A DNA stretch of 64,000 nt, taken from the NCBI GenBank assembly GCA_951406725.2, contig OX597822.1, positions 33,170,001 through 33,234,000 of the forward strand, read 5' to 3'. Every line of letters starts with the position of its first letter. Within the stretch, counting starts at the first letter, position 1. Below the pieces are notes generated by a model. The model saw only the letters and a list, made by a program, of their open reading frames with translations. It had not been told where the DNA came from and made no database searches. Shown one piece after another: positions 1-64,000 of this stretch. The DNA is from Octopus vulgaris. Taxonomy: Eukaryota. The translations under genes and the position numbers were made by a program.

Positions 1-706
1 CTAGAAAAATAATACCTTGCATGGACACACACGAACGCGCGCGCGCATGCATGCATGCACGCACACACATATACATTGACATTCGCGCTTGCACACATAC
101 ACAAACTCACAGATTGAAACTCACATGACATGCATCAGCTTGTTTGCAACTTGCCTGAGACGAATTAGTACGATGTACTATAAGGGCAACAATTCACCTC
201 AGGTAAATGACTATTCAACATTGTCCTATGGGTCATTACCGCGTCAACGAGTTAAACGTCTGATACAATTATACGTGACAGACTGGACATCCGTACATTT
301 ATAATCAGCATACAAAAGCCGGATGACTACGATAGCATTCACAAAGGCTTTGAGATGCCGAGTAATTGTACATTCCTCGCTATTAATTTAAATCCCGATA
401 GAATATAAGGATAATGTTCATCTTGTTATATGTAATATTGGATTGCTGCATCTGTAAAGTAAATGACAACGAGACAAGAAGAATAGGAACTGGGAATATA
501 CCATAAAAGAACAAATGATATGAGAAATGTTAAACGTTGCAGGCAGGTTCTTCCATAGTAAATATTGGCCTGAAGATATGCCAGACAATATATATCATTA
601 TATAATTTGTAAGCGCGGAAGGGGAGAATGTTGATGTCTTTCTTAAATAAGCAACATCTATAAACCTCAAATGAATAATAATAACAATAATAATGACGAC
701 GACGAC

Positions 707-753
<47 letters not shown>

Positions 754-1225
754 ATTAGATGTAGAAGCTCAAATGGGTACAAAAGTCTACGAAATAATAT
801 TAAACAGATCGGGTTGGTTTATAAAGAGACTTGGGGAAGAGCGGAATCCTTGTATAAATACGAGAAGAGCGTGAAAGACGATATACAATACATTATTGGA
901 GAATTTAAAATATGAAGCGCAAAATATGAAGCTGTGGTGCATTGTGTGTGCTGGCCCCTATACTGCACACAAATTGTGACACAGGTTTCGTTCGTGCAGC
1001 ATAACAGTTCATATCGAGTGTCTTTGTGTTCGAACAATGAGGATAACTACTCATTGTTCATAGTCATTCTTCACCTAGTGTATGTGCAGGTACACGGTTG
1101 TCAAAAATGTTTTATAATACTGTTGGAGTGCTATTGTTTTCGTTCTGAACCATTTACTTTGTTCATTAATATAATTTTCCCTGTTTGCATTTTATACTGT
1201 TTGAAGGATGTTTTGCTAAGTTTAC

Positions 1226-1397
1226 AGGCGTTGAAGTGGCTGTGTCGGTAAGTAGCTTGCTTGCGAACTACATGGTTCTGGGTTCAGTCCCCTGCGTGGC
1301 ACCTTGGGCAAGTGTCTTCTATTATAGCCTCGGGCCGACCAAAGCCTTGTGAGTGGATTTGGTAGACGGGAACTGAAAGAAGCCCGTCGTATATATG

Positions 1398-1483
<86 letters not shown>

Positions 1484-1680
1484 TGTGTCTGCATCCCCCC
1501 AACATCGCTTGACAACCGATGCTGGTGTGTTTACATCCCCGTAACTTAGCGGTTCGGCAAAAGAGACCGATAGTACTAGACTTACAAAGAATACTTCCTG
1601 GGGTCGATTTGCTCGACTAAAGCTGGTGCTCCAGCATGGCCACAGTCAAATGACTGAAACAAGTAAAAGAATAAAAGAGT
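1226..1680 (+). mobile_element. tRNA-derived SINE family A (internal TA/TG microsatellite)
   Basis: Box A-like TGGCTGTGTCGG and box B-like GGTTCAGTCCC, followed by ccttgggcaagt. Many copies in the window. Confidence 0.85.
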
Positions 1681-3631
1681 AATATTTGACGAGTCTGAGA
1701 TGTTTTGAGGGGTTTTTTCATCTGGTTTAGCATTGCATGCAAAATAAAAGTGAAAATATTTCTAAAACCGACCATGCTAACGAATCCCAGAAAGGGGTAC
1801 ACTTTCCGGAATGTTTAATTCACTAAAAGTTCTTGTTTGAAATAAAATGAAAAATTAAAATTACTTCTTTTTGTCCGTTATCCTGGGGAAACATCGAAAC
1901 AACTCAGAGCAAGATGATTTTGTTCATGTCTGACGAGATGTCAGGGATAATAAATAATAATAATAACAATGATAATGGTTTTAAATTTTGGTACAAGGCC
2001 AGCAATTTTGGAGGAGGAGTAAGTCGAATTTATCTAACCAAGAGAGATGAAAGGCAAAGCTGACTTCGAAAAGATTTGAACTCAGAACTTAATGAGACGT
2101 AAGAAATAGAGCTTAGCATTTTTCCAACGCTGTCCTAATCTTAATATTTAACTGGTACGTTATTTCATCGAATCCTGAGAGATAGGAGAAGAATCTAACC
2201 TCAGCGAACTTTGAACCTATAAGATGAAGAGCCGGTGACTGTAAAGGACTTTGTTTGAGGCTCTAACGATTCTTTGGTTATTGCTTCTAATCTATTGACA
2301 GTTTCTTCAAAGAGTAGCAGATACAACACAAGGCGTTATTGGCAAATAGTGTCTCCATGTAAAAAAAGAAAAACAAAAAATATACTCCTCAAACTTTAAC
2401 ATTCTGGTTAACTTTATGAGTGTTTCAAAAGTATTCAAATTAATTTTCATTCATTAGAATTTTTAATTACACGTTCCCTTTAGATAAATTAATCGATATG
2501 TAATTAAAAGGCAGCAAGAAAAATAAGGAATCGTAAAACATGTGTTACTTTCACTCTTCCCTTACTCGTGAACGATGTTTTGTTTTGTTTGATTGTATTT
2601 TGTTGTTTGTCTTTTAATGTTATGTACGCCTTTGGTTATAACCCTTATTTTCCTTTCTGATTCGAAGTCATTGACCGAAACACCCTAATTACAAAAATCT
2701 ACCACTCAATGATTTTTCATTACTGGCAAGCGTCGTAAAGCTGCTAAACTAATAGCAAAACGGTTTCGATTCGAGACTGTGATTGTTCTATTTCACTTCG
2801 TTCTTTAAACCCCAGTTCTTCCCAAATCGAGTGGGTTTAAAACCAAAGACCTTCGAGCCCTGACCACAACATCATATTCACATGCTAATTAAGGTTTGGA
2901 CTACGTAAGTCATTTTTGTTGAATCTCACTTCTATTGTAAATGTTTTGAACATACTATACATTCCATATTCTAATTCCATACCGATGTCCCCACAAAAAA
3001 CATATCAGCCACATGAGTCATTTTGCTGGGTTAAAGACTAATGATTTTATTTATCATTCGACACATGACATAAAACAATTACTTTAGATTTCTTAAAGTG
3101 GTAAAATACCGGAAATCTGAGGTTCTAGGTTAAACAGTTATATTGACTCATTCTGGGTGTGTAAAGAAAGTCTCTGTCCGGGGTGGTTGTTTAGTAAACT
3201 GTTAGAGGGTCAGACGAGTAAGATGGTTAGCTCTACCATTGGTATAAGAAGATTGAGAGCAGCTCTATAGGCGTTGAGGATCTGACACGGCTGACAAAAC
3301 ATTTAACCTGTATTGAGTACAATGTATTTGGGGTTACAGGTAAACGCACACCCACAAATACGCACGCACGCACACACACACATACACACATAGGTACGTA
3401 CACAGAGGAACAGACACTCACGAATCTATGCGGAGAAATATATACACATACAGATAGAGAGAGTGAGCGACGGTAAGTGATAGCTACATACATTGAATGC
3501 GTAACAAAGAGAGAAAGAGAAGGTAGAAAAGAACGAGTGAAACATTAAAATGACTGATGTTAAAAAAGTTAGTGCGTCAAATAAAGCGACTCCAAAATAA
3601 TACGTGTCTTACTCATCCATCACACACACAC

Positions 3632-3752
<121 letters not shown>

Positions 3753-3783
3753 CAAAATAAGCAACAAGGATATCCAGAGGTAA

Positions 3784-3875
3784 TGCAGTACGATTGTTTC
3801 ATGCAACTCTATTTAATTGAACAATGCAATCATTTCATTACATCAATTTAAAATATAGTGTAATCTTCAGCTGCA
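3784..3875 (-). ncRNA. Hammerhead-like motif with a long stem II insert
   Basis: Minus strand reads tgcag-CTGAAGA-t..(63 nt)..t-GAAA-caatcg-TA-ctgca. Stem I is a perfect 5 bp and stem III is near-palindromic. It lies ~35 nt from (TA)n. Confidence 0.65.
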
Positions 3876-4442
3876 CAAGGACATAGAATTTAATTAAATT
3901 AGAACAGAAGGACACATTAGTATAATTTTACTTAAAATCTCCGAGAAGTTAAGGAGATAGACAAAGAATATTTTGTACCAACAACATCATAGTTGTAAAT
4001 ATAGAGTTACAACTGTGCTAGACCACTGGTTTAAATTGATGTTAATTGATTGATATCAATTTCTACCCTCAGTATTTTAATTTAAAATTGCAATGTTCTC
4101 AAACCGGTGAATTTAATGCGGTAATTTATTACCTGCAGGTTTGTTTTCCGGCACTAGCGCGCTAAGGTGAAGGCATTTGAAAAATACCACAAATATATTT
4201 TGTAGAACTGTATATTAGTTTTCTTTCGGGAAAACGTTTCTGTGCATAGTTCTGTAAAATATGTTTTGAAATACGACAGACGACGCTGAGGATTTACAGA
4301 TGCTTGTATTTGCATTTTGCAAGTATTAAGAATGAAATCATGATACGTAGGTAATCGTTTTCTTTTGTAAATTTCCATTTGCCTTGCTTATTTCTTATAG
4401 TACTACCTCATCTCTCTCTCTCCAATAAACCATCGTAGAACT

Positions 4443-4845
4443 GATAGCTGCAACTACAGATCTGGGGCAGACTTCTCGCTGCAAACCCAGTGCAGAAGAT
4501 TCAACGTCGTATGCAAATGCACCGTTCACAACATAGTAAATAACTTCTATAGCTACTACACTGGATCTACTACAAATTTTAAACAAAGATATTATGCACA
4601 TTTAAACTCGTTTAAACATAAAGAGAATAGCAGTTCCACATCACAAGCCAGCCACGCACACCATCTAATTAATAGAAAAATACAATATAGACTTTCCTGG
4701 GTTATAATAGACTCCCATATCACGGCCAGCACTCCATTTGTGGACTCTGCTTAAAAGAAGCCATTAAAATGTTAACCCATAACTCACCGCAATTGCTTAA
4801 TAAATACAACGTAGCCTTCACAACGTGTAACCACAAATTCTTCTG
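4443..4845 (+). pseudogene. Decayed PLE GIY-YIG endonuclease (not in the ORF track)
   Basis: Manual translation gives DSCNYR..SLQTQCRRFNVVCKCTV..YYTGSTTNFKQRYYAHLNSFKHKENSSSTSQASH..YRLSWVII, then a frameshift, then ICGLCLKEAIKML..LLNKYNVAFTTCNHK. This is colinear with the 52823-53323 endonuclease. Confidence 0.8.
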
Positions 4846-5057
4846 CACTTTTAAATTCTTTCATAAATCTAAATGTAAATTCCCCCCTCACGAATAACAC
4901 CTACATATAAACCTCCATGATCATCAACACATAACCCTCTATATCTCTTCTATCAACCTTACCTCATCACACTATAAGATAAATATTAATTCTTTAATTT
5001 ATTTTAAAACCATAACCAAGTAGGAGTTATGGTTTTAAAATTGGAGCGTAGGAGTAG

Positions 5058-5105
5058 TTGTGAGTGGATTTGGTAGACGGATACTGAAAGAAGCCCGTCG
5101 CATAC

Positions 5106-5161
<56 letters not shown>

Positions 5162-5381
5162 TATGTGCATATGTTTATGCGTCTGTGTTTGTCACTTCAA
5201 CATCGCTTGACAACCGATGCTGGTGTGTTTACGTCCCCGTAACTTAGCGGTTCGGAAAAAGAGACCAATAGAATAAGTACTAGGCTTACAATGAATAAGT
5301 CCTGGGGTCTATTTGCTCGACTAAAGGTGATGCTCTAACATAGCTACAGTCACATGACTGAAACAAGTAAAAGAGTAAGAA
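5058..5381 (+). mobile_element. SINE family A, 5'-truncated
   Basis: Matches the body and tail of 1226-1680. Confidence 0.85.
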
Positions 5382-5677
5382 ATCCCCTAATATTTCATTC
5401 TAACTCCTACTACTAAATAATTTAACAGTCAACTAGTTTCTCCATTCACGATTACATACACACCCATAACCCCATTGCTAAAAATAAATCTACAGCCACT
5501 GACCTGAGCCAGAAAGGACACAAGTATTAACTATTAAATTCCCTCCCCAACCCCTATAGACTAGAAGAATACCACAGGCACCTACTACTCTCTTTAAATT
5601 CCTTTCGTTTTGCTCTATTTTGTTCATTCTTTTTACGTTATCTTCTTCTACCTCCTCCCCTCTCTCTTATCTTCTCG

Positions 5678-5912
5678 GCTGGCGAAGAGCTGGCAAGATC
5701 GTTAGCACGCCGGACGAAATGTTTAGCTGTATTTCGACTGCCGTTACGTTCTGAGTTCGAATTCCGCCGAGGTCGACTTTGCCTTTCATCATTTCGGGGT
5801 CGATTAAATAAGTAGCAGCTACGCAGTGGGGTCGATATAATCGACTTAATCCGTTTGTCTGCCCTTGTTTGTCCCCTCTGTGTTTAGCCCGTTGTGGGTA
5901 GTAAAGAAATAG
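5678..5912 (+). mobile_element. SINE family B (Nin/Deu-domain-like)
   Basis: gagctggcaag..gagttcgaattccgcc (box B-like), then gcctttcatc..ggggtcga..aagta, resembling the Nin/Deu central domain. Many copies, including degenerate ones at ~1980-2290, ~7600-7930, ~11790-12200 and ~24495-24650. Confidence 0.75.
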
Positions 5913-6298
5913 ATATTCTTAGACTATATGTTTATATACCTTACGTTATCCTTAACGCCAATCCTTAACTCCTCCCCTCTCTCGATCTACTCTCTTCCTA
6001 TTTATTTACTCTTCTTTCTTTTTACCATTTAATAGGTACCTCCGCTACCATTCTGTTATTGAACGTTGATATGTTCGCGTCTTCTTTCTGGATGTTTGCA
6101 ACACCAGGATTTTAATCCACATGGATTTACACAGGATTGCACCTAAGTACTTATGGATTTATTTCTACAAGATCGGAAAGTTGAACTGTGAATTGTTATG
6201 CTTCTTTTTTTCTTCTCTTTCATCATCTCCTTATTCCTTTACTCCTGTCCTCTATGTCGTCATTTCATTAATCTATACCATTCTCATTTTCCCTATTT

Positions 6299-6354
6299 GT
6301 CTCCGAGGACGGAATATCCCATACCCTGGTATATCCCAGAAACAGCTGTAAGAC
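6299..6354 (+). ncRNA. Degenerate hammerhead in the probable 3' pLTR of the decayed PLE
   Basis: gtct-CCGAGGA-c-ggaatat..atatccc-a-GAAA-cagctg-TA-agac. Stem III is palindromic, the core carries a U4C change, and (TA)n follows at ~6437. Confidence 0.6.
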
Positions 6355-6433
6355 TTTGAATTTGCTTCTAATGATAATAATGTATATGACTTGAGTAAGT
6401 TGCCTTGCCCTAACGTTTGTTTTCCTCTTTAAC

Positions 6434-6498
<65 letters not shown>

Positions 6499-8102
6499 TG
6501 TATGTATGTATGTATGGCATTCTTTCGATATAACTCGACAAAATCAAAACATTTCACTTCCGGTCTTTCCGTGGGTTGTGGAGTATAGATATAACGAAAT
6601 TATGCCAGCAATATCTCATTTTAAACTTGAAGAAAAAAACCCTTGCATATTTGTTCTTACCTGTTTCATGTGTGTATGTAAAATCCACAAATTTCCAAGC
6701 AGAAAACAGAATCGAAATACCCGAAGGGAAATGTTTTGATTTTGCCGAGTTATATCGAAAGAATGCCGTAAATAAATATATAATGGCCTTCTGCACAGTT
6801 ATTATTTATCAAATTCCACTTACAAGGTGTTGGTCAACCCGAGGCTACGATAGGCGGGAGCTTTCAAAGTGACGAGCAATGGAATCGGACGCAAAACCCC
6901 ATGGTTTGGACGTTATGAAGGGAAATTTTTAACTATCCAACCACTATGTAAAAACTATAATTATGGACAGATTGCTTCCTACTACTCTTCAAGCGAATAT
7001 TTCCTGAATCATAACTGAAGTTTAAACCCAGTGTCTTTTAATCACGTCTTCAAGTGAGAGGACGGTAGCTATGATTTTTTGAAGGGCGTTGAAGGTTACC
7101 AGGAGAAACAGAAAGAGAAACAGATGAGGGAAAACGGCTCCCTCAAAACTGAGGCCTAGCCCGAATGCTTGAAACTGAATATATTCAGCTAAAATGATAA
7201 CTTAAATCAAGGGGTTGTGTTAAACAGAATGATGGATTAATTTTATTTCCCCGTAGACCACTGCATGACTTGGACCCACAATGCAAGAACGTGAACAAAT
7301 ACTGCTAGTTTCCGACGCTCCAGTGATTTTCCCAACCTACCATCTTTGATTGACAGCTTATTCATCGATCGCAGATAGTTGAAAGGCAAAGTTACTTTTC
7401 GCATGATTTAAACCTAGAATCCGGAACACTGTAATCAGTACCGCAATGCATTTCGCCCAAAGCTGTAATAACTTTGCCAAATCTCCAACGTCTTAGAAAA
7501 ACGACAGATTGGATATCAGTGTTAATGTTCTTTCTTAGCTCATTTCCCAGTATAAATTGTTATAACATAGTCACATGTCCAGGCAGTCGGGTGGGAAATG
7601 GATGAGATTTTATCGACTATAGATATTTATTGGTTCAATATTTCGTCAATCCAGAAATGATAAACGACAGAGTCGACTTCGGCAAAAGGTAAAGAGCATA
7701 GAGGAGGGAAAATTACCACGCGGGCTTTTTGTCCGACGCTCTACTGTCTCCTCCTTTCACTAGGTTGAAATTGTCTCTTGGTAGAAACACGACTAGCAGT
7801 TTTGGGGAAAGCGAAGGTTAGTTGACACCTTCCACCAGAATGCTTGACTGGTATTATATTTTATCGACGACAGAAGGATGAAAGACAAAGTTGTTCGTAA
7901 TGAGATTTCAATTCAGAACGTAAAAAAACAAAGCAAGAAAATTTGCAAGACATTTTAACCAGAAGACAAACGCCACGTCTACACCATTTAACCCCTGTCT
8001 GTATATCAAACACAGAATGACTTGTTATGGAAAAAATGATCATAACATTATATGCTTTTAAATTTTAAAGTAGTTCTCATTCTCTCTCTATCTCTCTCTC
8101 TC

Positions 8103-8137
<35 letters not shown>

Positions 8138-8407
8138 ATATATAGGTAGATATATAGATATTGAAGGTATATGTATGAGGTATATGTATATATGTATGTG
8201 TATATATATATATATATATATATAATGAGAATTTAAAAGAAACAAAAGACGAAGACGGGTGTGTAAACAACAAACAGATGTATTGGCTTAACGTTCAGGA
8301 AATGAGAATGTATTTTACGTTTCCAGCCTATGCTCTTCGACAGAAAGGAACACAGAAATAAACAGGAAGAGAAAGTAAAAAAAGGTTTAGTGGCTAGCGA
8401 TTATAAA

Positions 8408-8476
<69 letters not shown>

Positions 8477-8650
8477 ATAAATATTAGGGAATAAATCCAA
8501 AATTACAGGGAAAAAATCAGATTTAGGATTAAATCCAATTTTATAGTAAAATATTATATAATATTAATTAGAGACAAAACCACTATTTTGCAAAACAAAC
8601 AAGGAAAGACTTAATCAATACATAAAATTTTAATAAAAAGTAAAAAACCA

Positions 8651-8693
8651 CCACTACAATTGTTTCATGTCTTGAACGACAATCTTCAGGTGG
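8651..8693 (-). ncRNA. Minimal type I hammerhead ribozyme (inverted arm)
   Basis: Reverse complement of 8754-8796. Confidence 0.85.
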
Positions 8694-8753
8694 ATTTCCG
8701 ATTTTCAAATCAGTTTCAATTTATGAATTGAAACTGATTTGAAAATCGGAAAT

Positions 8754-8796
8754 CCACCTGAAGATTGTCGTTCAAGACATGAAACAATTGTAGTGG
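8754..8796 (+). ncRNA. Minimal type I hammerhead ribozyme
   Basis: ccac-CTGAAGA-t-tgtc-gttcaa-gaca-t-GAAA-caattg-TA-gtgg; stem III is the palindrome ACAATTGT. Confidence 0.85.
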
Positions 8797-8877
8797 CGGT
8801 TTTTTTACTTTTTATTAAAATTTTATGTATTAATTAAGTCTTTCCTTGTTTGTTTTGCAAAATAGTGGTTTTGTCTC

Positions 8878-8943
<66 letters not shown>

Positions 8944-9006
8944 TATACATATATATGTATGTATGTATAGATTTATACAGATATATATACACACACATAA
9001 CTTGTT

Positions 9007-9103
<97 letters not shown>

Positions 9104-9599
9104 TGAGTGATTGATTGATTGATAGACAGATTATATTATATTATATATATAACTGTTGCCCCTTCTATTGTCTACTTGAACTAGACATCCGGTGGTTGTG
9201 GATTTTGGCCACAAATAAAGTGCGACGTGTGTGGTGGAACACGAACCGACCGGTAACTAGTTCATGGACTTGAAAATGAAGTTAGTGAACTCGTCTAAGT
9301 GCAGCAACGGAGAATATTTAATGATATGTTGACTGTGTAAAGTGGGGGTTTATGAACGAAACCTTAGTAAGTTTGTGCAGATCAATTGTCTACCAATTGA
9401 ATACCAACAATAGGTCTTACACTCGCTCTCTTTCGCACCCTCTCTCTTTATCTTTCATTCTCTTTCTTTTTTCCTTTCTTTCTTTTTTCTTTCTTTCTTT
9501 CTTCCTTTGTCTCACTCACACACAGTAACAATATGGCTTCTCTTATCAAATTGCCGCTAGCACGTAATGGATGGCCCCAAATATACGACGTCTATTTAT

Positions 9600-10503
9600 T
9601 ACCCAAATTGTGTTTATTGATGATGATGGTGATGATGAGGACAGCAAAGACGACGATGAGAAGCACGTCGATGGTGGTGGTGTCGGTGACTACGAGGAGT
9701 TTTTTTTTTTTTTTACAATTATGATGATGATGATTGTTAAGAGACAGAGAAGAGACAGAAACAAAGATCCTGTTGGTGGTTACCATCGTAGTGTTAAGGA
9801 TAACAACAGTTGTGTTAGTGATGGTGAATGTGATGGTGGTAGAGAGTCGTGGTGACGGAAGCGATGGGACAGTTAGGATGGTAGTAAGGCTTGTGGTGAT
9901 GGTGGTTGTAGTGGTGGTGGTCATGGTGCCCATCGTCGTTGTCTGTGTAATCTTAAAGATGGCAGTGTTTGTGGGGGATTTTAGTTAAAACAGTGGTGGT
10001 GATGGAGGTAGTGTTGATGGAGATAAGAAAGCTGGTGAGAGTGGAGATTGTAGTATTGATGGTAGTGGTAGCGGTGATGGTGGTGATGGCAATGATAGTG
10101 GTTGTTGTTGTTGTGGTGGAGGTGGTGGTGTTGGTGTTGGTGTTGGTGTTGGTGGTGGTGGTGATGGTGGTGGTGGTGGTAGTTTTGGTGGTGATAATAG
10201 TAATATTGATGATGGTGGCGATGCTGATAATAACAATATTAATGATGGTGTGGTGGTGGTGGTGGTAATAGTTATATTGATGATAGTGGTGGTGGTGGTG
10301 GTGATAATAACAATATTGATGGTGGTGGTGGTGGTGTGGTGGTGGTGGCAGCAGTAACGGCTGTTTACATGGCGGGGTGGGGTTTGAAAGGGTGACGACG
10401 ACGTCTTCTCAAAATTTCTGCTCATGATAGTCGCACAAAATTGAAACTGAACGAAATCATCATCTCCATAAATAGTTCGACAAATATTGATACAGCTACT
10501 ATC

Positions 10504-10546
<43 letters not shown>

Positions 10547-10788
10547 TAATAATAATAATGATAATAATAATGATAATTATGATAATAATAATAATGATAA
10601 TAATAATAATGATAATAATAATAATGATAATGATAATAATGATAATGATAATAATGATGATGATAATAATAATAATAATAATAATAATAATGGTAATAAT
10701 GATAATGATAATAATAATAATGATAATAATAATCATAATAATAATAACGATACTGATAATGTTACTGATAATAATGATAATAATCATA

Positions 10789-10870
<82 letters not shown>
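9600..10870. repeat. Degenerate (GGT/GAT)n followed by an (AAT)n trinucleotide field
   Basis: Direct reading. Confidence 0.95.
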
Positions 10871-10872
<2 letters not shown>

Positions 10873-10874
10873 CA

Positions 10875-11430
10875 TGCCCTGACGCAGTACCAGGCAGTGG
10901 CTCTCATGGCTTCTGATCTTAATTGATTGGAAGTGTTATCATGTACATTGTTTTGTCTTGCTATAAAAGATGGGCTACAGCAAATATTCTGCTCAATACC
11001 ACAGATTTGCTTGTCAGTTGTTTGACCTTAACCAGTTGACCATGTCCCTTAGTGGCTGACGATATGTGCATCTCTGATCACGAGCAGAAGTAGTGGGGGA
11101 GCATCATAGCCATGTGTTGAGAGGGATTCTTTGGGGTTTGAATAATTCACCTCTGGAAACATGGGTGGTTCTTTCAACATCCTTAAACAATCCTTATTCA
11201 GGGACCTTTTGAGCGGGATGGGCTACTCAACCCGAAGAAAAATTCTAACTGGGCCCCACCTGCAAGGTCATGTACTGTTTATCTTGATATGAGATAACCA
11301 TGTCGCGCACATATGGTTGTGATGCATGTGCCTGGTGTACCCTTATCAGACGGGTAGTCATGATAGGTATATTGGGCTTCGTATATTTTACCCCAGTGTC
11401 ACTTTGATGGCATGAACTGCTCTCTCACTC
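10875..11430 (+). mobile_element. ~555-bp interspersed element in (AAT)n; possible Dong/R4-related 3' end or non-autonomous partner
   Basis: Highly similar to the reverse complement of 62296-62850. Both copies share the same ends and are flanked by AAT repeats. The Dong/R4 link is inferred only from the known TAA-repeat targeting of that group. Confidence 0.75.
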
Positions 11431-12489
11431 AATAATAATAATAATAATAATAATAATCACCACCATAATAACTTCACTCACAAACATCACTATCTACCGA
11501 AAGGGACTAACCATGTAGTTAGCCAACCAGCTAGAAATAGAAACGAAATGTCTCACAGACACACTTTACTGTTTAAAATATCGAAGGATACATTCAATAA
11601 GGTAGTGTGCGGTATACTAAAAATTCGGTGGCGTGGTCAAATATGGAATAACTTTGAACACAGGTTCTAGTCGATCAGGGCTGACTAGAGGTTAAACAAT
11701 AGAAAACAATAATAACATCACTGTTACTTAAACCAAACAAGTGTTACTGACACAGCAACAAGAATTATCAACACTATAACTCCAGCAAAGGCGGCAAGGT
11801 GTCAGGATCGTCAGCACATCGGGGAAAATGCTTAGCAATATGTCGTCCGTTTTTATACTCTGAGTTCAAATTCTGCCGAATTCTACTTTGCCTTTCATTA
11901 TTTCGTGGTCGATAAAATAAGTACCAGATGAGTAACAGGGTCGATGTACTCGCTTTACGCCCTACTCCGAAATTGCTAGCATTGAGCCAAAATTTGAAAA
12001 CAAACTTATCACTGCAGTAAAGGTGGAGAGCTGAGAGAATCTATGGCATACCGAGAAACAGGTTTAGCGTTATTTCGTCCATTTTTAAGTTCTGAGTTCA
12101 AATTTCGTCTTTCATCATTTCGGGATTAATAAAACAATTACCAATTGAGCACTGGGGTCGATGTAATCGCCTTATCCCCTACTCCGAAATGTGCCACAAT
12201 TTCAAACCAACATTTATAACTACAGTATAGACGCAAACGTTTTACATAAGCTATTTCCTAAAACATCAGGATATATAAGCTTAGTCTTTTCTTGGGGGTG
12301 GCCAGATTGGAGCAATCTCGAGTATAATCGGCCGAAATTGCAAAGATAATCTGCAGCCCGACTGAGGAAAGAAAACTCCGAAAGATCCGTCATTGTTTTC
12401 TTTGTATCGTGTATCTGGACGTTTTGTTGTGCCTTTTTTGTATCACCTATAAGTCCGGATGTTTTGCGTTCTTGTCCCATTTTGCATTT

Positions 12490-12582
<93 letters not shown>

Positions 12583-12583
<1 letters not shown>

Positions 12584-13054
12584 GGAGCAGGAGTGGCTGT
12601 GTGGTAAGTAGCTTCCTTAAAAAACACATGATTCCAGGTTCAGTTCCACTGTGTGGCACCTCGAGCAATTGTCTTCTACTATAGCCTTGGCCGACCAAAG
12701 CCTTGTGAGCTGGTAGACGGAAACTGAAAGAAGCTCGTCATGTATATATGTATATACGTATGTATGTATGTATGTATGTATGTATGTATGTATGTATGTA
12801 TGTATGTATATTATGTATGCATGTGTATGTATATATTTGTGTGTCTGTGTTTGTCCCCACAACATCGCTTGACAGCCGCTGCTGGTGAGTTTACATCCCC
12901 GCAACTTAGCGGTTCGACAAAGGACAACGAAAGAATAAGTACTAGGCTTACAAAGAATTGTCTTGGGGGTCAACTTGCTCGACTAAAGGCGATGTTCCAG
13001 CATGGCCGCAGTTAAATGACTGAAATAAGTAAAAGAAAAAAAGAACATAAAAGA
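12583..13054 (+). mobile_element. SINE family A
   Basis: Full head to tail. Confidence 0.85.
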
Positions 13055-13506
13055 ATATATATATTGTATCTTTACTTACAAAGATTTGTATTTTCTTTAT
13101 TACCACCCGATCTTCACCCTCTTCACTGAAACCTGCAATAAAACTAGTGAGCAGAAAATTTTATTTCTCCACCAACAGCACCTCTCTTTTTCTCCTTATC
13201 AATTATTATACAAAATGCAATTTCTTTTTTCTCTTGTTGATACATGTATATGTATATGCGCCAAATTGGAAAACGTACAAAAGGGTAAACATAAAAACAC
13301 AGACAGAAACGAAATTAGTAAAAACTAAAGAGAGACAGAGAGAAAGAAATTTGATATCAATTAAGTCAGCATGAATGTAAATAAATGCAAATGAAAGTTG
13401 TGTATGTAACCTCATGTATATGAATGCATGTCTTCAAATAGTAAGTTTACAAGGAGTCTTATAAATTTATCATAGTATTTTTTTTAGCTACTTTTTTAAT
13501 CATTTT

Positions 13507-13565
13507 ATCGCTCTATCGCTCTGTCGCTCTATCGCTCTGTCGCTCTATCGCTCTACCGCTCTATC
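13507..13565. repeat. 8-bp tandem repeat (a/g)tcgctct
   Basis: About 7 units. Confidence 0.9.
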
Positions 13566-13725
13566 ACTTACACTCGTATTAACACAGAGAACGATGAACA
13601 ATACCCGGGCTTGAGTAAGACTGTACAAAAATATATATCTCTGTCTCTTTCTTTCCCTGTCTCTTTCACAAATACATAAATATGCATGTATGTGTGAGCG
13701 TGTGTAAGTATGTGTGTGTGTGTGA

Positions 13726-13789
<64 letters not shown>

Positions 13790-13815
13790 CTATGCACTTA
13801 CGTACTTATCAATAG

Positions 13816-13883
<68 letters not shown>

Positions 13884-13966
13884 CATTTTTAAAAGAATAC
13901 CAACGCGCATAACAGAAATACATACATATAACGAACTTTTCCCGCCGATTCTTTTCGCCTTATATG

Positions 13967-14055
<89 letters not shown>

Positions 14056-14419
14056 AAATGGATGAATGAATTATCTTGTTACGGATTATTCAAATTATAA
14101 CCGATACCTGGGTAGCAAAAATCACAACAGAAAAATCACGGTTGAGGTTACGACCATGGGGTCTCAAAACCGTGCCTTAGTGCGGAAATTTGAAGTTTTA
14201 TATATTTAGTGAGGGAAGAAATAGAGCTGAACGAAGATTTTACAAAATTCCTTTTTATTATTTTCTACATATGTTTCAAAGGCTGCAAAGTCCCTAATTC
14301 GGATTGAATAAGGAGACCATTTTGCAGCTTTCTCTTCAGGAAAATCCAGGAACTTAAATCTCCAACAAAATGCGCAGCAAGCTTTTCGACAAACGCTCTC
14401 TAGGAGCTCTAGCCTCCAC

Positions 14420-14540
14420 AAAAAGAGACCGATAGAATAAGTACTAGGCTTACCAAGAATAAGTCCTGGGGTCGATTTGCTCGACTAAAGGCGGTGCTCC
14501 ATCATGGCCACAGTCAAATGACTGAAACAAGTAAATGAGT
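14420..14540 (+). mobile_element. SINE family A 3' fragment
   Basis: aaaagagaccgatagaataagtactagg...gactgaaacaag. Confidence 0.8.
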
Positions 14541-14561
14541 AATGAGTATATATATATGTAT

Positions 14562-14649
<88 letters not shown>

Positions 14650-15019
14650 GCATACGTGCATACGTATATATTTATGCGCGATCAAATCTAACTAAGCACA
14701 TACGGAGAGACAGATAGATAGAACGAATATGTGCGTGTATATACTTCGATATTAAAGGAATACAGGAATGTTATGAAAGATATCTGTTTATACATTTTTC
14801 GAACTCTCTTTCCACCTCTACTCCTGTTGCTCCCACATTTTCTTTCTCTGTGAATATCTGTATGTGTAAGTACGAGTGTGTTTGTGTGTGCGCGTGTATG
14901 TGAGTATGTATGGATATGTGTTCGTGTGTTGTTTATTTGCAGTGAAAGAAAAACAGTATAGACGTAAAAATAATGATCTGCAAGCGCCATATATTTATTC
15001 GTAAGTAGAAAAAGTAATA

Positions 15020-15081
15020 ACAGCAGCAACAGCAACAATACCAATAACAGCAACAACAACAACAACAACTACAACAACATC

Positions 15082-15115
<34 letters not shown>

Positions 15116-15130
15116 GTAATGATAGTAATG

Positions 15131-15167
<37 letters not shown>

Positions 15168-15222
15168 TAATAATAATAATTATAATTATTATAATAATAA
15201 TAATAATAATAATAATTATAAT

Positions 15223-15280
<58 letters not shown>
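15020..15280. repeat. (CAA)n/(AAT)n microsatellite
   Basis: Direct reading; one of dozens of TA, TG, TATG, GATA and AAT tracts in the window. Confidence 0.95.
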
Positions 15281-15487
15281 CCAGTACAAAGACAAGCACA
15301 TTACTTTTTTTTTCTCTTCCTTACATGTATACATTTACAATATTTTCAAGTAACGGCTGAGTGTGTGTTCTTATTTGTTATTTTCGCTTGTGTATTGGTG
15401 CGCATGCGTGCATGTGTCAAAATACTTTTTTGTATGCTTGCGTATATGTATGCATGTGCTTATAAATAAATAGATGTACGTATGTAA

Positions 15488-15564
<77 letters not shown>

Positions 15565-16396
15565 TGCATGTTTGATTTGGAGATTGTTGGAATGAATTTA
15601 TTTTACAGAGACATAATCGTTGCAAAAAACGAAAATTAATAAAATCTGGCTAAGCGTTTTGTTCTTTCATTCCTTTTCATGGTTAATATACAGGGTATTG
15701 ATACATTGGTAATAGCAACTAAAATATTCTAGTAAGAACCAGCTACAAACCTTTCCCATTAAGTCATTTCTTCTAGGGAAATTGGCACTCTCAAATATCT
15801 GAGTCTTCACAGATTTATTCTCGACAACTAAATTTAATTTCATTTTTATTTTCACTGGAATTTCTTTTTTCTTGTTTTATTTTTAATATTATTTATTTAG
15901 TTATTATTATTTTTTTGTGGTTAATCCTGTAAATTGAAATTAATTGGAACACCCGATATATTGATAAAAAAAAATTGCAATCGGAATCGGATTTTAAAGA
16001 TATATCTATCGGGAAATATTTAACCCATTAAAATATTGCGTTATTTCATTATCTGATTAACACCAAATCTATCTTCCAAACTACTATAATGTCACTAAAG
16101 CAGCAAATCCTTTCCTTTTTCTATGTACCTTTTATCTTTTTCTTGTTTCAGTCATTTCACTGTGGCTATGCTGGTGCACCGAATTGCAAATGTCAGCCGA
16201 ATAAATAGATCCTAGTATATAATTTTTAAGGTGCGGCACTCACTTTATTGGAATCTTTTGCCAAACCAGTAATTCACGGAGACATAAACAAACCAATACC
16301 AGCTGTCAAGTGGAAGGGAACATCTTCAAAGACACACACACACACACACACACACAGACATAGAAACGTCAGACTTCTATTCAGTTTCCTTATTTC

Positions 16397-16834
16397 GGAC
16401 AGACAAAGGGATTAAGTCGATTACATCGACCCCAGTGCGTAACATGTACTTAATATATCGACCCCGAAAGGATGAAAGGCAAAGTCGACCTCGTCGGAAT
16501 TTGAATTCAGAACGTAAAGACAGACGAAATGCTGTTAAGTATTTCGCCCGGCGTGCTAACGTTTCTGCCAGCTTGCCGCCTTAAAATTCCACTCAGTTTC
16601 CTTATTTCTTTACTGCCCACAAGGGGTTAAACATAGAGAGGACAAACAAGAACAGACAAACGGATTAAGTCTATTACATCGATCCCAGTGCGTAAATGGT
16701 ACTTATTTAATCGACCCCGATCGGATGAAAGGCAAAGTCGACCTCGGCGGAATATGAACTTAGAACGTAGCGGCAGACGAAATACTGCTAAGCATTTCGC
16801 CTGGCGTGCTAACGATCTGCCAAATCGCCGCCTT
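16397..16834 (-). mobile_element. SINE family B, two tandem copies
   Basis: Two reverse-complement matches, each ending in cgccttaaaattccactca. Confidence 0.8.
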
Positions 16835-17244
16835 AAAATTCCACTCACTTTCCGCCAAGCAAATTCACTCACAGTGCATTATTCGACCGAGGCTATAGTA
16901 GAAGGCTCTTTCCCAACATGTTACGCAGTGAGATCGAACCCGAAAGCATGTGGTTGCAAAGGAAGCTTCTTAAACATATTGCTCTGCCTCTTTGCTTCAT
17001 ACTATGATCATTCTTTTTCTTTCTTTTTCCGCCATCAAATCGACGAGCCATCTCCTTCTTGTATCTTCTTATACTTGTGTAGGAAGATGCGAGGTCGACT
17101 ACAAGCATGTTATGTATTTTATGGCGAGAATACTATAAGTGGTTTACCCGTTGAATTGTGTTCAGAAAATGAACGATATTCAATGTTGCAGCATTCATCC
17201 TTTTTTGACCTTATAAAACAAAATTAATGTCAGTGGCATTTTTT

Positions 17245-17645
17245 ATTCTTTTCTTTTACTTGTTTGAGTCATTTAATTGCGGCCATGTTGGGGCACCGCC
17301 TTAAAGGGTTTTAGTTGAGCAAATCGAGACCAGGACTTTTTATTAAGCCTGGTAGTTATTTTATCGGTTTCTTTCTTCGAACTTCTAAGTTACTGGGACG
17401 TAAACACACCAACACCGGTTATCAAGCGGTGGGTGAGGAGAGAAGCACAGACACAAAGATACACACACACATATATATGTATGTATATAAGACGGGCTTC
17501 TTTCAGTTTCCGCCTACCAAATACATTCACAAGGCTTTGGTCGGCCCGAGGCTATAGAAGAAGATATTTGCCCGAGGTACCACTCTGTGAGACTGAACCC
17601 GTAACCATGTGATTGGGAAGCAAGCTTCTTAACACACAGCCACAT
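17245..17645 (-). mobile_element. SINE family A
   Basis: Reverse-complement match. Confidence 0.8.
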
Positions 17646-18269
17646 GGATACTTCTCAGACGTGAGACCTTCCTGAAAGCTTGACTTACTAAAATCATTCC
17701 TTTTCCTCTTCCACGTTTGCTATGAAACTGCGTACAATTTTAGGATATTTTTAGCATGATACAATGACGCTTCTTTCTTTCTAGAGCACGGTTAATGAAA
17801 TGTAAAATCGAAATCTTTCTCATACTCATTAGTAACTCAAATCAAGCGAAATAATTCGTAGTCCGTGTTTTCCTGGAACTTTTCCTTCGGTCTATGGCGC
17901 AATTCGTACACTTTTATAGGTTTTTGAACTGGTGTCAAGGATGCAATTTTAGAGAAATGAATAAATAATGAATAGATTACTACAAACATTGTAATACCTT
18001 TGTATCACGTACTATAGAGTCAGAGGCGAACAAAAGAAAGTTGACATGCCGAAGCAAAACTATAGCTTAGTTGAAGCATCTAGAAAGCATTTAAGGGTTC
18101 ATACGATTTGCTAGAAATAAATCACATGTTACTTATTTTAAAGAAGATGGGGTACATAATTTCAGAGGCATTTTATGCATATAAAAGGCCTACCGTAATC
18201 AGCTTTCTGCATATATCTTCATCTCTATGCGGAGATGTGAGCAAAGTATTTGTGTGTGTGTATGTGTGT

Positions 18270-18300
<31 letters not shown>

Positions 18301-18365
18301 CTTAAAATGTATGTACATTCACAATCATAGCTTAGAATGGGAAAACGACCAGAGCGATACGCTAC

Positions 18366-18787
18366 TTCTTATTTCTTTACTGCCCGCAAGGGGCTACACA
18401 CAGAGGGGACAAACAAGGACAGACAAACGGATTAAGTCGGTTATATCGACTCCAGTGCGTAACTGGTACTTATTTAATCGACCCCGAAAAGATGAAAGGC
18501 AAAGTCGACCTCGGCAGAATTTGAACTCAGAACGTAGCGGCAGACGAAATACCTATTTCTTTACTACCCAAAAGATGGGCTAAACACAGAGGGGACAAAC
18601 AAGGACAGATAAGGGATTAAGCTGATTTCATCGATCCCAGTGCGTAACTGGTACTTCATTTATCGACCCCGAAAGAATGAAAGGCAAAGTCAACCTCGGT
18701 GGATTTTGAACTCAGAACTTAACGACAGACGAAATACTGCTAAACATTTCGCCCGGCGTGCTAACGTTTCTGCCAGCTCGCCGCCTT
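18366..18787 (-). mobile_element. SINE family B, tandem dimer
   Basis: A partial copy followed by a full copy. Confidence 0.8.
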
Positions 18788-19245
18788 CTACTTCTTACGC
18801 TACTTCTTACTATGAATTTTAATTCAGGTAAACATATTACTTGGTTAGCTATCCTTGTTTACCTTCGTCTGTCAAAACAACATTGTGTTACACGCTTGTA
18901 CTTCCATGATGAATGAAAAGATTTCAGAAAAAACATGTAATATAATATAAACGGTTAAGCTTTTTTTTTTTTACATTCTCAAGCATAGCAGACGACAGAA
19001 AATTTGTTTGTGAATATAGCTAAAAAAAACGTAACTATTTATATAGGTGTGCGTGTACTTAAATACTTGTTAGAACGTAGTTAAAATTTAACTGTTTGTA
19101 TATATAAATATATACACCTTTCGTAAAAAATCTTATTTATTTTATCATCTGCTGGCTTACAACCTATTCTAATGGTTTTTAGAGACATTTGGCGCCTTAT
19201 TCTAGCGTAGTGGTTGGGTTTATTTACCGCCTATAATATAATTAT

Positions 19246-19392
19246 AGGCGCAGGAGTGGCTCTGTGGTAAGCAGCTTGCTTACCAACCACATGTTTCTGG
19301 GTTCAGTCCCAGTGAGTGGCACCTTAAGCAAGTTTCTTCTACTATAGCCTCAGGCCGACCAAAGCCTTCTGAGTGGATTTGGTAGACGGAAA
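19246..19392 (+). mobile_element. SINE family A 5' half abutting a family B array
   Basis: aggcgcaggagtggctctgtgg...ggtagacggaaa. Confidence 0.8.
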
Positions 19393-19794
19393 GGATGAAA
19401 GACAAAGTCAACCTCGGCGGAATTTGAACTCAGAACGTAGCGGCGGACGAAATATCACAAAGCATTTCGCCCGGCGTGCTAACGTTTCTGCCAGCTCGCC
19501 GCCTTAAAATAAAAAAATAGGCAAAGTCGACCTCGGCGGAATTTGAACTCAGAACGTAACAGCTGACGAAATACACACAAAGGGGTTACACACAAAGGGG
19601 ATAAACAAGGACAATCAAACGGATTAAGTCGATTATATCGACCCCAGTGCGTAACTGGTACTTATTTAATCGACCTCCAAAGAATGAAAGGCTAAGTCGA
19701 CCTCGACAGAATTTGAACTCAGAACGTAGCGGCAGACGAAATACTTCTAAGCATTTCGCCCGGCATGCTAACGTTTCTGCCAGCTCACCGCCTT
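19392..19794 (-). mobile_element. SINE family B, partial tandem array
   Basis: Three aaagtc(g/a)acctcggcggaatttgaactcagaacg units. Confidence 0.8.
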
Positions 19795-19899
19795 ATACAA
19801 ATAAATAATAAGAAGATAACGAAACAATAACTGTACATAATAACTCTACGTAATATTCACTTCTTACTCTCATTACATCCATACCACGAAATCACAGCC

Positions 19900-20117
19900 T
19901 CTTTTACTCTTTTAATCGTTTCAGGCATTTGACTGCAGCCATGCTGGAGCACCGCCTTTAGTCGAGCAAATCGCCAACAGGACTCATTCTTTGTAAGCCT
20001 AGTACTTATTCTATTGGTCTCTTTTACCGAACCGCTAAGGTACGGGGACGTAAACACACCACCATCGGTCGTCAAGTGATGTTGGGGGAGGGGACAAACA
20101 CAGACACACAAATATAT

Positions 20118-20163
<46 letters not shown>

Positions 20164-20560
20164 CCTTTACTATAGCCTCGGGCCGACCAAAGCCTTGTGA
20201 GTAGATTTGGTAGACGGAAACTGAAAGAAGCCCGTCGTATATATGTATATATATATTTGTGTGTGTTTGTGTGTCTATGTTAGTCTCCCAATATCGCTTG
20301 TCAACCGATGCTGATGTGTTTATGTCCTCGTAACCTAGCGGTTCAGCAAAACAGACCGATAGAATAAGTACTAGGCTTACAGCGATTAAGTCCGGGGGGG
20401 GTCGATTTTCTCGACTAAAGTTTCCGCCTACCAAATCCACTCACAAGGCTTTGGTCGGCTCGAGCCTATAGTAGAAGACACTTGCCCAAGATACCACGCA
20501 GTGGAAATGAACCCGGAACCATGTGGTTGGTAAGCAAGCTACTTACCACACAGCCACTAC
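19900..20560 (-). mobile_element. SINE family A with an internal inverted segment
   Basis: Minus tail (19900-20130), plus middle (~20168-20420), minus head (20421-20560). Confidence 0.8.
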
Positions 20561-21177
20561 AGTACCTATTGGAACATTATTAAGTCCTAGACTCACAATT
20601 TCTGAAATAAATTTTTTGTGAAACATGACAGACGTAATGGTCACAACTGAAAAGCCTTTGATAATGGGAGTGCTCAACCGAAGTTGACCCCGGGCTAAAT
20701 AACACCAAAGCAAAGATGAGTTAATAATTTTGTTATTATTTTTTTTTATATATTAATCAGTCAAGTGTAAAGTTTGGCGATAATTTTATTTGTTTCTTCC
20801 GACGCCAATCATTTCTCTTGTATTACTACATTGTAGATTTTGTTGAAAAGGAAAAGGTCATTCTACAATAAATGTTATAATTTTGATCGAACTATCAATA
20901 GAAAAAGAAAAAAAAAATACAAACAAAAAAATAACAGAAAAACAAGCAAACCAAAAATTAACAAAAAGGGAGACAAGAATACAAATACATAACTAATTTA
21001 TCCTTTGTCTGTTAAGGTTGACGGACGACGACAATTTCAATTCTCTGAAATACTGTTGTAACACGAGACTTATAACTCAGTAATATAATTTATAATCCAC
21101 CGCTGGTATAATCGTTCTTATTTATATACTCTCTTCCTTTATCTCACCCGTTTTCTTTTGCTTTATAATATGTGTTA

Positions 21178-21208
<31 letters not shown>

Positions 21209-21481
21209 ATCTATGTATATATGTATGCATATATCTTTCTGGCTGTGTATATTCATATACTTATTTAGCCCTAGACATATAGCTAGGCAGATTATAAATA
21301 TGTGTGTATGTCGTGTGTATGTGTGCGTGTATATACATACACAGACGCATTTAGATACGTATATGTGAGCGTGTACAAATATACATATATGTATGTATAT
21401 ATATATATATATATATATATTCATGCATATTCATGCATATTTATATATACATATATGCATGTATATATATATATATGTATA

Positions 21482-21513
<32 letters not shown>

Positions 21514-21524
21514 CATATATGCAG

Positions 21525-21559
<35 letters not shown>

Positions 21560-21568
21560 CATATATGC

Positions 21569-21615
<47 letters not shown>

Positions 21616-22640
21616 TACATAAATACATATATGTATGTATATATGTACACGCTCACATATACGGACTTACATTCGCCTATATGTGCATGTCTAGATAGGT
21701 GTGTGTGTGTGTGCCTGCTTGGCTGTAATATTTTCATATACTATTACTGACCTGGGGACATATGAAAAACAAACAACAATGGCCTTATATACAAAAAAGA
21801 ATCAAAATTAAGAACTGTAAGTAATCTACTTAGACAGGAAACGGACATAGGGCCATCATCATCATCATCATCATCGTTGTCCTCGCCATTCACGACACTT
21901 TTTCCGGTCCTTATTATTATTCAAACAACGATATCGCAAAAATAGTTATATCACAATGGTAATATTTCGTTTTCCTTGTTTCCGAACAGTCGAGACACGT
22001 AGATTCATATAAAACATTCATAGGAAATGAGATTGTGACTAACACCATTTGCTGGCCACCCAGACTAATGGACTTTGAGGCAACTGATGCCCGTCCTGAA
22101 CATATGTAAGGCAAAAACAAGATCTTGGTGAAACTCTGTAACTTGAGTTCGAATATACATCAAACCGTTTTCATTAAACTTATATTTCTTGACACTGTAA
22201 CTACACATAAGCAAGCAGTGCTGTCGAACTGGTAGTATAGGCGTAGCCGTGGCTGTGTGGTAAGTAGCTTGCTTTCCAACTCATGAGTCTGAGACTTCCC
22301 ATGAGTCTTTTGTTGTCAGTGTACGCATGTGTCATTTTGTTGTGCACTGAAGAAGATAACCAGCAGTGTTTAGCCTGCCAAAAGAAGCTGCTGCAAGGTA
22401 AGACTTTTGTCTCTTGCGTCCAGTTGGAGTTGTTGTCTGTGGTTGTATTTTTTACAAACAAGGAGTGCTCACTGGATTCAGGATGTTGGTCTGCTTGCGG
22501 TTCAGCAATATTGTTCACATTAAGTGAAATTGTTTTTTTCTCATTGTGAGAAGTACAGTTTGGGGCTTTATTCTTCAACCAAAAGTTGTTCACTTTTTAA
22601 TGTTTTTTATAATAACATTTACCATTTATTGGAAAGCTGT

Positions 22641-22828
22641 TAGTTAGTGAGTTAGTTAGTTAATTTGGCTCAAAAGCAAATAGCAAGGCCATGTAGGGGG
22701 ACATGGAGTTAAGTACAGGGTGGTGTTCATGTAAAGAGTTAAGGCCACTTGAGGTCAAGGGAGGCTTTGAACAAAGCGGTCGTCGGCATCTTCACCATCT
22801 CGTCTGGCAGCTTGTTCCACGGATCCGC
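22641..22828 (-). mobile_element. CR1/L2-type LINE 3' end
   Basis: Minus frame reads ADPWNKLPDEMVKMPTTALFKASLDLKW (WN.LP...FK..LD motif). It has a (TAAC)n tail and the TSD AAGCTGT at 22634-22640 and 22829-22835. Confidence 0.8.
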
Positions 22829-23220
22829 AAGCTGTATTTCAAGTGTTCACATTAAGTGAAAATTTTTTCTCATTATGAGAAGTCTAGTTTGGTGACGTAT
22901 CCTTCAACCAAAAATTGTTCGTTGTTTGTACATAGTGTGTATTTTTACAACTACGTTTACCAATAATTGGAAAGCTGTATTTCAAGTGGAGCAGTCCAGG
23001 TTCTAATCGGATTACCATAGGGAGTGGAGTACCTGAATGCCCAGAAGATTTTTGTTTGGTGTGTTTTGCTGAACTGTTGTTTTTTTTCTTCTGTTGTGAC
23101 TTTCTTAGTGAACTGTTTGCTTTTTCTCTTCTTTCCTTTTGTTTCTTTTTGATTTCTCTCCCTCCTTTTTGAAATTTGTGAACTATTGTTTTGGCCTTTT
23201 TTTACTTTTTAATTTAAAAC

Positions 23221-23680
23221 ATGGCAAAAATGGCAAAAAACATGGCAAAAAATACGGATAAGATTGTAGAGTGGGAGATTTCCCACCTAAGGAGTGGCTT
23301 GGACAGCAAGAGAAGAGAACAGTGGTGTTGAGAACGTATTCGAAGGTTCTCGACACCATTGCCTTCTTCTCCAAGCAGATCATTGAGCAGGAGTTGGCAG
23401 ACCTTCTGTCGACCATTAAGTATATCTCTAGGGGTGTCAAATATGCAACGGTGTGGTTGCTGTTTGACACCCCAGAGGAGTCTCGCAGTTTTGCGAGCCA
23501 GCTCTTTGAGGGTAACGAAATTTTGTTTCTTCCCACTTATTGTGGGGAAAAATTGACGAGGGCCTGGGTCTGTGGTTTGCCATTGAAGCCCAGTGGATAA
23601 AAGATACTATCCGTCGGGGTCTAGGTGGCAGCGGAGCTAGGCTCCTCAATGTGAAAATTCTTCCTGCGGCTGATTGAATA
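23221..23680 (+). pseudogene. Probable L1/Tx1-type LINE ORF1 N-terminal (RRM-like) remnant
   Basis: ...KYISRGVKYATVWLLFDTPEESRSF...FLPTYCGEKLTRAWVCGLP pattern, frameshifted. Called from motif resemblance only. Confidence 0.45.
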
Positions 23681-24055
23681 TAGAAACTTTTCTCAACAAC
23701 GCCAAGAGTAAAAGATGTTTTTTGTGATACATTCATTCTACCAGTATACGAAGTTTGAAAGTGTTTAGTTACAAAAGATTATTTTTAAAAATCTGTCGGT
23801 CAAATGGTAAAGATCCACAATATTTACCACGTGAAAAAGAAGTTGGTAGAAATAGTTATCACTTTACGCTATTTAGTTACAAACATTGAAGTTCTACATG
23901 CCTGGTTATAGGGGAGGAGAATAATAAGTTGCTTAGAAACAGGTGAAGGTTGGCAACAGGAAAGGCAACTGGCCATAAAAAAAAAAATCAGTCTCAATAA
24001 ACTCCACTGAACCCATGCAAGCATGGAAAAGTGGTCATTAAAACTATGATGATGA

Positions 24056-24089
<34 letters not shown>

Positions 24090-25448
24090 GGTGGTGATGA
24101 TTATTGTTTTGTTTATTTAGTTTTACCTTCTCAGAACAATCTTTGCGTGGGTGAAAATGGTCACAGTCTCACTAGTATAATTATGTTAATATAATATAGG
24201 CGCAGTCGTCGCAATGCAGTTAAGTAGCTGGCTTTGCAAACATGTGGTTTCAAGTTCAGTTCCACTGCACGACACCTTGAGTAAGCATCTTCTACTATAA
24301 CTTACTGGTCGACCAATGATTTATGACTAAATTTGGTTAATGGAAACAGTGTGAAAATATGTCATTTCTATCTAAAACTTTCACTCAGCGACAATTAATA
24401 TATTCACTGTGTACATCCGTATGACTTTTATTGTTTTATTCCTTGTTTTTTTTTTTTCATTTGCCTCTGTGTGTGTGTGTGTGTGTGTGTATTCAGCGGC
24501 ATTTCGTCCGTCTTCACTTTCTCAGTTAAAATACCGCTGAGGTGACTTTGGCTTTCACACCTTTCAAAGTCAATAAAGAACCAGTTGAGCTGAGCACTCG
24601 AGTCAATGTAATTGACTTCGCACCACCTCAAAATTGCTGGCCTTGTGCCTTTATTATGATTATTATTATTACTATAATTGGTTGATGACAGCATCACTAA
24701 AGATTCAGACGAAATAGCTTGTGTTTTTTAATCCGGCTCTTTACTTCTTCTCGCCAAGATGAATTGCGCCAACAATCCCGAGAAAAACTAATGTACTTAT
24801 AGACTTTGATTTTCGTTTCACTTATATTTTCCCCTCAAAAATGTTCACAACACCAGTGATAAGAAATGAACTCAATAAGTTCTTAAACCGCCAATATTTC
24901 ATCTTGTTCTAGTGATTTTTATCTATCTAACTATGTTCTCACTTATGTTGGCAACAAGCCGTGGAAATATAACCGAACATTTCTAGCTACATTCAAGGTA
25001 ATTCTTTATCGCACTCACAAAATGAAAAAAGGAAAAGAAATATATACAAAAAAAAAATTGCACTTTTATTAATGATGAAAATAATGAGAACTCACTTGCG
25101 ATTCAATTGAAAGAATCTGTAGCAAAGGAAAGAAGCAACCACATTGGCAGAATTCAGCATTATATAGATATTATAGCAAAATTCGTGTTTCTTTTCTTTT
25201 ATTTCTCGTTTCGGCTTTTTAGGGATTTTTTTTCAGCACTTTTGTATTTTCTGATGTTTTCTTGATAGATATCATCTAATTCACCAGCATGAAAATAGTG
25301 GTAAGAAAGATTTGAATGTTAGCATTAAGGTATATATGCCAATATATATAGAATAAAAATGCAATCACACGTATTTTTCTATTTATTTATGTACTTGTTA
25401 TGTGTGTCTGTGTATCCAGGTGTGTGCAGATCTATGTGTGTATGTGTG

Positions 25449-25498
<50 letters not shown>

Positions 25499-25594
25499 CG
25501 TATGTGCGTCCGTGTCCGTATACACGTATATATATACATATACATATATATATTCATATACACATGTACATATATATGTTTATGTATATAGGTA

Positions 25595-25650
<56 letters not shown>

Positions 25651-25819
25651 GGTATGTATATTTATATATATATATATATATATATATAATGTTTGGCTGT
25701 AAGGAATGACAAACGAGCTGGCATATACTAAATACGTGAAGCAGTATACAGCTGTGCTGTGTTTTCTTGGCTAATATTGATATATATGACTTGCAAAATC
25801 ACCAGAGCTTCAATAATGC

Positions 25820-25867
<48 letters not shown>

Positions 25868-26228
25868 TAATAATAATACCAAAAATTTGTTGGTTAGCAA
25901 TCAGAAAAAGAAATATCTGCCAGATCTTTGCATCTTTCAACTCAAAGCTGCGTTCTTTCAAATAGTTTCCAGATATATCTTTATTTTTTATCTGTTTATT
26001 TTTTTTTATTTTACCACTTTTTTTTTACTGAATTGATTATTACCAATAGAGATCTATAATTTCCTTCAATTGCAATGATTCCACTATCTTTAAACTTCAT
26101 CCCCTTAAAGTTTGTGTATGCATACATACATACACGTATATATCTATATCTATATCTATATCTATTTATTTATCTCTATATATATAGATAGATAGATAGA
26201 TAGATACATACATACATACATACATACA

Positions 26229-26262
<34 letters not shown>

Positions 26263-26267
26263 CATAC

Positions 26268-26347
<80 letters not shown>

Positions 26348-26457
26348 AAAGTTTACGAAAAAAACAAAAGACGAATATATACTCATGTATGTATATACTC
26401 AGGCATTTATATAGTTACAGAAATATACACATTTGTTTGTATATATGTATATGTATA

Positions 26458-26522
<65 letters not shown>

Positions 26523-27470
26523 TACGTATATTTACCTCCAGACACATATACGTATATATATGTAGACATATACATCTATATATATATGTGTGTGTATACA
26601 TATGAGTATATATATATACACATTCATATATATGTTTGTATATATATATATATATAATTACGCATGTATATGCTTATACTTACAGACACACACACACACA
26701 CACACACACATGTATATGTATATATAATATAAGACATAACTCAGAGACACTCTGACCAAAATTTCCTCTTTCCTTTCCTAGTGTTTATTATTTTATTTTC
26801 TACTTTCTATTTTTCAAATGTAAAGCGAACATCAGAATAAAATTGTAACAGATAACCGTATAAACACAAGCAATATACGAACAATGTACCATTGATTAGT
26901 TCCCATGTCTGCAGGAACACGATATAACATCTGCTCGTTATGACTGGTCGCTTGTTACAATATATCGTCTGCTTAGATTGACATCTATCAATGTATCGAT
27001 AGTAACAACTTTCACTTCGATCTTTTTTCTGTCCATTTCTTTGTCCCCTTCCCCCTCTCTCCCTTGATATATATGTATATATATACCCCTTTATAACACG
27101 TAGTATATCAATCTTCTTAGAAGTGTTTGCTCGTTATCGCCCCTTTCTGTTTTTTTATTAAATCCAATTTTTCATTTCCACTCCAAGATTCCGTCAGTTT
27201 TTTCTTCCAACCCCACTTCCCCTTCCTTCCTCACTCTCTTTCTTTCTCCCTCTCTCTCTCTGCATCTTTCTTTTTCTCTATCTCTCTCTCTCTCTCTCTT
27301 TCGCTCTCCATTTCTTTCTCTCTCTCTCCCCCTCTTGATTGCTCTCTATCAGTCGTTCAATTGTCCTTTACTTTAGCTTCTTTCCAATAATCCAGACACA
27401 CACATTGGATTTTATAGTGCTTTAAAACTACATACGCATATATACATACATACATACGAGTATATGCAGA

Positions 27471-27501
<31 letters not shown>

Positions 27502-27683
27502 GTTTTCATACTCACAGATATACATGTATATAAATATATATAAATTAAACCACGGTTTCACCTTTAAATTACCTATTACCGTATACCTTACAGCGAGGCC
27601 TATACATACTGAGGTGATATACCAGGGGTGCCTACGGATACCTCTATCCCTTATATATATGAATAACCTCTAACTTATATCTT

Positions 27684-27727
<44 letters not shown>

Positions 27728-27729
27728 AA

Positions 27730-28020
27730 TATCACGTGATCACGTGACCGACCAGTCCATCAGATGTAGTTACACATCGCTGGTCACAATGCGTTCGCAT
27801 TGTTTTAGCCTTCGAATTACGCCAACCCGCTGGCTAAGCGAGCAGGCCAACAGAAGAAAGAGTGGTGAAAGAGTACAGCAGGGATCACCACCCCCTGCTG
27901 GAGCCTCGTGGAGCTTTTAGGTGTTTTTGCTCAATAAACACTCACAACGCCCGGTCTGGGAATCGAAACCGCGATCCTACGACCGCGTGTCCTAACCACT
28001 AGGCCATTGCGCCTCTACCT
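27730..28020 (-). mobile_element. tRNA-derived SINE family C
   Basis: Head ggcgcaatggcctagtggttagg...ggtttcgattcccagacc; tail ...cacgtgatcacgtgat. A second copy lies at 41611. Confidence 0.85.
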
Positions 28021-28736
28021 GTATGTACATATATACATACATATATGTATAGTTATTTTATTCAGTTACATATCTATATAGATAGATGGATACATACATA
28101 CCATAGACAGACATCTCTCTCATTATAATTTATAGCATTCGATATATTTGCTACATATGCTTATGTCATATTTATTATGGCACTTCCAAAGCTCTGATTT
28201 AATATTTCTGTCGATTATGTATTTTCCAATTAATGCCAGTCTTTCGAAAGTCTCTATATCCATGTCCAGCACATTCCTGCTGACAACACAAACGAATCAA
28301 TAAATGTTCAAACTACATTTAGCCATCCTTAATTAAGTAAGTTATCTTGAAGAAACTCAATTAAAGCAATGACTGACGAATACACATCTGTTTATGTAAC
28401 TTCATATCCAACTAAACCTAACGTCGTTAAAGACAACCAAGGTGACGCTAAACAGTGTTACGACTGGCTACAAAATAGCAGCTAAATATAACTCAAAATT
28501 TCATCCCTCTTTTAGAAATGATAAGATATTAGCTAATGCAGTCATAGATAATGGTACAATAGAAGTTGGGATGATCATAGTTGGAACATTGTTAATCATA
28601 GATCTGTCCGATGTACGCTACTCTGTACTACACTGCAATAACAGTAAGATCTCTCAAATTGACTGTGACCCTTCCTCTCTGTCACCCTATGCAGAAAGTC
28701 TTTAAGGATTTATATATATAATTTTTTCACTATATC

Positions 28737-28820
<84 letters not shown>

Positions 28821-29699
28821 CCTTTATTACACGTAGTATATCAATCTTCTATTATCGCCCTTATATATATATATATATATATACAGAGAGAGAGAGAGAG
28901 GGAGAAAGAGAGAGATTCAGTTGAGTATATAATAGCACTTGCTAAAATCAGACCCATGGTTCTAAAACCACCAGAAACTAAAACAAAATACACACGAGCA
29001 ATGCAATGAACATATGATAAATAGGCTTACTTTTGCGTTGAATACATCAGTAAGCAACGTATATTTCAATACCAATTGATTTCACCGTCTGAGCTAATGC
29101 AGTGAATATTTTAGAAATAGATGTTAAAATGTTATTTTTAACTGATGATCCCAGAGTATGTTGGTCATACAGAGGATGAAAACAATCTTGCTTTCTAAAG
29201 AAATGAATACAAACACACGCACATACATGTGTGTGTGTGTGTGTAAATGTCTGTTGATCAGCCAAAAGCTATAAATTACTGGGCTCAATAAAAATATAGA
29301 GTATTATTCTTTAATACATCATAACTGAAAGACTCTGGTTGTTATACTCTGAATTGCTCGTTTCCGATCATCAGCAAGTAAACCGAGCCTACTTTTCTTC
29401 TGAACCTTCATTGTCTGAATCTTTTTTTTTTCTTTTCTTTTTTTTTTTTTTTTAAATATGAAAGGAAGATTTGAAGGATTCGTTTAAAAACGACACGTGC
29501 GAAAGCGGCTGCATCAAGTTTACGCTTTTCATTTCATTTCTGGGCCTCGTGGTTATATTATTATGAATATCCTAATCTCTATACAATCGAAGTCATAAAA
29601 CTGCGTTGCTGTTTAAGCAATATTTACTTAACAACATCAACAAGATATTTGTGAATATTTGTTTTTGTCTATGTGTGCCATGTTTGAAGTCAGTGCGTG

Positions 29700-29935
29700 T
29701 GCAGATTTGTATGTTTTGTTTTTATTCTCATGCATAAAGTTGCATTTGTACCTATAATCGTATAAACTTTCTCCTTTCTGATTTTGGGAAGCCTAGATTC
29801 TCAAGATTGGTGTTAAGCCAGTTTGTTATATACCCTAGTTCTCCAATAATAACGGGTATAAATCTGAACTTGTAATCCGGGTAGCGTAGCTTTAAACTTT
29901 TCAATAATTTGCGAGGTAGGTGTTTTACGCTGACC
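29700..29935 (-). pseudogene. C-terminal restriction-like endonuclease fragment of an R2/R4/NeSL-type LINE
   Basis: YPDYKFRFIPVIIGELGYITNWL resembles the conserved IPxxIG(A)LG segment downstream of the RLE core. Confidence 0.6.
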
Positions 29936-32900
29936 CTTAGTTTTATGTCTGTCCGTTTAGTCTGTCCCAAATCACTAAATGTGGTCTATTATGTTTCCAT
30001 TTTATTGAGGTCTTCACTGGAACATTCGACTAGTACTTTTTCACTTTATAAGTTGTTGTGGCCTCTACCACCTTATGCGCTCTTACCTCTTTATCTTTCC
30101 GACGGATCTCATTGTGTAGTGTCTAGGCATCAATATCGTATACACATATTTTTCAATCTATTCTTCGTATATTTATTTTACATTTTAACGTCCACCCACA
30201 CACATATTAGTTTCGTTATAATCATTATGTTCAGCGCTTCTGAAATAAGGTGTGTGGAGAACGTCATTGTTATTCTCAAAACTCCAAGTAGTCCCACACA
30301 TCAAACATTCGTTTAAAGATAAAATATACTAAGATCAACCCTCCTGAAATTATTCCAATAACAAGAACGAGTTTTTGCTATCGGCAAATCTTGAAATAAA
30401 AAAATATGCATTCCACCTAGAACAATATAGCTTCTACCTAAGTTATGTAAGTACTAATTTCTACAAACACAGAACACCATTATTTTTTCTCAAGTAGTTT
30501 GACTAGGCAAGTAAATTGGTTTGTTTTATACATTGTTTATTTCTATGGGAAATGGTTATTATTTTAGTTTATCGATTAACCCTTTCAGATCCGAAAATAT
30601 ATTTCTTCAGACTTAAAGCATGTTATTATTATTTGATATAGCTCAAACGAGGAACTGATAATAACAACTTTCCATAATTACGTGCAATATCCTTCCTACA
30701 GGTTACGGTGAAAATGTTTTAAATTTTCAGTTTCGTGAGTAACAAGAAAAGACTTCGGGTAACACATCAATGGGCAAGTGAATACGAAATATCTCATAAA
30801 TCTTAATTTCAAATAGTTCTATTCAACATGACACCTGTATTTAGAGAGAGAGAGAGAGAGAGAGAGTGACAGAAAGAAAGAAAAAGAGAGTTTGAGAATG
30901 TGCGTATATGTATATATTTTTTATGTATGTATGCATGTATATATGTATGTATGCATGTATGTTAGCATATATGTATATAGACATGTATGTATGTATGCAT
31001 GTATGTGTGTATATATGTATGTATCCTCCAAGTGGTTCGTGCAAGTCTAGAGGAAGCACAGGCAAGCAACATTGTTGAACTTAGCCAACAAGAAGCTTGA
31101 ACAATTTGTGTCAGCATACAACAGCAGTGTTACTTGATCAAATTTCTGATGGGCTATCTATCTCATCAAATTCTTAATCCAGCCTTTCTACGACACTTTA
31201 CTAAGTCCGACAAACTTTCACATGTGGGGTACTGAACTGGTCAAAACTCATTAATTCCTTAGCTTAGTATATTTTAAAGAAATTTCGAATATCTGCAGTG
31301 AAAATGCTTCGTTTTCTTTAAAAGTTTGTGTATTGTGCATCAATGCTTGCAAGAAAGAAAAGATGCTAATTTTTTTTTCCAACCAAAATCGTTAAATTCG
31401 AATGGCTTCTGATCCAACACCCGCTAACAAAAAAAAAAAAAACATATGAGAAACTACTGATGAATTTAGTTGTGTTACTGCAGTTTCCTTTTCATTGCCT
31501 CAGTTAACATCAGTAAAACCAGCCAATGAAACCACACCCATGTTTGTTTTTATCACTCAACAAAATCAAGCGATGAATTTTAATTTTTCCAAGCGGATAT
31601 TTGGCAATCAGAAACGGTCTTTGCAATCTACTTGGTTCACTGCTTTTGATTTCATTCATTGAAACCAAATGTACGATTCTGCATAATTCTTTTACTAGAA
31701 AAGTATGAAGAAAATTCAGAGCCTCCTCAGTATGTTAGAAGAAGAAATATAAGTATTTTGTAACAAGTAGAATTTGAAAATATCATCAGCACCGGGATAG
31801 AATATCACCACTCTCTTAATGAAGTGGAATGCAAATTATAAAACGGTATTACCTGAGACAATTCCCGGCTAAAACGGTAAGAAATAATATGCAAATAATT
31901 AGTAAGTACAAAGCAAAACTTGTAGAATGTTTACATATTTCTTGACGAAAATGCCATATAAGGAAATGTTCGAAACATTATTTTATTTGTATAATCTTGT
32001 ATAACTTAGAATAAATAGTAATACAAATGTCCTCGCGTAATTCGACAAAGATTGTACAGATAAATGCTTTAGCCACGATATGTAAAATGAATTCTCTTTT
32101 ATATTATAAAAGATTTATTTTATGAAATACGCACAAAACATCTTTTATAATATGGTGATGCATGCAATAAATAAAAAATTATATTATGTATTTGGTAGAT
32201 CGATAAACTCTTAGTGGCCAAGAGGGAACTCCTGACTTGTTTATGTTCGACAGGTAGTATTTTCACTTATCATAGATGCACTCACAAAACGATATTTCTG
32301 CAAGTGTAGATGAAGCATCAAACTTGCACAGAAAAAAAATTGGAGTGGCAAAGTTCCTCTGAGATTTTCAGCACATTGTCAAAGGCATTCTTTAAGACTG
32401 AGTCTGGAGAGGTCAACAATGTTATGTAAGGAACTATCTAGAGATGAGTAATAATGAGTAGATTGTTACTCTAATCAAGTATTTACCAAAGTTGGAAAAC
32501 TTATTAAGTAAAGTAAGTTTTAAAGCAACAGTGAAAGAGTGTGAAAAACTGACAACCGGTTGCATCTCAAGTTTGAACAGTAGGTGCTGTTTATTTTCGA
32601 TGAATTTTTGATAATTATTCAGTTCTATTCGAATTTTGGCAAGAATATGTTTAGTCATAATTGGATGCCACTGTTCGGAACCGTGTAATCGGTTGAGGCA
32701 CTCAAATAGAAACGTTTGATTTATATGTTGGATTAAATCTCTGGCAGCTCTTGTATTTGTATAGGCAGGTAGAAAATTTATCAAAGTCTGTACGTAGCTG
32801 CAATATCGTCAAGAGATAGATAGGGGATGGTTGGAATTACTAAACAAGTTTAGAAATATATGAAGAATGGAGATTCAATTGATAGCCTCTGCGAAATAGC

Positions 32901-34562
32901 ATTTCTTTCAGAACTTGTATTGCCACAGAAGTAAAAGGCCTCTACAAAAAGTGAAAGAGGACCTTGTGAAGAAACATTTCGGTCAATAGTTTGAGACCTT
33001 TACAGCCATATGTATTTTGTGACCGTAGACGCAATAACCTCTTCTGTTTGCACAAATTTTAATTAGGAATGTTATATGGTATATTCAAAGCATTGAATAT
33101 AATTGCTTCTACAAAGTGATCACCAAAGATGAGGCTCACCAGAAAAAAAATTTTCGGATTCGCTAATGAAAAATTAGCCAGTATCATTGACTTCATTTCT
33201 TTGATAACTTCTGGCATTTGGTGTTTGCCACATAAAGTGCTTGTTGTTCCACTGAATTTGAAGACCAACTGCTAACTTTTCCAGGTAATTTCTGTAATAT
33301 CTATTGTGGCCGAAGGAATATTTTATTTTATGTACCAAAGCAATTAACGCATGCCTTGGATCGAGAAAACATTAAATTCTCTAGCTACACTTTTGTATGA
33401 GTAAGAATGGACAGATGAATTAAATCTCATCGTAGTTGCAGCAGAAAACGGTTCTTGAAAATGAGAAAAGGCAACATAACCTCGGTGCATTTTAAATGGA
33501 TTCATGGAATTGAGTTGAATAATAAAATTCCATAATTCTGACTTTATCCCTTCCCTTAAAATGTCACAGTACAGTCGAGTGTTTAAAATACACACGTTAC
33601 AAATTGTAATGAACGCTTTCCCAAAGTCCTAATTAAGCAATTAACAAACATAGGAACATAAATTGTGACTAAGGAAGATTTAAATTCAAAACTTATGAAA
33701 ACAAGACATTTGTACTACAGAACCAGAGGCGGTTTCAGGCAGGTTGGTCATGAAAGATTTAAGGTTACGATTGTGGAGAAAGCATGAGTGATTTCAAACA
33801 TGGAAATGGTCAGTTTCTATTTTAATACAAATTTACATTTAATCTAGTGAGTTTAAATGCTAGTAAATATGTTAATCACCTTTACTGCATACTATCACAT
33901 GTAGCTATAATTTTTAATACACCCTCCCCCTTACACAAACACATACACACACATACTCAAACACAAACAACAAACACACACACTTACACAAAAGCAACAT
34001 TCACACTCATACACACATAAAAACAGTTCGCGGTTGCTTGATACCAGTTGCATATTCAGCAATTTATTTAATATCAAAGATGCTTGTGCAAGACCAATCC
34101 ACTTACCTACCTTCCTCGCTTCATGTTGTTCAAGTTGGCACATGTTTACACAAACGTAAAATAGCATGTAAGCATGTTAAGCATATCGAAATCAAGATGG
34201 CCGTCTCCTACAAGCCTTCCAGCCATTTAACAATAGCTTTCCAATTGAAAACTGTATTCAAACCGCCTGTTCTAAGTCTGTTCTGCTAACAGTTTTTTTT
34301 TATACATAAAATGTATATACCAGCCTTCTTGGACGATTACAATACGTGTGTACATATGTATACATTGCTTTTATATATGTTATATTCTTAAACCTCATAC
34401 ATTTTTACTTTTTTGTGTATTTATATGTATGTATGGGCCAGATGGGACTCCATAGCCATGGTGAAGGCAACCCGTCTAGGAGAAAGAAAACTGACATAAA
34501 ACCAGGTTTGTAATTGCTGACGGTCTCCTTAGTCAATGTGCACTATCAGCATCTACTTTCTC

Positions 34563-34600
<38 letters not shown>

Positions 34601-34801
34601 ATGTACGCATGCATATATGTGTGCATGTATTTACGTATGTACGTATGTATATGTACATGTGTATGTATGTGTATATGTGTGTGTATATATGTGTGTGTGT
34701 ATGTATGTATGTACGCATGCTTGTATGCGTGCATGTATTTACGTATGTACGTATGTAAATGTACGTGTGTGTATGTGTATATGTGTGTGTATGTATGTAT
34801 G

Positions 34802-34856
<55 letters not shown>

Positions 34857-36600
34857 CTACTCTATCAGCTTTTCATTTATTTAAGGTACGTGAAACAAGT
34901 CCAATATTCCTATGGTTCATGTTGCACCCCAAAATATCTACAAATGACTAAGTCATTTTATATCTATATTAAAATTGTACCACTATTATCAGTCAAATTA
35001 TATTTAGTTTAGATGCAGCACGGAATTTTGTCAGTGAACAGGTCGCGGTCTCAAAGCGATGGAAATATTTTGGCAAAATAAATTTAAATGTGGAAGTGAA
35101 TCTAACGGTTCTGTGTGTTTCTTAAATGTCTTATAAACATCTTCCACGCTGCAATTGTTTTCGTTCCAGCACACGATCTCAGATCAAGTCACTCGCTATG
35201 CAAGTACATCTCCCTATATTTAGTTTATTTCTCCAGCAATAAGGAGATGGAAGGTTTTGATTTTGCACACGTGATATGTTCAGGTGTTGTGAGATGAATG
35301 GCGTTGGAATATGTGTAGTAGCTTTCCCAAGGAACCTTAACTTAATAACTCACATGATTGGGTTTTTCAGCAAACAATACAGCGCCTTTGTATTTTCAGC
35401 CAGTTTTCTATAAAACTAGATTTGTTAAAATGTCTTCTGCGTCAGTTTAATTTTATGTAAGTTGTTCATGAGTAAATAAATTCTCAACGCGAAGACGGTA
35501 CTATGTGATAGCCGGTTTCTAATTAAAGTAATCTCTTTCATACACATTTTAATGAACTGAATAATATAATGCTAGAATTTACAGAGAAAAACATAACAAA
35601 TATTATTAAAATGTGTAAAGCTAAAAAGAAATATAAACAAAATGATTACATCCAATCGTTTCTCCGTCAATGGACAGTTTAGCAACGTAATATTATGCAG
35701 ATTAAATACTGAATAACAACAGTAAAATCAATGAAAGATTTTTTTAGAAATTATGAAACTATAAGAAAATTCCTACAAGGAGTCTTAAAATGCAATTTGG
35801 TTCTTAAGAAACTGAACTTTAAACAGCCGTCATTTTCTTTACGGCATGAATGCACAAATGTAATACAAATACGACGCTCATTGTACAGTCGAGTGAATAG
35901 CGTCAAAACATGTATTTCCTATTATCATTTACTAATGCCAGAAAGCTAAATTTAAGCAATGATATGCAGAAGCAGTTTAGCTCAGCCTCTGTTCTTCTTT
36001 GCAGCTAAAGCCGGAGGATTAATAATTTCAAATCAAGTGTAAGTTGTAATCAAATGGTTTGTGGTATAATCTGGAAAAAGGAATCATGAGATAATTGTTG
36101 AATTTTAGCAATTATTATTGAGTCTGATGTGGTTATAGATTGATGCCACAAAAGAATAATGTATATGTGTGTGTACATGTGTGTTTATAGAGTGATACAT
36201 GTATGTGTATGTGTGTGTGTGAATGTGTCTATGTGTGTACTGGTGTGCATTCTTGCGGTTAAGGAAGTTGCTAAGAAGTGACATAAATTGTAGAAAAGAT
36301 TTTGACTTCTGCCAAAGAATTACTGAGGTGATTTATAAGTAGTTTGATAAGCCAACAAGGGAACCTCTAACTGGTCTATATATTTACTGATATAGCAGTC
36401 AAATCCTTCAAATCATACTTGACTGCCTTAAACATGATAGATAGATGGATATGCATATAGAATATAACATATATAACATATATACAAGCAATATATAGAT
36501 ATGCATACAGAGAGAGTCAAACTGAACAAACGACATTAAAAATAACAAACAAAAGGTCAAGCACATAGAATGTATTAGCGTGACACCCCCATATACATAA

Positions 36601-36671
<71 letters not shown>

Positions 36672-37427
36672 CGCTGAGTTTCTTTTAGTTTCTGTTCCGT
36701 CTATTGTGGAACAAACTTGCCCAAAGTGCCTCGCAGCAGAATTGAATCCGAAACCAAGTGGCTTAGAAGCAGCTTATTACCACACAGCCATGCTTACACC
36801 AATTGAAAATATACCAATCAACCAATAAACTTTCATTAAGCCAAACCTAAAACTTTTTTATTTTATGATTAAATGAATAATAGGCGTATTATATATGTGT
36901 ATATATAAGTAAGAAGACATTTACCATACTACCCCGAACAATGATTCAATGATTAATGAATATGAAATAACCAATAAATTTATCAATTAACAAAGTGATA
37001 ACAAAGTAATAACAATGACTGACTACCCAGCCATCTTCGATTCTAAGAGAAAAAGGATACAGATTTTAAATGATATTAAAGATATTAAATGATATGTGAG
37101 ACTAAAAACTTTAGCACTCGCTGATTGACAAACCAGACATGCTTTATCTTCTTGTCAAAGACTCTATTACTTGATCGGGGTATATTCACGTAAACTAATT
37201 CTTATTTTCTTATCGTTATAAAGAATGTATTACAAGATCTGAATGATTTTAACTAAACTATTTGTTGACTCATCACTGAGGATACACAAAGCCCCTCAAA
37301 ACTGTTCTTATCATTGTCAAGGACTCTATCACTTGATTTGAATACATTTATGTAAAATAATTTTTTGACTCATCACAGAGGATACACATAGCTTCTCACT
37401 TTACTTTTGAAAATCTTTTTTAAATAA

Positions 37428-37775
37428 GTGAAACTGAAAGAAGCTCGTCGTATATATTTATATATATACATACAGACACACACACACACACATATATATA
37501 TGTATGTATGTACGTATGTATGTATGTATGTATGTATGTATGTATGTATGTATGTATGTATGTATGTGTGTATGTTTGTGTGTCTGTGTTTGTCCCCCAA
37601 CATCGCTTGACAACAGATACTTGTGTGTTTGCGTCCCCGTAACTTAGCGTTTCGGCAAAAGAGACCGATAGAATAAGTACTAGGCTTACAAACAATAGGT
37701 CCTGGGGTCGATTTGCTTGACTAAAGGCGGTGCTCCGGCATGGCCACAGTCACATGACTGAAACAAGTAAAGAGC
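37428..37775 (+). mobile_element. SINE family A, 5'-truncated
   Basis: Body and tail match. Confidence 0.8.
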
Positions 37776-38092
37776 AAAGTGTATATACATACATACATAC
37801 ATATATACAGGCATACATACATACGTTCAGGAAATGCGCACACATTTTGTACGCGAACGCATAAACACACATATATCTGTGGTGTGTGTTTATGCGTTCG
37901 CGTACAAAATGTGTGCGCATTTCCTGAACGTATGTATGTATGCCTGTATATATGTATGTATGTGTATATACACTTTGCTCTTTACTTGTTTCAGTCATGT
38001 GACTGTGGCCATGCCGGAGCACCGCCTTTAGTCAAGCAAATCGACCCCAGGACCTATTCTTTGTAAGCTTAGTACTTATTCTATCGGTCTCT
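37660..38092. repeat. Near-perfect inverted duplication (~210-bp arms, ~11-nt spacer)
   Basis: 37660-37871 is the reverse complement of 37883-38092. It includes a SINE 3' end plus flanking sequence. Confidence 0.95.
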
Positions 38093-38095
38093 GAA

Positions 38096-38136
<41 letters not shown>

Positions 38137-38139
<3 letters not shown>

Positions 38140-38275
38140 TTCAGCAAAATTTAGATTCAAATGAATATGGTACTTAAGTTAGATGCACCAGAATTCTGTA
38201 TGGTGTTATCCATATAAATCCATGGTCTGATTATAATCAAAATAAGCAACAAGAATAACTTCTTGTTGCTTATTT

Positions 38276-38280
<5 letters not shown>
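38137..38280. mobile_element. Tiny fold-back end of the PLE-like family also seen at 3750
   Basis: atcaaaataagcaacaagaa-taac-ttcttgttgcttattttgat hairpin. The same motif begins the element at ~3751. Embedded in (TA)n. Confidence 0.6.
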
Positions 38281-38339
<59 letters not shown>

Positions 38340-39317
38340 GCATATGTATATTTATATGTATGTGTGTGTGTGTTCACGTACAAAATGTGTGCGCATTTGC
38401 TGAACAGTTCAATAAAAATGAGTGATAGAAAGAAAGAGGGAGTGAGTGAGAAAGACAAAATGAGAGGAAGAAATAGGGGAGAGAGAGAGAGAGATAGAGA
38501 GAGAGAGGGAGAGCGAGAGAGAGAGAGCGTGAGAAACAGAAACAGCAAGCAGCCAACAGACATTGACTTCAAACCACGCAGACTGGTGAATACTAAACAC
38601 ATCCTTATGTACGGACACACATACAAAATATTTTGGGTTGTGCCGAACATCTAATTTAGAAGCCAATTGACAGATTTATCTTTAGCTATCCAGTAGTTCT
38701 ACACTTTTATCGATCGACCGCGACCGAACGAAACGAATGAATGAGCGATCGATCAATCAATCCATCGACGTTTCCAATTTTATCTATCAGCCAGCCTGCC
38801 AAGCTATCTGTCTAAAGGTTGCAGCTTAATTGAAATAGCCCAGCGGTTAACATGCCCGCCTACACAACAGCTGTGAACCGGCTCTTTACACGATTGGAAT
38901 ACAGCAGTTTGGGAGAGGGTTGAAGGCTATAATGCCTTTACGTATTTTGCTGTACTGCGTCATTGACAACATTAAATCACAACATGATAGCTATTGATAA
39001 TTTAGCATATTTTGTGACGGTCGAGCATGCTTTGCAATTTTTTTCTTTCATATTACTTGTAAACTAGTTCTTTATGCAAGTGTAACTATATGTATGTGCG
39101 TATTTCTATATTTGTGTATTGGGGAGATTGCATATATCTATATATAGGCATACACACATACATACACACACATACACACACGCATACACATGTATGGGCG
39201 CAACCACTCTCTATACATAAACATACTTTTATATAGATAGCATAGATATATAAACATATACATATGTAAGTATTTGCGTGTGTGTGTGTGTGTAATATAT
39301 TATATATACTATATATA

Positions 39318-40555
39318 CGAGGATCTGCTGAAAATTTCATAAGCTGGTCAAGATATTCTCGTCGAGTGTGACCAAAGGAGTTTTAGTCCACCTTGGAGCT
39401 TAGTCCACCTTGCGGTTCACATATTTCTTCTATCACTGTGGCAGAGCTTGGCTCCCATTGGTGAAGAGGATTTCATTATGTTAGTCAAAACAGTCATCAG
39501 CTACATATATGACGTCACCATCACTGCGCTACTGGTTCTCAGCCAAGTGTTTTTCCATTTTTGAGGAATAGGTGGTTGTCAGAGGGGACCAAATCAGGAG
39601 AATAAGGAGAATGATCAACCAGTTAAAATCACACACAGCAGCCATTGAAAACAAGAATCTGTGTTCTGGAGCATTTTTCTGATGAAACAAGTCCTTTTTC
39701 GTCAGTTTTCCTGGGTGCCTGGTCTTGATAACCTTTCGTAGCTACCTGAGAAAGTATGCCAAGTACTCTCAAATGATGGTGTAACTCTTTCCAAGATTGT
39801 CAATAAACACAGTGCTGAGGCCATCACGACTTTGGAGCAGGCGAGGAAGACTTTCCATTGCACGCACTGTCTCTTTACATCTGGCTCAATGTGATAGACC
39901 AAGCACTCATCCTGGATTGGGAGGCGTTCAAGGACATTAGTTGGATCTACCTCAAGCAATATCAGCGTTCCCCATGATGTAATCCGCTTGGTGCACTTCT
40001 GATCACGTGTCAGAAAACTTGGCACCCACCGAGCAGAAACCTTCGTCATGCCAAGTTCATTGTACAGAATATTCTCAAATTTCACGAGCTACACGGTGAT
40101 GAATGACAGGCGATTGACTATAGTCAATCGCCTGTCATTCATCACCGTTTGGTGAACAGGGTCAGTGTTTTTCTCGGTGGGGGCAATTCAGGACGTCCTG
40201 AACATGAGTTATCAAGACTCTCCCTTCTGCTAAATTGAGCAACCCACTTTTACACTGTTGAGGAAGCTGATGCGTCATCCCTTAATGTAGCAACCACAAC
40301 TGAATGAATGTCCTTGGGTACTACACCTTTTCTCTGTAGGTAATTGATAGTACCCTATTGCCAGATTTTGCTCCTTTTCAAGTGAGATCGCTACCAGCTA
40401 CTTCTTTGATTTTCTTTGAACAGTGAGATGTCAGTTTACCAGGAAAGAAATAATGGAGTTACTAATAAAAAGCGTTGAAATGAATACATGCAAGATTACA
40501 GAGCCCAAGCATCACTTTTTCATAGTCTGCCTATGAACATTTTAGTTCGCACTCA
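39318..40555 (-). mobile_element. Decayed mariner transposon
   Basis: ILYNELGMTKVSARWVP..LT..QK, DE..VY and KVVMAS motifs. Diverged TIRs cgaggatctgctgaaaatttcataag / ctatgaacattttagttcgcactca, flanked by TA. Confidence 0.8.
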
Positions 40556-40582
40556 TATATATATATACATATATATATATAC

Positions 40583-40968
40583 TTTTATTCTTTTACTTGT
40601 TTCTGTCATTTAATTGTAGTCATGCTAGAGTACCGCCTTTAGTCGAGCAAATCGACCCCAGGACTTGTTCTTTTGTAAGCCTAGTACTTATTCTATCGGT
40701 CTCTTTTACCGAACCGCTAGATTACGGGGACGTAAACACACCAACATCGGTTGCCAAGTGGTGTTGGGGGGACAAACACAGACACACAAACATATACGCA
40801 TATATATATACATATATACGACGGGCTTCTTTTAGTTTCCGTCTACCAAATCCACTCACAAGGCTTTGGTCAGCCTGAGGATATACTAGAAGACACTTGC
40901 CCAAGATGCCACGCAGTGGGACTGAACCCGTAACCATGTGGTTGGTAAGAAAATCACTCCTGCGCCTT
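40583..40968 (-). mobile_element. SINE family A
   Basis: Reverse-complement match. Confidence 0.85.
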
Positions 40969-41221
40969 TTATTGCTATCGGCCAAGCGTTTTCCTTCTTT
41001 CTTCGTCTGACCGTTGTCCGTGCAACATCGATATTCTTTCTTGTGTTTGTGAAATTTTTGTCTGCATAGATGGAAAGAATTGAAACATTTTAATATTACA
41101 AATTAATCCCCACTGTGATTCTAAATCAAATATATTTTTTCTCTCCTGGTCATGTACGGAAGAAAGATAGAAAAATTTCTCCCGGATATGCGTTGGTATA
41201 CATACATATATGTATGAGTAT

Positions 41222-41267
<46 letters not shown>

Positions 41268-41282
41268 ATACATACACACCAT

Positions 41283-41549
41283 GGGTAAGTGTCTTCTACT
41301 ATACCCTCGGGTAACCAAAACCATGTGAATGGATACGGTAGAGGGAAACTGAAAGAAAACCGTCGTGTGTGTATATACGTGTGTGTGTGTGCGTGCGCGC
41401 GTGCGTTTGTCCCCATAACATAACGGTTCGGCAAACGTGGCCGATAGCGTAAGTATTAGGCTTACCAAAGAATATGTGGTGGGGTAGATTTCATCGGCTA
41501 AAGGCGGTGCTCCAGCATTGCCGCAGTCAAATGACTGAATAAATTAAAA

Positions 41550-41550
<1 letters not shown>
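41283..41550 (+). mobile_element. SINE family A, degenerate
   Basis: Partial match with an internal deletion. Confidence 0.7.
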
Positions 41551-41609
<59 letters not shown>

Positions 41610-41610
41610 T

Positions 41611-41915
41611 ATCACGTGATCAAGTGACCGACCAGACCATCAGATGTTGCTACACATCGCTGGTCACAATGCGATCGCATTGTTTTTTAGCCTTCGAACG
41701 ACGCCACCCCGCTGGCTAAGCGAGCAGGCCAACAGAAGAAAGAGTGAGAGAAAGAGTGGTGAATGAGTACAGCAGGGATCACCACCCCTGCCGGAGCCTC
41801 GTGGAGCTTTTAGGTGTTTTCGCTCAATAAACACACACAACACCCGGTCTGGGAATCGAAACTGCGATCCTCCTACCGCGAGTCCGCTACCCTAACCACT
41901 GGGCCATTGCGCCTC

Positions 41916-41917
<2 letters not shown>
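41611..41917 (-). mobile_element. tRNA-derived SINE family C
   Basis: Homologous to 27730-28020. Confidence 0.85.
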
Positions 41918-41947
<30 letters not shown>

Positions 41948-41951
41948 TATA

Positions 41952-42042
<91 letters not shown>

Positions 42043-42377
42043 ATATCGAGAGATTCACAAGCGCTCTAACACTCGTACGTTCCATATGCATAAACTGTTG
42101 CGAAACCAAAATGGACAGCTAGCACTGACCATATAACTAAAATACAGGCAGCAAAACTGGACTTCTCTACAGCAACAGGGTGAAAATTAATCGTCGGACT
42201 AATCGGCAGACTTATCCACCAGAGAAAGTATCAAAGTACTTATTTGTTTATGCATACATACAAATACATCCACCAACCCCACACACACTTACATATATTT
42301 ATATATAAATCAATGTAAATGGACACATTATTATACGTCTATGGATGTGTGATTTTATATATGTATTTGTATATGTG

Positions 42378-42425
<48 letters not shown>

Positions 42426-42432
42426 ATATATG

Positions 42433-42505
<73 letters not shown>

Positions 42506-42519
42506 CTATATATAAGTAT

Positions 42520-42810
42520 TGTGAAAGGATTTGATAGACGGAAGCTGAAAGAAGCCCGTCATATATATATGTATGTGTGTGTTGTGCGCCCGTGCGGGGG
42601 GTGCATTTATCTGTCTTTGTCCCCACATCCAACATCGCTTGACAACCGATACTGCTGTGTTTACGTCTCGTAAATTAGCAGTTCGGCAAAGGAGTCCGAT
42701 AGAATAATTACTAAGGTTACAAAGGATTAGTCCTGAAGTCGATTTGTTCGATAAAAGGCGCTGCTCCAGCATGGCCGTAATCAAATGACTGAAACAAGTA
42801 AAAGAATAAA
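42520..42810 (+). mobile_element. SINE family A, 5'-truncated
   Basis: Body and tail match. Confidence 0.8.
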
Positions 42811-43087
42811 GGAATATAAGAATATACACATATGCAAGTATGTATGTATGTATGTATGTATGTATGTATGTATGTATGTATGTATGCATGAATGTATGTA
42901 TGTATGTATGTATGTATGTATGTATGTATGTATGTATGTATGCATGTATGCATGTATGTATGTATGTATGTATGTATGTATGTATGTATGTATGTATGTA
43001 TGTATGCATGTATGTATGTATGCATATGTATACATAGATTTATATACACACAGCAACATACACAACATATGTAAATAGGCAAACATT

Positions 43088-43120
<33 letters not shown>

Positions 43121-43174
43121 TTGTGTGTATGTGTGTGTGTGTGTGTGTGTTATGTATACATGTGTCTGTATTAA

Positions 43175-43227
<53 letters not shown>

Positions 43228-43601
43228 GAGAGAGAGAGGGAGAGAGAGAGGGGGGAGAGAGAGAGAGAGGCAGACAGAAAGACTGAACAAACCAGTATAT
43301 CTGAAGGTCATGGCGAAATTATTAGGATTCTTGATCTTGGCGTGTTATACCTACTCCAGTAAAGTTCTACAAGTAATTGGTGCAAACAACATACACTATA
43401 ATAACTCTATATAAACAAATGTTCTGTGGCAGAAAAGTGGTGACAGCTAGCACGTGATATTCGATGCTTTGCTCACACTGAACCAGTAACCCTATTGGAT
43501 AACAAAAGCAATCAGTGCCAGGAGATGTAGATATCACAAGAGTAGTCTGCTGGGTTTAATCAATACCTCAGGGGTGTATGTGTGTGTATGTATATATTTA
43601 C

Positions 43602-43655
<54 letters not shown>

Positions 43656-43892
43656 ATGTATGTATGTATTTATATATATATTTACACATGTATGTTTGTA
43701 TGGAATGTGTGTATGTATATATGTATACACCAGTGGATGGAGTATAATTCAATTCCATATGATTGCAGCTGAAGAATATAAATCTCAGAGGAGATCTAAG
43801 TAATCATTAGATACGTGTAGCAATGTTTCCCTAAGGTGTTTTCCTTCAGCATCCTCTCTTGTAATCATGTATGTCTGTATGTATGTATATAC

Positions 43893-43963
<71 letters not shown>

Positions 43964-44211
43964 TAGATAGATAGGTACATATATACATGCATACGTAAAT
44001 ACATACATATATACTTACATACATCCATACATACATACATAGTTAGACATGGATATGCATTTATATATATACACACATCTGCAAATATAAATGTATACGT
44101 TTATATATACCTAAATATATTTATACGCTTATACTTGTTTATATGTTGTACGTGCAAGCACTGCTAGTTAGATTTGCATTACTCTAATATTTATTTTCTT
44201 TAGTATTTTAC

Positions 44212-44263
<52 letters not shown>

Positions 44264-45405
44264 TAGTGTGTATATATCTGTATATGTATGTGTGTCTGTG
44301 TTTGCGTAACTGTGTGTGTATGCGTGTGTGTGAGTATCCTTTAACACACACACACATATATATAAACGACCACAAGTCCACGCGCGTTCGCATATATTCG
44401 ATATCATTACCATTTTAGAATTTAAGTATAAAAGGAGGTAGCATGGTTTGTGCCCTCATGTATGAATGGAACGGTCAATATACAAGATCTTAAATCTGAG
44501 ACCATATATGTATTAATAGGTATGCTATTTGTGGTGTTTTTTTGTGTGTGTGTGTGTGTATTTGTGTGTGTTTGTATGTTTGTGTGTGTATATATCTATG
44601 TATTTATGTGTAGCTATGTGTTTCTGGGTAACTGTGAAACCGTGTGTGAGTATAAGAATGTGTATTTCTGTTCATCTAGGCATATAAAGATAAACACAGA
44701 ATATGTAGATCGATAAAGACAAAGAATGTGTGAATGAGATTAAATTGCAACGCAAAATTGCTCCATAATAAATACCTTACCCCCTTTTCTGTTTTTTTTT
44801 TTTCCTTTCTGCTTTACAATTATCCTGTACACCACACTCTTCGACGTGTGAAAAGCTATATGGCAACATATATTTAACAATCCAAAATTTTGTATTCATA
44901 ATGCTGTTTATAGGTGAATAGCTATTTCCCCTATAAATGAGGACAGTAATAATATTCGGCAGCACTTTGTATGCTTTAGCGACTCCTTTTAGCACACAAC
45001 TACTTATTATGAGATATATAACAAGAAGATAAAATTAAATTTGCAAACGGGAAAGTATTATTGATGAATGTACTTAGAATGTAAAGAATGCAGAACAGGA
45101 ATAAAAGCCGTCTGGGGCCCTGGTTCGAATACAAAAATATAATACGTATATTTGTTCTGATTCCTTTTCTAAATTCCATAAAAAAAAAAGCATCACTAAG
45201 GTTACCAAACCTCATCCACATTGGGAATATAGCATCTAAATATTCCTTAACTAACATCCTACCGCCTGTTGGTGTTAAAGAATATATAGAATGATTGGAT
45301 AACTGCAGTCTTACATAGCCTTTATACAAGGTTGAATGGTAACAACATCCTTAACCTGGTGCTAAGCAACAAAAAATAACGACAATTATATATATTTATC
45401 ACCAG

Positions 45406-45632
45406 AAGGCGGCGAACTGGCAGAAACGTTAGCACGCCGGGCGAAATGCGTGGCCGTATTTCGTCTGTCGTTACGTTCCGAGTTCAAATTCCGCCAAGGT
45501 CGACTTTGCCTTTCATCCTTTCGGGGTCGATAAATTAAGTACCAGTTATGCACTGGGGTCGAAGTGATCGACATAATCGATCTGTCCTTGTTTGTCCTCT
45601 CTGTGTTTAACCCCTTGTGGGTAGTAAAGAAG
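45406..45632 (+). mobile_element. SINE family B with a ~20-bp target-site duplication
   Basis: Flanked by tatatatttatcac(c/t)agaag on both sides. Confidence 0.85.
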
Positions 45633-46551
45633 TATATACATATATATATTTATCACTAGAAGAGAGCCTCTGCATGGTCGTACGACTGGCTAGAAATAGA
45701 AACCCGTTCGATTCACACCCAAACGTCTTTGAAAAATGAATACTTTAAATGATGTTGTCAAAGCTACATACAATATGCATGAGAAACAGACGGAATATTT
45801 GTGATTTGCATATCTTTAATCATAGCTTTACTTGATCATGTTTGAATTAGTACTAAAACGACAAAAACGGTATAAACAACAAAAGATTCTGTTGAAGAAT
45901 GTTGATTAACTTGACGTCTACAGGCCCTAACCTGGCAAATACAATTACCTTTTTAAGTTACTTCCTTCATATTAATCCACTGGACTTTTCTTCTCACTTA
46001 TTTTCCCCCAAGATGAAACTACCAACAAGTGTAAGCGCATCATTGACAATAGTCCGTGTTTGTTTACGAAAATGTCACAAGATCTTTCAGACTGTAATGA
46101 TATTTTATCAATCTTCTATCTTCGACATTTCTGATGGCTATTTAACAGGTTAAACATAGCGTCATAAACTACAAGAATCAGAGACTGTTGAAAACAAACA
46201 ACCTCGATCAGCTGGAGGATGTTTTAAGAGACTGATTGTGCGTTGATATAGACTATAGGCTTTGTAGAAAGATACGTGTACATAAAAAAAAAATTATGAA
46301 CTAATTATAGAATTCATCGATTTTTCAATTATCGTTCATTGTATTTCTTCTAATACTGAATGTTGCTCGACTTTTTACTTCCGAACTGCACCTGTTGTCC
46401 GCTAATTCTTTCTTACCCAGCACAAAGCCGGAAACTTTGGACTAGAGATGTACAGACAACTTGAACTGATGGAGGACCCCTGTCGGCAAAATTTGGTTGA
46501 TAGAAACAATGCTCGAGTCACATTTACACACACAGACACACACATACAAAC

Positions 46552-46624
<73 letters not shown>

Positions 46625-46652
46625 GATAGATAGATGGATAGCTAGATAGATT

Positions 46653-46711
<59 letters not shown>

Positions 46712-47066
46712 GAATAGATACACACATATATAAACATAGGTAGGTAGGTAGATAGGTAGGTAGGTAGGTAGGCACGCACGCACGCATGTGCATTTGTGTG
46801 TTTGTGTGTCTGTGTATGGATTAATATATGTGTTTGTGTATATATGTGTGTGAGTTGTGGGTCTGTTTTGTCGTTTCTTTTCTTGTTAGATCGTAAACAA
46901 GTATTTCGGTAGATATCAATACACTATGAAGCAGAGTGAAATAATACTGGGTTGATATGATGGACTAGATTCCTTCAATATGTTCCTACGGTTGGGCATC
47001 AAATACGTACAGGTGTGAAAGAGGAAAAGGAAGTAACTTATAGAAAATGGATGATATATGTGTGTG

Positions 47067-47111
<45 letters not shown>

Positions 47112-47122
47112 TATATAGAAGG

Positions 47123-47173
47123 AGCTTCTACAGGACTAGTACTGTTTCATTCAAGAGAAATCTTCAGGAAGCT
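47123..47173 (-). ncRNA. Hammerhead ribozyme, left inverted PLE copy
   Basis: Reverse complement of 51001-51051. Confidence 0.86.
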
Positions 47174-47560
47174 ATTTAACAAGAATTGTATTAGCATTTA
47201 TACATTTAGAGGAGTGGTGGTGGGGGACTTTTAGGGGGTAGGCATAGCGCAAAATATCATACTTGGGGGAGTGGTCAAGGTAATAAAAAAATAAAAAAAT
47301 AAAAAATAAAAAAAAATAAAAAGATAAAATAAAAGAATAAAAATAAAAAATATAAAAAATATAAAAAATATAAAAAATATAAAAAATATAAAAATATATA
47401 TAAAAAAATATATAAAAAAATATATATATAAAATATATATATAAAATATATATATAAAAAAAGGGGGGATAGAGTTATAGGTAAATAAGGAGATTCTCAC
47501 TTATACCTATACACACATGTATACGTATCTACACACACATACGCACATACACATATATCT

Positions 47561-47613
<53 letters not shown>

Positions 47614-48072
47614 CCTACACATACACACATACATACATACAAATATACATATACATATATATATATACAATCCAATACAGGCCCATTCCCTAATTTTAAT
47701 TTTATTATCTTCATTTATTACTTTTGTTATCTTTGATCGCTAAGGCTAAGAATCCTGGCAATAGCTGCTTGTCCGTTTGTCTGTCTACTAGAAGGCAAGT
47801 ACTCATTCCCGCACGCACACTCATTAGCACGTACATTCACCCATTCGTACACTCATACACATACACGTACGCACGCGTTATATTCATACATACAAACATC
47901 TACATACGTTCACGTATATACACATACGTACTCGTACCTACAGATTCGTGTCTACACTTTAGGAGGCTAGTCTATACATATACACCAATAAATATACATA
48001 TATATATATATATATATATACCCGCATATACATACACACACACACATATATACTCCTACATACAGATACATA

Positions 48073-48116
<44 letters not shown>

Positions 48117-48317
48117 TACATATATATATACATATATACACATACATACACATACACACATACACACACATACATACACATATATATACATACCAAACAT
48201 ATATACACACACATATATATACATACACACATACACACATACATACGTATACATACATACATACATCTATACATCCATACTTACATGCATTTATACGCAT
48301 ACACACACCCATCTATA

Positions 48318-48354
<37 letters not shown>

Positions 48355-49321
48355 TCACACATACATATACAAATCTACGCACACACATACATACATACAC
48401 GTATACGCATACACGCACATACACATATACATGCGTACCCATACACGTGCACACACGCACGCGCATCCATATAAATACACACACACACATATATATATAC
48501 ACGTGTGCAAGCATACATACATACTCATACGCGCACACATACTTACAAATACATATATGCACACACTTACACACATATATATACATACACATATACATGC
48601 ATACATACATATATGCATACATACACACACACTCATATATATATATATATAAACATATATATATATATATACATACATATATATATATATACACATATAC
48701 ATACATACATAGACACATATACACATACATACACATACACATACGTACACACACATATACACATATATATATATACATATATATATATATACACATATAC
48801 GCATACATATATACACATATACATACATATACATACACACACACATACATATATACATATACACTGATACACATACCCATACATACACATGCATATACTT
48901 ATATTACTACATACTCACATTTATAGACATATATACATATACACACATACATATATACATGTACATACACATACGCATGCATATATATATATATATACAT
49001 ACATATATATACACATATATATATATATATATATATACATACATACACACACACACACACATACATATACACATATACATGTATACATACGCAAAAATGA
49101 TACGCATATATACACATACACACACACAGACAGATGCATATACATACATATATATATATATAAACTACATATCTATATAAATACATACATAATACACATA
49201 TACACACACATATATATACATTCATGCATATACATATACAAGTATACATACACAAACATACACACACACGCGCACACATACATATACACACACACATATA
49301 CAAATACATACATACACACAT

Positions 49322-49360
<39 letters not shown>

Positions 49361-50037
49361 CATACATGTACACATATACATATGTATATATATATCAACA
49401 AGGGGGGTAAAGTTAATTAGTTATTAATCAATTTCATCAAGTGTTCAGTATGTAAAGGGACCATTATTATTTTGAGTAAACAATGTTAGAGGGAAAAAAA
49501 TTCTCTAAGTAGTGGAAGAGGCTAAAAAACTTTATTGGCTGCTATTTCTAGAAAGTTTAGTATGTGGCAAAGTAATTTATTTTATTTTCCTAAGCCCTAA
49601 TTATATAATATTTTATACATACATACACATACATAAGCACATACATTTACACATACATATGCATATACATATATACACATATACATACAAACACATATAC
49701 ACATATACACACACACACACATACAAGCACATACATATATATATACACATATATACACATATATATACACATATATATATATATATATATACATGCAAAC
49801 ATATATACATATATATTTTTTTACATGCATACATACACACACACACACATAATACATGCGTATATTCCTACTGTACCCATGCATTTCTATACATATATAC
49901 ATACATACATACGATACACATATACAAGCGTGCACATATAATATGCGTGCACATATAATATGTGAAAGGTCTTAGGAGAAAAGGTAATCGGGGGTGCTAG
50001 GGGAACAGTGGGGTTGGGGGTTGGGGGGGGGTTGTCA

Positions 50038-50799
50038 TCAATCAGGTTGCCGGGTAGGTCTATAGTTCTTGTAGTTCGCATACTTCTTATGCATACAGTT
50101 TGGGGAGTGTTCTGAAAATTTGTTAAGGAGAGGGCCTTTGGCGAACAAGATCTCTAGGCTCTCTGATATGCATAGGTCACAGCAGGTATGTCCTCCTGTG
50201 TACGAGCGCGCCTTCTGTAGTAGTTTCCACTTGGTCTTGAAGGGGATTGAGTTCCTTTTAAGGTACCAGATGTGGGCGGCGAGGGTAGTTTGGTTGGATT
50301 TATCCTGTCGCCGGAACGAGTGTGTATGTGCATACCAGCGGGTCTTAAAGCTGTTTGACGTCATTCCAATGTAGGATTTACTTTTATCGTCAAGGCCTGA
50401 TCTTACCTCGCATTTATATACTAGGTCCCTCTGTAGGCAGTTGTTGTTGAGGGGCAGGTGGTTTTATCATGGCAGTTGCAATTGCTATCGGACGTTGGAT
50501 GGGCCCCGGAGAAAGTAGATATGTTAAGTTTTTTCACATTGTTGTTGGCTAAGTTCCTGGCTAGGTTGGGCGTGGTAGAGTAGGAGAGTCTAATAGTGTT
50601 CTTATTTAGGATAGTGTAGTACTTATGTTGGGTGGGGAAGTGTTTCTGTAGGAGAGTGAAAAAGATCTTAGCTACAGGTGTAGCGACCTCACGGTTGAAG
50701 GGGGGTTATACCAGCTAATGTGTCTTCGTCTATTTTTCCTGGGTTGGCGTGGGGCTATACTAGTGTAGGTAATCTTATCTTTAAAACCACTGCGGGCCA
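50038..50799 (-). pseudogene. Inverted duplicate of the PLE thumb/GIY-YIG coding region
   Basis: ORF 50038-50364 is identical to the C-terminal 108 aa of ORF 52823-53323. It has an extra 1-bp loss in a homopolymer (G4 at 50451-50454 vs C5 at 52906-52910). Confidence 0.92.
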
Positions 50800-51141
50800 T
50801 ATATTTTTTTTATTTTTTTAATATTTTATATTTTATTTTTTTTATTTTATTTTTTTTATTTTTTTTATTTTTTATTTTTTTATTTTTTTATTACCTTGAC
50901 CACTCCCCCAAGTATGATATTTTGCGCTATGCCTACCCCCTAAAAGTCCCCCACCACCACTCCTCTAAATGTATAAATGCTAATACAATTCTTGTTAAAT
51001 AGCTTCCTGAAGATTTCTCTTGAATGAAACAGTACTAGTCCTGTAGAAGCTCCTTCTATATAATAAATTAATTTTACTCTGCTATGTATTGAGTACCTTA
51101 CTTACTGTGGTTAACCCCGAATCAACCCGGGAACTACATAT
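50800..51141 (+). repeat. 5' pseudo-LTR of the PLE
   Basis: Direct repeat of ~55960-56333 (T-rich tract, ttaccttgaccactcccc..., hammerhead, AATAAA, ...cccgggaactacata). It ends ~40 nt before the ATG. Confidence 0.9.
51001..51051 (+). ncRNA. Type I hammerhead ribozyme in the 5' pLTR
   Basis: agcttc-CTGAAGA-t-ttc-tctt-gaa-t-GAAA-cag-tactagtc-ctg-TA-gaagct. Stem I (agcttc/gaagct) is perfect, stem II is ttc/gaa, stem III is acag/ctgt, and the core is intact. The predicted GUA cleavage is after 51045. Confidence 0.88.
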
Positions 51142-51182
51142 CTTAGCACACCCTAGTGCCCTTATAACCATCACCAAGAAAA

Positions 51183-53323
51183 ATGCTGACAAGAATCGAC
51201 CTCGACACTTCCCTGAAGAACATTACTATCCCACCAAGGAAACAGTACCAAAAAGCCCTCATTAGACGGACTGATGAGTTCATCAAAAGAATTCGATGGA
51301 GATCTTTCTTCTTCGACAACCCTGATGTAGCATCTACCAGTAATGATAAGTACGGCTTCAAATCAAATAAGGCCCCTCCTACCAACAGCCTACTTGAACC
51401 GTTTGAAGAAGACCTCTTCCTCATGATAAAAAACATCAAATTCAGGAGAGTCAACTTACCTTTCCAAACGGAACTGAATGCGAAGCTTTCGAAAATGAAA
51501 AGCTCCCAGAACCTCCATGTCCCTTCGGACAAGACAAAAAATATTTACGCGGTGACTCCGGATACCTATAATAGACTAGCCGATAACGCCATCACAGCTA
51601 AATACAAGAAAGTAGACGACGTAGCGCTAACTGAAACCAACTTGGCCGGGAAAGAGATTGCCACCTCCCTTAAAATCGACGACCGAACAGAACCCCTGAG
51701 GGTGAAGTCCCCACACTTCACCCTGAAAGACCACAAAGACCATTTCGAAAATAAACCGTCGGTCCGTTTGATCAACCCAACCAAGTCTGACATCGGATCC
51801 GTCAGCAAGAAGATCTTGGACAGGATTTTACCAAAAATGCGTGAAGCTTCACCCCTTCCACTCTGGAATAGGACCTCCGAGGCAATAACTTGGTTCCGGG
51901 ATTTACCAGATAAAAGCAACACCCGATTCCTACAACTGGATATCGAGGATTACTACGCCTCTATATCGGAGAGCTTGCTGATCGATGCGATTAACTTCGC
52001 CAGGAGGTCCTCCACCATCACCGAGGCCGAGCAAGATGTGATCCTCCACGCACGTAAGACTTTTCTTTTCTATGACGGATCCCACTGGATCAACAAAAAA
52101 TCTGTGACCCCCTTCGACGTCAGCATGGGTGCTAACGACTCTGCTGAAATAAGTGACCTAGTGGGCCTTTTCATCCTCCATAGGCTGAAAACCCTATTCA
52201 CAGGCCTCTCCGGTGGTCTTTACCGAGATGACGGCCTTTTCGCCCTCCACAATATAAACCCCAGGACCACGGATGGGTTCCGGAAAAATCTTCACACCTT
52301 CTTTAAAAACTTAGGCCTTAGGATTACCCTAGAATCCAACTTAACTAAGGCTAACTTCCTAGATGTCACCCTCGACTTAAAAACCTCACTTTATTACCCG
52401 TACCACAAACCAAATGAATCCCTTAGATATATAGATATCAATTCCAACCACCCCAGAAATATATTAGATAACCTAGTAAAAAGTGTCTCAATTAGAATCT
52501 CTAGCCTGTCCGCCACGGAAGATATCTTTAAGGCCGCAGCCCCCTATTACAACGAGGCCCTGGCCCGCAGTGGTTTTAAAGATAAGATTACCTACACTAG
52601 TATAGCCCCACGCCAACCCAGGAAAAATAGACGAAGACACATTAGCTGGTATAACCCCCCTTCAACCGTGAGGTCGCTACACCTGTAGCTAAGATCTTTT
52701 TCACTCTCCTACAGAAACACTTCCCCACCCAACATAAGTACTACACTATCCTAAATAAGAACACTATTAGACTCTCCTACTCTACCACGCCCAACCTAGC
52801 CAGGAACTTAGCCAACAACAATGTGAAAAAACTTAACATATCTACTTTCTCCGGGGCCCATCCAACGTCCGATAGCAATTGCAACTGCCATGATAAAACC
52901 ACCTGCCCCCTCAACAACAACTGCCTACAGAGGGACCTAGTATATAAATGCGAGGTAAGATCAGGCCTTGACGATAAAAGTAAATCCTACATTGGAATGA
53001 CGTCAAACAGCTTTAAGACCCGCTGGTATGCACATACACACTCGTTCCGGCGACAGGATAAATCCAACCAAACTACCCTCGCCGCCCACATCTGGTACCT
53101 TAAAAGGAACTCAATCCCCTTCAAGACCAAGTGGAAACTACTACAGAAGGCGCGCTCGTACACAGGAGGACATACCTGCTGTGACCTATGCATATCAGAG
53201 AGCCTAGAGATCTTGTTCGCCAAAGGCCCTCTCCTTAACAAATTTTCAGAACACTCCCCAAACTGTATGCATAAGAAGTATGCGAACTACAAGAACTATA
53301 GACCTACCCGGCAACCTGATTGA
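51183..53323 (+). CDS. PLE polyprotein (RT + C-terminal GIY-YIG endonuclease), split by one frameshift at 52655-52660; ~713 aa if repaired; probably Nematis-like clade
   Basis: RT motifs are FLQLDIEDYYASI, DVSMGANDSAEISDLVGLF, GLYRDDGL (YRDD at 52221-52232) and NFLDVTLDL. The shifted frame continues WYNPPFNREV...KHFP...SYSTTPN. The endonuclease reads CNC..CPL..CL..LVYKC..YIGMT..FKTRW..H..CDLC..E..LLNK..CMH. The clade call is from remembered motif style, not from a tree. Confidence 0.92.
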
Positions 53324-54001
53324 TGACAACCCCCCCCCCCCCCAACCCCACTGTTCCCCTAGCACCCCCGATTACCTTTTCTCCTAAGACCTTTCACATA
53401 TTATATGTGCACGCATATTATATGTGCACGCTTGTATATGTGTATCGTATGTATGTATGTATATATGTATAGAAATGCATGGGTACAGTAGGAATATACG
53501 CATGTATTATGTGTGTGTGTGTGTATGTATGCATGTAAAAAAATATATATGTATATATGTTTGCATGTATATATATATATATATATGTGTATATATATGT
53601 GTATATATGTGTATATATATATGTATGTGCTTGTATGTGTGTGTGTGTGTATATGTGTATATGTGTTTGTATGTATATGTGTATATATGTATATGCATAT
53701 GTATGTGTAAATGTATGTGCTTATGTATGTGTATGTATGTATAAAATATTATATAATTAGGGCTTAGGAAAATAAAATAAATTACTTTGCCACATACTAA
53801 ACTTTCTAGAAATAGCAGCCAATAAAGTTTTTTAGCCTCTTCCACTACTTAGAGAATTTTTTTCCCTCTAACATTGTTTACTCAAAATAATAATGGTCCC
53901 TTTACATACTGAACACTTGATGAAATTGATTAATAACTAATTAACTTTACCCTCCCTTGTTGATATATATATACATATGTATGTGTGTACATGTATGTAT
54001 G

Positions 54002-54034
<33 letters not shown>

Positions 54035-54315
54035 ATGTGTGTATGTATGTATTTGTATATGTGTGTGTGTATATGTATGTGTGCGCGTGTGTGTGTATGT
54101 TTGTGTATGTATACTTGTATATGTATATGCATGAATGTATATATATGTGTGTGTATATGTGTATTATGTATGTATTTATATAGATATGTAGTTTATATAT
54201 ATATATATGTATGTATATGCATCTGTCTGTGTGTGTGTATGTGTATATATGCGTATCATTTTTGCGTATGTATACATGTATATGTGTATATGTATGTGTG
54301 TGTGTGTGTGTATGT

Positions 54316-54346
<31 letters not shown>

Positions 54347-54666
54347 TATATATATGTATGTATATATATATATATATGCATGCGTATGTGTATGTACATG
54401 TATATATGTATGTGTGTATATGTATATATGTCTATATATGTGAGTATGTAGTAATATAAGTATATGCATGTGTATGTATGGGTATGTGTATCAGTGTATA
54501 TGTATATATGTATGTGTGTGTGTATGTATATGTATGTATATGTGTATATATGTATGCGTATATGTGTATATATATATATATGTATATATATATATGTGTA
54601 TATGTGTGTGTACGTATGTGTATGTGTATGTATGTGTATATGTGTCTATGTATGTATGTATATGTG

Positions 54667-54725
<59 letters not shown>

Positions 54726-55004
54726 TGCGTGTGTGTATGTATGCATATATGTATGTATGCATGTATATGTGTATGTATATATATGTGTGTAAGTGTGTGC
54801 ATATATGTATTTGTAAGTATGTGTGCGCGTATGAGTATGTATGTATGCTTGCACACGTGTATATATATATGTGTGTGTGTGTATTTATATGGATGCGCGT
54901 GCGTGTGTGCACGTGTATGGGTACGCATGTATATGTGTATGTGCGTGTATGCGTATACGTGTATGTATGTATGTGTGTGCGTAGATTTGTATATGTATGT
55001 GTGA

Positions 55005-55041
<37 letters not shown>

Positions 55042-55245
55042 TATAGATGGGTGTGTGTATGCGTATAAATGCATGTAAGTATGGATGTATAGATGTATGT
55101 ATGTATGTATACGTATGTATGTGTGTATGTGTGTATGTATATATATGTGTGTGTATATATGTTTGTGTATGTATATATATGTGTATGTATGTGTGTGTAT
55201 GTGTGTATGTGTATGTATGTGTATATATGTATATATATATATGTA

Positions 55246-55291
<46 letters not shown>

Positions 55292-55748
55292 TATGTATCT
55301 GTATGTAGGAGTATATATGTGTGTGTGTGTATGTATATGCGTATATATATATATATATATATATGTATATTTATTGGTGTATATGTATAGACTAGCCTCC
55401 TAAAGTGTAGACACGAATCTGTAGGTACGAGTACGTATGTGTATATACGTGAACGTATGTAGATGTTTGTATGTATGAATATAACGCGTGCGTACGTGTA
55501 TGTGTATGAGTGTACGAATGGGTGAATGTACGTGCTAATGAGTGTGCGTGCGGGAATGAGTACTTGCCTTCTAGTAGACAGACAAATGGACAAGCAGCTA
55601 TTGCCAGGATTCTTAGCCTTAGCGATCAAAGATAACAAAAGTAATAAATGAAGATAATAAAATTAAAATTAGGGAATGGGCCTGTATTGGATTGTATATA
55701 TATATATGTATATGTATATTTGTATGTATGTATGTGTGTATGTGTAGG

Positions 55749-55803
<55 letters not shown>

Positions 55804-55959
55804 AGATATATGTGTATGTGCGTATGTGTGTGTAGATACGTATACATGTGTGTATAGGTATAAGTGAGAATCTCCTTATTTACCTATAACTCTATCCCCC
55901 CTTTTTTTATATATATATTTTTATATATATATTTTATATATATATTTTTTTATATATTT

Positions 55960-56333
55960 TTTTATATATATTTTTTATATTTTTTATATTTTTTATATTT
56001 TTTATATTTTTTATATTTTTTATTTTTATTCTTTTATTTTATCTTTTTTTTTTTTTTATTTTTTATTTTTTTATTTTTTTATTACCTTGACCACTCCCCC
56101 AAGTATGATATTTTGCGCTATGCCTACCCCCAAAAGTCCCCCACCACCACTCCTCTAAATGTATAAATGCTAATACACAATTCTTGTTAAATAGCTTCCT
56201 GAAGATTTCTCTTGAATGAAACAGTACTAGTCCTGTAGAAGCTCCTTCTATATAATAAATTAATTTTACTCTGCTATGTATTGAGTACCTTACTTACTGT
56301 GGTTAACCCCGAATCAACCCGGGAACTACATAT
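55960..56333 (+). repeat. 3' pseudo-LTR of the PLE
   Basis: Matches 50800-51141 and runs directly into (TA)n. Confidence 0.9.
56193..56243 (+). ncRNA. Type I hammerhead ribozyme in the 3' pLTR
   Basis: Identical to 51001-51051; predicted cleavage after 56237. Confidence 0.88.
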
Positions 56334-56357
56334 ATATATATATATATATGTGTGTAC

Positions 56358-56396
<39 letters not shown>

Positions 56397-56465
56397 GGGT
56401 TGATTCGGTGGTCACTAAGTGTACTCAATACATAGCAGAGTAAAATTAATTTATTATATAGAAGG

Positions 56466-56516
56466 AGCTTCTACAGGACTAGTACTGTTTCATTCAAGAG
56501 AAATCTTCAGGAAGCT
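56466..56516 (-). ncRNA. Hammerhead ribozyme, right inverted PLE copy
   Basis: Reverse complement of 51001-51051. Confidence 0.86.
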
Positions 56517-56887
56517 ATTTAACAAGAATTGTATTAGCATTTATACATTTAGCAGGTTTAAAGTGGTGGTGGGGACTTTTTGGGGGTAGGCATAGCGCAA
56601 AATATCATACTTGGGGAGTAATCAAAATAAAAAAATAAAAAAATAAAAAATAAAAAAATAAAAAATAAAATAAAAGAAAAAAATAAAAATAAAAAATATA
56701 AAAAATATAAAAAATATAAAAAATATAAAAAATATATATAAAAAAATATATATAAAAAATATATATATAAAATATATATATAAAATATATATATAAAAAA
56801 AGGTGGGATAGAGTTATAGGTAAATAAGGAGATTCTCACTTATACCTATACACACATGTATACGTATCTACACACACATACACACAT

Positions 56888-56942
<55 letters not shown>

Positions 56943-57399
56943 CCTACACATACACACATACATACATACAAATATACATATACATATATATATATACAAT
57001 CCAATACAGGCCCATTCCCTAATTTTAATTTTATTATCTTCATTTATTACTTTTGTTATCTTTGATCGCTAAGGCTAAGAATCCTGGCAATAGCTGCTTG
57101 TCCATTTGTCTGTCTACTAGAAGGCAAGTACTCATTCCCACACGCACACTCATTAGCACGTACATTCACCCATTCGTACACTCATACACATACACGTACG
57201 CACGCGTTATATTCATACATACAAACATCTACATACGTTCACGTATATACACATACGTACTCGTACCTACAGATTCGTGTCTACACTTTAGGAGGCTAGT
57301 CTATACATATACACCAATAAATATACATATATATATATATATATATACCCGCATATACATACACACACACACATATATACTCCTACATACAGATACATA

Positions 57400-57445
<46 letters not shown>

Positions 57446-57647
57446 TATATACATATATACACATACATACATACACATACATATACACACACATACATAC
57501 ACATATATATACATACACAAACATATATACACACACATATATATACATACACACATACACACATACATACGTATACATACATACATACATCCATACATCC
57601 ATACTTACATGCATTTATACGCATACACACACCCATCTATATATATG

Positions 57648-57701
<54 letters not shown>

Positions 57702-57959
57702 CACACACACACACACACATACATACACGTATACGCATACACGCACATACACATATACATGCGTACCCATACACGTGCACACACGCACGCGCATCCATAT
57801 ATATACACACACACATATATATATACACGTGTGCAAGCATACATACATACTCATACGCGCACACATACTTACAAATACATATATGCACACACTTACACAC
57901 ATATATATACATACACATATACATGCATACATACATATATGCATACATACACACACGCA

Positions 57960-58013
<54 letters not shown>

Positions 58014-58072
58014 TATACATATATAGACACATACATACATACACATACACATACGTACACACATATATACAC

Positions 58073-58109
<37 letters not shown>

Positions 58110-58607
58110 TACATATATACACATATACATACATATACATACACACACACATACATATATACATATACACTGATACACATACCCATACATACACATGCAT
58201 ATACTTATATTACTACATACTCACATATATAAACATATATACATATACACACATACATATATACATGTACATACACATACGCATGCATATATATATATAT
58301 ATACATATATATACACATATATATATATATATATATACATACATACACACACACACACATACATATACACATATACATGTATACATACGCAAAAATGATA
58401 CGCATATATACACATACACACACACAGACAGATGCATATACATATATATATATATAAACTACATATCTATATAAATACATACATAATGCACATATACACA
58501 CACATATATATACATTCATGCATATACATATACAAGTATACATACACAAACATACACACACACGCGCACACATACATATACACACACACATATACAAATA
58601 CATACAT

Positions 58608-58640
<33 letters not shown>

Positions 58641-59825
58641 CAGGGGTTGGATAGAATAATTGGATCAGTAGAAATTTAACTCCACTATTTCAATATTACG
58701 AATATCCATCCAAATTTCATTGTGACTGTGTATTTATTTTTGTATTGAACATGGTTTTAGTTATCTAATTTAATGATTATTTTTTATCTCTTTTCCGGAT
58801 AATAGTATAAATTAAGCTAAGATGCGTGATCTAACTGAGTTCGAAAAAGGGCAAATTGTTGGAGCTCGAACGGCAGGAGCTTCCGTCACCAGAACACCTG
58901 AGCTCCTGGGTTTTTCGAGAGATACCATATCAAGGACCATGACTGAATTTCAGAAGCGGGGCAAAACCTGCCGGACTTACTCCTCCTGCTGAAAGAGACC
59001 GATGAGTGTTGCAACAGAGTTGAATCAAAATCTGACTAGCCTTGTTTCAACCAAAACTGTTCATGGTGAGCTCAGTAAAGCCAGATATCATGGAAGTGCC
59101 GCCATCAGGAAGCCTCTGCTTTCTCATCAAAATATTCAGAAAAGGCTGAACTTGTGTAGAGATCACAAGGGCTGGTCGACAGACCAATGGAAGTAAGTAA
59201 TATTCTCTGAAGAGTTCAGTTTTTTTTCTTTTTGTCACTGCAGGGCGTGTTTATGAGTGGAGGCAGCCACGGGAAACTTTTAATCCTGACTGCCTTCTTC
59301 CTATAGTGAAGCACGAAGGAGGGTCTCTGAAGGTTTGGATAGCCTTTTCTTGGAATTCTCTTGGTCCAATTGTTGTCCTGCATAGTAGGATCAACAGAAT
59401 TGACTATCTGAATATTTTAGGAAAGGAAGTCCTTCCCATTTCCAGACATTATTTCCTGATGGTGAGTGCAGCTTCCAAGATGCGAATGCTCCAATACACA
59501 GCTCTCATGTGGTTAAGAATTGACATGAAGAACATAGTAGTGGACTACAATACATGGAGTGACCCCCCTCAACTCCAGATCTTAATATTATTGAGCATCT
59601 GCGGTCATCTTAGAGCGACAGGTTAGAGGTCGTTACCCTCCACCGTCATGTCTGCAACAGATGGAGCAGGTGGAATGGCTTACGATGCCTTTCAATGAAG
59701 TCAGAAAGGTCTATGAATCAATTCCTAGACTCATCGAAGCTGTTCAGAAAGCTATAGGAGGACCAACTCCATATTAAATAAATATTCATTGAATTTGCCA
59801 CGTGTTCCAATTATTTTGTCCAACC

Positions 59826-59830
<5 letters not shown>
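58641..59830 (+). mobile_element. Decayed Tc1-like transposon
   Basis: Pseudo-ORF from MRDLTEFEKGQIVGAR (58822) through RKPLLS, VKHEGGSLKVW and PDLNIIEH to GGPTPY* (59777). ~26-bp TIRs (gggttggaYaRaataattgga) in TA. Confidence 0.88.
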
Positions 59831-59885
<55 letters not shown>

Positions 59886-60524
59886 AGTACGAAGACATGG
59901 AATAAGGACATTTTTTGCGAACAACAAAAAAAAAAAAAAACGAAAACAAGACAAGAAACATAAAGAACAACCCTTCGTCAGTTGTTGGCTGTTTTTCTAT
60001 TCCGTATTTCGAGCAATTCACATGATACGCCTTCGATAAAATAGTTGCTCCCGCAAAGCAAATTAAATAAAATTTGCGATCTTGCGGAGGGCCAAGATTG
60101 GTGACAAAAACAGGACAGTGAAAACAGACAGGAAGGGCTGCTAAGCTTAAACGAGGTTGTGGTGGCGAACGCGAAGATGCAAGTCTGGACAGGAGACAGA
60201 GAGTAATATGAATTCCCTGTCCAGCTGAAACAGGAAGTAAGAAAGAAACGCAAGTTAAGAGAATAGCCGATGGTCACGTGGGGGCCACGTGAGCAAAGGA
60301 GGAAGAGTGAGGAAGAGAGAGTGGCAGTCAGAGAGCTGTGAAAAGAAGAGGAAAATATTTGGAGATAGGATAAGAGGGAAAAAATAGAGAGAGAGAAGGG
60401 GAAGCAAAAGAAAGGAAGAGAGAAAACGAAAGAGTAGAAAGATAAAATAGTGGGAGAAGAGGACGCAAAAGAACAAGAGAATGGTGGAGAGAAAGGATAG
60501 AATAGTGGGAGAAGAGAGAAAAAG

Positions 60525-60563
<39 letters not shown>

Positions 60564-60565
60564 TG

Positions 60566-60674
60566 CGAGGTGGGGTTGAAAAGTTCCTGGCTTTAAGTGT
60601 ATCCCGAAAGGCCATGTTCAAAACCCAAACCTCCGATTACTTTTACCCAAACTCAGGAACTTTTCAGCCCCTCC
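60566..60674. mobile_element. Mariner-type MITE (~110 bp)
   Basis: Inverted termini ggggttgaaaagttcctg / caggaacttttcagcccc. Confidence 0.6.
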
Positions 60675-60680
60675 CCCTTG

Positions 60681-60774
<94 letters not shown>

Positions 60775-61684
60775 TGTGTGTGGGTGTATACATATAAAAA
60801 TTATCTATATGCATATATATATATATACATATAAATATATAGAGAAACAGAGTTATATATACATACGTATGTATGTCTTATACGATATACATGTGTGTGT
60901 ACATATATATATATATATATATATAAATATGTGTGTGCGTGTATGTGTATATGAATTTATATATATGTATATATATATATATATAAATTATATATATATA
61001 TATATGTATGTATGTATATATAAATATGATATAGGTATACTCAGGTAAACGTGTAAGAGAAATAATTAGTATGCTGAAGCACTTGATAGAAGTGGATGGT
61101 GTATATACCTCGTTTAAAACAATTTATCTCAGAAATTCCTCATGTGCTTTTATCAATTATCAACCTATTGTTGTGTATTTATTGACGAAAAACAGCTGTT
61201 ATTCCCGTTTTGTCAGTATTCAATGATAGGTATTTATTGAAAGAGTGAAGGAGGTAGAAATTTGTACTTTAAATTGTTATAGTCACATGACGTTATTCGT
61301 TCTACTGGAGTTTCAAATAACTAGTATTTTCTGAGATAATAAAAGCATCTAATCTGTAAACACGATCGCACGACAAATGAGTTAAGCTCCGACACTATCA
61401 CAGGCTGTATTCCCTTTGTAGTAATTGTCTTATATATAATATATACTTTAAAAAAAGAACTGAACTGTTTATGCGTAGCTAATTATTCTTGGTATTCTGG
61501 TCTCTGGTTTTAGACGTAAACAAAAAAAAAGTTTCTTTTCCGTTTGATATTTAATGAAACATCATAAATAGTGCATATCCAAACTCTATCAATAATTTCG
61601 GACGTAAGAAACACCATTGTTGTAATAAGAATATATTTTATAAACTATACAATACTATATTAATAATTTTCGTTATTAATTTTA

Positions 61685-62250
61685 TTGGGTTGTCCGGAAA
61701 GTGCGTGCCGATTTTTAAAGGAAAGAAAAAGGTTAATAAATACTTGCCATTACATTTTTAATCAACCAAATATGAATCATTTTGTTGCACAATGCGTCTC
61801 CATCTTTCCTTTAACTTGAAAATTCCCTCTTCCCCGAATTGAGGTGGTTTCATGGCAAAGGATTCATCAAGGTATCTTTTTACGTCATCCAAGGAATTGA
61901 AATTTTTACCATTAAGAGTATTCTGCAGAGACCTGAATAAGTGGAAATCCGAAGGAACAATATCCGGTGAATATGGAGGGTGGGGTAACACATCCCAGCC
62001 GAGCTGCAGCAATTTTTGACTGGTTCCCAAAGCATCAAGTGCCGAAAATGAACTTTCTTATCTTCCATTTCAAAAGGTTACGGAATTAATACAGGTTATA
62101 GGAACATAAATCTTCTTCTACGAAAAGATAGCTTAAACTGTGCTCTAAATGGAGGTGTAGTCAAATCCTATTTTATGGACTCAACCATGTTCTAAAATAA
62201 GTTGAAAGGTAAGCTACTATAGATCGGCACGAACTTCCCGGACAACCCAT
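61685..62250 (-). mobile_element. Internally deleted mariner (566 bp)
   Basis: TIRs ttgggttgtccggaaagtgcgtgccgat / atcggcacgaacttcccggacaacccat with TA TSDs. MEDKKVHFRHLML is joined to LGWDVLPHPPYSPDIVPSDFHLFRSLQN. Confidence 0.9.
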
Positions 62251-62295
62251 TATTTACTAAGTCAAATTAAACTATTTATTATTATTATTATTATT

Positions 62296-62850
62296 GAGGG
62301 AGAGAGCAGTGCATGCCATCAAAGTGACACTGGGGTAAAATATACAAAGCCCAATATAACCATCATGACTACCCGTCTGATAAAGGTACACCAGGCACAT
62401 GCATCACAACCATATGTGCGCGACATGGTGATCTCATATCAAGATAAACAGCACATGGCCTTGCAGGTGGGGCCCAGTTAGAATTTTCTTCAGGTTGAGT
62501 AGCCCATCCCGCTCAAAAGGTCCCTGAATAAGGGTTGTTTAAGGATGTTGAAAGAACCACCCATGTTTCCAGAGGTGAATTATTCAAACCCCAAAGAATC
62601 CCTCTCAACACATGGCTATGATGCTCCCCCACTACTTCTGCTCGTGATCAGAGATGCACATATCGTCAGCCACTAAGGGACATGCTCAACTGGTTAAGGT
62701 CAAACAACTGACAAGCAAATCTGTGGTAGTGAGCAGAATATTTGCTGTAGCCCATCTTTTATACCAAGACAAAACAATGTACATGATAACACTTCCAATC
62801 AGTTAAGATCAGAAGCCATGAGAGCCACTGCCTGGTACTGCATCAGGGCA
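62296..62850 (-). mobile_element. Second copy of the ~555-bp (AAT)n-embedded element
   Basis: Reverse complement of 10875-11430 with scattered substitutions. Confidence 0.75.
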
Positions 62851-62862
62851 ATTATTATTATT

Positions 62863-62978
<116 letters not shown>

Positions 62979-64000
62979 CATTATTATTGATATTAATATT
63001 ATTATTATCATCATCATCATCATCAATTAATTAATGTGTATGTGTGTGAAACTTTTCTCCGTCTTCTAGAAATAAATCCTTGTGGCGAGGCGTTACAATA
63101 CGAAAAGGACTTGAAATTAATTACGTAGAGCGAAATAAAATTCATTCAGAGATGGGTTTATGTGAGACGGCACGCACAAGTCTTGTGGCTTCGCTTTATC
63201 GCATAACAACTTATGTCATTTATATTTATAGCTCGGAATCTTTACTCCTGAAACTAAAGAAGGACAACGACGATGTTGGATACACAAGTAAAAGGACAAT
63301 ATTTATTAATAATCATTGTACATACAAGTGTAACTGTAAGGGAATACTTAACGGTTGGGATAAAATAAATGTAATAAAGTATATTAATAAGAATGCTAAA
63401 GAAAGATTATAATAAAAATAGTAAGTATAAAGAACCATAAATAAATCGATATAATAGTTGTTATACAAAGCCTGAATGTTACAAATGGTCGAAGGCACTT
63501 TGGTATATTTATGACGGATGGCTTTAAACTTGGGGGAGTTGTTATAAAATACAGAATAATACATTATTGATAAAAATGCTTGTGAGGAGATGGTTACCTC
63601 CTTTGTAATAACGACGATAAACCTAGAGGACACCACATGTATAATCATAGAGATACCAATAAAAATTGATGACCTGAGGAAATGCAAAGGTTTGTGAAGT
63701 TATGAAAATTATAGAAGCTTTCGAAAGCAAAGATATTTTCTGTGAAGTTAATTACGAATTCCGTTCGTCGAGAAATGATAACCGCTGGCAAGGGATGAGA
63801 CTGCAGTGGTTCAAAAACTTGGCACCCGGTTGACACTTCCAGCGCCTCCCTCCCTTCTCCCCACCACAAACATAGACCACGTTCTCCATCGAATTCAAAA
63901 CTATATTTCAAAAATAAAATGTAACCTAAATAAACCATTATTTTGAGGGGTGGGTTTCACATCTATAGCCCCATTTTGGCCACGACATTGTCATCCCAGT

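Follow-up and report, generated by a model that had tools for sequence, protein, structure and literature searches.

In this study, a 64-kb window of the Octopus vulgaris genome (GCA_951406725.2, contig OX597822.1, positions 33,170,001 to 33,234,000) was analysed; coordinates below are those of this whole stretch. Self-BLAST and pairwise alignment within the window resolved an 11.5-kb cluster into three element copies, A, B and C (Table 1). Copy A lies head to head with B and carries the whole simple-sequence tract and a hammerhead. Copy C, in tail-to-tail orientation to B, carries blocks 2 and 3 together with island 2 and differs from B in its pLTR variant. In unique sequence, pairwise alignment of A and B showed 1 substitution in 1590. 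The unit of B, measured as the distance between its two hammerheads, is 5192 bp. At its 5′ junction, C begins in an internal TA run of the tract near 54000, which is fused to flanking TA.

Table 1. Features of the three-copy cluster (window coordinates)
Feature	Position	Strand	Remarks
(TA)n target run, 3′ end of copy A	47071..47105	.	sequence
Copy A, 5′-truncated, inverted; equals B 52561-56260	47106..50799	-	alignment, 99% identical
Copy B, full length: 5′ pLTR, ORF, simple-sequence region, 3′ pLTR	50800-56329	+	alignment
5′ pLTR of B (partial tandem)	50800..51137	+	hammerhead core at 51007, predicted cut after 51045
RT + C-terminal GIY-YIG ORF, Hydra type	51168..53323	+	first ATG 51183; frameshift in C run 52655-52660
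C-rich unique stretch, 3′ of stop codon	53324..53399	+	
Simple block 1: 17-bp doublet, then TG/TA/TATG	53400..53744	+	start matched by variant contigs, X11 and X12
Unique island 1	53745..53964	+	in A and B only
Simple block 2, 82% simple, G>>C on sense strand	53965..55384	+	(TA)27 at 54668
Unique island 2	55385..55694	+	A, B, C, 99.7%
Simple block 3	55695..55860	+	
Short unique link and T-rich stretch running into pLTR	55861..56082	+	
3′ pLTR of B	55994..56329	+	hammerhead core 56199, predicted cut after 56237
(TA)n-TG-(TA)n target run, 64 bp, between 3′ ends of B and C	56330..56393	.	
Copy C, separate 5′-truncated insertion; equals B from 54000 to pLTR end	56394..58642	-	94% identical

Judged by its motifs, predicted hammerhead and (TA)n targets, the element is a Hydra-clade Penelope-like element (PLE). 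The encoded protein had 1401 relatives among 8000 scored candidates (best 52%) and showed an RT followed by a C-terminal GIY-YIG, with YRDDG at residue 352 (frame 1) and LVY...YIG in frame 2. A Pfam search of the window protein returned no RT or GIY-YIG match; PF01541 was found in one homologue and PF00078 in one homologue. The DKG motif is changed to DKT (at 121; DKT or DKS in 120/120 homologues), and the RWK motif appears as RWR at 43, a conservative change (RW[KR] in 118/120 homologues). The CxCX5C linker is present (CNCHDKTTC), CX2-5CxxC had no match in the window protein, and one C lies between LVY and YIG, so that there is no CCHH pair; CDLC (CxxC) and CMH (CxH) are present. GxK[FY] was absent from the window protein, as expected of the Hydra clade, and all three 3′ ends adjoin (TA)n. 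These features match those listed for the clade in section 11 of PMC8557442, as far as the available text of that paper goes. The size of the unit exceeds the under 3 kb that is typical, not diagnostic, of the clade. In a tree of 30 homologues built without named Hydra references, the window protein grouped with P0001 and P0002 at 100/100. The Naiad clade was considered and ruled out, since the EN is C-terminal and a hammerhead is present, whereas Naiad elements have an N-terminal EN and no canonical hammerhead.

A single ORF is characteristic of the Hydra clade. The one-base frameshift in the cytosine run of the ORF is common to A and B, and the same run has one more C in contigs of the four sequencing runs compared (X1, X11, X9 and also X12). 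This frameshift is either a private lesion or an assembly error; because it is common to A and B, the window copies may be non-autonomous or mis-assembled at that base.

In a pattern search, each of the four pLTRs yielded a type I hammerhead motif with 6-bp stem I and stem III, and the pattern agrees with the published Hydra pattern in the accessible part of the supplement of PMC8557442. The fold energy of this putative hammerhead was no better than that of shuffles (z -0.01). No hammerhead was among the 150 Rfam matches listed, which were crowded by TA-repeat matches; all of them were sub-threshold, miRNA-type and located on TA repeats, and were rejected. Copy B ends 92 nt past the predicted cut, a long end with tail, and A ends 23 nt past it, a short end with no tail, so that the two ends are 69 nt apart.

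Simple sequence, defined as a perfect 1–6 bp repeat or a purine/pyrimidine alternation of at least 20 nt, made up 64% of 53324–55960 vs 15% outside the cluster. A preliminary description of this DNA had claimed that the tract recurs motif for motif, together with its unique islands, in three copies. For the repeats this was borne out: block 53965–55384 gave alignment scores of 2638 against A and 2370 against C, far above 20 tetramer shuffles of C (mean 677, max 744) and five other simple blocks of the window (211–355), and of its 1285 25-mers, 1144 recurred in A and 846 in C vs 67 in the rest of the window. The likeness of the tract among copies is thus beyond chance or composition. For the islands it held in part. 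Island 2 is present in all three copies with 1 difference in 310, and island 1 is present in A and B and missing from C because C is truncated at 54000. Neither island was found elsewhere in the 64-kb window, and the tract has no relation to the simple blocks that lie beyond the cluster. A search for internal exact 28-mer duplications found none accounting for the tract. The open frame of island 2 had no match in the protein database, from which the family's own RT is likewise absent (best 52%).

Between C and B, 14/15 indels in simple blocks were of even length vs 1/7 in unique parts (p=0.0006), and between A and B the counts were 8/10 and 2/5 (p=0.25); both sets of counts may be inflated by consensus errors. 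Slippage is visible in these comparisons, the repeat lengths having apparently been altered in whole units since. An excess of the Pumilio-like motif TGTAHATA (32 sense and 3 antisense, with 6.5 in dinucleotide-unit shuffles) was rejected as a signal, being a product of TG-to-TA junctions; its density was similar in 3 of 4 other simple blocks.

The distance from stop codon to hammerhead is 2875 nt in B, vs a median of 104 nt (42–461) in 43 relatives, several of which are near-duplicates, so that they do not equal 43 independent families, and whose short-read contigs are biased against repeat-laden spacers. These 43 are the loci with a strict hammerhead among 78 metagenome loci; 30 others had none, the EN end was missing from 3 and a stop from 2. 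With a looser hammerhead pattern, a core was found 44–515 nt after the stop in 11 of the remaining 30 loci, one of them probably spurious. The 14 complete elements among the 27 Hydra families tabulated in the available part of PMC8557442 measure 2084–2729 bp. A long spacer is not unique to the window element, and one Hydra relative counts against uniqueness: locus L053 (2414–4146) has a stop-to-hammerhead spacer of ~1628 nt, which contains a GT-rich minisatellite and an internal duplication spaced 1.2 kb, with a variant hammerhead core and a (TA)15 end. The contig of L044 breaks in (GT)/(GCGT) repeats at 3155–3214, 20 nt after the stop, and is possibly a second SSR-laden spacer. The expanded spacers of B, L053 and L044 are all G/T-rich on the sense strand.

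Public sequencing runs were used to follow the family outside the window. Words of 51100–53500 were recovered at 62–85% in 20 of the 24 runs listed (7 studies, one organism); one of the 24 may be the source sample of the window. Contigs of four runs (X1, X9, X11 and X12) were aligned to 50895–53500 by a procedure that skips repeats and filters contigs, with 53441–53500 skipped and X1 uncovered beyond 53330. Among the loose ends listed, at least 36 contigs in X1, X11 and X9 had loose (AT)n ends behind 51141, and at least 12 contigs in X9, as well as contigs in X11, had them behind 51068–51072; 157 more loose ends exist beyond those listed. As these two positions correspond to the ends of B and A, the end of A is a family end and not a random breakpoint. 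The 10-nt pLTR insertion at 50964 (TTAAACCTG-type), which is found in C and not in A or B, was dominant in X1 (523.8/826.6) and X11 (185.3/185.3) and was seen as loose ends in X9 and X12. Since this insertion is common in other runs, C comes from another lineage, yet one that bears the tract; with 1 of 310 bases of island 2 different between C and B, the lineages of B and C are close.

Contigs of two runs also extend into the start of the tract. Record 16 of X11 (595 nt; 52908–53414 plus 82 letters) crosses the stop codon into block 1, as does record 24 of X12, and in both the letters past the stop match 53432–53473. These variant contigs are without one 17-bp unit and three 4-bp units, and have 5 substitutions listed at 53317–53352 plus a 6-nt insertion. 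The substitutions, insertion and missing unit indicate that their source is neither A nor B, and the contigs could be alleles of other individuals rather than other loci. What was seen of the tract outside the window is its first ~70 nt, without islands or block 2. In X11 the depth was 35.8 on both sides of the stop. Summed depth after the stop fell from 8753 to 528 in X12 and from 92897 to 34094 in X9, in an alignment that skips repeats; family members with another 3′ region may exist. The hammerhead part is common to elements with other upstream sequence, as indicated by loose ends before 51001. Depth rose in the 5′-to-3′ direction from 12 to 33 in X1 and from 4–7 to 36 in X11, which is only a hint because contig depths differ from copy numbers.

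As a separate observation, in most bins of the four runs the pLTR (50895–51155) had a summed contig depth far above that of the ORF; some contigs match the hammerhead part only. The high pLTR depth hints, within the same limit on contig depths, at many solo pLTRs or retrozyme-like derivatives.

Taken together, the tract very probably belongs to the mobile unit, as the preliminary description had proposed. It lies between the ORF and the 3′ pLTR, the copies bearing it have family-typical 3′ ends, a second pLTR variant (that of C) bears it as well, and variant contigs of two studies enter its start. Host DNA caught at this locus alone and subsequently multiplied nearby through inverted duplication at the DNA level would account for the facts that all three complete observations lie within 11.5 kb, and that A and B are nearly identical in unique sequence and have the frameshift in common. 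This is improbable, however, given that the 3′ end of A coincides exactly with one that the family uses elsewhere, that the pLTR variant of C is common in other runs and that contigs unlike A or B run into the tract. Several features could likewise be expected if A or C were made by a long-read fold-back during assembly, namely arms that are inverted and nearly identical, and homopolymer differences of one base such as consensus errors typically produce. Such an artefact is very hard to credit: the arms of A and B do not fold directly back but have 1761 bp (pLTR and 5′ ORF) between them, A is flanked by sequence of its own and ends as the family typically does, the pLTR of C is distinct, and an inverted 5′-truncated partner is a described PLE structure.

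The reading preferred here is that a Hydra-clade PLE with a 2875-nt, mostly simple-repeat spacer likely has this spacer reverse-transcribed and re-inserted as passive cargo with every copy that is long enough; we put its probability at roughly 0.8. [quoted passage not shown] By analogy to the Anolis case, two RT start sites would account for the ends at 23 and 92 nt beyond the predicted cut, and the head-to-head pair A and B would be the product of one two-sided event; C would have inserted into the same TA run as B, either before or after that event. With the 3′ end set by the pLTR, anything between ORF and pLTR would be copied, and a function for the tract would not be required. As to origin, read-through as far as a downstream pLTR may have brought microsatellite-rich host DNA into an ancestor that had a short spacer. 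Given that the tract is cargo, such capture is somewhat the better supported origin, and repeats grown in place are a possible but less probable one; the unique parts of the spacer are larger than the largest strict-hammerhead spacer (461 nt), which favours host DNA uptake. No donor locus for such DNA was found.

Selection of the tract for a function, for example as an RNA-protein binding platform or as a nucleosome-free promoter for the next tandem unit, is quite unlikely. The tract is kept in two pLTR lineages despite a doubled unit length, and its G/T polarity on the sense strand is uniform (skew 0.55–0.90), as a function might lead one to expect; most relatives do without it, however, and the host blocks of the window show similar skews (0.68–0.78) and a similar TGTAHATA density.

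The preliminary description had further suggested that the element spreads microsatellite in a feedback loop. The spreading was upheld locally: the three copies make up 18% of the window yet hold 4438/9483 of its alternating-repeat bases (47%), a share that does not generalise because the window was flagged for this cluster. In the loop, each long copy would add compound microsatellite (about 1.6 kb) and (TA)≥8 runs (up to nine), which would serve as new targets and as microhomology for 5′ joining, sealing 5′-truncated insertions with internal runs, so that the family would seed its own sites, feed its own spread and drive the repeat load of the genome. Consistent with this, (TA)≥8 runs number 9 in the tract (3.4 per kb vs 0.94 per kb elsewhere), all three 3′ ends abut (TA)n, the 5′ junction of C has the fused structure described above, and the cluster holds the 47% share. 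Nested insertions into the tracts, which the preliminary description had proposed to count, did not appear, with 0 pLTRs inside the three tracts. Moreover, the target runs are short and of host type, with only a 14-mer in common with the tract, 49 (TA)≥8 runs are already present in the rest of the window, and the junction of C is a single case that could be a later deletion. We regard the loop as unlikely. The 14-mer occurs at 56348–56361, in the spacer between B and C, and at 53981–53994 in the tract, just 5′ of the truncation point of C; these are its sole plus-strand occurrences in the window, possibly by chance.

As probable passive cargo of a Hydra-type element, the tract can be set beside several known systems. 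In the portions of Craig et al. 2021 (PMC8557442) available to us, the Hydra clade is like the window element in its C-terminal GIY-YIG, DKT, RW-basic motif, CxCX5C, CxxC and CxH, in a canonical hammerhead near the 3′ end, in (TA)n targets, and in a partial-tandem pLTR, an inverted 5′-truncated partner and an optional tail. The window element is different in its unit of 5.19 kb vs 2.08–2.73 kb, in its 2.9-kb simple-sequence spacer and in a tail of 69 nt vs the 30–40 described. The published protein of Hydra-1_Obim, where its sequence could be compared by eye, differs from the window protein. For penaeid shrimp, the accessible text of Yuan et al. 2021 (PMC7878876) reports syntenic SSRs inside >98% identical Penelope copies, considers them mobile with the element and puts TEs forward as carriers of SSRs. 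That text does not resolve clade, position or amount; in the window, the cargo could be assigned to the 3′ spacer, and it accounts for half of the unit. Poseidon of Anolis (PAc; Frangieh et al. 2024, PMC11167929) likewise has AT-rich targets, and its two RT starts would explain the tail, but it belongs to another clade and no simple-sequence spacer is described in the text available. In Chlamys PLEs (same portions of PMC8557442), tandem repeats also lengthen the mobile unit, but the clade has an N-terminal EN; MITE-borne 'hitchhiking' microsatellites (titles of works cited in PMC9659126) also lie inside the mobile unit, but that of DNA transposons. In neither case, as given in these sources, does an element with a C-terminal EN and (TA)n targets itself carry (TA)n. 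The open literature, a scope with subscription papers and Repbase outside it, yielded no Hydra element described as having a microsatellite spacer of kilobase length, and no such structure is described in the accessible portions of PMC13282606, 10.64898/2026.07.22.740005, PMC9659126 and PMC3124438. Transposons that carry microsatellites are already known; what is new here is the Hydra-clade form with a kilobase microsatellite spacer.

How transposons carry SSRs is a question that the available text of the shrimp paper (PMC7878876) leaves open, and the cluster provides a case in which the cargo is mapped precisely. Repeat-masking pipelines would score half of the element as host microsatellite, and consensus building from short reads would end it at the stop codon; in such genomes, part of what is counted as 'simple repeat' load may accordingly be retrotransposon cargo that goes unrecognised. 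Markers designed in such cargo would be multilocus, and many dated, identical-by-descent tracts would constitute a natural experiment on microsatellite mutation.

Several other repeats were observed in the window. At 8551–8900, a head-to-head inverted pair with arms of ~175 nt is followed by (TA)n, and each arm has a Hydra-type hammerhead motif (8758–8792 on the plus strand and 8689–8655 on the minus strand); it is likely a mini insertion of another Hydra-like family. A 433-bp palindrome at 37660–38092 consists of the end of a dispersed repeat, which we take to be SINE-like, with a TACA-type tail, followed by (TA)n, and could be a PLE-style inverted insertion made in trans. A decayed element with terminal inverted repeats, presumably Tc1/mariner-like, lies at 58641–59830 in the TA run at the 5′ junction of C. 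An inverted 755-bp dispersed repeat, present at 10696–11450 and 62276–63023 with 92% identity, ends in (ATT)/(ATC) trinucleotide tracts.
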